The notes under the pieces are model-generated. The model did not search any database. It saw only the letters and a program-made list of their open reading frames with translations, and was not told the DNA's origin. Shown here piece by piece: positions 1-54,972 of a stretch of 54,972 nt of DNA. The position numbers and the translations under genes were made by a program. The stretch spans positions 1 to 54,972 of the forward strand of contig JACVIX010000003.1 of NCBI GenBank assembly GCA_015711725.1, given 5' to 3'. The DNA is from Candidatus Geothermincola primus (GTDB lineage Bacteria; Actinomycetota; Geothermincolia; Geothermincolales; Geothermincolaceae). Numbering within the stretch: position 1 is the first letter of the stretch; every line of letters starts with the position of its first letter.

Positions 1-519
1 GAGTTGGCTCAGTTGAGGAACTCGTGTCCCGGCGTTTATTATTCCTCTCCCCTCACGCCTGATGGCGATTCCTGGGAGGCGCGAAGGGTCTGCTCTCGCT
101 TCCAGCAGCTCAAGCAACTTCACGAAAGTGAATTCACCTTCGCCTACCACTCCCATCTCAAGTTCCAGGTATTCCAGGCATTCCATGGGAAAGATGGTGA
201 AGCCAGCGCCACCTAATACGATCGGCGCATTGGTGCACGATTTTATCGTCTTCACAATTTCCTTAACTTGTGGGAGGTAGAATTCAGTTCGGTGGGGGTC
301 CTGGTTGTCGATGTTGCGGATAGATAAACCTATACAGTGTGGATTGAAGTTTAAAATCGCCTCGGTTATATCCAAGGTGGGATCCTCACTGAACATGAGA
401 TCCATTCCCATGACCTCATGTCCCGCCTCTCTGCAGGCGGCGGACACACAGGCGATGCCCAGAGGATAAGGAACCAGGTTCTCCCTTATGCGATTCTCCG
501 ATATAAGTAAAACTTTCAT
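1..519 (-). CDS. B12-binding radical SAM protein, N-terminal part (runs off the window edge; not in the ORF track)
   Basis: Manual translation from ATG at 519: MKVLLISENRIRENLVPYPLGIACVSAACREAGHEV...IGLSIRNIDN...PIVLGGAGFTIFP...GVVGEGE, open to position 1. PLG, GLS, GG and GEGE are cobalamin-binding-domain motifs of class B radical SAM enzymes. The CxxxCxxC motif would lie outside the window. Confidence 0.85.
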   Translation of the reverse strand, partial: MKVLLISENRIRENLVPYPLGIACVSAACREAGHEVMGMDLMFSEDPTLDITEAILNFNPHCIGLSIRNIDNQDPHRTEFYLPQVKEIVKTIKSCTNAPIVLGGAGFTIFPMECLEYLELEMGVVGEGEFTFVKLLELLEARADPSRLPGIAIRREGRGIINAGTRVPQLSQL

Positions 520-573
520 AAATATCTCTTCGACACTCGCAAGCGATGCGATATAAAGGGAGTCCCTTCTTTT

Positions 574-2052
574 TCAGTATGTTCCTTTTGCCTTCTTGAT
601 CCACGTCTTTTTCTTTATCGTTCTGGAGAGCAGGAGCATAAGCATCAGCGGTTGGCCATATTTAAAGAGGGGAATCAGACCCTGTCCGAAGTCAGCCTTC
701 TTTACTAGGTCGACCATCACTCCCCGCTTGTCTTTTAGTATGGTCATGGCTGCCAGTTTGCCCGACACCACCGCTCCTTCCATGCCCGCTGAATGTCCCG
801 CCCGCGTAAAATCGCCCACCAGGTAGAGGTTGCTCAAGGGAGTTCTCTGCGGGGGACGGTAACGGTCCAGATTGGGTTTCTGGGCGAAGACTCCCTGTCT
901 TTCCCTCACGATCTTCCATTTGAGCACCTGGGCCTCTTTAGAGCCTGGCAGAATGCGGTGCAGGTCCCTTAAAACCTGAGCGTAAATGGCTTCGTCCGGA
1001 AGAGAAAGTAGATGTTTACATGGTGTAATAACCATCTCCAACACAGAGCCCTTATGGGGAAAGGCTTCGGGAACGATTTGGGTAAGATCGGCGAACCAGT
1101 TGAAAACGGTTCCTATGCCCGTGGAGATATTCCGGAGGCGCAGCACCTTACGGTCGAACCACAACTGCGCGGAGAGCGAGGGGGCTTCCTCGAAACGCCA
1201 CAGGTTTGCGAAGTATTGGTAGTCGAAAGCCCGGCTGGGCAGTAGCTTGCGGAGCGCCTGGAAGGGAAGGGCGGAGATATAGATGTCCCCTCGCATGTTT
1301 CTGCCCTGGTGAGGGGAGATATTTTTCACCTTGTCGTTCTCCACGTTGATGGATTTTACCCCTTTCCCCGTGATAATCTTCCCTCCTCTGGAAGTGACAT
1401 ACTTAACCGCTTTATTGACGTATATTTCCCCCAACCCACCCTTGGCGAATCCCACCTTGACCGCTTCCGCCGTGGTAGTGAGGTTGCGTATCCAGTAAGC
1501 CATGGTCCTGGCGGATACTTCGTGGGGTTCCAGAAAAGTCAATCCATTTACCATGGCTCTAAGCATATTGTCGATGAGTCTCTGGGAGACGCCATAGCGA
1601 TGCAGAAAGTCCTCCACAGTGATGGCGTCATATCCCCATAGCGATTTTTCGCTCATGGATAGGGCATGCATCGCTGCAGGTCCGAATCTTGCCAGGTCCC
1701 ACCAGCCAACATGGGAGAACTTGAAGAGACTTAGGCCGTGCAGCGGAGCGGGAAGTTCCCAGGCTCTGAAATGGGCCGCCTCCCCACCCTCCTTGAAGTA
1801 GGTAAGGGTATCGGTCCAACGGATGACGTCCCGAGCGCCGATATGGCTGAAAAAATCGAGTACGTTGATATAATGAGGAAAGAAGACGTGCAGGGCGTTG
1901 TCGATATTGTCCCCATCCTCATCCCTCCAGGAAGAGGCGCGTCCTCCCAGTATTTCCTCCGCCTCGATCAGGGTGACTTGAAAGCCATGGTCCACTAAGT
2001 AAACCGCCGCGGATAGTCCCGCCAGCCCTCCTCCCATGATCAATACTCTCAT
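574..2052 (-). CDS. FAD-dependent oxidoreductase, phytoene/zeta-carotene desaturase or HpnE-like (amine oxidase fold)
   Basis: GGGLAG dinucleotide-binding motif, LGGRASSWRDEDGD..DNALHVFF resembling the PDS/ZDS N-terminus, C-terminal LVGDFT...MEGAVVSG; RBS GGAGG. Confidence 0.8.
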   Translation of the reverse strand: MRVLIMGGGLAGLSAAVYLVDHGFQVTLIEAEEILGGRASSWRDEDGDNIDNALHVFFPHYINVLDFFSHIGARDVIRWTDTLTYFKEGGEAAHFRAWELPAPLHGLSLFKFSHVGWWDLARFGPAAMHALSMSEKSLWGYDAITVEDFLHRYGVSQRLIDNMLRAMVNGLTFLEPHEVSARTMAYWIRNLTTTAEAVKVGFAKGGLGEIYVNKAVKYVTSRGGKIITGKGVKSINVENDKVKNISPHQGRNMRGDIYISALPFQALRKLLPSRAFDYQYFANLWRFEEAPSLSAQLWFDRKVLRLRNISTGIGTVFNWFADLTQIVPEAFPHKGSVLEMVITPCKHLLSLPDEAIYAQVLRDLHRILPGSKEAQVLKWKIVRERQGVFAQKPNLDRYRPPQRTPLSNLYLVGDFTRAGHSAGMEGAVVSGKLAAMTILKDKRGVMVDLVKKADFGQGLIPLFKYGQPLMLMLLLSRTIKKKTWIKKAKGTY

Positions 2053-2626
2053 CTTCCCTCCTTAAAAGCCTTGGAGTTTACTTGATAGTTTAAATATCCG
2101 CATGATTATTTACAGAATCTAAATATATTTAGATAAGCTGTCTCTTGTGACCGCATCCCCAACGAGTAAGTTCGGCTACGATGCGGAGGGATTTCCACGT
2201 TTTTCTTTCAATTATGAAATCATTTCTCATGGTCAGGGGCTTATCTTCATTCATGGTAACGATCAACGCTGATCGCCTTTATCATCGCTATCGCTTCGCT
2301 ATTCTCAAGGTCATGCCTCGGTTATGGAAACATTATATCACTGTGGCGGATAGGCTGGTGGAGGCTAGTTGGCTGGTAATCATTGGGTTTGTAATGGGAT
2401 GTGTCTCGGCGATTTGGAATTTAATCAGGAGAAAGATGGTTGTTATCTGAGAAGTTCCGCGCGAAGGGGACAAAAGTGGGAATTCCGTTCCTTTTTATTT
2501 TTCGCGGGATCGATGTGGAATATCTCTCTGCCGCTTTAATATTGGATGCTGTTTACCCCATGATACCGCTAATCCCGGGAGAGAAATCAAGTTATCTCCT
2601 CACTGCTTTTAATATCACACAACCAA

Positions 2627-3760
2627 TTAGTTCCAGGGAAGAGGAATCCACTTGTTCTCCTTGTACCATTCGATGGTCTCTTTTAAACCCTGGATGGGAT
2701 CGGGATGGCGGTACTCGAATCCCAGCTCCTTCAAACGGGAGTTATCCATGAGGTGTTGGGAACTGAAGTAGTGAAAAGCGCTGGCGTCGATGCGAGGCCT
2801 GAAACCGGGTTGCAATTGCTGATCGGCGGCGAGCGCGTCCCATTTCTCGCCGATGATCTGATTTAATTTATTGAGGTAGCTATCAGGGATATGGGCGAGC
2901 AGGCCAAAGAATTTTCCTTGAGAAGGGCTCCACTTGAAGAAGCGGTGCGTTTTGCCATAGGAGGCGAAGAAGAGCTCCAGCAAATTCCGCCAGGTGGTGG
3001 GATAGTCGTCCCCGCAGTTGAAAGCCTGGCCCTCCACCCCTTGCTTGTCCAGGAGGAAGAGCGATGCCCTAGCCAAGTCCTGGGCGTGGACGATATGAAA
3101 GTAAAGACCCTCACCGGGCAGGGGAATCTTTTCAGCGTTGTATGAGCAGAGGACGATGGAAGCCCCCAGGATGAAAGCCATTCCGTAGCGCGAATAGGGT
3201 CCATAAACCGCGCCCGGGCGCAGGGAACAGGTGGGCAACCCATGTTTTTTCCAGTATCGCAGCACCAAAGTCTCACCTATCGCTTTGGTAATCTCGTAGC
3301 TGTTACGGGGAGCTAGGGGATATTCCTCCTTGAGAGGGATGGCGAAGGGTTTGCCGTAGACGGTGATAGAGGCTATATGGACTAGTTTTTCCACTCCGGC
3401 GGCTAGGGCGGCTCTGCATACATTCAGGGGAGCGCGCACGTTGGAGCGATACAGCGTCTCATAGGGAAGGCTTAAATCGAATAATCCGGCCACGTTGATG
3501 ACGTAGTTGCACCCCTCTATGGCCCCTCGAGCGAAGGGAAGATCGCATAAGTCGCCATACCTAATCTCCGCCCCTAACTCTTCCGCGTAGGAGAGGTCTT
3601 TCCCCAGCAGGTCACTGGCGACTATCCCGTAACCCGCCTCTGCTGCCTCCTCCACCACGTGGCGTCCGATGAACCCCCCCGCTCCATTTATAAAGACCCG
3701 TTTCTTTGGCCCTCCGCCGCTCTGGGAACGAATATGCGATTCTTCTTTATCCCTCTTCAA
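2627..3760 (-). CDS. NAD-dependent epimerase/dehydratase (extended SDR, HpnA/3-beta-HSD-like)
   Basis: GAGGFIG Rossmann motif, YEITK catalytic YxxxK, LRPGAVYGP. Confidence 0.85.
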   Translation of the reverse strand: MKRDKEESHIRSQSGGGPKKRVFINGAGGFIGRHVVEEAAEAGYGIVASDLLGKDLSYAEELGAEIRYGDLCDLPFARGAIEGCNYVINVAGLFDLSLPYETLYRSNVRAPLNVCRAALAAGVEKLVHIASITVYGKPFAIPLKEEYPLAPRNSYEITKAIGETLVLRYWKKHGLPTCSLRPGAVYGPYSRYGMAFILGASIVLCSYNAEKIPLPGEGLYFHIVHAQDLARASLFLLDKQGVEGQAFNCGDDYPTTWRNLLELFFASYGKTHRFFKWSPSQGKFFGLLAHIPDSYLNKLNQIIGEKWDALAADQQLQPGFRPRIDASAFHYFSSQHLMDNSRLKELGFEYRHPDPIQGLKETIEWYKENKWIPLPWN

Positions 3761-4400
3761 AGCCGATCACTCCCTTAAGCACCTCTCTCCACTTTTTATT
3801 AAGATTAACATCAACCGGCGAACAGCGCTAGAAGTTTGCGAAGTGCTTTCCGCGCCGATTTAAGGTCAATACCGTTCCGCAGCCAGTGGCGATTTATGCC
3901 ACGTTTCGATGTTTTATAAGATATCATGTTAATCTTGCATGGGGATGGGAGAAGGAATGATTGCTTAGAGAACGGTGGGCCTCTCATGTGCGTGGATATG
4001 GAGTTTAGGATAAGTTGAATCCAACAATCGCTGGAATCTGCACGATGGCGAAGGGCCAAGTCACCGCATCCATTGCTTGCATAGATAATCATGCTGATCG
4101 CTTTGAGCAACGTTTGGATACTGGCGATATTCCGATGGAACGCACGCGGGAAGAGCAAATTCGCTTTTAAATATCACAGAGTATTAATGACAATATGTCA
4201 TTATCATTCTATAACCTAGAAAAAGTTGGACGTTGCGATAAACGAGATATGTAATCGAGAGGACACGGGAGTTATAACTTAAAATATGATCTCGACAAAG
4301 TTGGAAGGACTAGAGCTGTCATGTTTGATCAAGGGGAAGTGCCTTCGAAGACCTACTTATCAAACCGCGTCTCAGTGACCCTTTCTTGTCCTAGGTGAGG

Positions 4401-4892
4401 TCAGGTGGCGCATTCCTCCTCGCTTCCCCGCAGCTTGGAGAGACCATGGGGAAGGGCGGGGAGAATTACCTCCAGGTTCTCCCTGGCTCCTCGGGGGCTT
4501 CCGGGAAGGTTCACGATCAAGGTGGAACCTCGAATACCGCTGATCGCCCGAGAAAGCATGGCGTGAGGAGTCTTCTGAAGAGAGCGCGCCCGCATGGCTT
4601 CCGCGAACCCAGGCGCTTCCCTCTCGATAAGCTTTAAGGTGACGTCGGGGGTTATATCCCGAGGGGAGAGCCCCGTCCCACCGGTAGTGAGGACCAAATC
4701 TACTTTAAGGATATCGCAGTATTCCCTCAGTTTTTGATAGATCTCATCCGCCTCATCCGCTACCAAGTCTCTTTTTACCACCTCCCACCCTTGGGAGAGG
4801 ATAAGTTTCTCCAACTCTAAACCGGATAAATCTTCCCGCTCCCCCCGTGCGCCCTTGTCGCTTACGGTGAGAATGGCGACGCGGAAATTCAA
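4401..4892 (-). CDS. mog: Molybdopterin adenylyltransferase MogA/MoaB
   Basis: LTVSD, DLSG, TTGGTG, RDITP, SRA and NLPGSP motifs. Start re-set to TTG at 4892, overlapping the MOSC stop, rather than 5018 in the ORF track. Confidence 0.9.
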   Translation of the reverse strand: MNFRVAILTVSDKGARGEREDLSGLELEKLILSQGWEVVKRDLVADEADEIYQKLREYCDILKVDLVLTTGGTGLSPRDITPDVTLKLIEREAPGFAEAMRARSLQKTPHAMLSRAISGIRGSTLIVNLPGSPRGARENLEVILPALPHGLSKLRGSEEECAT

Positions 4893-5347
4893 TCCTCCAT
4901 CACCTCGATGAGGTCCCCTCTCCTCAAGTGGCCTCCCCTGATCACGCGAGCGAAGATACCCTCCCGGGGCATGATGCAATCGCCCGCCTGGTAGTAGATG
5001 GCGCAGCGCTCCACGCACTCCTTACCTATCTGGCTTACCTCCAATATTATCTCTTCTCCTACGCGCAAGCGATCCCCTACTTTGAGGGAGAGTAGGTCTA
5101 TACCGGAGGTGGTAAGGTTTTCCCCAAATGCTCCGGGGCGTAGATTTTTCAGCCCCAGAGCCTTCATCTTCTCCACGCTTTCCTCCGCCAGCAAGCTCAC
5201 TTGTCTATGGGCGTAGCCGGCATGAGCGTCCCCTTCCAGCCCGTACTCCTCGATGAGAAGAGCTTTTCCCACGTCGTCTTTCTGCACGTGCTTCTCTGAG
5301 CTTATGCACACCGCCTTGATCACGCCCTTCTTACCCACTAACGTCAT
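4889..5347 (-). CDS. MOSC domain-containing protein
   Basis: GLEGDAHAG..HRQVSLL, GAFGENLTT, EVSQIGKEC...C, CIMPREGIFARV; lies inside the moa operon. Confidence 0.9.
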   Translation of the reverse strand: MTLVGKKGVIKAVCISSEKHVQKDDVGKALLIEEYGLEGDAHAGYAHRQVSLLAEESVEKMKALGLKNLRPGAFGENLTTSGIDLLSLKVGDRLRVGEEIILEVSQIGKECVERCAIYYQAGDCIMPREGIFARVIRGGHLRRGDLIEVMED

Positions 5348-5368
5348 GTCATATCCCCGCCTCGTTTC

Positions 5369-5893
5369 TTACTGTTTATCTTGTTCTTTAAGATAAGTTC
5401 CGGATCTGCCTCCGCTCTTTTTCAGGAGCTGGATATCGGTGATGGTCATTCCCCGGTCCACCGCCTTGCACATATCGTAGATGACCAGGGCTGCGGTGGA
5501 GACAGCCACCAAGGCTTCCATCTCCACCCCCGTTCGCCCTCGGGTTTTCACCGTGGATTGGATGTCGATGCAGGATCTTTCCTTGTCGGTTTCGAACTCC
5601 AGATCCACCGAATTAATCTGCAATGTATGGCAGAGGGGGATGATCTCGTCGGTTCTTTTTGCCGCCATAATTCCAGCCACCTGCGCGATGGCCAAGACGT
5701 CTCCTTTCTTGATTCTCAAGTCCTCGATCATCTCCAAAGTCTGTGGCTGCATATAAATGCTTGCTCTTGCCACCGCCTCTCTTTCGGTAACTCTCTTACT
5801 GGAGATATCCACCATCTTAGCCCGGCCTTTGTCGTCCACGTGGGTGAGGGAAATTTCGCTTTCTGCGACTTTGCTCTTTTTCCTGACGGCCAT
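5369..5893 (-). CDS. moaC: Cyclic pyranopterin monophosphate synthase MoaC
   Basis: MVDIS.K, KGDVL, IPLCH, TGVEMEAL, IYDMCKA and KSGG motifs. Confidence 0.97.
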   Translation of the reverse strand: MAVRKKSKVAESEISLTHVDDKGRAKMVDISSKRVTEREAVARASIYMQPQTLEMIEDLRIKKGDVLAIAQVAGIMAAKRTDEIIPLCHTLQINSVDLEFETDKERSCIDIQSTVKTRGRTGVEMEALVAVSTAALVIYDMCKAVDRGMTITDIQLLKKSGGRSGTYLKEQDKQ

Positions 5894-5894
5894 T

Positions 5895-6914
5895 TCAACC
5901 TCCGATACGAGACATGCGGTGGGGTAGGATGGATTGGCTTTCGCGGTATCCTCTAGGTTTCGTCCCCAAGCAATATTTCACAGCATGTAATATATCTTCA
6001 TCACTGGCACCTTGTCGAAGTAGCTCTTTTAAATCCGTTTCCACGGAGGAGAGCAGGCAGGGTTTCATCTTCCCCTCGGCGGTCAACCTCAAACGGTTGC
6101 AGGAGGGACAGAAGTGGGCGGATATGGGGGAGATCAGCCCGATTTTACCGGGAGCTCCTGCCATCTCCAGATAGCGAGCGGGTCCCGCTCCCACGGGTGC
6201 GGCGCTCTCCCTAAATCTTCCCAGTCGGCTGAGAGATTTTCTTACCACCTCAATGGGGACGAAGCTGGATTCATCCAGTGCCCCCCGGGAGCTCATATAT
6301 TCTATGAATCGCACGTGTACGGGGTAGCGGTGAATCAACTCCACGAAAGGCTTTATCTGTTTCAAGGTATGGTTTACTCCTTTGAGCAGAACTACGTTTA
6401 TCTTGACGGGATGTAATCCCACGTCCAAGGCGACCTTCATCCCTTCCAGCGGTTTAGCCAGATCTCCCCCCCTGGTGAGAGCGCGATAGGTCTCTTCAAT
6501 CAATGAATCGATGCTAATATTGACCCTGTGCAGCCCCGCTCGTTTCAGCTCGCTCGCATAGTCGGCGAGAAGCACCCCATTGGTAGTGAGAGAGAGATCT
6601 AGCTCATGGTTGCTCTGAGCTATCTGGGATACCAGGCTGGGGAAATCTTTTCTCACCAGGGGTTCCCCCCCGGTGAATCTAACCTTTCTTATTCCCGCCG
6701 CCGCGGTGATTTTCACCACTCTGACGATCTCCTCGTAAGTGAGGATATCATCGTGCCGGAGATGGGGAACCCCTTGGGGTGGCATGCAGTAAGTGCAGCG
6801 CAGATTACAACGGTCGGTTACTGAAAGTCTCAGATAATCGATCCGCCGGGCGTAATTGTCCTTTAACACACTTTGGTTGTCCACCGACTCCTCACTGACA
6901 TGTTGTCCATACAC
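5895..6914 (-). CDS. moaA: GTP 3',8-cyclase MoaA
   Basis: YLRLSVTDRCNLRCTYC radical SAM motif, TGGEP, C-terminal FC..CNRLR...KPCL cluster, terminal IGG. Start uncertain (6920 TTG, 6914 GTG or slightly later). Confidence 0.97.
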   Translation of the reverse strand: MYGQHVSEESVDNQSVLKDNYARRIDYLRLSVTDRCNLRCTYCMPPQGVPHLRHDDILTYEEIVRVVKITAAAGIRKVRFTGGEPLVRKDFPSLVSQIAQSNHELDLSLTTNGVLLADYASELKRAGLHRVNISIDSLIEETYRALTRGGDLAKPLEGMKVALDVGLHPVKINVVLLKGVNHTLKQIKPFVELIHRYPVHVRFIEYMSSRGALDESSFVPIEVVRKSLSRLGRFRESAAPVGAGPARYLEMAGAPGKIGLISPISAHFCPSCNRLRLTAEGKMKPCLLSSVETDLKELLRQGASDEDILHAVKYCLGTKPRGYRESQSILPHRMSRIGG

Positions 6915-6920
6915 TCGCAA

Positions 6921-6929
6921 ATTATATCA
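6921..6929 (-). promoter_or_regulatory. Extended -10 promoter element (TGaTATAAT) for the moa operon
   Basis: Minus strand reads TGATATAAT, 6 nt before the in-frame GTG at 6914. Confidence 0.55.
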
Positions 6930-7031
6930 CAGCCTCGACTGGCTTTTCATGGAGGTCGAGCATGATGAGCGCATGGGGAGGCTCGATTAAGAAACGGTTC
7001 CCGACATGGGTTGATGAGGGAATGCGTCGCC

Positions 7032-9317
7032 CTAAGGCCCGGGTGCATCCAGCCAGATAGGACTGGACCATGCTTGGTGCCCGTCTTCCTGGGAGACTCT
7101 CAGGTAATAGAAAGTACTGTCCACAATGTCGCGATCCACCAGACGATATTCTGTATCCCAGCTATCTCCCGGAAAATCCTCCTCTGGCTTGATTGTTCTA
7201 GCCATATAACCCCTGAGGTCGTATTTCACCAGCTCTATCTCTTTTATGGGGGCTGTGCCCGCCACCCTGATATAAACTTCCGGTTCTGTGGTTAAGGCCC
7301 CTTCCTCTCCCATGAACAAGTCATTTATCCGGAACCGAAGGAAGATGCGAGCCCCGGTGGTGGCATAAGTTCGCCTAGCGTATAGGGCTTCCCAGATGGA
7401 AGTGGGGGTGAGCGCTTCCGCCCATACACCCACCAGCCCGTGGGGATAGACTCTTATGGGATATTTCCTCTCATCCACCGCTTGGTCGTGACGGTCCCCG
7501 CCTCCGGTGAAGCCGAAGCGGTATCCTAGGGCGAGAGCCTCCTGAACATAGGATCCCCATCCAGGCGCTCCTCGGTCGTCCCGAAGGCAGGAAGGCCAGA
7601 AGACCCCTCCCTTGCCATGGGTAATGGGATAGGGCCCGTGAAAACGCTCGGAGCTTCCATGGGAAGAGTAGACCTCCACCAGTCGAAGTCGCTCCCCTCC
7701 AACTCCCCAGTGGAAGCTTTGGGGAATCTTAATTCTCAAGAACTTTCCCCAGTTGAAGGGTAGATAGAACACCTTTCTCCACGCGCTGTGGTGGGGCACC
7801 ACCATATAGTTTCTTTCCCCCAGCTGATGGATGAGTTTTTCCGGGGTATCGCTTTTGGCGTCGAGATATTCGGGAAAGATAGGGTCCTTCTCCGTGGGCG
7901 CGAAATAAATATTACGGTGCCCCGCCCCATGGTGAGACCACTCATAGCCCAACAGAGCCACGAATTCACCTTGACGGGTAAACTCCTCTGCCAGTTGGTG
8001 GTGCAGCTCTATCTCCTCCTGGGTTCGCCCCGTGGGTTCAAACTTTCCCAGTGTGTCATGGGTGGTGAGGGAGGCGAAGTCTAGACCCTCCTCATCGCGA
8101 GCGCGTTCGTAGACGTATCTGGGACTTGCAGTCCCGTCGCAAAGGGCCGAATGTATATGAATGTCCCCCCAAAAGAGGCGTTTTTCGTCCTGTTGGGCAA
8201 CTATGAAGGGATTGCTTCTCCCCGTAAAAGGTTTTGATGGATGGCGGCTCCTCGCTTGGAGGTAAACGATGGAAGAGCCGCTAGGGCTTACCTCCTCTCT
8301 ATTTACTGAGAAGAATTTGTGTCCTCCGTCCTCTAGCCTCAGTTCTATCTCCGCTATCTGGCTTTCACCCTTGGTCGGAAGCACCTCTAGTTTTCCGCAG
8401 AAGGCGCTGTCGGTCTCCCCATGAGGGTCTACCGCCCGTAGATGGATTTTCACCTTTGGCTCGGATTCAAGCGGCGGGAATACGTTAAGTTCCAGGGATT
8501 GCGCCTCTCCTCCGGTGACCTTTATGGTGGGAATCTCATTGATCATACGATATCTTCCCAATGCGCGCTCGTCCACCTCCAACATCATCTCGGTGAGAAT
8601 GGGATGGGCGGGAATGGTCCAGCCTTTACCCCCTTGGCGCCTATCCCCCAAGGTGAATATAATTTCCTCCCCTTCATCCAGCCTGCCGCCTCTAACCCTC
8701 ACTTTTATCTTGCTCTCCTCCAGCATGAGATTGGTGAGGTCCAGCAGGGGAAGGCGGGTACCCCGCCATCTTAGGAAATGGTAGCCAGCTAGGCGCAGAA
8801 AGAAACGGAGGGGAAGGGCGGGCTTTCTCTCCACCTCCAGCCGCAATGGGTTCCGCGATTTGGCTTCGCAGGCGAAATAGTTGGCCCGTTTTGGTTTGGT
8901 GTTCTGCAACGTTCCCCATCCGTGGGCGAGAACATAGTGAGCCCTTCTCTTGCCGCCGGGGAATTCTATAACGCGGCAGGGAGCCAGCTTTACGCCCCCA
9001 CCCTCGGAGATGCCTCCCTTGCCGGCTATGAAACGCAGGATTACCGTCTGCGGCTTTCCTCCCGCGATGACTTGTCCCGGCATGATCTCGGCCCTCCCCG
9101 GGGCCTGCTCGACGGTTGGTTCCGGCTTTTTTCCCGCGCGCATGGATTCCGGGAAAGCCAGAAAATCAAAGATACCATATATGATCCCTCCCGCCAAAAC
9201 CCCCAGAATGGAGAGAAAGGCGTAGATAGAGGTTTTCCAGATCCGGCGGACGGCCCTGGCTATCTTCCAAAGGTGCTTACCGTAAGCCTTCTTGCGCGGG
9301 AACATTATCTCCTTCAC
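7032..9317 (-). CDS. PHP-fold metallohydrolase (DUF3604 / CehA-McbA-like) with N-terminal membrane anchor
   Basis: WGDIHIHS..CDG, GLDFASLTTHD, GYEWS, GHRNIYF, PHH, GGGDRH, RRTYATTG, YYLRV.QEDG..AWSSPIW; hydrophobic segment near the N-terminus. Confidence 0.75.
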   Translation of the reverse strand: MKEIMFPRKKAYGKHLWKIARAVRRIWKTSIYAFLSILGVLAGGIIYGIFDFLAFPESMRAGKKPEPTVEQAPGRAEIMPGQVIAGGKPQTVILRFIAGKGGISEGGGVKLAPCRVIEFPGGKRRAHYVLAHGWGTLQNTKPKRANYFACEAKSRNPLRLEVERKPALPLRFFLRLAGYHFLRWRGTRLPLLDLTNLMLEESKIKVRVRGGRLDEGEEIIFTLGDRRQGGKGWTIPAHPILTEMMLEVDERALGRYRMINEIPTIKVTGGEAQSLELNVFPPLESEPKVKIHLRAVDPHGETDSAFCGKLEVLPTKGESQIAEIELRLEDGGHKFFSVNREEVSPSGSSIVYLQARSRHPSKPFTGRSNPFIVAQQDEKRLFWGDIHIHSALCDGTASPRYVYERARDEEGLDFASLTTHDTLGKFEPTGRTQEEIELHHQLAEEFTRQGEFVALLGYEWSHHGAGHRNIYFAPTEKDPIFPEYLDAKSDTPEKLIHQLGERNYMVVPHHSAWRKVFYLPFNWGKFLRIKIPQSFHWGVGGERLRLVEVYSSHGSSERFHGPYPITHGKGGVFWPSCLRDDRGAPGWGSYVQEALALGYRFGFTGGGDRHDQAVDERKYPIRVYPHGLVGVWAEALTPTSIWEALYARRTYATTGARIFLRFRINDLFMGEEGALTTEPEVYIRVAGTAPIKEIELVKYDLRGYMARTIKPEEDFPGDSWDTEYRLVDRDIVDSTFYYLRVSQEDGHQAWSSPIWLDAPGP

Positions 9318-9607
9318 TCCTTTTCCATAAGCGAAACCAAACGTTCAGAAGTGAGTATATAGAAAAAACAACCGTAGAGGAAGTGCGAGAGGAATAGGTC
9401 AGGTAAGAAAGTGGTGAGGATGGGACTCACTCGCCAGTATCTCCATCGACCTAGAAAAACAGGTGGAAATTGAAAGGGCAATTTGCGGATAAGGCGCGAG
9501 AATAGAGCTTGGGAGTGAAGATATTGGAATAGGGAATAAGTGCGTAAGCCCCCGAAGGTGATGCTCCCGGTCTCTTTTTAGCTATCTATGGAAAGGTCTT
9601 GATAGGA

Positions 9608-10441
9608 CTAACCCTTTTTTTTGGAAACGGTTCCTCCTCTTTTCTCCCGGATGACCCTCAAAGCCAGGGCTATTAGGAAGCAGCAGAATAAAGAGAGCAC
9701 GATGGTTGATCCGGAGGGGATATCCAAGAGATATGAGAGATAGAGTCCCACGAAGTTGGAGATCATTCCCACTCCCAGAGCGACAGCTATCATCCAGCGG
9801 AAATTGCCGGTGATTTGGTGTGCGGTGACAGCAGGAATAATCAGCAAGGCGGATACCAAAATCACACCCACCACCTTGATGGCTATCACCACATTCACGG
9901 CGATAAGCGCTAGCAGCACGAAGTGGAAGAAGGTCACCGCTATTCCGCTGACCCGCGCCATCTCCTCGTCGAAGGTGAAGTAGAACAGCTCCTTGAAGAA
10001 AAGGAAGACGCACCCCAGGACCACAAATCCAGTAACTGCTATCATAAGGATATCTCCCCAACTTACCGCGAGTATGTTCCCGAAGAGGTATCCCATGACG
10101 TCGGGAGTGTAGGTCTTCTTCAGGGAGATAAAAAGCACCCCCAATGCCATGCCGGTAACTAAAAATATGCCGATGGCGCTGTCCTCGGAGACGCGGCCCC
10201 GCTGACTGACCAACCCGATGGCTAATGCGGCGAGCAGAGAGAAAGCCAAGGTGGTGATATTGACGTTCCACCCCAGGAGCAGAGCCAGAGCCACGCCGCC
10301 GAAAGCCACGTGTGAGATGCCATGACCGATGAAAGACATATTTTTTAACACTATGTAATTTGACAGTATGGAACAACTCGCTCCCACCAGAATACCTGCC
10401 AGAAGGGCCCTCTGCATAAAACCTGAATGGAAGGGGTTCAT
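9608..10441 (-). CDS. znuB: Zn/Mn ABC transporter permease
   Basis: Multi-pass hydrophobic protein with MSFIGHGISHVAFGG, YLFGNIL and VGVILVSALLIIPA (ABC-3 family). Confidence 0.9.
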   Translation of the reverse strand: MNPFHSGFMQRALLAGILVGASCSILSNYIVLKNMSFIGHGISHVAFGGVALALLLGWNVNITTLAFSLLAALAIGLVSQRGRVSEDSAIGIFLVTGMALGVLFISLKKTYTPDVMGYLFGNILAVSWGDILMIAVTGFVVLGCVFLFFKELFYFTFDEEMARVSGIAVTFFHFVLLALIAVNVVIAIKVVGVILVSALLIIPAVTAHQITGNFRWMIAVALGVGMISNFVGLYLSYLLDIPSGSTIVLSLFCCFLIALALRVIREKRGGTVSKKKG

Positions 10442-11217
10442 CGATGCCTCTCCACCACCCGATGGGGAAGTTCGCCGTGGAAGAGCATCTCCACCTCGCA
10501 GGCGTAGGCTTCCTCCAGCGTCTTGCGGTCCAATTCCTCTGGCCTCTGGTGAAAGTAGAGCTTTCTGTTCATGCAGGCTAGGGAGTCAGCGGAGATGGAG
10601 ATGATTCCGATGTCGTGGCTAACGATGATCATGGTGAGTCCCATGGACTCTTTCAACTCGAGCAAAGTATCGTTGATGCTGCTCATAGCCTTCGCGTCAA
10701 CTCCCAGGGTGGGTTCGTCCAGGATGAGCAAGTCGGGGTCGTTTACTAGCGCCCGGGCGATAAATACCCGCTGCTGCTGCCCCCCGGAGAGCTTTCCTAT
10801 CTGCTTGTTCGCAGCTTCTTCCATGTCCACCAAGGCCAACGCTTCCCTGGCTTTGGCGTAATCTTTTCTGCGGGGGAATCTGCCCAAACCCATCTTTCCG
10901 TAAAGGCCCATCATTACTACGTCCAGTGCGCTGGCGGGAAAATTTTGCTCGATGTGGGAATGCTGGGGGACATAACCTATGCGATGCCGGTCTTCTCCCA
11001 GTTGGTCGGGACGGTGGCCAAATACTCTCACCTCGCCTTGGTAGTGAGTGATTAGTCCCAGAATAATCTTGAGCAGGGTGGTCTTTCCCCCGCCATTGGG
11101 TCCTATGATCCCCAGAAGGGAGCCAGGTGTGACCTCGAGGGTGATATCCTCTAATATATATCTGTCCTCCACTCGATAACTAAGGTTTTTTATCTCGATA
11201 ACGTTTTCCTTAGTCAA
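10438..11217 (-). CDS. znuC: Zn/Mn ABC transporter ATP-binding protein
   Basis: GPNGGGKTT Walker A, IGYVPQ, LSGGQQQR signature, LILDEP, VSHD. Confidence 0.9.
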   Translation of the reverse strand: MTKENVIEIKNLSYRVEDRYILEDITLEVTPGSLLGIIGPNGGGKTTLLKIILGLITHYQGEVRVFGHRPDQLGEDRHRIGYVPQHSHIEQNFPASALDVVMMGLYGKMGLGRFPRRKDYAKAREALALVDMEEAANKQIGKLSGGQQQRVFIARALVNDPDLLILDEPTLGVDAKAMSSINDTLLELKESMGLTMIIVSHDIGIISISADSLACMNRKLYFHQRPEELDRKTLEEAYACEVEMLFHGELPHRVVERHR

Positions 11218-12170
11218 CGCAAGTACTCCTCTAAAGTATTCAAATTGTAACGGATAATATTAAGATAAGAGTCGCGTTCCGGATTTCCCGGGTCACCTAG
11301 GGGGTCCAGTATGGCAAAGGTGACCCCTGATTCCGCCGAGATCATCTGAGCTACTTTGGGGTTGAATTGAGGCTCTCCGAATACCACCGGGACTTTTTGC
11401 GACTTGATGGTGGAGACCACTTCTTCGATATAATGGGGAGAGGGCTCTTTCCCGGGGAACTCCTCGATCACCGCCGCTTGTCGCAAACCGGCTCTGCGCA
11501 GCAGGTAAGTGAAGGCGGAGTGGAAAGTTACCACATCCTTATGTGTGACCTTTTTCTCTAAACCAGACACCTCCATGGCCAGCTCTTCTAGTTCTGCCAG
11601 ATAAGCGCGGGTATTTTTCTCGTATTCCGGGGAACCTTCGGCGTCCACGTCGCTTAAAGCCTGGGAGATTTGTCCGGCTATCTCCATAGCTATGATGGGG
11701 TCCAACCAGATATGGGGATTATAATCGCTCTCCCCAGGCTCTTGAAGGCGATGATCTTCCCCGTGCTCTTCCTGTCCGGGAATAAGTAGATGTGGGGGAA
11801 GATTATCTCCCAGAGTGATAATTTTGAGGTCCTTGTTTCCAGCAGAAGCCACCAGTTTATCCAACCAGAAGTCCAGGCCTAAACCCACTCGTACACAGAG
11901 ACGGGCTTTGCTTAACTCTTCCACTTGAGAGGGGAGAGGCTCATAGGTATGAGGGCTCGCTCCTGGGGGAAGCAACGTGATAACCTCCACACGCTCTCCC
12001 CCCACGAGGGAGGCGATATCGGCTACAGGAAAGATGGTGGCTAAAACTTTGACCTTCCCCTGGGCCAGGGGGCGTACGCATCCGCTCGTGCTCGCTCCAA
12101 GCGCGAAGAAGACCATGATGATAATTATTATGGTGATGACGATACCCTTCTTTGCTTCTATCGATTCCAT
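11214..12170 (-). CDS. znuA: Zn/Mn ABC transporter substrate-binding lipoprotein
   Basis: Signal peptide ending in SGC, SPHTYEP, His/Glu-rich loop, NPHIWLDP, FHSAFTY, LDPLG. Start could extend to 12233. Confidence 0.88.
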   Translation of the reverse strand: MESIEAKKGIVITIIIIIMVFFALGASTSGCVRPLAQGKVKVLATIFPVADIASLVGGERVEVITLLPPGASPHTYEPLPSQVEELSKARLCVRVGLGLDFWLDKLVASAGNKDLKIITLGDNLPPHLLIPGQEEHGEDHRLQEPGESDYNPHIWLDPIIAMEIAGQISQALSDVDAEGSPEYEKNTRAYLAELEELAMEVSGLEKKVTHKDVVTFHSAFTYLLRRAGLRQAAVIEEFPGKEPSPHYIEEVVSTIKSQKVPVVFGEPQFNPKVAQMISAESGVTFAILDPLGDPGNPERDSYLNIIRYNLNTLEEYLR

Positions 12171-12696
12171 ATCCTTCTCACATACCCCTTCCTTCTGTGC
12201 GGGAAACATCTCTTTTTTATAGGTAAAAGACATATAAATGAAGCATTATCCAAAAGCGACCAAAAACAACAAACCGTTATCTACCAAATACAAATTAAAT
12301 TATAAGGTTTTTATGGTTCATTTAACATTTTCCCTCCCCATTTACCATAATCGCATGGGATTTATGAGAGCTAGGATAGTGCCACCGTCTTTCTTCCCGA
12401 TTTGAAAAGATTAATAACGTTGATGCGAATCAACTTAAATGTGAAAACGACGGATCCACGCTTTTCTTCCAAGGCGAGGGGGCGGAAATGGAGGGGATGT
12501 GCGGTCACATCTAATCGATGAAGAAAGTCATGGAAGGCGAGCTTCAAAGATTAGAAACAAATATTAGAAAGTTCTATAGAAGCCTCTTTATAGCAAGAGT
12601 TTGAGCGCATTAGCGGATGATCATTTATAAAGAGTGCACCTTGCTTCCCGCTTCCATAAGAGCGCCTTGAGAGGGAAGGATTGTGGCGCTGGAGGG

Positions 12697-13128
12697 CTAT
12701 CTCTTTTCCCAGATCTTCACCCACTCCTCCATGGGGTACTCCGCCAGTTGCACCAGTACCCCAAAGGCGTCTTTGGGGTGGATGAAAGCCTCCTTCCACA
12801 AGGGGTTGGAATCGTTTATGTCGAAGGGCTCTATACCCATGCCCCGTATGTGTTCGATGGCTTCGTGCAGATTCCTTACTTTGAGAGTGATATGATGAAC
12901 TCCCTGCCCCCTCTTTTCAATGAAGCGATTGATGAAGTTATCCGGGTTGGAAGAGTAAACCAATTCCAGCATGCTGGCGTTGCCCATGGAGTAAGTTACG
13001 AAAGTATAGTCGCCCCAATCCATCTCCATGAGAAACCTGCCTCCCAGCACTTCGGAAAAGAATCGCTTGGCGGCGTCCGCATCGGAAACGGCGATTCCCA
13101 CGTGGTCTATATTTTCGAGCCAATCCAC
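12697..13128 (-). CDS. VOC family protein, methylmalonyl-CoA epimerase-like
   Basis: IDHVGIAV, LELV, FIEKRGQGVHHITLKV, FIHPKDAFGVLVQL; GTG start after AAGGAGGT. The last metal ligand is Q rather than E. Confidence 0.8.
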   Translation of the reverse strand: MDWLENIDHVGIAVSDADAAKRFFSEVLGGRFLMEMDWGDYTFVTYSMGNASMLELVYSSNPDNFINRFIEKRGQGVHHITLKVRNLHEAIEHIRGMGIEPFDINDSNPLWKEAFIHPKDAFGVLVQLAEYPMEEWVKIWEKR

Positions 13129-13561
13129 CCATTCCACCTCCTTTTTCTTCAGGACACGCTTTTGCAATTACCGTAAATCACCGGGGTCGAAATTTCAATT
13201 GTTGCCGGGGCTCCACCTCCGATACGACCATCGTTAGCTCCTTAGCGATTTTGATTCCCCATCACCAAAATGATCGCCTAGTATATCATGATAAATAACA
13301 TACTGTTAATTGCGGTGAGGGCGCATGGTCGGCAAAAGCGCCCGTTTATATTTAAAGCTCGGTAGTAATTTTTAAATAATTATCTTATTAAAAGGTATTC
13401 GCTCGCTTTGCTAAAAAATCTCGCGCCTCAATTTTGAATTACTTTAAATGATGGTGAAGTAGGGCCTCATCTATGGTGAGAGGACGAGGGAATCTCAAGC
13501 AAAACCAATCACCCTATTGGCTCTCCTGGAAGATAAGAATTGCCTTATTCTTATTTGAGCT

Positions 13562-14950
13562 TTATTCCAGCCCCTGGGCGTCGCAGGCGCAGGGCTCCCC
13601 TCTCCACTGGGAGAAGAGCAAGTTGCCGGCGACGATGGGCAGGTCCACCGCGGAGCTGAAAGGCGGCGCATAAGCTAGATCTAGGTATTGCATTTCCTCA
13701 ATGGTAAGTTTTCCCGCGAGGCAGAGGGAGAATATATCAAGACGTTTATCGGCGGCGGAATGGACATCGCCCACCAGCTGGGCGCCCAGCAGCCTACCGC
13801 TCTTGCTGTCGGCGGTAAGAATCGCGTTAATCTTTCCTCCGCCGGGATAATAACCGGGTAAAGAATGGCCTTCCAGCCGAAGGGTGAAGGGATGAAAACC
13901 GGCAGCCGAGGACTCCTCTTCGCTGAATCCGGTCTTTCCAATAATCAGACCCATGCTTTTGAGGATAAAGGTCCCCCATACGCCGGGAAAGACCTCCTCT
14001 CCCCCGGCGGCGCAGGTCCCCGCCACCCTTCCCTGCTTGCGGGAGGTGGAACCCAGAGGCATCCAAATCTCTTCGCCGGAGAGGCGATGAACAGTGGTGG
14101 CGCAGTCCCCGGCGGCAAAAATATCCTGGTTGGAGGTGCGCATATGCTCATTCACCCGGATGGCGCCTCGGGCCCCCACTTCCAGCCCCGCCTCAAGTGC
14201 GAGTTCGCTCGCTGGGCGTATGCCTATGGAGAGAAGAACTAAGTCCGCGGAAATCCTATCTTTATCGGTGATTACCTGGGTCACCCTATCCCCATCGCCT
14301 TCGATTCCCATCACCTGGTTTTCCAAATGCAATTCCACCTGGTTGCGCTCCAGGTGCTCTCGCACGAGGCTAGCGAGATCCCGGTCCAAGGGGGGCATCA
14401 CTTGCTTCTCCAGCTCCACCAGGGCAACCTCCATGCCCAAGGCGCGAAATGATTCGCACATCTCCAGACCGATGGCTCCGGCTCCCACGATCACCGCCTT
14501 TCGTGGACGACGATTCTTTATCCATTCCTCTATCCGAAGGGCGTCGCTCAAGGAGCGAAGGGTAAACACTCCCGGATTTCCCCTTCCCTCTATTGGAGGG
14601 ACAAAAGAGCGAGCTCCAGTGCAGATGATCAGGCGGTCATAATCCCTATAAAATTCCCTTCCATGGTCGAGGTCTTTAACCTTAATACGCTTCTTTTCAG
14701 GCTCCAGGGAAAGCACCTGATGGCGCAGATGCACTTGAATATCTTGTTTTTTAGAAAACTCCTTGGGGGTCCTGGCGATGAGGCTGTCTCGTTTCGCCTC
14801 GCCCGCCAGGAAGTAAGGAAGACCGCATCCCGCATAAGAGATAAACCTATCTTGGTCGAAGATCTCAACTTCCGCGTCGGGACAGCACCTCTTTGCCTTG
14901 GAGGCGGCGGTGGCACCTCCAGCAACTCCTCCTATAACCAAGATTCTCAT
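13562..14950 (-). CDS. CoA-disulfide reductase / NADH oxidase family flavoprotein
   Basis: GGVAGG, SYAGCGLPY (active Cys), GAGAIG, AAGDC, LDLAYAPPFS. Confidence 0.9.
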   Translation of the reverse strand: MRILVIGGVAGGATAASKAKRCCPDAEVEIFDQDRFISYAGCGLPYFLAGEAKRDSLIARTPKEFSKKQDIQVHLRHQVLSLEPEKKRIKVKDLDHGREFYRDYDRLIICTGARSFVPPIEGRGNPGVFTLRSLSDALRIEEWIKNRRPRKAVIVGAGAIGLEMCESFRALGMEVALVELEKQVMPPLDRDLASLVREHLERNQVELHLENQVMGIEGDGDRVTQVITDKDRISADLVLLSIGIRPASELALEAGLEVGARGAIRVNEHMRTSNQDIFAAGDCATTVHRLSGEEIWMPLGSTSRKQGRVAGTCAAGGEEVFPGVWGTFILKSMGLIIGKTGFSEEESSAAGFHPFTLRLEGHSLPGYYPGGGKINAILTADSKSGRLLGAQLVGDVHSAADKRLDIFSLCLAGKLTIEEMQYLDLAYAPPFSSAVDLPIVAGNLLFSQWRGEPCACDAQGLE

Positions 14951-15211
14951 CCTCTTTCACCTCCGCCTTTAAATTTGTCGATTAACCCCATGGGGATCGA
15001 TGTCCAGACAGATTTACGGTCATCCATTGAAGCATTGTGGACATGCAGTCCCGTGTGGAAAAACCTTCCTGGGCTTCCGTAATCTCCTTACCCACCTTAT
15101 CCAAAAATTATTCAAATACGGGGATGATCACTATTCCACTATTCACCATTTCTTCCTTCCATTAAAATGTTTATAATCAGTATTTTCCCCGATGCAGAGA
15201 GGTTGATGCGT

Positions 15212-16417
15212 ATGAGCGAAGTTTACGTGGTCGGAGTGGGGATGACCGAATTGGCGCGGCATTCCCGAACGGGATTTCAATTGGGGGTGGAAGCCTGCGT
15301 TGAGGCATTAAGGGATGCCGGCTTGAAGCCAGAAGATATCGATGGGGTAATCGCCACCCCCCACGGATATATGACGGAGCACCACAAGTTCATTTCCCAG
15401 AAGATGGCCGACTATCTCGGGATTACGGCGAGACTGATGATGGATGTGGATTGTGGGGGGCTTTCCAGCGCTGTGGGAGTAAAGGTTGCGGTTTCGGATA
15501 TCTCCGCGGGTAGAATCAGGTCCTGCTTGATCTTCGCGGCGCAAAAGGAGATAAGCAAGACGGAGCTGTTAGCCAATCCTCAAAACAACTTTCACCTGAT
15601 CAAGGGAGCCAACAATCTTTACGACACTTACCAAGCGGCTTATGGGGCGGTGGCGGTGATTCCTTTCTATGCTATGGCAGTCCAGCGCTATATGCACGAA
15701 TGCGCTATCTCCGCGGAGGAGATAGCCATGCTCCCGGTGGTTCTTCGCGGGCACGCGGCGAAAAATCCCCATGCGGTATACCGCCAACCTCTAACGGTGG
15801 ATGAGGTACTGGGCTCGCGTATGGTCAGCCCCCCCATCCATCAGCTTGAATCCAGCGTGATGATGGATGGGGGGGCGGCGGCAGTGCTGGTGGGCGAGGA
15901 ACTTCTCCCTCTTTGTGAGGAGCGGGCGGTGAGAATAGCCGGAATGGGGGAGGCGCATGAACCTACCAGCTTTCTACCATATCGTCAGGATATATCAAGG
16001 TTTCCCAGCGCGGGCAAGGCTATGTCCGAGGCCTTGGGGAAGGCGGGATATGACATCGGGGACATACATGTGGCGGAGGTATATGGGGCTTTCGCTGGGG
16101 TTGAACTGATGCTCTATGAGGAACTCGGTTTTTTCGCCAGAGGAGAGGCGCCTCGGGCAGTCGGGAGGGGCGAGACTACCTATGGAGGAAGAATCCTGAT
16201 AAATCCCAGTGGAGGCAGACTCTCCCTAGGGCACCCGGCTTACGCGACTCCTCTCCTTGAATTGCTGGAAGTGGTGACTCAGTTGAGAGGGGAGGCGGGA
16301 CAGAGACAGCAGCGAGGAGCCAGGGTGGGTATGGTCCACGCCGAGCACGGGTTGATAAACGGCAACTTAGTGATGATCCTGGACCGGAGACTGGAGGAGC
16401 CATTAACCTGGGTATGA
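15212..16417 (+). CDS. Thiolase-superfamily protein (SCP2/Ltp2/PhlC-like)
   Basis: VVGVGMT, DCGG, AAKNPHA, DGGAAAVL, AEVYGAF, INPSGGRLSLGHP, QLRGEAG.RQ; paired with a DUF35 gene. Confidence 0.88.
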   Translation: MSEVYVVGVGMTELARHSRTGFQLGVEACVEALRDAGLKPEDIDGVIATPHGYMTEHHKFISQKMADYLGITARLMMDVDCGGLSSAVGVKVAVSDISAGRIRSCLIFAAQKEISKTELLANPQNNFHLIKGANNLYDTYQAAYGAVAVIPFYAMAVQRYMHECAISAEEIAMLPVVLRGHAAKNPHAVYRQPLTVDEVLGSRMVSPPIHQLESSVMMDGGAAAVLVGEELLPLCEERAVRIAGMGEAHEPTSFLPYRQDISRFPSAGKAMSEALGKAGYDIGDIHVAEVYGAFAGVELMLYEELGFFARGEAPRAVGRGETTYGGRILINPSGGRLSLGHPAYATPLLELLEVVTQLRGEAGQRQQRGARVGMVHAEHGLINGNLVMILDRRLEEPLTWV

Positions 16418-16436
16418 TGGAGGGGGATGAGCGAAC

Positions 16437-16874
16437 ATGGATTGGCGGCCGGAGATGCAAGACGAGGCGGCGGAAAAGTTCTTTCGCTACCTGGAGTCGA
16501 GGGAGTTCAAAACCACCTTCTGTGAGGATTGCCGGGAGGTAATTTTTCCCCCCAAAGTGGTTTGTCCCAGGTGTCTGCAGGGGCACATCTCCTGGAGGGA
16601 TTTGCCCAGGGAGGGGGTTGTTTACGCTTTTACCTACCAGGATAGGAGTTTTCGGTGCGCTTATCCGGAGGTGATTGGCTTGGTGGAGCTGAAAGGGGCG
16701 GGGAGGATACTCACAAAAATAGATGCCCCCTATGATGAGCTATCTATAGGGATGCCCGTGGAACTCAGTTTTTTCACCTCAAGAGACGGTTTAGTTCTCC
16801 ATCAGTTTAAGGTGAAGAGAAACAGTGGAGAGGATGGAGATGACCTAGTGGCGGACAGCGCCCCGACAGTATAA
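16437..16874 (+). CDS. Zn-ribbon OB-fold protein (DUF35 / ChsH2-C-like)
   Basis: CEDC...FPP..VCPRC zinc ribbon, G.VYAFT, LVEL..G, IGMPV. Confidence 0.9.
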   Translation: MDWRPEMQDEAAEKFFRYLESREFKTTFCEDCREVIFPPKVVCPRCLQGHISWRDLPREGVVYAFTYQDRSFRCAYPEVIGLVELKGAGRILTKIDAPYDELSIGMPVELSFFTSRDGLVLHQFKVKRNSGEDGDDLVADSAPTV

Positions 16875-17274
16875 ATAAATGTCCACCAAGGTGTTCCCAT
16901 CCCGACCAGAGCGTATCTATTGTAGGGGATAACTTTTATGAAAGGGGACATAGGAGTCGAGGGCGAAAAGAGATAGAGGCTGAAGATAAGGCGGGGATAG
17001 TGGGTAGAGGTCAAAATACGCTGTAAATAAAGAGGAGCGGAAAAATTTATATTATGTCATTTAAAGCTGGACTATAACCGAGCGCGATGCGCAAGATTCA
17101 TAAGATGAGCCAAGAATTCGTGTTTTTTCGCAGTGAAGAAAATTTGGGTGGAAGGGGATGCTATCGTCTCTACTCACCCAGGAGGGAACGGCGCGGGAAC
17201 AGTCCTGAAGCCTCTCAAGGAACACACCACTCTTTATATCATTTTGTAAAAATTTGATGTATACTATCACTTGA

Positions 17275-17595
17275 ATGGTGGTTATCATGGAGAGCATGCT
17301 GGAGAAGTTGAATAAATATTACATCAGGAGTAAGGGGAAGAAGCTCACCTCCACCTATGCTAACCTCCTGCAGAAGGCGGAAGAGGATCTGACCGCGGAG
17401 GAGGAAGCTATCTATCGTACCCGCATCGAGCCCAACCTGGATTATTTCGTGGACACCCTCTATAAGATCTTCGTCGAGGAGGGAAGGCCGCTGGAGACAT
17501 GGAGAAAGAACGTGCTGGAGGGCAACTCCATCTTGAATAACATGGCCAAGAAAGTGGTGATAAGAGCTATACGGGAGCAGGAGATGAATCAGTGA
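17275..17595 (+). CDS. Hypothetical protein (helical, charged)
   Basis: 106-aa ORF with codon pattern like neighbouring genes, in otherwise AT-richer DNA; no recognised motif; start uncertain. Confidence 0.65.
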   Translation: MVVIMESMLEKLNKYYIRSKGKKLTSTYANLLQKAEEDLTAEEEAIYRTRIEPNLDYFVDTLYKIFVEEGRPLETWRKNVLEGNSILNNMAKKVVIRAIREQEMNQ

Positions 17596-18074
17596 CTCCC
17601 GAGGGGATGGATACCGTCACCCTCATATCCCGCTCATTGGGGCGAGAATTACATGCGCTTTAAAGAGGATTTCGATAATGGAAACGGACTTTTGCTTTTT
17701 GTGGCAAGACTATTTTTATTCTCCGCCCAAAGCAGTTCAATAGCGATTGATTAATGAATGCATGGTCCCCATTTACTTTTCGGGAAATTAAATGTAAATC
17801 TTCCCAACTGAGGTTCTCACATAATCCCTTTTTGCGGAAAGTGCGCTGGTGAGGCGTTAGAACGTTTATATTGCGGAGTCGAGTCCATATTGTCCCTTAT
17901 ATAAATTCCCTTACATGAAAGAGAAACCATGCCAGCATGAAATCGCTGTGCCATTATGCGCGAGATATATATTTACATGTATATATTTCCCGTATATAGA
18001 AAAGGAACCACGTGACCGATACAATAAGAGGAGGAGGCATAAGTATATCTCTCAGAAAGAAAGGGGTTAAGGAC

Positions 18075-19754
18075 TTGGCCACCAGGACGGATAGATTATC
18101 CTCGATGTTGCTGAAAAGCGGCGTCATCACCGAGGAACAGCTGCAGAAGGCTTACGCCCGGCAAAAAGAGACGGGATCATCATTGGGCAAGGTGCTTCTG
18201 GAGATGGGCTACCTCAAGGAAAGCCAGCTGGCGGAGTTAATTGCCAGGGAGATCGGACACGACTATGTGGATCTGCTGGAATACAAGGTCAACATCCAGG
18301 CGACCTCCACCATCGAGGAATCCATGGCTAGGCGCTATACCTGCATCCCCATAGATTTCGAGGATGGTAAACTGGTGGTGGCTATGGCTGACCCCACCAA
18401 TATCTATGCCCTGGACGATATCCGGCTGACCACCGGTTACGAGGTGAAACCGGTGGTGAGCTCCAGGGATGACATTATGAGCGCCATTCAGCGCTACTAC
18501 CATCTGGAGTCGGATGTGGTGGAGGAAGCCCTGGAGGCCAAGGGCGATGATGAGGAGAACATTACGGGGCTGAAAGAGGTGGTGGATGACGCCCCTATCG
18601 TCCGCTTCACCAACCTGCTGGTCACCGAGGCTATCAACCGGGGGGCTTCGGATATCCACATCGATCCCCGTAACGATCACGTGCTCATACGCTACCGGAT
18701 CGATGGGGTTTGCCAAGAGATACGTAAAAGCCCCAAGAACATTCATTCTGGAATTGTCTCACGAATCAAGATCATGTCCGATCTGAATATCGCCGAGAGG
18801 CGCGTGCCCCAGGATGGACATTTCGGAATGGTCTATCGGGACAAACCCATCGATTTTCGGGTGGCGGTTCTGCCCACCGTATACGGGGAGAAGGTGGTGA
18901 TGCGAATACTTGACAAATCCAGCATTCTCTTGAGATTGGAGGATCTGGGGTTTCTTCCCGAACCTTTGGAAAAATTCACCCAGGCTTTTCGCAAGCCCCA
19001 CGGAGCCTTGCTGGTTACTGGCCCCACGGGTAGCGGAAAATCCACCACCCTTTACGCCACCTTAAATGTTCTCAACACCGAGGAAAAGAATATCACCACG
19101 GTGGAGGATCCTGTGGAATATCGCCTCAGCGGAATAAACCAGGTTCAGGTCAATCCCAAGGCCGGCCTCACTTTCGCCACCGCGCTCCGCAATATCTTGA
19201 GAACATCTCCGGACATCCTCATGGTAGGCGAGATTCGCGATAAGGAAACCGCAAAGATAGCAATAGAGGCGGCGCTGACCGGGCACCTAGTTCTCTCCAC
19301 GCTACATACCAACGACGCGCCCAGCGCTCTTCCTCGCCTGATCGAGATGGGGGTAGAGCCCTTCCTGGTTTCCTCCGCAATCAATTGCGTTATGGCCCAG
19401 AGGCTGGTGAGAAAGTTGTGCCCTAACTGCAAAGTTCCTTATGAGCCTGACATCGATCTGCTCAAAGAGATAGGCTTCCCTTTGGGAGACGAGGAGGAAC
19501 TCATTATCTACAAGCCCAGCGAGACGGGTTGCTCTCGCTGCAGCAATACGGGTTACAAAGGCAGGGTCGGGCTTTATGAAGTGATGCCCATGAGTGAGGC
19601 CATCCAAAGACTTACCGTTCAGGAGGCTTCGGCCACCGCAATCATGGAGCAAGCCAAGAAGGAAGGTCTCTTTACCATGAAGGATGACGGCTTGACCAAG
19701 GTGAAGATGGGCCTTACCTCCATCGAGGAAGTCTTCAGGGTGGTAGCCATTTAA
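18075..19754 (+). CDS. pilB: Type IV pilus assembly ATPase PilB/GspE with N-terminal MshEN-like domain
   Basis: ASDIHIDP, PQDG, GPTGSGKSTT, TVEDPVEY, VGEIRD, TGHLVLSTLHTN, tetracysteine CPNC/CSRC, GYKGR. Probable TTG start at 18075 (ORF track 18012). Confidence 0.92.
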   Translation: MATRTDRLSSMLLKSGVITEEQLQKAYARQKETGSSLGKVLLEMGYLKESQLAELIAREIGHDYVDLLEYKVNIQATSTIEESMARRYTCIPIDFEDGKLVVAMADPTNIYALDDIRLTTGYEVKPVVSSRDDIMSAIQRYYHLESDVVEEALEAKGDDEENITGLKEVVDDAPIVRFTNLLVTEAINRGASDIHIDPRNDHVLIRYRIDGVCQEIRKSPKNIHSGIVSRIKIMSDLNIAERRVPQDGHFGMVYRDKPIDFRVAVLPTVYGEKVVMRILDKSSILLRLEDLGFLPEPLEKFTQAFRKPHGALLVTGPTGSGKSTTLYATLNVLNTEEKNITTVEDPVEYRLSGINQVQVNPKAGLTFATALRNILRTSPDILMVGEIRDKETAKIAIEAALTGHLVLSTLHTNDAPSALPRLIEMGVEPFLVSSAINCVMAQRLVRKLCPNCKVPYEPDIDLLKEIGFPLGDEEELIIYKPSETGCSRCSNTGYKGRVGLYEVMPMSEAIQRLTVQEASATAIMEQAKKEGLFTMKDDGLTKVKMGLTSIEEVFRVVAI

Positions 19755-19837
19755 CCACCGCTTACCGTAGCTCCTCTCGGTCGTTCTTCGTGAATTGCAA
19801 GTAAAGGTTTAACGATTGAACCTATCCGGATACCAAT

Positions 19838-19875
19838 CATTTGGTGTTGTAGTTTGCATTTGGTGTTGCAGTTTG
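19838..19875. repeat. 19-bp tandem duplication (1 mismatch)
   Basis: catttggtgttgtagtttg followed directly by catttggtgttgcagtttg. Confidence 0.85.
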
Positions 19876-20090
19876 AGGTTGTAGCCACGCCTAACCTGGG
19901 AGAGACAAGAACCTGAATGGCAGTTTTAAATATTACGTGATGTAAATAATAACATTATGGTATTTAACTCGAAATGATTTCTGTTGTAGAGCGGTTCCCA
20001 GCTCCATCTCGGTTGACGCTTGGTTCATGGTTAACGAAGGATATAATGTTCAAAGCTTTAGCCCTAGATAGGATGTATACCTGTGATTTT

Positions 20091-20198
20091 CCTATTTATT
20101 GATGGTTTTTTCTCGGGGCGAGCGACTTAATGTAGCACCTCTATCATGTGGGAGTAAAGGACCTATTTATTGATGGTTTTTTCTCGGGGCGAGTGACT
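20091..20198. repeat. 37-bp direct repeat (1 mismatch) with 34-bp spacer; second copy is the 3' end of cysM
   Basis: cctatttattgatggttttttctcggggcgagYgact at 20091-20127 and 20162-20198. Confidence 0.9.
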
Positions 20199-21132
20199 GT
20201 ATAAACTCCCTGTAGACGCAGTCTAGATTGTCACATTGAAAACACTCGGTGCTCAAGTAGCGGTCACCTCTGTCTGGAAGTATCACCACTATCCTTCCTC
20301 TCTCCATCTCCTCGGCAAGCTGCAATGCGGCGTGCACTGCCGCTCCAGAGGAGATCCCCACGAAGAGTCCCTCTATATTGGCTAAAACCCTGGCGGTATT
20401 GAAGGCGCACCCATCCTCGACGTTTATCTTGCGGTCCAGAATGGAGAAGTCAAAGATGGGGGGAACGAAATCCTCCAAATTACGCAAGCCTTGAATCCTG
20501 GAGTTGCGATAGGGTTCCACCCCCACCACCAACAGGTGGGGATATTCCTCCTTGAGCCTTTTACCCACTCCCATGATGGTGCCACCCGTCCCTATTCCCG
20601 CCACCAGCGCGTCGATCTCTTCCACCTGCTGAAGGATTTCGACACCGGTACCTTCGTAATGGGCGCGTACGTTATCGGGGTTGGCGAACTGATTGGGATG
20701 GTAATAAATAGGATCCTGCGCCAGCTCCTCCGCCTTGGCTATGGCTCCGTTCATGCCTTCGGAGGCTGGGGTAAGGATGATCTCCGCCCCGAAAGCCTGC
20801 ATCACTCTCCTTCTCTCCATGCTCATGGATTCGGGCATGACGATCTTGAGCCTATAACCCTTGTAAGCGCAGACCATGGCCAAGCCGATCCCGGTGTTGC
20901 CACTGCTGGCTTCGATGACCGTCTTCTCATGGGTGAGCTCCCCCCGGGCTTCCGCCCCCTCGATCATATAGCGGGCGATACGGTCCTTGACCGAGCTACA
21001 GGGATTGAATCCCTCCAACTTTCCAAATATCTCCACTCGAGGATTGCTGGGAATCACTTTGGTGAACCTCACCACAGGTGTGTTGCCGATCATATCTAGC
21101 GTACTTCCTGGACGGGTGTTCAACCTAACCAT
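20167..21132 (-). CDS. cysM: PLP-dependent cysteine synthase (CysM/CysK family)
   Basis: IGNTP, KLEGFNP.SSVKDR (PLP lysine), [32 protein letters not shown]; has a Cys-containing C-terminal extension. Confidence 0.9.
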
Positions 21133-21296
21133 CTGCTTACCCCTTTTGATTATTTCCTAGCCTGGCGCGAAAAACCGCCATATTTTTACCAAAACTATCC
21201 TGTCGATTCACTTGCCTCTTGCCTATTAGAATCGCCACCCCGGGCTTAAATGTCAAGAGTGGCTGGGAAGGACTACCGTGGCTGGGAGATCGGCGG

Positions 21297-22270
21297 TTAA
21301 TTGTGAATATCTTGAACGAAAGCGAAATTGATGCCCTCGGCCTTCAAGATTAGAATCATCTCCCCCACGATCCTGGGAGTGTTGGGACGATGGAAGTGGC
21401 AGATGCCGATGGCAGTTCCATTTTTGCGCGACTTAGCCGCCAGGTTGCGCATGGCCGATCGGATGTAATCGGGGTCATTCTCGTGGTCGATAAAGACCTC
21501 GTTGCATCTCCGGGGCATTCCCAGGCTTTGTGCGGCTTGAGTGACCTTGCTCGCCCGGGAGCTATTACTATCTATCACGAATAATCCTCGTTCCCGAGCC
21601 CATTCGCACATATAGGTCATCAGCTGAAGATTGTCGCATCCCGCGGAGCCCTGATGGTTATTGATTCCCAGTACATGGGGGATAGTGGCTAGGTCGGCGT
21701 CTAAGACGCGAAAGACCGTTTCCCGGCTCATTCCCACTTCCAGTTGACCTTTGGACGAGAAGGAATGGGGCTTTTCGTTCTCCGTGGGTATATGCATGAT
21801 GATCCGATACCCAGCTAGCCAAAGTCGCTCCGCCTCCGAGTTGGAGAAGGGTTGGTGGGGCATCACCGCGAAGGTTAAGGGAGCATCTATGCTTAGCCAT
21901 TGTGAGAGGTTGTTCTCCGTGCTTCCCACGTCATCCACCACGATAGCAATGTGGGCGGCGTGGTTACGGATAGTTTTTCTTTGGGGAATGACTTTTCGTC
22001 ATTGGAAGAAGACCCTTCTTCTTCGCCGTTTGAAGTGTGGGGGCCGCTATCTTCGCAACACTCATTTTCGCTGGAGTACCCCTCCGATCTTTCCGATGAG
22101 GAGAAGAAGACGCCTCGCAGGGGTCCCACCGGACTGAAAAGGAAAATGGCTATCATGAGAAGGGGAAGGAGAAAATAGAGGCACAACCACTTTATCTTTC
22201 TCCTGCGCCTTATCCTCTTTCTGCGCCTCCTCAGCTCTTCAATACCTGATGGATCCTGAAAAAGCTCCAT
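21297..22270 (-). pseudogene. Divergent polysaccharide deacetylase (YibQ-like), split by a single frameshift near 21995
   Basis: ORF 21893-22270 encodes a basic stretch, a TM anchor and a linker. The -1 frame continues ...HAAHIAIVVDDVG...MHIPTE...GINNHQGS...FVIDS...FIDH...AIGICH, which are typical family motifs. Confidence 0.8.
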
Positions 22271-23486
22271 AATATCTCCATCCGGCTATTTGCGCTTCTT
22301 TATCTTTCTTCCCTTCCGTTCCCAACTAGCTCGGGTATGAGCTCTATTTAGTCGTCTCAAGCCAGTTGCCAATGCGATTGCGAATCGGACTTTGTAAACG
22401 CATCACAATCCATTTTGAAATTTTTCTTATTCCATTCGGGGATATTTTATACGCAGACCCTGCCGTCGAACAAGGAGGAAGAGCAAGATGGGAAGACGCG
22501 AAGGATTTTTCAATGGTTTATTCCTAAATAGGTATCTATCGATTGAGTAACCAACAGAGGGTAATAACGGATGGAAAGGCTGAAGGTAGACGATTCCCAT
22601 ATCTAGATTCCCTTATCTGGATTGAGCAATCCCGATAGGGCAACGTTTTATCATCAAGACAAGTGCGTGTTGGGCATGTATTCTCAACATGAATGGTTTT
22701 CTCACCGCCTGCTATTTTCATCTAAGCGTGCACCCGCGATCCACTATAGTTTTCGACACAAAGCCATGAGAAACGCTTGATAGTATTCGCTGAATGTTTG
22801 AGCCGTATCCCTCAATGGGATCTTCTTCATAAAAAAGGCTTGATAATTATTCGGTTTATTCCAATGCTTTTGGTTAAAAGAGAATGGACCATTAATGTCA
22901 GTTTCGGGTCAATCGGCTGATCGAAAAATAATATATTCATTTTCAGGGTTGGCGATAAGATAAGGAATAGGGGCGGGCCTTCCGTCTCATTTGCTTTGAT
23001 GGGGTCGATGGACGATGTCGGACTCCCTTTGAAAAAGACATTGGCTGACGTAAAATTGTTTCGCAATTTTTTACGGCTCGCTAGTAAAATTTTTCCTTCC
23101 CTTGAACCTATCAGGTTTTAAATAATCGCAAATTATCTGTTGAAAAATTTTTATCGCACTTATCTATGCCTATAGATAATTTCCTATAGCGTTCCCGATA
23201 TATGAGAGGGTTATCCCCGAACACCCCTGGAGTTTACTGAAAGGGGAGGTTAGTCATATCTCAATATTTAATGTCATTTAAGATGTCATTTCAGCCTGGT
23301 CAAATTTACTTTTCCCGCTTGGGATTAGTCATTCTTTGATAAAACCAAACCTTCTATGAAAAACAAAATTTTTACTCATGAACTTATCGAGGTCCATAAA
23401 CATAGTGAACGATGGGCATGTTTTGCCCGTGGTTTTTGGAGAAAAACCGGAAATGGGGATAATGTCAAAGGAGATGGAATTAAAAG

Positions 23487-23515
23487 AAAAGAGGCGGAAT
23501 GCTTCCGCCTCTTTT
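23487..23515 (-). terminator. Intrinsic (bidirectional-type) terminator after tRNA-Ala
   Basis: aaaagaggcggaa-tgc-ttccgcctctttt perfect hairpin with A/T tracts on both sides. Confidence 0.85.
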
Positions 23516-23518
23516 TCC

Positions 23519-23593
23519 TGGTGGAGTCGATGGGATTTGAACCCACGACCTCTGCCGTGCGAAGGCAGCGCTCTCCCGCTGAGCTACGACCCC
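23519..23593 (-). tRNA. tRNA-Ala (anticodon CGC)
   Basis: GGGGTCG/CGACTCC acceptor stem with G3:U70, TAGCTCAG D-arm, CTGCC-TTCGCAC-GGCAG anticodon arm, GGTTCAAATCC T-arm, encoded CCA. Confidence 0.97.
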
Positions 23594-23861
23594 ATATCTT
23601 AAACGTGCTTTCACTTAAAAAGATTAACACCAAAATTTTAACAGATGGAGAAGTTCTGTAACAGATTTAGCTACCATTTCTTCCTACCCTTTAGGGGAGC
23701 GGAACTGAAACTTCCCCTCTCAAATTTTTCAAGATCAGATTTTCTCGGCGACTATCTGTTCATGGTAAATGAGAGCAATCCTTTCATTTGTGGATGGTGC
23801 GTGGAGGACTGGAGAGCCCCCTTTCCCCCTCATTGTCCTTGATGATGATTATAATACAGTC

Positions 23862-26399
23862 ATGAATGAGAGTATGGATTGCGCTGGGACATACGATGCC
23901 GAGTACGCGGAGATAATCCTTGACACCGCCACCAGACAGCTAGATAGACCCTTCACCTATCACATCCCGGAGGAATTAAGGGGAATGGTGAGGGTAGGCT
24001 CGGCGGTAGTTGTTCCCTTCTCCAATTCGCGGAAGATCGGTTACGTGCTAAACTTCTGCGATAAACCACAGCTGGAGAAGATTAAAGATATCTATCGGGT
24101 TATCAGCGAGCCCCCCTTCTTTGGCCAAGAGATGGCACAGTTGTGTCATTGGATCGCGGAGAGATATATGGTTCCTCTATCCCAAGCATTTCGTCTAGTC
24201 ATGCCTCCGGGAAGAAGCCAAAGCCTGTTGGAAAATATCAAGTTGAAGGAGAGCGATGAGGAGAGACTGCGCAAGATAACTGCTCGCAGCCCGCTAGCCA
24301 AAGAAATCATCGAGTTGCTAAAGGAACATGGAGGGGTGATGCCCCTCCACATTCTGAAGGTTAACTTGCGGGGGAGGAATCTAAGCGGAGCGCTGAAACG
24401 AATGGAGGAGGCAAGGCTGATCGAGCGGGAATTGATGATATCACGCCCCGCCGTCTCCATCCTGCTTTTTAGGGAGGTCGAGCTTGAGGAGGCTGGCCGG
24501 AAAAGGCTAAAGGGACTTGTAGGGGAGGATGAAAGGAAAAAGAATGGCGTTACCCCATTGCAGATGAAAGCTTTGAAGACCTTAGAGGAGAATGGGGGAA
24601 AGCTTCCCCAGGCGGAACTGATGCGTGTCTCCGGGATAGGAAGGTCCAGCCTCCTTTCCCTGGAGAGTAAAGGATTGGTCCGCATAGTGGACACAGAGAA
24701 GTTCAGGGATCCTTTCGCGGGGCGTTTTTTCTCGAGACCGGAACATGTGAAACTCAACCGAGAGCAAGAGAAGGCTCTGCGAGCGGTAGTTCAAGCCATG
24801 GAGGATGATAGCCATGGGGTCTTTCTCCTCCATGGAATCACCGGGAGCGGTAAAACGGAAGTTTACCTACGGGCTATCTCTCACGCGCTTGAAAAGGAAA
24901 AATCCGCGATAGTGCTGGTTCCCGAGATATCCCTTACCCCCCAGATGGTGGAGAGATTCAAGGGGGCGTTGGGAGAACAAGTGGCGGTGCTCCATTCACG
25001 ACTCTCTGCGGGTGAACGCTATGACCAGTGGCGCAGGATTCGGGATGGGGAGTATCGGGTGGTAATCGGTGCGCGCTCCGCCCTCTTCGCCCCAGTTAAA
25101 CGACTAGGTTTAATCGTCATCGATGAGGAGCATGAGGCCACGTATAAGGAGAACTCCTCCCCTCGCTACCATGCCAGGGATGTGGCGATTTACCGGGCAA
25201 AGCTTAACCGAGCCGTGGTGGTGTTGGGAAGCGCCACCCCTCAGTTGGAGACCTTATGGAGAGCTCGTAGGGGTGAGTACTGCTATTTAGTGCTTCCCCG
25301 TAGAATAGATAATCGGCCTTTACCCAGGATTGAGGTGGTGGATATGCGGGAGCTGAATGTTCCCGGAATGCGCACCATCTTCAGCCCCAAATTAGTAAAC
25401 GCGCTTATCAACGTATACGAGTCAGGCGAACAAGCTATACTTTTTCTCAACAGAAGGGGATTCGCCCATTTTCTTCAATGTCACAAATGCGGGTATATCT
25501 TCCGTTGCGAGAACTGTTCGGTGAGTCTCTGCTTCCATCTTAAGGAGGACTATCTACTCTGTCATCATTGCAACCGATCCATTCGCCCTCCTTTTTTCTG
25601 TCCGGACTGCGGAAATAGGGAACACCGATTTCTAGGTGTGGGAACCGAAAGGGTGGAGGAGGAACTGCGCAGATTGCTCCCTCCCTTAAAATGCCTCCGT
25701 ATGGACGCAGACACCACCCAGAAGAAGCACGCTCACTGGGACATATTGGATAAGTTCAGGGCTAAAGAGGCAAATGTGTTACTGGGCACACAGATGATCG
25801 CCAAAGGGTTGGATATACCCAACGTGACCTTGGTGGGGGTGATCAACGCGGACACCTCCATGGCGCTGCCCGATTTTCGCGCCGCTGAAAGAACATTCCA
25901 GCTGCTCACCCAGGTGAGTGGAAGAGCTGGGCGGGGCCATTTACCAGGGAGGGTGATAATACAGACCTATTCGCCGGAGAGCAACGCCGTAGAAGCTTGC
26001 TCTAAAGGGGATGAAGAGACTTTCTATGCGAAAGAACTTAAGTTTAGGGAAGAAGCGGGTTATCCTCCATTTTTACATATTGTAAATTTAATTATCTCCT
26101 CTGTATTAGAAGGAGCAGCAAAGCGCGCCTCCCAGTTTCTAGGCGAACTGCTTCGCTCCATCCATAATTCGGTAGGCGTCTCCGTGCTGGGGCCAGCTCC
26201 CGCCCCGCTTTCCAAGTTGAAAGGAAGATACCGCTACCATCTGTTGGTGAAATCCAAGGATTTAAGGGAAGCCAGAGAAAACATTCAGATGGTTCTCCCT
26301 GATTTCGAGAGGATGCGAGCTCTTATCTGTAAAGAGGAGGAGTTAAGAAAAGAACAACTTACCCTGGCTATTGATGTCGACCCCATCTCAATGCTCTGA
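23862..26399 (+). CDS. priA: Primosomal protein N' (replication restart helicase)
   Basis: LDRPFTY 3'-binding domain, GITGSGKTEVY, VPEISLTPQ, IDEEHE, SATP, LNRRG, two CxxC-pair zinc modules, GTQMIAKGLD, QVSGRAGR, DVDP. Start re-set from 23769. Confidence 0.97.
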   Translation: MNESMDCAGTYDAEYAEIILDTATRQLDRPFTYHIPEELRGMVRVGSAVVVPFSNSRKIGYVLNFCDKPQLEKIKDIYRVISEPPFFGQEMAQLCHWIAERYMVPLSQAFRLVMPPGRSQSLLENIKLKESDEERLRKITARSPLAKEIIELLKEHGGVMPLHILKVNLRGRNLSGALKRMEEARLIERELMISRPAVSILLFREVELEEAGRKRLKGLVGEDERKKNGVTPLQMKALKTLEENGGKLPQAELMRVSGIGRSSLLSLESKGLVRIVDTEKFRDPFAGRFFSRPEHVKLNREQEKALRAVVQAMEDDSHGVFLLHGITGSGKTEVYLRAISHALEKEKSAIVLVPEISLTPQMVERFKGALGEQVAVLHSRLSAGERYDQWRRIRDGEYRVVIGARSALFAPVKRLGLIVIDEEHEATYKENSSPRYHARDVAIYRAKLNRAVVVLGSATPQLETLWRARRGEYCYLVLPRRIDNRPLPRIEVVDMRELNVPGMRTIFSPKLVNALINVYESGEQAILFLNRRGFAHFLQCHKCGYIFRCENCSVSLCFHLKEDYLLCHHCNRSIRPPFFCPDCGNREHRFLGVGTERVEEELRRLLPPLKCLRMDADTTQKKHAHWDILDKFRAKEANVLLGTQMIAKGLDIPNVTLVGVINADTSMALPDFRAAERTFQLLTQVSGRAGRGHLPGRVIIQTYSPESNAVEACSKGDEETFYAKELKFREEAGYPPFLHIVNLIISSVLEGAAKRASQFLGELLRSIHNSVGVSVLGPAPAPLSKLKGRYRYHLLVKSKDLREARENIQMVLPDFERMRALICKEEELRKEQLTLAIDVDPISML

Positions 26400-26427
26400 A
26401 AAGGGGGATGAGAGAGTGACTTGGGGG

Positions 26428-26648
26428 AAATTATGGGAAGGGTTTCGCGAAAGCTCCATAAAAAGACCGGGTATATGCGATAGAGGCGCGAGGCCTCTCC
26501 CCACTGATTGGAGCTTATAAGAATTTATTGTTCGTTAAAAAATTATAGGAAGGGTTTCGCGAAAGCTCCATAAAAAGACCGGGTATATGCGATAGAGGCG
26601 CGAGGCCTCTCCCCACTGATTGGAGCTTATAAGAATTTATTGTTCGTT
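26428..26648. repeat. 112-bp-period tandem duplication (101 bp identical) containing nested inverted repeats
   Basis: 26436-26536 is identical to 26548-26648. Each unit has a tttcgcgaaa palindrome, an aagctcca...tggagctt outer stem and an agaggc-gcgag-gcctct hairpin. Confidence 0.95.
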
Positions 26649-26914
26649 GTGAAAGTATATTGTCAACAGCATAAATTGTAATCGTGGCGTCGCAGGGCAT
26701 AAGAGAGGTCCCCGCCCATAAGTTGGTGTTCGTTAAAAGTAGTGTGGTCCAGGTCCTGGGCTCTTTGGCAATCCCGTCATCTTTCTATGAGTCACGTGAA
26801 TGCGATATAGGCTTGACAGGAAAACATTTCTATTTTTTTCGATTGGCAAAACAGAAGCACAGGACTCTGGACCTTATGTTATAGCATCATTGCTCTACGC
26901 TCTGCTCGGCTCGA

Positions 26915-27283
26915 TTAATCGCCGATGATGGCTTCTTCTCTCGCACGGCTCGAGTAGGAACTGAATTGAAGCGAGAGCCCCACCGCCTCGGCGGTTATGA
27001 TCGTTCGATTATGGCGGACCCCTTCTTTATCCATCCAGTCCTGTTGGCGTAACCTGCCGATAATGATAAGGCGGTCGCCCACCGAGCACGAAGAATTTAG
27101 ATTCTCCGCTTGTCGCCCCCACACCTCCACGTCGAAGAAGTCGGTTTGCCGCTCCCCCTCTTTATTGGAGGCTCTCCGGTTGCAGGCAAAGCGAAAACGG
27201 GAGAGCTGATGGCCATTGCTGGTAGAGATGATCTCCGGAGGGCGGACAATATTTCCCAACAATGTAACTTGGTTGTTCTGCAT
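26915..27283 (-). CDS. ssb: Single-stranded DNA-binding protein, short paralog without acidic PF tail
   Basis: NQVTLLGNIVR.PE, TDFFDVEVWGRQAEN, GDRLIIIGRLRQ..W.DKEG OB fold; about 122 aa ending EEAIIGD; RBS AAGGAGG. Confidence 0.9.
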   Translation of the reverse strand: MQNNQVTLLGNIVRPPEIISTSNGHQLSRFRFACNRRASNKEGERQTDFFDVEVWGRQAENLNSSCSVGDRLIIIGRLRQQDWMDKEGVRHNRTIITAEAVGLSLQFSSYSSRAREEAIIGD

Positions 27284-27362
27284 GAGCAAGGGACCTCCTT
27301 TTAACTTACCCGTGCGCCAGTTGTCCTGCGATGCGTCCAATTGAAAGGAGTAAAACCGGGCG

Positions 27363-27851
27363 TCAAATTTTCAATAGCGTGAATAGACACGCCATAGCCA
27401 AAAAGGTGGAATAGGGTAGCCCGTACCTCAAAAACTTCCCAACTTCTCCAAGTACCGAGGAAGCGTGGGAATTCCGGCTTTTATATAGGGAAACTACGAG
27501 CTTGGTCAATAGCGTCAGTAGAACCAATCCGCCCAAGGATATATTTGCATAAAAGAATATTTCCCAAAGAGCCGCTGTGCCCACCAGGGAACCTAAAGCG
27601 GTCAGGACTTTCACGTCCCCACCGCCCAGAATCTTTAGGGCGAAGGGGACTAGCCCCAATCCCAGCCCCAAAGCCGCTCCCTTGAGAGAGAATATCAGCT
27701 GTTTTCCTCCCGCTAGAGCGCTGATAGTTAAGGCTGTTGCCAGAGCTGCAAGGCTCAGGGCATTGGGTATCCTTCTGCAAAAGAAGTCCCAAACGCCCAC
27801 AACGAGAGCGTAAGCGATAATGGTAACCTTGAACGCTATCCCCACTTCCAC
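27363..27851 (-). CDS. tadV: A24-family prepilin peptidase (TadV/CpaA)
   Basis: WD...RRIPN and GGGDVK catalytic aspartate motifs, hydrophobic, directly after the Flp pilin. Confidence 0.88.
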   Translation of the reverse strand: MEVGIAFKVTIIAYALVVGVWDFFCRRIPNALSLAALATALTISALAGGKQLIFSLKGAALGLGLGLVPFALKILGGGDVKVLTALGSLVGTAALWEIFFYANISLGGLVLLTLLTKLVVSLYKSRNSHASSVLGEVGKFLRYGLPYSTFLAMACLFTLLKI

Positions 27852-27861
27852 CTCCTTATGA

Positions 27862-28056
27862 TTATCCCAGTCCTTTTATCAATTGGCCGAAGATCTTATT
27901 GAAGAAACTCTTGATCACGTCGGTTCCGCCAGCCCAGGCGATCAAAGCGCCAGCAACAGCCGCGGCTCCTAGGATTACCAGGGCATATTCCGCGGTGGTC
28001 TGGCCGCTCTCATCCCTCCACAGGGCTTTAGCAAAGGCGGTTAACTCTTCCATCAT
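27862..28056 (-). CDS. flp: Flp family type IVc pilin
   Basis: DESG/QTTAEYALV Flp cleavage motif (E+5, Y+6) followed by a hydrophobic helix; RBS AGGAGGTG. Confidence 0.93.
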   Translation of the reverse strand: MMEELTAFAKALWRDESGQTTAEYALVILGAAAVAGALIAWAGGTDVIKSFFNKIFGQLIKGLG

Positions 28057-28085
28057 CTCACCTCCTTTTAAATTTTATGTGAACT

Positions 28086-28979
28086 TCACAAACGGCCCCC
28101 CAAGATCATCCCTCCCACGGTGAGCAGGAGAAAAGAAGGGAGGATTAGAAACACTAGAGGAAATAGTATTTTTACCGGAGCCTTAAATGCTCTCTCCTGG
28201 AGCTGATTTTTACGGCGGTGCCTGAGCTCGCCGGAGAAGTTCTCCATGATGGCGGAGAGAGGAGACCCGAAACGCTCGGCACGCAAAATAACTCGGCAGA
28301 ATCTACGCAGATCGGGGGAGGAATTTCTCTCAAAAATTTCTTGCAAAGCCTGGGTGCGGGGCATCCCTAAATCTATGGCGCTGAGGGCCTGGTTAAATTC
28401 ATCAGCTAGAGGCCCTCTAGCCGAAGACACTGCGCGGGGAAGAGCCTGGTTGAGATTCTGCCCCGCAACCACGAAGATGGTTAACAAATCGATAAACTCC
28501 GGCAGAGAAGCGGAGATGGCTTCTTGTCTGGCCTTTTCCCGCCTGCGTAGATAAATTAGGGGAAGGTACCAGGAGAGGAGCAGGCAGGGTGGGGTGGAGA
28601 ACAATAGGAGGTAAAGGCCTCCTAAGGCGAGGGTGATGAAGGAAATGAAGGTGAAGAGGATGAGGCGGCAAGCCTGAAATTCTCCCACCGACCATGATAA
28701 GTTCGCCTTTTTGAGCTGTTCCGCATGGACGGGAAAGGGTAATTTTCCCGATAACTTGGCCAAGCATCGCCAGCATGCCTTTATAAAAACATCGTTGCCC
28801 CTCCTCTTCAGCTGTCTTTTTATGGGGGCTGAAGAGTCAACCTCGCCGACGTCTTTCCCGCTGCTTTTAATGGATCTCAGACGAAGTTTTATCTGCTCCC
28901 TTTCCGTTCTGCGCATGAAAAGATAGAGCGCCAGCGAGAGCAGGGAGAGAAAGGAGAGCGAGAAAATTAGCTCCTGCAC
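28086..28979 (-). CDS. tadC: Tad platform protein TadC (T2SS-F domain)
   Basis: LPEFIDLL...AGQNL.QAL, LGMPR.QAL, AERFGSPL, KAPVKILFPLVFLILP; GTG start overlapping the tadB stop. Confidence 0.9.
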   Translation of the reverse strand: MQELIFSLSFLSLLSLALYLFMRRTEREQIKLRLRSIKSSGKDVGEVDSSAPIKRQLKRRGNDVFIKACWRCLAKLSGKLPFPVHAEQLKKANLSWSVGEFQACRLILFTFISFITLALGGLYLLLFSTPPCLLLSWYLPLIYLRRREKARQEAISASLPEFIDLLTIFVVAGQNLNQALPRAVSSARGPLADEFNQALSAIDLGMPRTQALQEIFERNSSPDLRRFCRVILRAERFGSPLSAIMENFSGELRHRRKNQLQERAFKAPVKILFPLVFLILPSFLLLTVGGMILGGRL

Positions 28980-29950
28980 GCCTCTTCCACCTCCATGGGG
29001 GAAATATTGGCCGCGTCGCGAGCTCGCGAACGCGGCTTCAATGCAAACCAACCTGTCTCTTTAAAGCCGTCATCCACCCCCAGACGAGAGATCTTACGGA
29101 TCCACAGAAAACCTATGGTTTCCATGAGAAGGCCTACTACCAAGAGGATAAGTCCGGAGGGCGTGGTGAAGAGCGGTCGCACAAACTTGCGGGAGAAAGC
29201 GCTCTCAATCAACAAAAAAGCAACCGGAAGCGCGGATACCACATAGCCGGAAAGGCGTCCCTGCACGGTAAAAACTTTAATTTCCCTCTGGATTTCCTGG
29301 CGATCTTGCATCATCTCCCGGAGCTTTCGCAATAGTGAGGGGAGATTGCCGCCGCTTTGTTTTAAAAGGATAATGGCTGTGAGAATGACATGCAGGTCAG
29401 GGTGGTTTATCCTCTCACCTAAGGTTTTCATGGCATCCTCGAATTCCTCGCCAAGGTTGATCTGGGTCACCGCCTTCTGTAGCTCGGAAGACAAGGGTTC
29501 CTCCATCTCGGAAGCGGCGAAATCCAGTGACTGGAAGACGGAGGATCCGCCTTCTAAAGACTGAATCATGCAGTCTACAAAGTCGAATAGTTGGACCTCG
29601 ATAATCTTCCTCTTCCTGGACTCGCGAAACTTTTCTATAAAGCGAGGCAGCAACCAATAGAGGGGAATGGACAGGGGCAAGCTCCAGAAAGATCTGGTTA
29701 TCAAGTAAAGAAAGGCGCAGGGTAAGACCAAGCAGATGGTGCGGGGATGCCTGAGCAGCAGCTTTCTTGTCCCTTCCGCCCATCTAGAAATGGAGCTGAT
29801 GTCGCCTCTCTCCTCATTCTGGGTAATGGCGGCCGCACGTAGCTTTTTCTCCGCCTTCTCCTGTAGCGACTTTTTTCGGTATATATCGATGGAGATAGCG
29901 AAGGAGAGGGAGAGAAGGAAGAACATAAACGGAAGCAAGAACTTCATCAT
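28967..29950 (-). CDS. tadB: Tad platform protein TadB (T2SS-F domain)
   Basis: QL.DFVD.M..SL.GG.S..QSL, EPLSSEL, SGGNL, TVQGRLSG.VVSALP, LFTTPSG. Confidence 0.9.
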   Translation of the reverse strand: MMKFLLPFMFFLLSLSFAISIDIYRKKSLQEKAEKKLRAAAITQNEERGDISSISRWAEGTRKLLLRHPRTICLVLPCAFLYLITRSFWSLPLSIPLYWLLPRFIEKFRESRKRKIIEVQLFDFVDCMIQSLEGGSSVFQSLDFAASEMEEPLSSELQKAVTQINLGEEFEDAMKTLGERINHPDLHVILTAIILLKQSGGNLPSLLRKLREMMQDRQEIQREIKVFTVQGRLSGYVVSALPVAFLLIESAFSRKFVRPLFTTPSGLILLVVGLLMETIGFLWIRKISRLGVDDGFKETGWFALKPRSRARDAANISPMEVEEACRS

Positions 29951-31437
29951 TCACCTCCCAGATCGTTGCCCTCGCGCGCGGATCTTTTATGATAGATTTT
30001 CAGAAGATGGCGGTCATCTACCCCTTGCCTATAGTAACATCCCATCTTCTCGTCTCTGTTGTCCAGCGAGAATATTCGGTTAAGTAGATACTGGGAAGGT
30101 TCTCCACCTGGTTCAATCTCCGATACCTCCATCACGCGGCGGTTTCCTCTCTGGGTGCGGGACAAGTGGATGATCAGATCCACTGAGCTCTTAATTTGAG
30201 CGGAGATAGAGGATGAAGGAAGCCCCACATTGGCCATGAGCGCCATGGTTTCCAGGCGATAAAGGCATTCTAAAGGGGAATTGGCGTGGACTGTGGAGAG
30301 GGATCCTTCATGTCCGGTGTTCATGGCTTGGAGCATATCCAGAGCCTCTCCGCCTCTCACTTCCCCGATGATGATACGATCAGGCCGCATGCGCAGAGCG
30401 TTGCGCAGAAGGTCCCTGATGGTCACCTCGCCCTTTCCTTCCAGATTAGGAGGCCTGGCTTCCAGGGAAATTACATGGGCTTGTTGCAGCCTTAATTCTG
30501 CCGCGTCCTCTATGGTGATGATGCGCTCCCCAGCGGGTATGAAAGCGGAGAGGGCGTTGAGAAGAGTGGTTTTGCCGCTTCCCGCTCCCCCGGAGATGAC
30601 GATATTTAAACGCTGTTCCACCGCTTTCTGAAGAAAAGCGGAGACTTGAGGGGAGAGGGAGCCTCTGCTCACCAGGTTTTCCATAGTGAGAGGTTTTGCC
30701 GAAAATTTACGGATGGTGATGATCGGGCCCTTCAGGGAGAGAGGAGGAATGATCACGTTAACCCTGGAGCCGTCGGGTAAGCGCGCGTCTACAAAGGGAG
30801 CCGATTCGTCCACCCTCAAACCCAGAGGTCCTACAATTTTTTCGATGAGATAATATACATGTTGGGAATCCTTCAATTTCAAAGGAAGCAATAGCAATCT
30901 CCCTTCTTTCTCCACAAACACTTGATGGGGGCCATTGACCATGATCTCGGTAATCTTTTCATCTTCGAGCAGCGGCTCAAGTGGGCCGAGCCCGATCATC
31001 TCTTCCACCAAGCATTTCACCAATTCCTGCAATTGTGGTGCGGAGAGGAGCAAGCCTTCCTCGCAGACAATCTCTATGGCTTTGTCCCGAAGTTTTCTGG
31101 AGCGCTGCTCCGGCGAGAGTGAGGGATGATACAGGGAATCGCTTTCCGCTTGTATCCGACCTTTGATGTGGTTGAGCAGTATCGGGTCTATCTGCCGATA
31201 TGACCAGTGGGATCCACTTCCCGAGGACGCCAGTTTCCCCAGGGAAAACCGAAGGTAGTTTCCCTCCTTATTTTGTCGATCTGAGTAATTGAATTCTCCT
31301 TCAGCTCTTGAAGACCCCATCTTTGCTTCCGATGATTCCATCTCCACTCCATGTCCTCTGAGACCGCGGCCGAGCGGCCTTCTACTTTGCCACCCTTGCT
31401 CTCGTCTCATAAAGTGATTCTGGTTTAAGTAGGCCAA
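29947..31437 (-). CDS. tadA: Tad ATPase TadA/CpaF
   Basis: GLGPLEPLL.D..ITEIMVNG, VDARLPDGSRVN, GGAGSGKTT, TIEDAAEL, LRMRPDRIIIGEVRG.E, NTGHEGS.STVHAN. True start may be downstream of 31437. Confidence 0.95.
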   Translation of the reverse strand: MAYLNQNHFMRREQGWQSRRPLGRGLRGHGVEMESSEAKMGSSRAEGEFNYSDRQNKEGNYLRFSLGKLASSGSGSHWSYRQIDPILLNHIKGRIQAESDSLYHPSLSPEQRSRKLRDKAIEIVCEEGLLLSAPQLQELVKCLVEEMIGLGPLEPLLEDEKITEIMVNGPHQVFVEKEGRLLLLPLKLKDSQHVYYLIEKIVGPLGLRVDESAPFVDARLPDGSRVNVIIPPLSLKGPIITIRKFSAKPLTMENLVSRGSLSPQVSAFLQKAVEQRLNIVISGGAGSGKTTLLNALSAFIPAGERIITIEDAAELRLQQAHVISLEARPPNLEGKGEVTIRDLLRNALRMRPDRIIIGEVRGGEALDMLQAMNTGHEGSLSTVHANSPLECLYRLETMALMANVGLPSSSISAQIKSSVDLIIHLSRTQRGNRRVMEVSEIEPGGEPSQYLLNRIFSLDNRDEKMGCYYRQGVDDRHLLKIYHKRSAREGNDLGGE

Positions 31438-31449
31438 CTCTTACTTACT

Positions 31450-32280
31450 CTATCCCCAAAGCGCACGCTTAAGGCCGGAGTAGAATCTTCTAGATGTGGC
31501 TTGGGCTGGCTGGTCTATCAGGCCGAGCCTGGACGCCATCCCCGTTATGGCTTCCAGAAAGGGCGAGTTATCCGAGGGCCTTTTCCCCAGGTTGGAGAAG
31601 TTTTCCGCCGCTTGAGGGTCTTCGGGCAAGATCGCCACCAGGGGAATTTGCAGCGCATCGGTTATTTGGTGAGGCCTGATAAGGGTGGCGCGGCTAAAAC
31701 CATTTATCACCAGCCCCCATCTCTGACTCCCAATTCCTTTCACTCGTTCTACCAGCTCCTGATTTCGGAGGGCACAATGGAGGGAGAGCAGGTCTGGGCG
31801 GGTTATAAGCAAGATCAATTCACAGGGGTTAAGCGCCCCATTGACCATCATATGGTGATTGGAAGAGACGTCGATCAGGATTAAATCGTAGTGGCGAGAA
31901 AGGTGTTCGTATATAACGTTCAGTTTTTCGCTGGTGAGCAGCCCTTCTTCTTCGGGAACCCTGAATCCGGGCAGCAGGTGAAACCCCATGGGGTGTTCCC
32001 TGATCAGATGTTGCAATGCGTCGGCGCCATTCTCTCCGATGAGCATGATTAGGTTGGAGATACCGGGAAATCCATTCTTTTCAAAGGAACACCTGTGTGA
32101 TGAGTTGCTATCTAAGTCCAGCATTAGAAGTTTTCTCTCTCGAGAGATCACCGAGGCGAGGGTAGCGGCGAACATGCTCACGCCCGAGCCGCCTTTAGCT
32201 CCCATCATTCCTAAAAATAGGGTTGTGGGTCGTCTTCCTTCCTCCGCCAAACCCTTAATAACTTGTGTTTCCATCGACAT
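31450..32280 (-). CDS. TadZ/CpaE-like (MinD/ParA-family) pilus localisation protein
   Basis: Deviant Walker A GAKGGSGVS, LMLDLD, YDLILID, PDLLSL, LVING; first gene of the tad operon; ATG after GAGGAGG. Confidence 0.82.
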   Translation of the reverse strand: MSMETQVIKGLAEEGRRPTTLFLGMMGAKGGSGVSMFAATLASVISRERKLLMLDLDSNSSHRCSFEKNGFPGISNLIMLIGENGADALQHLIREHPMGFHLLPGFRVPEEEGLLTSEKLNVIYEHLSRHYDLILIDVSSNHHMMVNGALNPCELILLITRPDLLSLHCALRNQELVERVKGIGSQRWGLVINGFSRATLIRPHQITDALQIPLVAILPEDPQAAENFSNLGKRPSDNSPFLEAITGMASRLGLIDQPAQATSRRFYSGLKRALWG

Positions 32281-32469
32281 GGTCCTCCTCATAATGTTAA
32301 TCATCATAGCTAACATACTTTATATATATATTATAGTTATTATAACATAATTATTTAATTGTCAATATTTATAAACTTAATAATTTTATATAACTAAATC
32401 ATTCATAACCATTCGCCCTCTTAAAGGAGTCCTCGTATGGGTAAAGGGATACTGGCAGCGCGAAGTGTG

Positions 32470-32565
32470 TATTAGGTGTGTATTAGGGAACAGATAACTT
32501 CGATATTTTCCCTCCAGGAAAAAGCTGTAAACAAGATATTAGGTGTGTATTAGGGAACAGATAAC
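32470..32565. repeat. 29-bp direct repeat with 38-bp spacer
   Basis: tattaggtgtgtattagggaacagataac at 32470-32498 and 32537-32565. Confidence 0.9.
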
Positions 32566-32702
32566 CCATCTCAAGGGGCGTTTTGTCCTGGAAAGATAAC
32601 CCATCTCAAGGGGCGTTTTGTCCTGGAAAGATAACCCATCTCAAGGGGCGTTTTGTCCTGGAAAGATAACCCATCTCAAGGGGCGTTTTGTCCTGGAAAG
32701 AT
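32559..32702. repeat. Perfect 35-bp tandem repeat x4 (VNTR, no spacers)
   Basis: gataacccatctcaaggggcgttttgtcctggaaa starting at 32560, 32595, 32630 and 32665. Confidence 0.97.
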
Positions 32703-33103
32703 GGGAAGGGATACCCGCGCGAAGCTGACGTGGAAAAATCTTTTTCAGCATATTTTTCAGTATATAAAAATTTTTATGCCTCCTAAGACACGCGGCGCTT
32801 ATCATAAAGAAACTTTCCTGAAGGGCTCCTTCGGCGTTTTTTCACGCGCATGCCTTCCGGTTCTAGAGTCATGATTTATTTATGATTTATTTACAGTAGA
32901 GTAAGAAGGTAGGACGGACATAGAGGCAGGCGGGTTAAGAGGGCATAGGGTATGCCCATACATTCACTGTGATGCCCCATTGGTTTATAATAAGCATAAA
33001 ATAGCGGAATGCAATCCAACGTGGATGCTTAATCGATGATAGAACTTTTAAAGATGAACTTTTACGAAAGTCGACGTAGCGATTGATCCGAAGGGGTTTT
33101 TAA

Positions 33104-33388
33104 GTGAGAGTCCACCCCCAGAGCCAAGCCACAGGCAGGTGCCACGTTCGCAACCAGCCTTTCTGTTCCGATAGCTTCAGGAGCACGGGGCGGAACCAAT
33201 TATGTGATTATTGTTACAATAAGCGTTATTTGAAGATAATGTCTGTATATGATGATAGAACCACGCCCGCGGGGGTAACTCTCAATGCGTGGGAAGAAGA
33301 GACTGGCTGGATGCCGACGGAAAAAGACCTTCACAACCTCATCTTATCCTGGGGGAGGGGAAAATATGGAAAGCTCACCTCAGCCTAA
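33104..33388 (+). pseudogene. Degenerate B-box-type zinc finger ORF (possible pseudogene)
   Basis: VHP..QATGRCHVRNQPFCSDS......LCDYCY matches bacterial B-box spacing with several expected Cys lost. Confidence 0.4.
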
Positions 33389-34478
33389 TGAGAAGACAGG
33401 GAAAGAACCGGATGGAGCTGGGATGAATCTGGATGATCCTGGGGATAGCGACGGCGTGAAAAAAAGAATGGGCCTCGCCAGGTTTCCCCTCTTTTCCCGG
33501 AAAAAAAAGAAGAAAAAGGGAGAAGGAAAGGAGGGTGCCGGCGGAGAGTCGGAAGGAACCGTTTTTGAGGAAGGGCCAGATTACGATTTCTCCATGCTAA
33601 ATGAGGAAAGCGCGGAGAAAAGGCCCATTATCTCCAGTTTAGGGGCGAAGGGGGAGGATAAGGCCGCTCCTGGAATTGAGCCTGCCGTGGAAGAAACTTC
33701 TACATCCCCAGAGGAAGCGCCCGCGGAAAGGGACGTGGACGCGCTTTTACGAGACGTTTTACCTTCTCTGGTGGATGATTCGGTGGTGGGAAAGATGGAA
33801 AAATCCGCGGGAGGCGCGGTGGGGATTGCCCCCACCTTAAAGGATATGGAGGAAGCGGAGCGTGCCAGGTTAGAGGGGTTGGAGAAAGAGGCGTTGAAGG
33901 AGGAGAAGAGGAAGAGACGGGAGGAGCGTTGGGGTTTCCTAGCCCAGCCCCGGTCCCAGGATTCCACCTTCATCGCTTTTACCAAACCCAAGGCGACCCT
34001 CTTCATTTTCTTTATGCTGATGCTGGGTACCCTGCTCTGGGCGTTGCCCAACGCTTTTCTTATCCCCAAAGATACCGAGTACGTAGTTCACGCGGTGGCT
34101 ATAGGAATAGTGATTGGCCTGCTCTTTTGGTGGAAGGCGGGGAAAAAACACAGCACCAAACTCGCCGTTCAATCCGCTCTCACCACCCTGTTTTCCCTGA
34201 TTATAGGGGAGTTGCTCCACTGGATCTTCGTGGTTCTGGGGACCTCCGCCTTTCGCAAAGTCTTTTTCGATCTCATCTCCTTTCAGTTTCTCTGGAACCG
34301 AAGCGTGCTCTCCGCCGTGGGCAGCGCCATGTATCCGCTCTCCTATTTATGGATATTGATTCCCGCTTCGCTGGTGGCTTTTATTATCGGCTTCGGGATG
34401 CCGCCCATACCGGAGATCTTCCTGCAGTTGTGGGATGCTCTCCGAGGAGGGAAAGAGCCGGAGAAAGGTGAGCCTTGA
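33366..34478 (+). CDS. Hypothetical membrane protein (acidic low-complexity N-half, about 4 C-terminal TM helices)
   Basis: ATG at 33366 after GGGGAGG; long E/K/G/P-rich region followed by hydrophobic segments. Confidence 0.75.
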   Translation: MESSPQPNEKTGKEPDGAGMNLDDPGDSDGVKKRMGLARFPLFSRKKKKKKGEGKEGAGGESEGTVFEEGPDYDFSMLNEESAEKRPIISSLGAKGEDKAAPGIEPAVEETSTSPEEAPAERDVDALLRDVLPSLVDDSVVGKMEKSAGGAVGIAPTLKDMEEAERARLEGLEKEALKEEKRKRREERWGFLAQPRSQDSTFIAFTKPKATLFIFFMLMLGTLLWALPNAFLIPKDTEYVVHAVAIGIVIGLLFWWKAGKKHSTKLAVQSALTTLFSLIIGELLHWIFVVLGTSAFRKVFFDLISFQFLWNRSVLSAVGSAMYPLSYLWILIPASLVAFIIGFGMPPIPEIFLQLWDALRGGKEPEKGEP

Positions 34479-34500
34479 GAGTCATAAAAAGGGAGAAAGC

Positions 34501-34845
34501 ATGAAGATAGAGGTAAAAGATATTGGAGAAGACAGGCAGGTTACCATTATGGAGATGGACGGAGTCATCGACTCCACCAACTTGGAGGAATTTTTTAAGA
34601 AGGTAAGCATGGTGTTCAAGGGAGGGGCTATCAATATTATAATGGATCTCTCCCACACCAGCTACATATCCAGTGGTGGTCTATCCGTGATCACGGACGC
34701 TTTTAAGAAAGCGGGAGACCGTGGGGGGAAGTTGGTCATCTCCTGCGCTAGCGAATCCGTCAGGGAACTTTTTAGGGTCATCAGGTTCGATCGAGTTATC
34801 GAGTTCTATCAAGATTTAGATTCCGCTATCAAGTCCTTCGCTTGA
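34501..34845 (+). CDS. Anti-sigma factor antagonist (STAS domain, RsbV/SpoIIAA-like)
   Basis: G.IDS, IIMDLS..SYISSGGL (phosphorylatable Ser), GGKLVI, VRELFRV. Confidence 0.9.
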   Translation: MKIEVKDIGEDRQVTIMEMDGVIDSTNLEEFFKKVSMVFKGGAINIIMDLSHTSYISSGGLSVITDAFKKAGDRGGKLVISCASESVRELFRVIRFDRVIEFYQDLDSAIKSFA

Positions 34846-35085
34846 AAAGCTTAATCGGAAAAGTTAAAAAATATTTTAGGCGCGGCGTAGCTTGGGGACA
34901 TCTTGGCGCCGTAAGACTTATGCCAGGCTTGGGAAGGAAGCCGGTTTCAAGGAAGCGGAAAACATATCGGATAATACATTTATACAAACCTCGCTAGATG
35001 TGAGGACAAGTTCACTTTGGGTCAATTTATTTTTGACCTTTTCCGTCTATTTAGTTTCGCTCAACATGTAGAAGGGAGAAAATGA

Positions 35086-36231
35086 TTGATCAAGGATATC
35101 TATCTGGATAATGCCGCAACCACTTATCCCAAGCCCGACTTGGTATACCGGGCTATGGATTCTTTCGCCCGAGAAGTGGGGGGAAGCCCAGGGCGTAGCG
35201 GGCATGAGAGGGCTTTGGAGAGCGGTAGGGAAGTTCTGCGCGCACGGGAGGTGCTGGCAAAGCTACTGGGAGTGGGGGATTCTTCCCGCATTATCTTTAC
35301 CAAGAACGCTACCGAGTCCCTCAACTTGGCCATTAAAGGAGTGGTCAAGCCGGGAGGGCACGTGATTATCTCCTCCCTTGAACATAACTCGGTGTTGAGG
35401 CCCATCGCCTCTCTCAAGCAGGAATGGGGAGTGGAGTATACGGTGGTTCCGTGCAGGAAAGATGGAAGCCTGGATCTGGACGCTCTAGCCTCCTCCATTC
35501 GCCCTAATACCCAACTTTTAGTTTTCACTCATGCTTCCAACGTTGTGGGAACGCTGATGCCCTTAGGTAAGTTGGTGGAAATAGCCAATAAAAACAATCT
35601 ACCCTTGCTCGTCGACGCGGCGCAGACCGCGGGGAGATACCCTCTGAATGTGGAGGAGGAAGGAATCCAGCTATTGGCCTTCACTGGGCATAAAGAACTT
35701 TTTGGGCCCCAAGGAACCGGGGGTCTCTATATTTCTCCGGAACTAGACCTACATCCTCTGATGGAAGGGGGGACAGGTAGCGATTCAGAATCGGCGCATC
35801 AGCCCTATTTCCTGCCTGACCGCTACGAATCGGGAACTCTCAACGCTTTTGGTATTGCCGGCTTGAGGGCTGGGGTGGAATATATCATGGGGGAAGGGTT
35901 GGAAAAAATCAGGGAGCACGAGAAAGTGCTTACCCAACACCTTCTGGAAGGATTAACTAAATTACATAATGTAAAATTATATGGTTCTACTGATTGGGAT
36001 AGAAGGGTAGGAATTGTCTCCTTTAACGTGGAGGGTTACAGCTCGGCGGAAACAGCATCCATATTGAACGAGAAGTACAGGATAGCGGTGCGCGGAGGAT
36101 TACATTGTTCTCCCCTAGCTCATCAAACCATTGGCACTTTGGGACGGGGAACCGTGCGGGTGGGGCTTAGCTATCTCAACACCATGGATGATGTGGATTG
36201 TCTTCTAGACGCCATTAAAGACTTCGCCTGA
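35086..36231 (+). CDS. Class-V PLP aminotransferase, cysteine desulfurase family
   Basis: IYLDNAATT, FTKNATESLN, LEHNS, HASNVVG, VDAAQ, FTGHK, GGTGS, ESGT, RGGLHC (group II catalytic Cys). Confidence 0.9.
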   Translation: MIKDIYLDNAATTYPKPDLVYRAMDSFAREVGGSPGRSGHERALESGREVLRAREVLAKLLGVGDSSRIIFTKNATESLNLAIKGVVKPGGHVIISSLEHNSVLRPIASLKQEWGVEYTVVPCRKDGSLDLDALASSIRPNTQLLVFTHASNVVGTLMPLGKLVEIANKNNLPLLVDAAQTAGRYPLNVEEEGIQLLAFTGHKELFGPQGTGGLYISPELDLHPLMEGGTGSDSESAHQPYFLPDRYESGTLNAFGIAGLRAGVEYIMGEGLEKIREHEKVLTQHLLEGLTKLHNVKLYGSTDWDRRVGIVSFNVEGYSSAETASILNEKYRIAVRGGLHCSPLAHQTIGTLGRGTVRVGLSYLNTMDDVDCLLDAIKDFA

Positions 36232-36367
36232 AAGATATTGCCGTCAATTTTTCTCAATGCTACGCGAGGGAACAAGGGAGCCATTCACCTATGAGAAAAA
36301 GTTTGAGTAGATGTATCCCCTGCGGCTGCAAAATCGCTTGGTGGATAATTTATACCAAACTTTATCA

Positions 36368-37414
36368 TCAGAATATGCGGATGATGAGGTCTCCCTTCTC
36401 GTCAACCCTTGTTTCGGCAGCCAACTCTTCCCCGCGCACGCTTTCATAGTAACCTAAAATTCTTCCTGCCGCCAAATGAGGATTGAAGGGGCTTTTCAGC
36501 CTCAATTCTATCCCATCTCCCTCTTCTATGGTGAGGAGACCCATTCCGAAAGCGGCTAGCATAGCGCTGGACTCCGTAGGACTTTTACGGAGATGAGGAA
36601 AGGCGGTGAAAATCTCCCTGGCGTGCTCCCTCTCCAGCTGCGCCAACCGCATATAGACATGTTCCCCCATCTCTTCTGCAAGGAGGTCAAGGATGAGATC
36701 GATGGTCATGGTGTTGATCATGATTATCCTTCTGCCCGTGACCAAATCATAGATGCTGCCCTCATCCAGATCCCAGTTGATTCGGGCAATATGCTTGGGG
36801 ACGCAGCATTCAGGGCAACGTTGGATTTCCCTATATTCTTCGTGTGGCTGTTTATAAATATCTCCTGGTGTAATTTCTTCCCCCAATTCATCCGCTTCCC
36901 CCATGTGGGCAAGTAGCTCTAAAACCCCATTTTCGCAGTCACCCTCCCATTCATAGACGAAGGGTTGGCCCTCCAAGGCCTCCAGGGACCCCTGGAATTT
37001 TCCACAGATCAGGGGAATACAGGCGATATTTTCCAGTTCCAAGCGAAGGCTTTCGCCCCGGTGGTAATGGCTCGTTTGGGGTGAGGCTAATCCCCAGATT
37101 TTGGCATGATCGCAGAACAGTTCCAGGAATTTTTCGCTATGCAAGTAGGAGGAATTCCTGTCAAGAGTCATATTTATCAGGCTTCGTGCGAAGTGCCTAT
37201 AGGTTCTGCGGGATCCCTCCGCGATAAAACCATCTAAGCCCGCCCCCAACTGCTCGGAGAGCCTTTCGAAGATTTCCACGAACTCGTGCGCGTCGTAGAA
37301 GAGTGGGCGAAGCGTGGGAAGATCCTTGTAGTAGATATGCCCGTGAGCACACCACTTGACCCTTTCGCCAATCATCAATGGGGTGCCACATTTGGAACAA
37401 GTTACGACAGGCAT
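36368..37414 (-). CDS. Hypothetical protein with two CxxC-led internal repeats (V4R/XylR-N-like)
   Basis: CSKCGTP...W...GHIY and CPECCVP...W...GSIY repeat units, each followed by a similar helical region. Confidence 0.7.
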   Translation of the reverse strand: MPVVTCSKCGTPLMIGERVKWCAHGHIYYKDLPTLRPLFYDAHEFVEIFERLSEQLGAGLDGFIAEGSRRTYRHFARSLINMTLDRNSSYLHSEKFLELFCDHAKIWGLASPQTSHYHRGESLRLELENIACIPLICGKFQGSLEALEGQPFVYEWEGDCENGVLELLAHMGEADELGEEITPGDIYKQPHEEYREIQRCPECCVPKHIARINWDLDEGSIYDLVTGRRIIMINTMTIDLILDLLAEEMGEHVYMRLAQLEREHAREIFTAFPHLRKSPTESSAMLAAFGMGLLTIEEGDGIELRLKSPFNPHLAAGRILGYYESVRGEELAAETRVDEKGDLIIRIF

Positions 37415-37440
37415 ATCTCTTCCTTCCGCCAGGAAAATGA

Positions 37441-37491
37441 ATACGCGATCCTAATTTGAAGCCCGATACGCGATCCTAATTTGGAAGCCCG
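37441..37491. repeat. 25/26-bp tandem duplication
   Basis: atacgcgatcctaatttgaagcccg followed by atacgcgatcctaatttggaagcccg. Confidence 0.9.
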
Positions 37492-37835
37492 CTTTCCAAT
37501 AATCTTAACATAAATTATCTAATCTGGGTCGAATTCTTTGGGTGGTTCTTTGTTCGCAAGCATATGCGATTGGATTAAACCCCCTTCTAAATACTCTTAA
37601 CCTTTATGGTTTCCGCGGATGGCGCGAAGCTAGGGGCAAAACACGAGCCCAACTAGCGATTAGGGGGGAATGAGATGGATTTAAGAAAGGGCTCCACATA
37701 GATGCTGATTTCTCTTTCGCCTGTCGCCCGCCTTCCCTATAATATTTTAAGATTGCGCAGATATCGGTTGTGATATAGTGAGATTGATTGGGAGATCGAG
37801 AGTTGCCTTCGGATGGTTTTATTAAGTGGTGAGCG

Positions 37836-38984
37836 ATGGGGAAAGCGTTAGTGCTACTGGAAGATGGGAAATATTTCACCGGCACCCCCTTCGGGGTGAC
37901 CGGCGAACGCTTCGGTGAACTGGTCTTCAACACCAGCATGACCGGTTATCAGGAGATCCTCACCGACCCCTCGTACAAGGGACAGATCGTGGCTATGACC
38001 TATCCCCAGATAGGCAACTACGGGATCAATGAGGAGGACTTGGAGTCGGAAAGACCCCAGGTAGAGGGGTTTGTGGTCAAGGAGTGCTGTCGTTATCCCT
38101 CTAACTGGCGTTCGGTTATGTCCCTGGATGAGTATTTGGTGGAGCACAGAATTGTGGGAGTGGAGGGGGTGGACACCCGGGCGCTTACTCTTCATATCCG
38201 TTCTCGGGGGGCGATGAAATGCGTGATCTCCACTGAGGATACCGACCTTTACTCGCTGAAAGCCAGACTGGAGGCGGCTCCGGGCATTGTGGGAAGGGAT
38301 CTGGTCAAAGAGGTAACCTGTGCGGAACCCTACCGCTGGGAAGGTGAACCACTACCACCTTTAGGAAGTGGCATTATACCAGAGGTGCCCGTAGCCAAGG
38401 AAAGACCTTTGAAGGTGGTGGCTTTCGACTGTGGCATCAAACGCAATATTTTGAGGATACTTTCCGCATTGAATTGCGAGGTTCTGGTGGTGCCAGCTTT
38501 TACCAAAGCCAGCAAGGTGCTGGAGATGGGTCCGGATGGGATATTTCTATCTAATGGTCCAGGTGACCCCGAGGGAGTTCCTTACCTTATCGAAGAGGTA
38601 CGCAAACTGATCGGGGTAAAACCCATCATGGGAATCTGCCTAGGTCATCAGATATTGGGGCTGGCCTTGGGAGGAAAAACCTTCAAGCTCAAGTTTGGAC
38701 ATCGAGGAGCAAACCAGCCGGTTAAAGATCTGCGTAGGGGAAATATTCTCATCACCGCGCAGAATCACGGTTTTTGCGTGGATATAGAAAGCGTCTCCCG
38801 GGTGGCGGAGCCAACCTTCGTGAACCTGAACGACGGTACCCTGGAGGGTATGCGTCACCGTATTTATCCTGCGTACTCCGTCCAATACCATCCGGAGGAC
38901 TCCCCTGGGCCCCACGACGCGCTCTATCTCTTCGGGGATTTCATCAGAGCCATGTGGGCGAAGCGGGGTGAGCCCCATGCCTAG
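37836..38984 (+). CDS. carA: Carbamoyl-phosphate synthase small subunit
   Basis: [51 protein letters not shown]. Confidence 0.98.
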
Positions 38985-41900
38985 AAGAAAAGATATAAAT
39001 AAGATTATGATAATCGGGTCAGGTCCCATTATTATATCCCAGGCTTGCGAATTCGACTACTCCGGTACTCAGGCATGCAAAGCCTTAAAGGAGGAGGGTT
39101 ACCAGATCGTGCTGGTAAACTCCAACCCAGCCACTATTATGACCGACCCGGAGATGGCCGACCGTACCTATATCGAGCCAATCACTCCCCAGGTAGTGGC
39201 GGAGATCATCGCCAAGGAAAGGCCCCAGGCTTTGCTGCCCACTCTTGGAGGGCAGACTGGCCTTAACACCGCGGTCAAAGTGGCGGAGATGGGAGTGCTG
39301 GACGAATATGGGGTGGAGATGATCGGGGCCAACATGGAAGCCATTAAAAAGGCGGAAGACCGCGATCTCTTCAGGGAGGCCATGCGCTCCATCGGGCTGG
39401 ACCTTCCCCGTTCCGGACTGGCACACAATATGGATGAAGCCAGGAAGGTGGTGGAGGAATTGGGCTTTCCAGTGATCATACGTCCCGCTTTTACCTTGGG
39501 AGGCACTGGCGGTGGAGTGGCTTACCATCAGGAGGAGTTCGAGCGGGTGGCCTCCAGTGGTTTGGCCTCTTCCATGATCAGCGAGATACTCATCGAGGAA
39601 TCGGTGATAGGCTGGAAGGAATATGAGTTGGAAGTGATGAGAGACCTAGCGGACAACGTGGTGATCATCTGCTCCATTGAGAACTTCGACGCCATGGGGG
39701 TGCACACGGGAGATTCCATCACCGTGGCCCCTGCCCAGACCCTCACCGATCGGGAGTACCAATTGATGAGGGACGCGGCCATCGCCATCATACGGGAGAT
39801 TGGAGTGGAGACAGGGGGGTCCAATATACAGTTCGCCATCGATCCCCGGGATGGTCGGATGGTGGTTATAGAGATGAACCCCAGGGTCTCGCGCTCCTCC
39901 GCCCTTGCTTCCAAGGCCACCGGTTTCCCTATCGCCAAGATAGCCGCCAAGCTGGCGGTAGGATATACCCTGGATGAGATACCCAACGACATCACCAAGG
40001 AGACGCCGGCTTCTTTTGAGCCCACCATCGATTACTGCGTGGTGAAGATCCCCCGCTTCGCCTTCGAAAAATTCCCTGGCGCCGACCCCACCCTAGGCGT
40101 CTCCATGAAATCGGTGGGGGAAGTGATGGCTATAGGACGGACCTTCAAGGAAGCTCTTCAGAAGGGCATCCGCAGCCTGGAAAAGGGCCACTATGGCTTG
40201 GGCGGATACGGCAAGGAGCTTTTAGATATAAGTGGCGCTAGCGATCCGGAAGTGCGGGAGGACTTACTGGGAAAGGTCCGGGAAAAATTAGCCCGACCCA
40301 ATGACGAACGGTTCTTTTTCATAAGATATGGGTTTCTTCTGGGGATGAGCGTCAAGGAGATCAGCGAACTCTCCCACATCGACCCCTGGTTTCTTTACAA
40401 TATGAAAGAAATCGTGGATGAGGAGCTCAAGCTGGGGTCGGGGCTAAGCGGGGAAATGGAAGCCGAGGAACTCTACCAAGCCAAGTCCCTAGGGTTCTCC
40501 GATATTCAACTCGCCCATCTTCTAGGGATAAAAGAGGAGGAGGTGAGAGAGAGGAGAAGATCGCTGGGGATAAGGCCAGCCTTCAAGCTGGTGGATACCT
40601 GCGCGGCGGAGTTCGAGGCTTATACCCCTTATTATTATTCCACTTACGAGCGCGAGAAGGAGCCAATTTCCGCCTCTAGGCGCAGGCCGGGCAAGAAGGT
40701 GATGATTCTGGGGGGAGGTCCCAATCGCATCGGTCAGGGTATAGAGTTCGATTACTGCTGTGTGCATGCCTCCTTCGCGCTGAGGGAAGAAGGATACCAA
40801 TCAATCATGGTCAACAACAACCCAGAGACCGTATCCACAGATTACGACGTGTCCGATTTCTTATATTTTGAGCCGCTCACTTTAGAGGATGTGCTGGAGA
40901 TAATGGACGAGGAGAAGCCGGATGGCCTTATCGTTCAATTTGGCGGTCAGACCCCTCTGAATCTCTCCATTCCCTTGATGCGAGCGGGCGCGCCCATCAT
41001 CGGAACCAGTCCCGAATCCATCGACCGGGCAGAGGATCGCGATCGCTTCAAAGAAATGCTCTTCAAGTTAGGCCTGCTCCAGCCAGAAAACGGAACGGCC
41101 ATGTCGGTGGAGGAGGCTAGGGAGGTGGCGGAAAGGATCGGTTATCCTCTGGTGGTAAGGCCTTCTTATGTGTTGGGGGGCAGGGGGATGGAGATCGTGT
41201 ACGATCCGGCCTCCCTGGAAGATTTTATACGCGAGGCGGTGGAGGCATCCCCGGACCATCCGGTGCTCATCGATAAGTTTCTTGAGGACGCTATCGAGAT
41301 AGACGTGGATGCGGTCTCCGATGGACGCGAAGTGGTGATCGCCGGAATCATGGAACATATCGAGGAAGCAGGCATCCACTCGGGTGACTCCGCCTGTTCG
41401 CTGCCGCCCTTCAGCTTGGATCCTCCCATGCTACAGAAGATCAAGGAAGCTACCTACGCTCTGGCCAGGGAGCTGGAAGTGGTGGGCCTGATGAACGTGC
41501 AGATGGCGGTGAAAGAGGAGAGGCTTTACATCCTTGAGGTAAACCCACGAGCTTCCCGGACAGTGCCCTATGTCTCTAAAGTCACAGGCATCCCCTGGGC
41601 AAAAGTGGCCACCAAGGTTATGATCGGAAAGAGTCTGCGGGAGCAGGGGATTTTAACGGAGGTGGCAGTTCCCCACTTCGCGGTGAAGGAAGCGGTGCTG
41701 CCCTTCAACCGCTTTTTCGGCGTGGACACCATACTGGGACCGGAGATGAAGTCCACTGGGGAGGTGATGGGCATAGACATGGACTTGGGCATGGCCTTCG
41801 CCAAGTCGCAGATGGCCGCGGGCTCAGCTCTCCCCACCTATGGCAATATCTTCATTAGCGTGAAGGATGCCGATAAAAAAGATATAATACCCATCTCCCG

Positions 41901-42252
41901 CAGATTGCACCAGTTGGGTTTCAACCTATTGGCCACTCGAGGAACCGCCTCGGTTCTGGAACGCGTGGGCCTTCCAGTGACTAGGATAAACAAGATGCAC
42001 GAGGACCGCCCCCACGTGGTGGATTATATGCGCAACGGAGAGATACAACTGATCATTAACACTCCATCGGGAAAGAGGCCCCGCTCCGACCAGATCTCCA
42101 TCCGCAGCTACGCGGTGATGTACAATATCCCTTTGATTACCACCCTCAAAGCGGCTCAGGCGGTGACCTATGGAATCGAATCTTTGCAGTCCAAGGGGCT
42201 GGGAGTGAAGCCCATTCAAGAATGGTATTCCTACATCAGGACGCGGCGTTAG
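38977..42252 (+). CDS. carB: Carbamoyl-phosphate synthase large subunit
   Basis: [22 protein letters not shown], two ATP-grasp domains (HTGDS/HSGDS, EMNPR/EVNPR), C-terminal MGS-like domain. Confidence 0.98.
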
Positions 42253-42903
42253 TTGGATACCTATCGTTATCCTTCACCAATAGAGTTTAACAACCATAAG
42301 CTCATATAGATCCCGAGGTTGGAATTTCCGTCAGGGTGTTAAATCTATGATGTGGCTTTCAAAACAATTTAGGTGGCGCCAAGGGCCGGTGAGGTTTAAT
42401 CAAGGCTAAGTGTCAACTTAATAATATTACCCATATCATGATTTACATAAGAACCAATGTACGCTTCGTTCTATCACCGATTATTTTTCGCGAGAACCGA
42501 TATCTCCACAAATTTACAAAACGTTAATTATGGCAATCATCGATTGAGATGATTGCGGGCCGGGGGATAATGAGGGTCATTAATACCCGATGACGCCCGG
42601 GGGTTTCAAGTCTTCTCCCGGGATCCACCCATCGGTTCCATAAAAGGGACATAAGAAACCCTGTGAACTTGGATAGATTTCCGTGCCAAGGTCTAATTTT
42701 TCTGTGAACCGGGCTCTCTTATTGAATCAAGAACTGGGGATATTTATATTTATAGCTTTTTGTTTGGCTTTTGCTATTATTTCGGAAATTTTTTATTTAA
42801 GATAATGATGGAATGGTTATTCTCATAATTGAGTTTTTAATTATGACTAAAACCGGGAAGTGTAACCGATTGTCGAGCAGCGCGAAATAAGGTGGTTTGT
42901 GAT

Positions 42904-43743
42904 ATGACAGTAGCGGTGGTGACCGACAGCCAGACCTGTATCCCATCGGGGATCGCCAAAGAGCTGGAGATCTTCGTGCTCCCTTATACCATAAATCTCG
43001 ATGGCCGCCTCTTTCTTGATGGAGTGGACATAACCCCCGAGGAGTTCTATCGCATACAACCCAGCCTGTCGGAGGCAGCCACCACCTCGGCAATATCTCC
43101 CGGCGCTTTTATCAATGCTTTGGAGAGTCTATCTGCGAGTTTTGATAGTATTTTGATAATCACCATTGCCTCCACCATGAGTGGTACATATAACAGCGCT
43201 TGTATAGCGGCGAAATCCTTCGATAAAGTCCCGGTCGCCGTTTTCGATTCACGTACGGCGGCTATGGCACAAGGTCTGGTGGTCTTGGAGATAGCCGAGG
43301 CGGCTAGAGAGGGCGCAACATTGGATGAATGCCTGGATTTAGCGAATATAAGAGCGAAGGAAGTGGAGCTCTTCGCCTATATCTCCACTTTCGAGTATTT
43401 GCGCAAGAGCGGAAGGGTCAACGCGATTACTGCCTTGACTGGGGAAGCCCTATCCATAAAGCCAGTCTTCCGTTTTAAGGATGCAAAAGCCACCGTCTCC
43501 GCCAAAAAGCGTTCCGCTGAGAAGGCCCGCGTCTTCATCGCGGATGAAGCTTACCGATACTTCCAGCGTAAAGGGTCAGTGCGGGCCTCTGTTTTCCATG
43601 CCCATGCCCAAAGTGAGGCCGAGGAACTCTTGCTCCTCATCAAGGATAGGGTGGAGCTTCAAAGGGAAATCATACTTTCGGAATTCACCCCGGTGATGGG
43701 TTGTCATACTGGACCGGGTGTGGTGGGGGCTGCGTTCCTTTAA
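42904..43743 (+). CDS. DegV family fatty-acid binding protein (FakB-like)
   Basis: VVTDS, TTSA.SPG, SGTYNSA, DSR, YLRKSGR, IKP, HTGPG. Confidence 0.93.
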   Translation: MTVAVVTDSQTCIPSGIAKELEIFVLPYTINLDGRLFLDGVDITPEEFYRIQPSLSEAATTSAISPGAFINALESLSASFDSILIITIASTMSGTYNSACIAAKSFDKVPVAVFDSRTAAMAQGLVVLEIAEAAREGATLDECLDLANIRAKEVELFAYISTFEYLRKSGRVNAITALTGEALSIKPVFRFKDAKATVSAKKRSAEKARVFIADEAYRYFQRKGSVRASVFHAHAQSEAEELLLLIKDRVELQREIILSEFTPVMGCHTGPGVVGAAFL

Positions 43744-44043
43744 TTTCCCACTCACCCCTGCGTTTAAATATGGTCTTTGAGCACTTAATTAAGGAACAAT
43801 CGAGCATCGCATGAATAATAACCTTTCCCAACATTTTTTCCTTCAGGATAATTCATTTTAACCCGGAGCAATAAAGCGTCACATGCATGTTTCATCTCAT
43901 AAAATTAGGATCAATTAGAAATGTAAATGTTCAGGAGTTTCGCAGGCGGGTCTCCTTATTCTATGAAAGTGATTAATTTACAGTTCGTAAAATAACGATA
44001 AGCCCGAATACCCGAGGCTAACTCACCGCTTTCGACAATTTTT

Positions 44044-45381
44044 TCATCTATCGAGCCTCCGCCTGAGGGGCAGAAAAGACACGGAGGCGATAAGCACGCC
44101 AGAAGCGAACATGGCTATGGTCACTCCCCAGATGTGTAGTCTAAATAGCCCGAGATTTAGGTAGAAATCTCCAACCGTCCCCGCCAGCGCTCCCGCCAGC
44201 GCCGCCCCCAACATTAAAAAAATGCGGGAGATGGCGTGAAATATGGCGAACGCTTTGCCTCTGTTCTCGTCCTCGAAAATCTCCTGAACAATAGTGATTC
44301 CAGTTATAAAGATAATGGAGAAGGATGCTCCGAAGACTACTGCCGCCAGATATGCCATGAACATAACAGTTACCAGGGACATCCATATAAGGGTGCCCCC
44401 GGCGCAGAGTAACCCGAACTTGAAAATAACCCACTTGGCTCGCGTGCGCGAGAAAAATTGTAGCCCCACTAACCCAGATAGCATTCCCAAGCCAAAGAGG
44501 GCCATTAGGAAACCGAACTGGGTATCATTACCGCTTAAAACCTCATGGACATAGACTACTCCCGTGGCGAAGAGCCCGCCCCCGCCCAGGGTGCCTGTGG
44601 CCAAAGCGGCGGTGAGAGCGCGCATAGTGGGATCGCGAAACGCAAAGAGCAGAGTCGAACCAATATTGGCTTTCTCTTCCCCACTTTTTCTCTTCGCTAA
44701 TTTAAGGATTAAGGGTTTTTTAATTCGGGAGATCATGAGTGCGGAGAAGAAGAAGGTCAAAGCGTCGGCGATGAAAGGTAAAGAATATGGGTGATTGCGA
44801 AAGAACACGTTTTCCTCAAGCGCGCCCATGATTGGTGAGGTGCGTATCATCAGGAGAGCGAAAATGCCCGCTGATAGAGGAATGGACCCATAAGCGCTTC
44901 CCATGTTCATGGAGTTGGCTAAAGTAAGCTGGCCCTCGCTTTCCACCAGATTGGGAAGGCCGGCGTCTCTAGTCGATATATAGGTTACGGCGATAAATTC
45001 TATGCAAAATATGAGGATGTATAGGTAGATTAGGGAATTCAGCACCGCCGCGCAGAGGATCAGGGCTCCCCGTAGAATATCGCAGAATACCAGTATATGT
45101 TTACGGTTCCAGCGGTCACCGATCCAGCTAATCATGGCGCCGGAAAAGGCGGTGGGGATGATGCGTAACACCAGAAGCCCCGCTACCGCTCCCGCACTGT
45201 GGCTGCGATTCCATACTAGAGCCATGAGGGCGAAGGTGGCTAACCAGTCTCCTATGGAAGAGATGGACTGGCCCACCCACAAGCGACGGAAATCCGCGTT
45301 TGCCCAGAGGGATCTCAGATCAGCCCCCACCCCACCCTCTTTTTCTTTTGCGGGATTAATTTTTTCCTCCAATTGTTTCAA
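44044..45381 (-). CDS. Major facilitator superfamily transporter
   Basis: FRRLWVGQSISSIGDW, GDRWNRK motif A, DALTFFFSA, RGKAFA; about 12 TM segments. Confidence 0.92.
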   Translation of the reverse strand: MKQLEEKINPAKEKEGGVGADLRSLWANADFRRLWVGQSISSIGDWLATFALMALVWNRSHSAGAVAGLLVLRIIPTAFSGAMISWIGDRWNRKHILVFCDILRGALILCAAVLNSLIYLYILIFCIEFIAVTYISTRDAGLPNLVESEGQLTLANSMNMGSAYGSIPLSAGIFALLMIRTSPIMGALEENVFFRNHPYSLPFIADALTFFFSALMISRIKKPLILKLAKRKSGEEKANIGSTLLFAFRDPTMRALTAALATGTLGGGGLFATGVVYVHEVLSGNDTQFGFLMALFGLGMLSGLVGLQFFSRTRAKWVIFKFGLLCAGGTLIWMSLVTVMFMAYLAAVVFGASFSIIFITGITIVQEIFEDENRGKAFAIFHAISRIFLMLGAALAGALAGTVGDFYLNLGLFRLHIWGVTIAMFASGVLIASVSFLPLRRRLDR

Positions 45382-45758
45382 TCTTTCCCCGTTTCTAGTT
45401 GCGATGTCTAGATAGACCCTTACCAGAGTCGGATATGATCGTCATCTCCGCATCGTGAGAATTATTACTTATAATCATATACGTCCCGTTGTCGGAAATC
45501 AGGTGCGAAAAAATTAATGGGTAGCAAGCGGGAAAACGCCCCACGTAAAAGAAGTTACCCCCTTGGAATAATCGTCCCGATACCGTTTGACAAGTTGTGG
45601 ATGGCGATTTTTTCGAGATATCTTTCGCGGCGGAAAAATGGGGACACCCTCCCCACATATTCATAGCTATCGTCAGCTCTATCGGGTTTGGAGCACTAAT
45701 CTCCACGCACTTACCCCCGTCGACTTTGACCTGATCGCGCATCCATCATGTTTAAGAG

Positions 45759-46406
45759 TCACTTCTCGTGGTTGATTTCCGTCTCCCGATCGTAGACCAA
45801 TCGGTTCCACAATACCTTACCGGGGTCTTCCCTCAATTTCTTCTTTTTTAGGTACGGACTACCCTGCGCGCGACGGAGAATGGTAAGGACCAGCACCGCC
45901 AGGGTGAAGGCGATCAGCTCAGGAGGTCTTTCTAACCGCCAGGCGATTATCGGCAGAAGGGCTAGTCCCAGTAGGTTCATCTCCGCAGTGTGTCGGGTGA
46001 AGACTCCCAGGGTGAGAAATGCGGTCAGTGTGGCCCCCTCATAAGGAATTAAGATGAGCGTTCCGGCCAAAGCCATGGCCATACCGCGCCCTCCCTGGAA
46101 ACGCAGATAAAAGGGCCAATTGTGACCGGCGATTACCGCCAGACCACCACCCACTTGCCAACCTAGGCCCCAACCTAGTGAACGGATAATCAAAATAACC
46201 GCTACTTCTTCGGCGCAATCTAGAAAAAAGGCTATCGCCGCCTTACCTTTGCCCAATTGCAGAGAGAGGTTAGAAGCTCCTAAGTTGCCGCTGCCAGTTT
46301 TACGGAGGTCTATTCCCAACTTAAAACGAGCGAGGATGTAAGACAGGTTTATCGTGCCTAAGAGATAGGCTGCAACCAATATCAGGATTCTTGGTAGATA
46401 AACCAA
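45759..46406 (-). CDS. plsY: Acyl-phosphate:glycerol-3-phosphate acyltransferase PlsY
   Basis: YLLGTI, DLRKTGSGNLGASN, GHNWP.YLRFQGGRGMA motifs; TTG start after AAAGGAG. Confidence 0.88.
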   Translation of the reverse strand: MVYLPRILILVAAYLLGTINLSYILARFKLGIDLRKTGSGNLGASNLSLQLGKGKAAIAFFLDCAEEVAVILIIRSLGWGLGWQVGGGLAVIAGHNWPFYLRFQGGRGMAMALAGTLILIPYEGATLTAFLTLGVFTRHTAEMNLLGLALLPIIAWRLERPPELIAFTLAVLVLTILRRAQGSPYLKKKKLREDPGKVLWNRLVYDRETEINHEK

Positions 46407-46981
46407 AATAGGATCGATCTCCTTTATAGTTTAACCTAGATATGGAATATCCGAACCATAATTATGTTCATGATTATATTGAATGATGGCTCTCATCATT
46501 GCTAATTCTCCACTTTCCCCGCTTTTGGTTTAATTTGATTCTCCTGATGTCTCCCCGCGATGTCTTTACCATTCTATATTCTCCACTATCTCCGCATCGG
46601 TAATCTCCGTTACGATGGCCCTTTATAAATTCCAATTACAAAGGCGAGGGTTTAACGCTTTATATGTGAATATTTACTCCTAATTAAAGTTATTTCCTTC
46701 ATCTTGGAGCCCATTTAGTTTTTATGATAATTGGATATGAAAGAAGGTCTATTCCCCCCGTTTGTGTACCAATCATCATAAAAAGTTAATGATCATTAAT
46801 GTAAAAGAAATCCCAAGGCCTCTCACGCTATCATCATAATGAGTGCGATAGATTATTATCGGGACCTCGTCAATGAGGGGTTGGGCAAAGAGTTCCTCTC
46901 TAAAACAATTTCACGTTATACTGAGGATGTTAATGATATTAATCTTAATAAATAATAACCGAGGGAGGGAAGAGCCAAGCG

Positions 46982-47680
46982 ATGGAGGAGTTCATTCCGG
47001 CGAAACACCTGGAGGCGCTGGAGGAGATAAGCAAGGCGATAACCTCGGAGCTTTACCTCGAGGATATTCTCAAACTCATCGTCATGCTGACCGCTGAGGT
47101 AATGAACTCCAATACTTGTTCCCTGATGCTCCTGGACGAAAAGACCAAAGAGTTGCGCATCCGGGCGACCCAGTCCATCAGCGAGGAATACTTGAGCAAG
47201 CCCCCTCCCAGGTTGGGGGAGGGGATAGCAGGGTTAGTGGCGAAGTATGGCAAGCCCATCACCTCCCTGGACGTGAGGATGGACCCCCGATATTTAAACA
47301 AGGAGGTAGCGCGCAAAGAGGGGCTCTGTTCCTTGCTATCCGTGCCCATGATGGTCAAAGGGAGGATCATCGGGGTGCTCAACTGTTACACTTCCCAGCC
47401 CCACGAGTTCACCGAGGGGGAGATAAGGCTACTCACAGCGGTGGCATGCCAAGCGGCCATCGCCATAGAGAATACCGAGTTGATGGTGCGCACCCGGATT
47501 ATACAGGAGGAGTTGGAGACCCGCAAACTGGTGGAGAGGGCTAAGGATATCCTCATGCGGGACAGGGGGCTTTCCGGTGAGGAGGCTTATCGACGCATAC
47601 AGCGCAAATCCATGGACACCCGCAAGAGCATGCGGGAGATCGCCGAGGCCATCATCCTCGCCGACTTGGGCTACGATTGA
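46982..47680 (+). CDS. GAF + ANTAR RNA-binding antiterminator
   Basis: GAF domain (CSLMLLD, GEGIAG.VA, LLSVPM, IGVLN, AAIAIEN), then a coiled coil and ANTAR domain (LETRKLVERAKDILM...LS.EEAYRRIQRKSMDTRKSMREIAEAI). Confidence 0.95.
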   Translation: MEEFIPAKHLEALEEISKAITSELYLEDILKLIVMLTAEVMNSNTCSLMLLDEKTKELRIRATQSISEEYLSKPPPRLGEGIAGLVAKYGKPITSLDVRMDPRYLNKEVARKEGLCSLLSVPMMVKGRIIGVLNCYTSQPHEFTEGEIRLLTAVACQAAIAIENTELMVRTRIIQEELETRKLVERAKDILMRDRGLSGEEAYRRIQRKSMDTRKSMREIAEAIILADLGYD

Positions 47681-48889
47681 GATAATACGCGGGCGGAGTT
47701 GTTAATGAAAAAGTTAGCGGCGCCCTAAATACCTTGCGAAAACCCTGATCATAGATGAGATTAATTATTTACATAATGTAATATATTTGTTTTGCCCTCG
47801 CTTAATGCGAGAATTACCTAAATCACTCTCTGCCGCCCAATAAAGATATAGCCATATTCAATTGTCGAAATTCATGGAGACTAGTTGAAGGATAGCTAAT
47901 ACTTAACGAAGCGGGTAGGGAAGCGAACTCTTTATTTCCTATGAAGCATGTAATGGCTAAATTCAGGGAAAAAAGCTCTATCATATGATGAAACCGTAGA
48001 GAAAAATGGAATATCGACGGTATTGAAAATAAGCGGAAGAGATGGAGATTAGGCGAACAGGTTAGTCGAGCCATTCCTAAGAAGTTGAGGATAGGGGCGC
48101 GCAGAAAGAATGACAAAAGGAGGGATAACGAGATGACAGGGTGGCTGGATCGATTCCAAAGAAGGGAAAGAAAGAGATGCGTGGAAGCGCGCACAAATTC
48201 AGAGAAAGACAGCTGGCGTAGGCCAGGTTCTTGTGGCTCTGGCGGGCTCGAGCATGCTGATCGACTCATTTCTCCTCGCCGTACGGGATACCACCGCTTT
48301 CAAAAAAGTAGCCCGGATATGCTTACCACCTTGCTTTTCATATTGGGGTTGTTTAACTTTCTCGGCCTCCTGGCAGTTATTTCGATCATGATGAATTGGT
48401 CTCGCCGACTTAAGTTGTCTTGGAAATAGAAGATCATTCCCTACGATCTTGCCCGTATTTTTCTGGAAAATGTTAAAATCTATTATTCTGACGCACTTAT
48501 GTGGTTTCGCCCTCACTTATGGCTTCTAGACTTTGCTCATGCCTGGTATCAGTTGAATAAAAAGCGTTTCCAAGAAGCTCTTCGACTTCTTCAAAGAGAA
48601 TTATCCAGACGTTTCGCTAGGCTATAGCAAAGAGCTGGTCAGGCGAGACAGGAAAGGTCCTTTTTCTGTGAGATAAAATCCCCAGAGGCTAATAAAAGAT
48701 GAAAAAACCGCTATTAATTGACTCTGGCGAGGCCGGCACGCCAATTCTTAAATATTCCGATCCATCTTCTTCGCTTCGAATAAATGAGGTTTGATCTTGG
48801 TAAATATAGTCCTCCCTAATCATTTGGATTTATGTTTTATTAATATATTATTGAATTTTATGGAGAGCGCCTTAGAATAACTTCTATGC

Positions 48890-48918
48890 TTGACACCGCA
48901 ATATGGTTCACTTAATAT
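48890..48918 (+). promoter_or_regulatory. Sigma70-type promoter of the redox/glutamate-synthase-like operon
   Basis: TTGACA (48890-48895), 17-nt spacer, TAATAT (48913-48918), with AT-rich upstream DNA. Confidence 0.75.
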
Positions 48919-48934
48919 TTTTCAAGATAGTTAT

Positions 48935-48967
48935 GCACAATGATGTGCTAATTTGACGGAGTCGTCG
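48935..48967 (+). promoter_or_regulatory. ANTAR-target dual-hexaloop RNA motif
   Basis: P1 GCAC-AATGAT-GTGC (loop A1/G4, C-G closing pair), 6-nt linker, P2 GAC-GGAGTC-GTC (G4 kept, G at position 1); P2 overlaps the terminator 5' arm. Confidence 0.8.
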
Positions 48968-48986
48968 TGAAGATGGCTCTTTTTTT
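48959..48986 (+). terminator. Leader attenuator terminator
   Basis: GAGTCGTC-gtgaa-GATGGCTC stem (2 G-U pairs) followed by T7, ending 21 nt before the start codon at 49008. Confidence 0.8.
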
Positions 48987-49007
48987 GTTGAAGAGGGAGA
49001 TGGTTGT

Positions 49008-49487
49008 ATGGAAGAAGACGTAAGACCAGAAGTTCAGGTGATGGAGAGGTATGGATATGAGCGAAGTTATCTTATATCCATTCTTCACGAGGTGCAGAAA
49101 GAATATCAATACTTACCAGAGCAAGCGTTACGTAACGTTGCTGCGGGGATGGGCATCTCTCTGGTGGATATTTATGGTGTGGCTACTTTTTTCAAAGCAT
49201 TTTCTCTCAAACCCAAGGGCAAACATTCCATCGTGCTCTGTATGGGCACGGCTTGTCATGTGCGTAACTCCCGAGGGCTGTTGGAAGAAGCCCGCCGTTT
49301 CCTGGGTATCGAGCCTGGGGATACCACTGATGATCTGCTTTTCTCGTTGGATACGGTGAATTGCTTAGGAGCCTGTGCCTTGGGGCCCATAGCGGTAATT
49401 GATGGTGAATATCACGGTCAGATGACACCGGCGAAGATGGAAAGACTGCTGAAGAAGCTGGCAAAAGAAGAGGGTGTGAGAAAATGA
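49008..49487 (+). CDS. NuoE/HydC-like [2Fe-2S] subunit
   Basis: LISILHEVQ..Y.YLP, YGVATFF, CMGTACHV, VNCLGACALGP. Confidence 0.93.
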   Translation: MEEDVRPEVQVMERYGYERSYLISILHEVQKEYQYLPEQALRNVAAGMGISLVDIYGVATFFKAFSLKPKGKHSIVLCMGTACHVRNSRGLLEEARRFLGIEPGDTTDDLLFSLDTVNCLGACALGPIAVIDGEYHGQMTPAKMERLLKKLAKEEGVRK

Positions 49488-51346
49488 AAGGCTCATTAAG
49501 TAGCCCCAAAGATTTGAATGAATATAGAAAATCAATACAATCCACCAAAAAGAAGTTTGAAAAGGTTATATCGGTATGCGGAGGAACTGGGTGTCATGCG
49601 CAAAACTGCGTCCAGGTTCGCGAAGAGATAAGCCGCGAGTTAGATGAGAGATTGCTTTCGGATAAGGTGATGGTAAAATTCACGGGATGCCATGGTTTTT
49701 GCGAGATGGGTCCATTGGTGGTAATTCATCCTGCGGGCATCCTATATGTGAAGGTCAGCCCAAGTGACGCTCAGAGGATTATCGAATCAAGTGTGGTTGG
49801 CGATTCGGTAATTGACGAACTTCTTTATAAAGATGTTGCAACCGGAAAAAATTTTGAAAAAGAGCAAGATGTCCCCTTTTATTCAAAACAGAAACGCCTG
49901 CTTTTGGCCATGAATGGCATGATTGATCCTCAGAATATAGAGGATTACATAGCCCAAGAGGGTTATTCTGCGCTGGTGAAGGCGCTATTCGAAATGTCCC
50001 CGGAGGAGATTATTAAAGAAGTTGAGATCGCGGGCCTGCGTGGCCGTGGAGGAGCCGGATTTCCCACGGCAAACAAATGGAAAGCCTGCCGGAGAGCGAG
50101 GGCGCGAGACAATATTAAATATATCCTGTGCAACGCGGACGAAGGAGATCCTGGGGCCTATATGGATAGGTCCCTGCTTGAAGGCAACCCTCATGCGGTT
50201 ATCGAGGGGATGATTATTGGTGCTTATGCTATTGGGGCTACTGAGGGTTTTGTTTATGTGCGTCACGAGTATCCTCTCGCGGTAGAGAATTTATTGAAAG
50301 CCCTCGAACAAGCGCGTCAATTGGGCCTGCTCGGAGATAACATTTTAGGCTCCGGTTTCAGCTTCGATATCAAGGTGAGCGTGGGAGGGGGCGCCTTTGT
50401 CTGCGGAGAATCCACTGCTTTGATGGCCTCCATCGAGGGGCGCATCGGTGAGCCGCGGGTCAAGCACATCCACACCGCGGAAAAAGGTCTTTACAATCGG
50501 CCCACCAACCTAAATAACGTCGAAACCTGGGCCAATGTCCCTATCATCATCAGGGAGGGCGCTGAGGCTTATGCGCGCATCGGGACGGAGAAGAGCCGTG
50601 GCACCAAGATATTCTCTCTGGTGGGCAAGGTAAGGAACACAGGTTTGGTGGAAGTGCCTATGGGTATCACCTTGCGAGAGATAATCTTCGATATAGGTGG
50701 AGGCATGGCAAATGGAAAGGCTTTCAAAGCTGTTCAAACGGGAGGACCTTCAGGAGGATGCATACCTGAGAGCATGTTGGACACCCCAGTGGATTTCGAA
50801 CGCCTCACTGAGGTGGGATCCATGATGGGTTCAGGAGGAATGATCGTCATGGATGAATCCACCTGTATGGTGGATATCGCCCGCTATTTTGTGGATTTCC
50901 TCTGCGAGGAATCCTGCGGGAAATGCGTGCCTTGTCGTGAGGGCCTGAAGCAGATGCGTTTCATCCTTGACGATATCGTTTCCGGGAGAGCAACCGGCAA
51001 GCAACTGGAGCTGCTTAAAGAACTGGCAGAGGTGGTTAGGGATACTTCTTTGTGCGGGTTAGGCCAGACCGCGCCCAATCCCGTTCTCTCCACCATTAAA
51101 TACTTCGAGGATGAGTACCATGAACATATCGAGGAGAAGCGATGTCGTGCGGGAGTGTGTCGGGATCTAATCGAATACCAGATAGATGCGGATAAGTGCA
51201 CAGGCTGTCTTCGCTGCAAAGCGCAGTGTCCAGTAGGCGCGGTATTGGGAGAAAAGGAGAAACCGCATCATATAGACTTGTCAAAGTGCGAAAAGTGTGG
51301 CATCTGCTATGAAGTATGCGAGTTTGGCGCGGTCCTAAGGAAGTGA
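49484..51346 (+). CDS. NuoF/HydB-like FMN/NADH-binding subunit with extra FeS domains (bifurcating-type architecture)
   Basis: N-terminal CGGTGC...GCHGFC, GLRGRGGAGF, NADEGDPGAYMDR, FVCGESTAL, GGPSGG, ESCGKCVPCREG, SLCGLG, H....CRAGVC, C-terminal 2x[4Fe-4S]. Confidence 0.95.
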   Translation: MKGSLSSPKDLNEYRKSIQSTKKKFEKVISVCGGTGCHAQNCVQVREEISRELDERLLSDKVMVKFTGCHGFCEMGPLVVIHPAGILYVKVSPSDAQRIIESSVVGDSVIDELLYKDVATGKNFEKEQDVPFYSKQKRLLLAMNGMIDPQNIEDYIAQEGYSALVKALFEMSPEEIIKEVEIAGLRGRGGAGFPTANKWKACRRARARDNIKYILCNADEGDPGAYMDRSLLEGNPHAVIEGMIIGAYAIGATEGFVYVRHEYPLAVENLLKALEQARQLGLLGDNILGSGFSFDIKVSVGGGAFVCGESTALMASIEGRIGEPRVKHIHTAEKGLYNRPTNLNNVETWANVPIIIREGAEAYARIGTEKSRGTKIFSLVGKVRNTGLVEVPMGITLREIIFDIGGGMANGKAFKAVQTGGPSGGCIPESMLDTPVDFERLTEVGSMMGSGGMIVMDESTCMVDIARYFVDFLCEESCGKCVPCREGLKQMRFILDDIVSGRATGKQLELLKELAEVVRDTSLCGLGQTAPNPVLSTIKYFEDEYHEHIEEKRCRAGVCRDLIEYQIDADKCTGCLRCKAQCPVGAVLGEKEKPHHIDLSKCEKCGICYEVCEFGAVLRK

Positions 51347-51351
51347 TAGAC

Positions 51352-51978
51352 ATGGTTAACCTGATAATCGACGGACAGCACGTACAGGCGGAAGAGGGAT
51401 GGACGATTTTAGAAACCGCGCGTTATTACGGTATTGACACCATCCCGACCTTATGTTACCGGGAGGGGTTGACTACCGATAGTTCCTGCCGACTTTGCGT
51501 GGTAGAGATAATATCGCGAGGCCGCTCCCGTCTTTCAGCTTCCTGCTCTTACCCGGTGCAGGAGGGTATCGAGGTGCGAACCAATTCCCGCAGGGTAAGG
51601 CAGGCGAGAAAGATAATAATTGAACTTCTATTGGCTTCCTGCCCCAACTCCAAGACCTTGCAGTGCCTCGCTTCCCAGTACGGGATAAAAGAACTGCGTT
51701 TCAAGGTTGAAGACCGAGGCTGTATCCTATGCGGCCTATGCGTACGCATGTGCAAGGAACAGATGCAGGCGGGTGCCATAGGTTTTTTCAACCGAGGAGT
51801 CGATCGAAGGGTGGCTATGCCCTTTCACGTTCGCTCGGATGTCTGCAGGGAATGCGGGGCTTGCCTATATATATGTCCTGTCTGTGAGCTGCAATGTCGC
51901 GGCCCAAGAGAGCCAGGCGACCTTTGTAACGGATGTTTTGAGGCGATAAGAATAGATCCCTTTCCCTCTAGGGATTGA
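51352..51978 (+). CDS. NuoG-N/HydA-N-like FeS subunit ([2Fe-2S] + 2x[4Fe-4S]) without catalytic domain
   Basis: IPTLC...SCRLCVV...ASC, CILCGLCVRMC, CRECGACLYICP; only about 208 aa. Start re-set to ATG 51352. Confidence 0.9.
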   Translation: MVNLIIDGQHVQAEEGWTILETARYYGIDTIPTLCYREGLTTDSSCRLCVVEIISRGRSRLSASCSYPVQEGIEVRTNSRRVRQARKIIIELLLASCPNSKTLQCLASQYGIKELRFKVEDRGCILCGLCVRMCKEQMQAGAIGFFNRGVDRRVAMPFHVRSDVCRECGACLYICPVCELQCRGPREPGDLCNGCFEAIRIDPFPSRD

Positions 51979-51999
51979 AGAGAAGGAGGAATGTTGACC

Positions 52000-53580
52000 A
52001 TGACCATGACCAAGTACAACCGTTCGGCGGCGACCCTCTCTAAAAACCGTACCCCTGATTCCGTCAGCCCTTTTAGCGGGATGTGCGTCACCTGCGTTGA
52101 AGGATGCGTAGGCATGTGCGAGGTGGGCAAATCCGCTTACCGAGGACCCGAGGTGATCTACCCGCAGCCGTTTGGAATCATGACCGCTGCCTCTGAGAAG
52201 GATTACCCCATTGACTTCTCCCATTTTAGCATCATGGGAAGCGCGGTGGGCGCCTATGGGGTTCCCGCGGACAGCGAGCACGCGGTCTTCACAGCGGTGG
52301 ACCTAGAGACCACCATCGGTGATAAACACCCTATCAAATTGAAATTGCCCATCGTCATCCCTGGCTTGGGCTCCACCGACGTGGCGAAGCGTAACTGGGA
52401 TGGCTTGGCGGTGGGAGCGGCTATATCGGGCGTGCTCCTCACCATTGGGGAGAATGTGTGTGGCATGGATGACGAAGCGATTGTGGAAAACGGACGCGTG
52501 GTGAAGTCACCGGATATGGAGTACAGAATCAAGACCTATCGCGAATGGCAATTGGATGGCTACGGTGATATCGTGGTGCAATTCAATGTGGAGGACACCA
52601 ACCTAGGGGTTCCCGAGTACGTGCTCACCAGGCTGGGAGTGGAGACGGTGGAGCTGAAGTGGGGTCAGGGAGCGAAAGATATCGGTGGTGAGGTTAAGTT
52701 GAAGTCCATCGAAAAGGCCCGTTCTATGAAGAAGAAAGGATATATCGTCCTGCCCGATCCAGATGATCCCGAAACCGAAGAGATATTCCGCGTCGGAGGC
52801 GTGAAGGAATTCGAAAGACATTCCCGGATCGGCATGGTTACCGAGGAAGGTTTCGCGGAGAGCGTGAAGAACCTGAGGGAAATGGGCGCCAAGCGCGTTT
52901 TTCTGAAGACCGGCGCCTATCGCCCGGTGGACCTTGCCCGCGCGGTCAAGTACGCTTCAGACAATCGCATCGACATGCTCACCGTGGATGGTGCGGGCGG
53001 GGGCACGGGGATGAGCCCATGGCGAATGATGAACGAGTGGGGAATACCCACCGTGGAGTTATGTTCGTTGACGTATCAATATGTGGATTACTTGGCTAAG
53101 CAAGGACGTTACGTTCCCAGTGTCGTCTTCGCGGGGGGGTTCACGATGGAAGATCAGATGTTTAAGGGTTTTGCCCTGGGCGCTCCCTATGTCAAGGCTA
53201 TCGGCATGGCGCGCTCCTCTCTCTGCGCCGCCATGGTGGGCAAGACCATCGGAAATCTGATTGAGAAAGACGACCTGCCTGTTTATATCGAACGTTACGG
53301 AAACACCGCCGAGGAGATATTCTACGCTGGCGTGCACTTACGCGATGCCTATGGTAAGGACTTTGAGAGATTACATCCCGGAGCCATCGGCGTTTACACT
53401 TACTACCAGCGCCTCGCTCATGGGTTGCGCCAGCTCATGTGCGGAGCGCGCAAATTCGCCCTTTCTTATATCACCAGGGACGATATCGCCGCCCTGACCA
53501 GGGAAGCGGCGTCAGTATCCGGTATCCCCTATGTCACCGAGCTGGATAAGGAGGCGGCCTGGGAGATTCTTAAGGGCTGA
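52000..53580 (+). CDS. FMN-binding glutamate synthase family protein (stand-alone synthase domain)
   Basis: ELKWGQGAK..GGE, LK.G, VDGAGGGTG, FAGG, ALGA and GMAR FMN-barrel motifs; N-terminal CVTCVEGCVGMC. Start 51991 or 52000. Confidence 0.88.
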   Translation: MTMTKYNRSAATLSKNRTPDSVSPFSGMCVTCVEGCVGMCEVGKSAYRGPEVIYPQPFGIMTAASEKDYPIDFSHFSIMGSAVGAYGVPADSEHAVFTAVDLETTIGDKHPIKLKLPIVIPGLGSTDVAKRNWDGLAVGAAISGVLLTIGENVCGMDDEAIVENGRVVKSPDMEYRIKTYREWQLDGYGDIVVQFNVEDTNLGVPEYVLTRLGVETVELKWGQGAKDIGGEVKLKSIEKARSMKKKGYIVLPDPDDPETEEIFRVGGVKEFERHSRIGMVTEEGFAESVKNLREMGAKRVFLKTGAYRPVDLARAVKYASDNRIDMLTVDGAGGGTGMSPWRMMNEWGIPTVELCSLTYQYVDYLAKQGRYVPSVVFAGGFTMEDQMFKGFALGAPYVKAIGMARSSLCAAMVGKTIGNLIEKDDLPVYIERYGNTAEEIFYAGVHLRDAYGKDFERLHPGAIGVYTYYQRLAHGLRQLMCGARKFALSYITRDDIAALTREAASVSGIPYVTELDKEAAWEILKG

Positions 53581-53604
53581 AAGCCGAACTTTTCATAAAA
53601 GAGC

Positions 53605-53628
53605 AGGGACGAGCTTTGGCTCGTCCCT
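53605..53628 (+). terminator. Hairpin terminator at operon end
   Basis: agggacgagc-tttg-gctcgtccct perfect 10-bp stem 24 nt after the stop; U-tract imperfect. Confidence 0.7.
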
Positions 53629-53891
53629 CTATTCATCTTTGGGGAGTAACCTTGGGGATTCCCGGAATAGGAATATTTATATAATGTAATAATTATTGGG
53701 TTGAAATGGATTGGGAAGTGGGGGATGTGCATAAGATTAAGGAAAAGATAGGGAATTCGACTCCGAAAAAGGGGTTAGCGGAAACCGAGAAAGCAAGCAT
53801 TCTTTTCCGGGAAAATACCTATACGCTCACCAATTGAATAAAAAGGGAAGGGAATTTCATCCCCCTCCCTTTAATAACCACGCGATTTCGT

Positions 53892-54689
53892 CTATTGCAT
53901 GATCGCGGTGAGCGGGATGTAGGCGAGCGGGGTATATGAGTGATAGGTGGATCCGTAACGGTGCCAAATCCTGGTCAACACGGGATTCCCCAGCACGTCC
54001 TGCCATATCTGGTAGATATCGTTGAGGCTTGAGTATCTGCCCCAGCTCCACTCCTCCCTCATGCCGCTCACCGAAATATAAGCGGTGCTGGGATCGATAG
54101 CCGCGCCATTGGTGTCTATGGTGAAGATAATGTCCGCTTTGGTCCCCACAACGCTGGGATAACGATTCACCGTTCTCCAAAGGTAAGAGCTGTTGCTGCA
54201 GTCTTTGCCGTAGAGAATATAGGAGCGTCCCCCGCTATATAGAACGATCTGTAGCGGGATGTAATTCTGATAGTAGTTGGTGGGGGATATATAGTTGTTG
54301 TGGTAGATTCCCTCGTGGGACTTGTTGGTCCTGCAGTACTTCCATAGGGTGGTGTTGGTCTGCTGGTAGATGGGATAATCGTTGGACATCCACTCTATGG
54401 TTATGAAGAGATGAATGTAGTTGGCGCCACTCCAGTTGTCGCTGTAAAGTCCGGGATGTCGGTTATCTATGAGCACGCTCTCCCAGTCAACGTCCGCCGA
54501 GGGCTCCACTCGGGTAAAGGTATACTTGTAATCTCCCCAAACCACCTCGGGTTTCTTGGGAGTGGACACAGCGGTGGTGGTTCCAGGTTGGGGCGCCTCG
54601 CCCTGCTGGCTCTGGGATGCCCAAGTAAGCCCCAACAAAGCGCCGATCATGGAAATGGAGAGGAGAACGACGATTACCGGCCTTTTCAT
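53892..54689 (-). CDS. Hypothetical secreted protein (Tyr/Trp/Asn-rich)
   Basis: MKRP plus hydrophobic signal peptide, Q/P/T linker, aromatic-rich beta-like domain; RBS GGGGAG. Confidence 0.75.
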   Translation of the reverse strand: MKRPVIVVLLSISMIGALLGLTWASQSQQGEAPQPGTTTAVSTPKKPEVVWGDYKYTFTRVEPSADVDWESVLIDNRHPGLYSDNWSGANYIHLFITIEWMSNDYPIYQQTNTTLWKYCRTNKSHEGIYHNNYISPTNYYQNYIPLQIVLYSGGRSYILYGKDCSNSSYLWRTVNRYPSVVGTKADIIFTIDTNGAAIDPSTAYISVSGMREEWSWGRYSSLNDIYQIWQDVLGNPVLTRIWHRYGSTYHSYTPLAYIPLTAIMQ

Positions 54690-54972
54690 ATCATACTCCC
54701 CCTTACCTTTATAACTTGAAAAATTATCATACCATCAATTTTGTATATCGTCAATTATCTCGGATATCTTGACAGTCTTTAAAGCGTTATACAAGGTGAA
54801 AAAAGAGAACATAGTATATATTTCGATGAATGTTTATAGAATGTAAAAGTGGAAACGGATTGACATCTGGGAAAGTCAATGGCTCGACTGGCTACCGCTT
54901 GGTGAATGAAAACCCGCTTATTTGAGCATAATAATCGCTTGGGGTGGATCGATCCGCCGGCATTTCGTGGTC

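Follow-up and report, generated by a model that had tools for sequence, protein, structure and literature searches.

The window analysed here is a stretch of 54,972 nucleotides from the uncultivated Candidatus Geothermincola primus (contig JACVIX010000003.1). Towards its end lie a regulator gene with a GAF and an ANTAR domain, a long spacer, a short leader and an operon whose products resemble NuoE, NuoF, HoxU and members of the glutamate synthase family. The coordinates of these features are summarized in Table 1.

Table 1. Features of the leader, its candidate regulator gene and the operon downstream, with positions counted from the first nucleotide of the window
Feature	Position	Strand	Basis or detail
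GAF-ANTAR one-component regulator gene, 232 aa	46982..47680	+	Pfam
Spacer between regulator and leader, without recognisable gene	47681..48889		1209 nt
Sigma-70-type promoter TTGACA-17-TAATAT	48890..48918	+	TTGACA 48890-48895, 17-nt spacer, TAATAT 48913-48918 (read in sequence and scan)
P1 hairpin GCAC[AATGAT]GTGC, canonical A1/G4 hexaloop	48935..48948	+	GCAC 48935-48938, loop 48939-48944, GTGC 48945-48948
Linker TAATTT, 6 nt	48949..48954	+	Read in sequence
P2 hairpin GAC[GGAGTC]GTC, hexaloop with G1 and G4, putative antiterminator arm	48955..48966	+	GAC 48955-48957, loop 48958-48963, GTC 48964-48966
Intrinsic terminator, 9-bp stem, T7	48958..48986	+	5' arm GGAGTCGTC 48958-48966, loop GTGAA 48967-48971, 3' arm GATGGCTCT 48972-48980, T7 48980-48986; exclusive with P2
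Shine-Dalgarno AGAGGGAG and ATG (49008) of the operon's first gene	48992..49010	+	Read in sequence
NuoE/HoxE-like thioredoxin-like [2Fe-2S] protein, 159 aa	49008..49487	+	Pfam 2Fe-2S_thioredx, 164.7 bits
NuoF-like NADH/FMN subunit with extra 2Fe-2S and 2x[4Fe-4S] domains, 620 aa	49484..51346	+	Pfam Complex1_51K, NADH_4Fe-4S, Fer4
HoxU/NuoG-N-terminal-like 2Fe-2S and 4Fe-4S protein	51316..51978	+	Pfam Fer2_4, Fer4_7
FMN-binding glutamate-synthase-family protein, 529 aa, no canonical GltB	51991..53580	+	Pfam Glu_synthase, 55.3 bits

The leader and the operon downstream

An earlier note on this DNA had described a promoter, two hairpins joined by a linker and an overlapping terminator upstream of the operon, and all of these elements were recovered when the sequence was read. 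The leader contains two neighbouring stem-loops with 6-nt loops, a layout that recurs across the 27 aligned leaders discussed below. The stem of P1 has 4 bp and that of P2 has 3 bp, or 4 when U54-G67 is counted. The linker of 6 nt (5-11 nt in relatives) lies within the range of 2-25 nt between hairpins that serves as a curation rule for ANTAR RNAs (PMC8164766). The key loop bases are A48939 and G48942 in loop 1, and G48958 and G48961 in loop 2. Loop 2 together with the 3' arm of P2 is exactly the 5' arm of the terminator, and P2 and the terminator are therefore mutually exclusive, as the earlier note had claimed; their evaluated energies are −2.2 and −12.5 kcal/mol, respectively, and that of P1 is −5.0 kcal/mol.

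The minimum free energy fold of positions 48925-48995 consists of P1 and the terminator (−19.5 kcal/mol, z = −2.65), and 2 of 200 shuffles equal it. A terminator scan at the leader reports 9 pairs, a loop of 5 and a T-run. In a promoter scan of positions 46500-49600, TTGACA-17-TAATAT ranks first with 10 of 12 matches, in a region where promoter-like sites are frequent (8 observed vs 5.0 ± 2.5 in shuffles); transcription from it would start near 48925.

The spacer upstream of the leader has a GC content of 41.8%, vs 51.0% for the genome, and occurs in single copy. No blastn or tblastx similarity to the relatives' loci and no repeat within the genome were found for it, and its three ORFs (105-148 aa) have no Pfam match. 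An Rfam search of positions 46000-50000 at E ≤ 10 returned five chance-level matches, none of them within the leader or the spacer.

The operon begins with the 159-aa protein, which matches the NCBIfam models HoxE and NuoE, in both cases under the cut-off. The NuoF-like protein reaches 469 bits with the NCBIfam model nuoF_fam, under the cut-off of 558.65. For the HoxU-like protein the true start is probably M13 at 51352, because orthologues align from residue 12-13. The last product, the 529-aa protein, has no NCBIfam match and no PDB sequence match, and its Atlas clusters are labelled 'FMN-binding glutamate synthase family protein' with a score of 0.98. It matches PF01645 (Glu_synthase) only at positions 185-302 of 369, and the amidotransferase domain PF00310 has no match in the window; we therefore call the product glutamate-synthase-like and not glutamate synthase. 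A separate, canonical split glutamate synthase is encoded on contig C23, where the lone genomic match to PF00310 lies beside a full PF01645 gene. A literature search for a NuoF-linked glutamate synthase found nothing relevant.

The ANTAR protein and its association with the leader

In the regulator, Pfam places a GAF_2 domain at residues 26-163 (79 bits) and the ANTAR domain PF03861 at residues 175-225 (70.3 bits, cut-off 27.3). The protein is the sole match to PF03861 in the genome (72.7 bits), and its gene is located 1255 nt upstream of the leader hairpins. In an alignment with EutV chain 6wsh, residues Y203 and M211 fall on the Tyr and the Met that contact RNA; the index of this chain appears to run 2 above the published Tyr164 and Met172. 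In EutV the Tyr is reported to stack on G4 and the Met to plug the loop (PMC8934654). Across 40 orthologues residue 203 is aromatic throughout (27 Y, 13 F), and M211 is likewise present in 40 of 40. A homodimer model of the protein, whose interface comprises the GAF helices and residues 146-181, reaches an ipSAE of 0.60 vs 0.00 for the best control (pLDDT 86; runs share at least 97% of contacts), a result that may reflect likeness to GAF dimers already solved. Among proteins solved as pairs of one chain, 20 of 30 attain an ipSAE of 0.60, and among those solved as single chains 1 of 23 does.

Orthologues of the regulator (62-83% identity) adjoin gltB-like or nuoE/F-like genes in 26 of the 29 relatives' loci. 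In 14 relatives the regulator gene is directly upstream of the operon and co-directional with it, and in a further 11 it lies at the 3' end of the operon in convergent orientation; the full nuoE-nuoF-FeS-gltB-like operon was found convergent with the regulator in all 11 loci fetched. The leader may also stand before another gene: in G003, a genome of the same family, it precedes a glutamate dehydrogenase gene instead. In G004, too, the leader comes after the regulator gene.

Gain and loss of the RNA motif coincide with those of the ANTAR protein. Of 41 genomes, 30 have an orthologue, the window's own included, and a strong RNA match (E ≤ 2e-4) was found in 29 of the 30 genomes with an orthologue vs 1 of the 11 without, although 27 of the 29 positive genomes had been fed into the covariance model used (R1), so that their matches arise by construction, and kin are not independent. 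The exception without an orthologue (G018) proved to be a decayed locus with fragments of ANTAR, nuoF and gltB. In G009, where the ANTAR gene has been lost and the operon kept, the leader retains a relic of P1 with an 8-nt loop and has no P2, and its terminator is replaced by a weak 5-bp hairpin and an interrupted T-run.

The earlier note had named the GAF-ANTAR protein as the cognate regulator. The sole ANTAR gene, the synteny, the joint occurrence and loss, and the preserved RNA-contact residues all speak for this assignment, and by these sequence comparisons the protein is the best candidate regulator of the leader and most likely opens it. Against the pairing stands the gap of 1255 nt, which spans an unexplained AT-rich spacer.

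Conservation was assessed in the syntenic leaders of relatives, where inspection by eye identified promoter, P1, P2 and terminator in every one of 25 cases, 14 of them co-directional and 11 convergent. When aligned leaders including that of the window are considered, all 27 possess a promoter, and each has a terminator overlapping P2, with energies from −9.0 to −23.0 kcal/mol. In all 27 the promoter, TTGAC-N17-19-TnnnnT, stops 9-17 nt short of the aligned P1 block, which itself begins 2 nt 5' of P1. It is important to note that these leaders were picked by a pattern (a 4-bp P1, R at position 1 and G at position 4 of loop 1, G at position 4 of loop 2, and GAC/GTC), and these characters hold by construction. 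In the alignment 91.2% of cells are paired vs 81.8 ± 1.4 in shuffles, a value that none of 500 shuffles reaches, and the covariation score is 0.270 vs 0.112; slid controls give a pairing of 13-49%. Compensatory changes are seen in P1, in which 4 of 6 pairs are altered on both sides across the 27 leaders. The GAC/GTC core of P2, for which the leaders were selected, is invariant, and therefore P2 has no covariation support among the 27. In an independent set from other phyla, with an alignment fitted to the model, 91.0% of cells are paired and the covariation score is 0.418 vs 0.188.

A covariance model built from 27 relatives, with the window left out, recognises the leader as its top match in the window (26.8 bits, E 2.6e-5, filters off), the runner-up reaching 7.3 bits with filters off; the leader is also the top match genome-wide (E 0.0015). 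The remaining genome matches (at most 18.3 bits) have no terminators and appear to be coding. Since the first look at the genome model searches scored 150 of about 750-780 candidates, two exhaustive pattern scans were added. One of them used a lineage-specific pattern on both strands, namely a 4-bp P1 with an R..G.. loop followed by GAC-NNNGNN-GTC; it returned 14 genome sites, with a terminator overlapping P2 only at the leader and a mere downstream T-run at 3 others. The other, for P1-like hairpins, returned 99 sites in the genome, of which 3 have a terminator, and P2 is present only at the leader. A looser pattern of twin hexaloops and a T-run was rejected as unspecific, with 233 matches in the 3.17-Mb genome, and blastn of the leader against the relatives' loci gave short word matches only, the one in locus L022 being coding sequence. 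The earlier note had anticipated further twin-loop leaders, for example before glnA or amtB; neither the model searches nor the two exhaustive scans found a second target in the genome, and the canonical glutamate synthase cluster on contig C23 has no such leader in the 1 kb upstream of its amidotransferase gene.

Beyond the lineage, 226 relatives of the GAF-ANTAR protein were found in records labelled as many phyla, and the best 80, unusually well conserved at 61-79% identity, bear labels that span several phyla. In 80 distant loci, all 26 model matches at E ≤ 1 are on the strand of the ANTAR gene. A strict regular expression found 6 sites in 5 of these loci (6 for the + strand, 0 for the − strand), and was too rigid for counting, so the covariance model was used.

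These data bear on the possibility that the leader works without the protein, with P1 as a 5' stabilising hairpin, a terminator that is leaky or otherwise controlled (by a metabolite-binding RNA or NTP sensing), and the ANTAR protein acting elsewhere. We consider this very unlikely. The abundance of loose twin-hairpin patterns by chance, the P2 core without covariation support and the 1.25 kb between regulator and leader could be cited in its favour; however, the leader has no Rfam match even at E ≤ 10, its span of about 50 nt from P1 to the terminator seems too short to hold the aptamer of a typical riboswitch, the motif and the ANTAR gene share both their occurrence and their loss, and no other candidate target was found for the only ANTAR protein of the genome. 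Moreover, loop positions show more conservation than a structural hairpin would require: all 27 leaders have A at position 2 of loop 1 and a purine as the first base of loop 2, and neither character was part of the selection.

Loop bases, mechanism and known ANTAR systems

The second loop had been described in the earlier note as non-canonical. Loop 2 does carry G at position 1 (G48958, vs A48939 in loop 1), but this is not peculiar to the site, as G1 is the norm of the lineage (23 of 27 leaders, the other 4 having A); loop 1 begins with A in 20 of them and with G in 7. Among the 18 matches from distant phyla that align cleanly, 14 carry A and 4 carry G as the first base of loop 2. G4 of loop 2 occurs in all 18 of these distant hexaloops, for which it was not selected, and in both loops of all 27 leaders of the lineage, for which it was selected. 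As the note had also expected, G1 escapes strict motif searches: those that demand A1 in both loops would overlook the majority of the lineage's leaders. In reporter tests with EutV, A1 was needed for full induction, the mutants being A-to-U (PMC3369931), and its absence from loop 2 counts against a functional switch, as does the possibility that loop 2 could close to a tetraloop through G1 and C6. In the crystal structure, however, the A1 of the loop makes no specific contact (PMC8934654), and we therefore treat G1 as a variant with which the mechanism is still allowed.

The anatomy of an ANTAR dual-hexaloop antiterminator that overlaps an intrinsic terminator has been described (PMC3369931, PMC8934654). 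By analogy, the switch may work as follows. The sigma-70-type promoter would start transcription about 10 nt before P1, and P1 would form in the nascent RNA. By default, loop 2 and the 3' arm of P2 would pair with 48972-48980 to give the −12.5 kcal/mol terminator followed by U7, and transcription would end near 48985 after about 60 nt. When the GAF-ANTAR protein is activated via its GAF domain, its dimer would set one ANTAR domain on each hexaloop, with G4 of each loop stacking on the conserved aromatic residue, here Y203. In this way the dimer would keep the weak P2 (−2.2 kcal/mol) closed and withhold the 5' arm of the terminator, and RNA polymerase would read on into the genes for the NuoE-like, NuoF-like and HoxU-like subunits and the FMN glutamate-synthase-family protein.

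A different outcome of the same binding is conceivable, in which the ANTAR protein occupies both hairpins and acts mainly on translation or RNA stability. Translational control by actinobacterial ANTAR RNAs has been described (PMC8164766; 10.1101/660928). The present hairpins, in contrast, end 26 nt before the Shine-Dalgarno sequence without overlapping it, and the strong terminator overlapping P2 in 27 of 27 leaders is the layout of firmicute and proteobacterial antitermination (PMC3369931), which makes this outcome exceedingly improbable. We regard a protein-dependent, ANTAR-type transcription attenuator before a glutamate-synthase-like operon as highly probable; judged from its sequence, the leader is a real antitermination switch of the ANTAR type that departs only mildly from a known kind.

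Comparison with characterized systems places it more closely. The leaders that precede eutP, eutG, eutS and eutA in Enterococcus faecalis, which are controlled by the REC-ANTAR protein EutV (PMC3369931, PMC8934654), share with it two short hexaloop hairpins with G4, the second of them embedded in the intrinsic terminator, and the regulator, like EutV, has its ANTAR domain after a putatively dimerising helix, with the aromatic and Met contacts to RNA conserved. Unlike EutV, which has a phosphorylated receiver, the protein here would be read directly through its GAF domain; loop 2 begins with G and not A; and whereas EutV has four targets and serves ethanolamine use, one target is seen here, a glutamate-synthase-like redox enzyme. 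The NIT-ANTAR protein NasR and the nasF leader of Klebsiella oxytoca (PMC7496416, PMC12591593) resemble the present pair in being a one-component system, with ligand domain and ANTAR on one chain, in having the regulator gene upstream of the operon, in the dual hexaloop hairpins that relieve a leader terminator, and in the theme of nitrogen assimilation. The sensor differs, being an all-helical NIT domain in NasR and a GAF domain here, and the sequence match to NasR is confined to the ANTAR domain (E 4.4e-7).

Closest in content are the predicted substrates of Desulfotomaculum reducens and the nitrogen regulon of D. acetoxidans (Ramesh et al. 2012, PMC3369931, Fig. 9), in which dual-hairpin antiterminators overlap terminators ahead of glutamate-synthase-type genes. 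These cases are covariance-search predictions in other organisms. ANTAR leaders before glutamate synthase genes have thus already been published (PMC3369931), and the mechanism adds nothing new to the ANTAR model. As for the sensor, no ANTAR regulator with a GAF domain is described as characterised in the accessible parts of PMC3369931, PMC7496416 and the 2025 review PMC12591593.

The signal and the role of the operon

Relatives of the GAF domain bear on its putative ligand. The best PDB sequence matches of the domain are the GAF domains of enzyme I-Ntr (PtsP) and a NifA-like GAF. PtsP-type GAF domains are described as responding to glutamine and 2-oxoglutarate, and NifA-like ones to 2-oxoglutarate (PMC5024086, PMC12998190). 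From this likeness, the signal may be carbon/nitrogen status, i.e., 2-oxoglutarate and/or glutamine, an assignment that is plausible and that we hold tentatively.

It is also possible, although we would not presume it, that the switch and the regulator are as described and the GAF domain senses another cue, which could be a redox or energy metabolite of a kind that fits an NADH/Fe-S enzyme, a cyclic nucleotide, or glutamate in the role of a catabolic substrate; as part of that same possibility, the operon would be induced for another reason, for instance to oxidise glutamate and not to synthesise it. The ligands of GAF domains are many (PMC3369931), and the NCBIfam matches of the regulator to the PtsP and NifA families are far under the cut-offs (57.6 vs 583 bits and 53.2 vs 528.85 bits). 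A search for PtsP itself in the genome gave GAF-level matches only; the nearest GAF paralogue, about 50% identical, belongs to a MASE1-GAF-GAF-HD_5 signalling protein, which also favours another cue. The target has no amidotransferase domain and a canonical split glutamate synthase is encoded on C23, and the reaction may therefore run in another direction or on another substrate. The enzyme encoded by the alternative target in G003, glutamate dehydrogenase, works reversibly. On the other hand, the top matches among solved structures are PtsP-type and NifA-like GAF domains and not cyclic-nucleotide GAF domains, every target seen adjoining the regulator is of a glutamate-forming enzyme type, and nitrogen metabolism dominates the published ANTAR regulons (PMC3369931).

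A wider reading of nitrogen sensing by this protein, which we consider speculative and rather unlikely in all its parts together, would be that GAF-ANTAR proteins are widespread, never-studied riboregulators that sense metabolites directly, reading 2-oxoglutarate/glutamine without PII or a kinase and gating the NADH-linked enzyme below. Under the same reading, an uncharacterised NuoEF/HoxU-type FMN enzyme would make glutamate directly from ammonia and be swappable with glutamate dehydrogenase under the same leader.

On this wider reading, the lineage-wide G1 of loop 2 would amount to evidence from nature that G4 and a purine suffice for ANTAR recognition, in keeping with the crystal structure, where A1 makes no contact. 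The system is minimal, consisting of one regulator, one RNA element of 52 nt and one operon. The locus would allow the ligand to be found, the dispensability of A1 to be tested, and the role of the NuoEF-linked glutamate-synthase-family enzyme to be learned.

Anatomy and folding of the leader

The promoter, the two hexaloop hairpins (P1 and P2), the linker between them and the terminator described in the earlier note can all be read in the sequence at the coordinates tabulated below. Loop 2 and the P2 3' arm together make up exactly the 5' arm of the terminator; as had been claimed, P2 and the terminator therefore exclude each other. In RNAfold, the minimum-energy structure contains P1 and the terminator (-19.5 kcal/mol, z = -2.65; 2 of 200 shuffles equal it), and the separate energies are -5.0 kcal/mol for P1, -2.2 kcal/mol for P2 and -12.5 kcal/mol for the terminator. 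From this fold, and from the energy of the terminator against that of P2, the default state of the leader is predicted to be termination. In consensus scans of a 3.1-kb stretch, the leader promoter ranked first and the terminator was also listed, among matches that are common there (promoters 8 vs 5.0 expected; terminators 6 vs 3.1 expected).

Features of the regulator gene, leader and operon, and modules before distant regulator genes
Feature	Position	Strand	Details
GAF-ANTAR regulator, 232 aa	46982-47680	+	ANTAR match 70.3 bits, cut-off 27.3
Spacer regulator-leader, 1209 nt	47681-48889		AT-rich, 41.8% GC vs 51.0% in genome
Promoter	48890-48895 and 48913-48918	+	TTGACA, 17 nt, TAATAT; read from sequence
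P1 hairpin	48935-48948	+	GCAC[AATGAT]GTGC; read from sequence
P1-P2 linker	48949-48954	+	TAATTT
P2 hairpin	48955-48966	+	GAC[GGAGTC]GTC
Terminator	48958-48966 / 48972-48980	+	9-bp stem, loop GTGAA; T run (n = 7) at 48980-48986
Ribosome-binding site		+	AGAGGGAG, 3' of leader, then ATG at 49008
Operon gene 1, NuoE/HoxE-like 2Fe-2S protein	from ATG 49008	+	directly after leader
Operon gene 2, NuoF-like NADH/FMN subunit	stop at 51346	+	additional Fe-S domains
Operon gene 3, HoxU/NuoG-N-terminal-like Fe-S protein	51316-51978	+	listed ORF
Operon gene 4, FMN-binding glutamate-synthase-family protein, 529 aa		+	partial Pfam glutamate synthase match
Modules upstream of distant GAF-ANTAR genes	L074 2393-2432, L078 2366-2405, L114 2372-2415, L119 2268-2308, L106 2119-2157		dual hairpin with terminator

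With 233 occurrences in the 3.17-Mb genome, a loose pattern of twin hexaloops followed by a T run is not informative. The decisive test of the leader against chance is a search with R2, a leave-one-out covariance model built from 27 relatives' leaders with the window excluded. Run exhaustively on the window, R2 scored the leader at 26.8 bits (E 2.6e-5), the next match reaching 7.3 bits; in the whole genome the leader is the top match (E 0.0015). The scan for further twin-loop leaders proposed in the earlier note recovered this leader, but apparently no other was found by model or pattern. The regulator is the sole ANTAR match of the genome (estimated 99.7% complete), and there is apparently one regulator for one operon. 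The spacer between them holds no recognizable gene and no ORF with a Pfam match; it is not repeated elsewhere in the genome and resembles none of the relatives' loci. Within the operon, M13 (51352), just past the nuoF-like stop, is the probable start of the third protein, whose orthologues align only from residue 12-13.

Conservation and joint loss of RNA and regulator

Orthologues of the regulator (62-83% identity) occur in 30 of 41 related genomes, the window's own counted, and at 26 of the 29 relatives' loci there is a gltB-like or nuoE/nuoF-like gene no more than 1.5 kb away. The regulator is directly upstream in 14 relatives (55-424 nt to the P1 block) and convergent, at the operon 3' end, in 11; the complete nuoE-nuoF-FeS-gltB-like operon convergent with the regulator is present in 11 loci retrieved. 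By eye, each of the 25 syntenic leaders (14 co-directional, 11 convergent) shows a TTGAC-type promoter, a GCAC/GTGC-type P1 closing a hexaloop, P2 as GAC-hexaloop-GTC, and a terminator taking in P2.

For alignment, 27 leaders were extracted by a pattern demanding a 4-bp P1, a purine at position 1 and G at position 4 of loop 1, G4 in loop 2, and GAC/GTC, which are hence present by construction. In all of them, 9-17 nt separate the end of a promoter from the aligned P1 block, whose first position lies 2 nt 5' of P1, and there is a terminator with an energy between -9.0 and -23.0 kcal/mol. Paired cells amount to 91.2% vs 81.8% after shuffling (0 of 500 shuffles reach 91.2%), and the covariation score is 0.270 vs 0.112; slid controls are 13-49% paired. 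At four of the six P1 pairs both partners change (G-C to A-U or C-G to U-A, for example). The P2 core GAC/GTC, for which the set was selected, is invariant, which leaves P2 without support from covariation in these 27 leaders. Positions that are uniform without having been selected are A at position 2 of loop 1 and a purine at position 1 of loop 2 (both 27/27). One relative carries the P1-P2-terminator unit twice in tandem before nuoE (L031 ~1270-1411, minus strand; G033:C5:218734-218827; E 9.5e-5 and 0.013).

A second covariance model, the lineage-specific R1, has a strong match (E <= 2e-4) in 29 of 30 genomes with the regulator, 27 of these 29 having contributed to R1 and so matching by construction, and in 1 of 11 without it. 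The only regulator-bearing genome lacking a strong match is G013, where the gene sits on a 2.9-kb contig. More informative are the following genomes. G001, which was outside the training set, is matched; its loop 2 is GCGGTC and its leader precedes a gltB-like gene. In G018, the one genome with a strong match among those lacking the regulator (L138, G018:C3:108500-116500, ~3150-4550), an intact leader and nuoE precede mere remnants: residues 5-123 of nuoF, residues 445-513 of the gltB-like gene and a 61-residue piece (8-68) of the GAF-ANTAR gene. Read from sequence, this is a decaying locus.

The gltB-like gene was found in 3 of 10 ANTAR-less genomes searched (11 in all; G038 left out). One of these genomes, G009 (L136, G009:C36:2500-9500), has the whole operon and no GAF-ANTAR gene, and its leader upstream of nuoE (~4620-4900, minus strand) retains the promoter and the relic of a P1, whose loop has 8 nt; P2 is missing, and in the terminator's place there is only a weak hairpin of 5 bp with a broken T run. 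The switch seems to have decayed once the regulator was lost. In G014 and G032, ANTAR-less genomes that kept the gltB-like gene, no motif was seen. Regulator loss is thus accompanied by terminator loss, as expected if the terminator were tolerable only with an antiterminator protein; the comparison carries no statistic, and the related genomes are not independent. The GAF-ANTAR protein, proposed in the earlier note as the cognate regulator, is supported as the best candidate for that role: it is the genome's only ANTAR protein, is syntenic with the target genes, and co-occurs and is lost with the RNA.

The second loop and wider distribution

Relatives of the regulator are encoded in 226 stretches (one genome per species), and the best 80 of them (61-79% identity) are labelled Omnitrophota, Aerophobetes, Deltaproteobacteria/Thermodesulfobacteriota, Planctomycetia, uncultured Clostridia, Elusimicrobiota and others. 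At E <= 1, R1 matched 22 of the 80 distant loci with 26 hits, and all 26 share the strand of the regulator gene; one is on a contig of G003 that is in the model, and one looks spurious. The distant matches are 91.0% paired with a covariation score of 0.418 vs 0.188, in an alignment fitted to the model. Among those cleanly aligned, position 1 of loop 2 is A in 14 of 18 and G in 4, whereas it is G in 23 of 27 leaders of the window's class. By this distribution, the non-canonical second loop is a trait of the lineage and no accident of the leader studied.

In leaders with G1, the stem of the terminator commonly begins with the 5' arm of P2 (GACGA paired to TCGTC), which makes G1 itself part of a terminator base pair. 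A1-to-U mutations reduced induction in EutV reporters, according to the accessible text of PMC3369931, where the mutants include no A-to-G change; in that of PMC8934654, A1 has no specific contact, its sole role possibly being to keep bases from pairing across the loop. A cross-loop G1-C6 pair is possible in loop 2 of the window.

In several distant phyla, a dual hairpin with a terminator lies just upstream of the GAF-ANTAR gene on the same strand, an arrangement that suggests autoregulation in those phyla. The GAF-ANTAR gene of the window has no element of this kind before it.

Regulator, target and proposed mechanism

The ANTAR domain of the regulator aligns with Rv1626, EutV and NasR, and its Y203 and M211 fall on the EutV Tyr and Met (chain index inferred to be that of the paper + 2) that stack on G4 and plug the loop, respectively, in the accessible part of PMC8934654. 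Position 203 is aromatic in all 40 orthologues compared (27 Y, 13 F), and none of them departs from M211. A homodimer model reached ipSAE 0.60 against 0.00 for the best control. Of proteins solved as one-chain pairs, 20 of 30 attain this mark, compared with 1 of 23 single-chain ones; at least 97% of contacts recur between runs, and the pLDDT is 86. The modelled interface is symmetric and extends along the GAF helices and through residues 146-181 in the direction of the ANTAR domain. Because GAF dimers have already been solved, this pass is taken as likeness to them, not as proof.

By sequence, the closest solved GAF relatives are enzyme I-Ntr GAF domains, responsive to glutamine/2-oxoglutarate, and a NifA-like GAF, responsive to 2-oxoglutarate (accessible parts of PMC5024086 and PMC12998190); PtsP and NifA family matches are far below cut-offs. 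All targets seen are of a glutamate-forming enzyme type. In G003 (L043 3063-4408), for example, the leader lies ~85 nt after the regulator gene and before a glutamate dehydrogenase gene (ELFV_dehydrog), with carB upstream of the regulator gene and no nuoEF-gltB-like operon there. The leader of G004 (L044 2894-2951) likewise lies ~85 nt after the regulator gene; both genomes belong to the same family as the window genome. Nitrogen/carbon status is thus a tentative candidate for the signal, with somewhat less than an even chance. The GAF domain may instead read another ligand; its closest paralogue in the genome belongs to a MASE1-GAF-GAF-HD_5 protein. This 721-aa protein (G000:C8; L054 451-2616) has a second GAF ~50% identical to that of the regulator, and equivalents of 711-791 aa occur in most relatives searched.

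The 529-aa target is called glutamate-synthase-like and not filed as GOGAT because its Pfam match is partial, it has no NCBIfam or PDB sequence match, and a canonical split enzyme is encoded elsewhere (G000:C23:17267-20006, minus strand), where a GATase_2 gene adjoins a full-length Glu_synthase gene (488.6 bits). Model and pattern scans found no ANTAR-type leader at this canonical locus.

The window leader would work like those of EutV and NasR, with which it shares a pair of hexaloop hairpins that each have G4, a short linker, the P2-terminator overlap and an ANTAR gene in the genome, but not A1 in both loops, loop 2 having G1. Without bound protein the leader would terminate; an activated regulator dimer would cap both hexaloops and hold P2, blocking the terminator. 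The evidence fits the ANTAR model as set out in the accessible text of PMC3369931, which also predicted, in 2012, ANTAR substrates before glutamate synthase genes of Desulfotomaculum reducens. GAF-ANTAR proteins are described as an uncharacterized class in the accessible parts of PMC3369931, PMC7496416 and PMC12591593. On sequence grounds, we consider the leader a genuine, well-supported ANTAR-type antitermination switch with a probable cognate one-component regulator, and a mild variant of the known kind, in which the loop-2 G1 is lineage-wide, the GAF sensor unstudied and the NuoEF-linked target enzyme uncharacterized.
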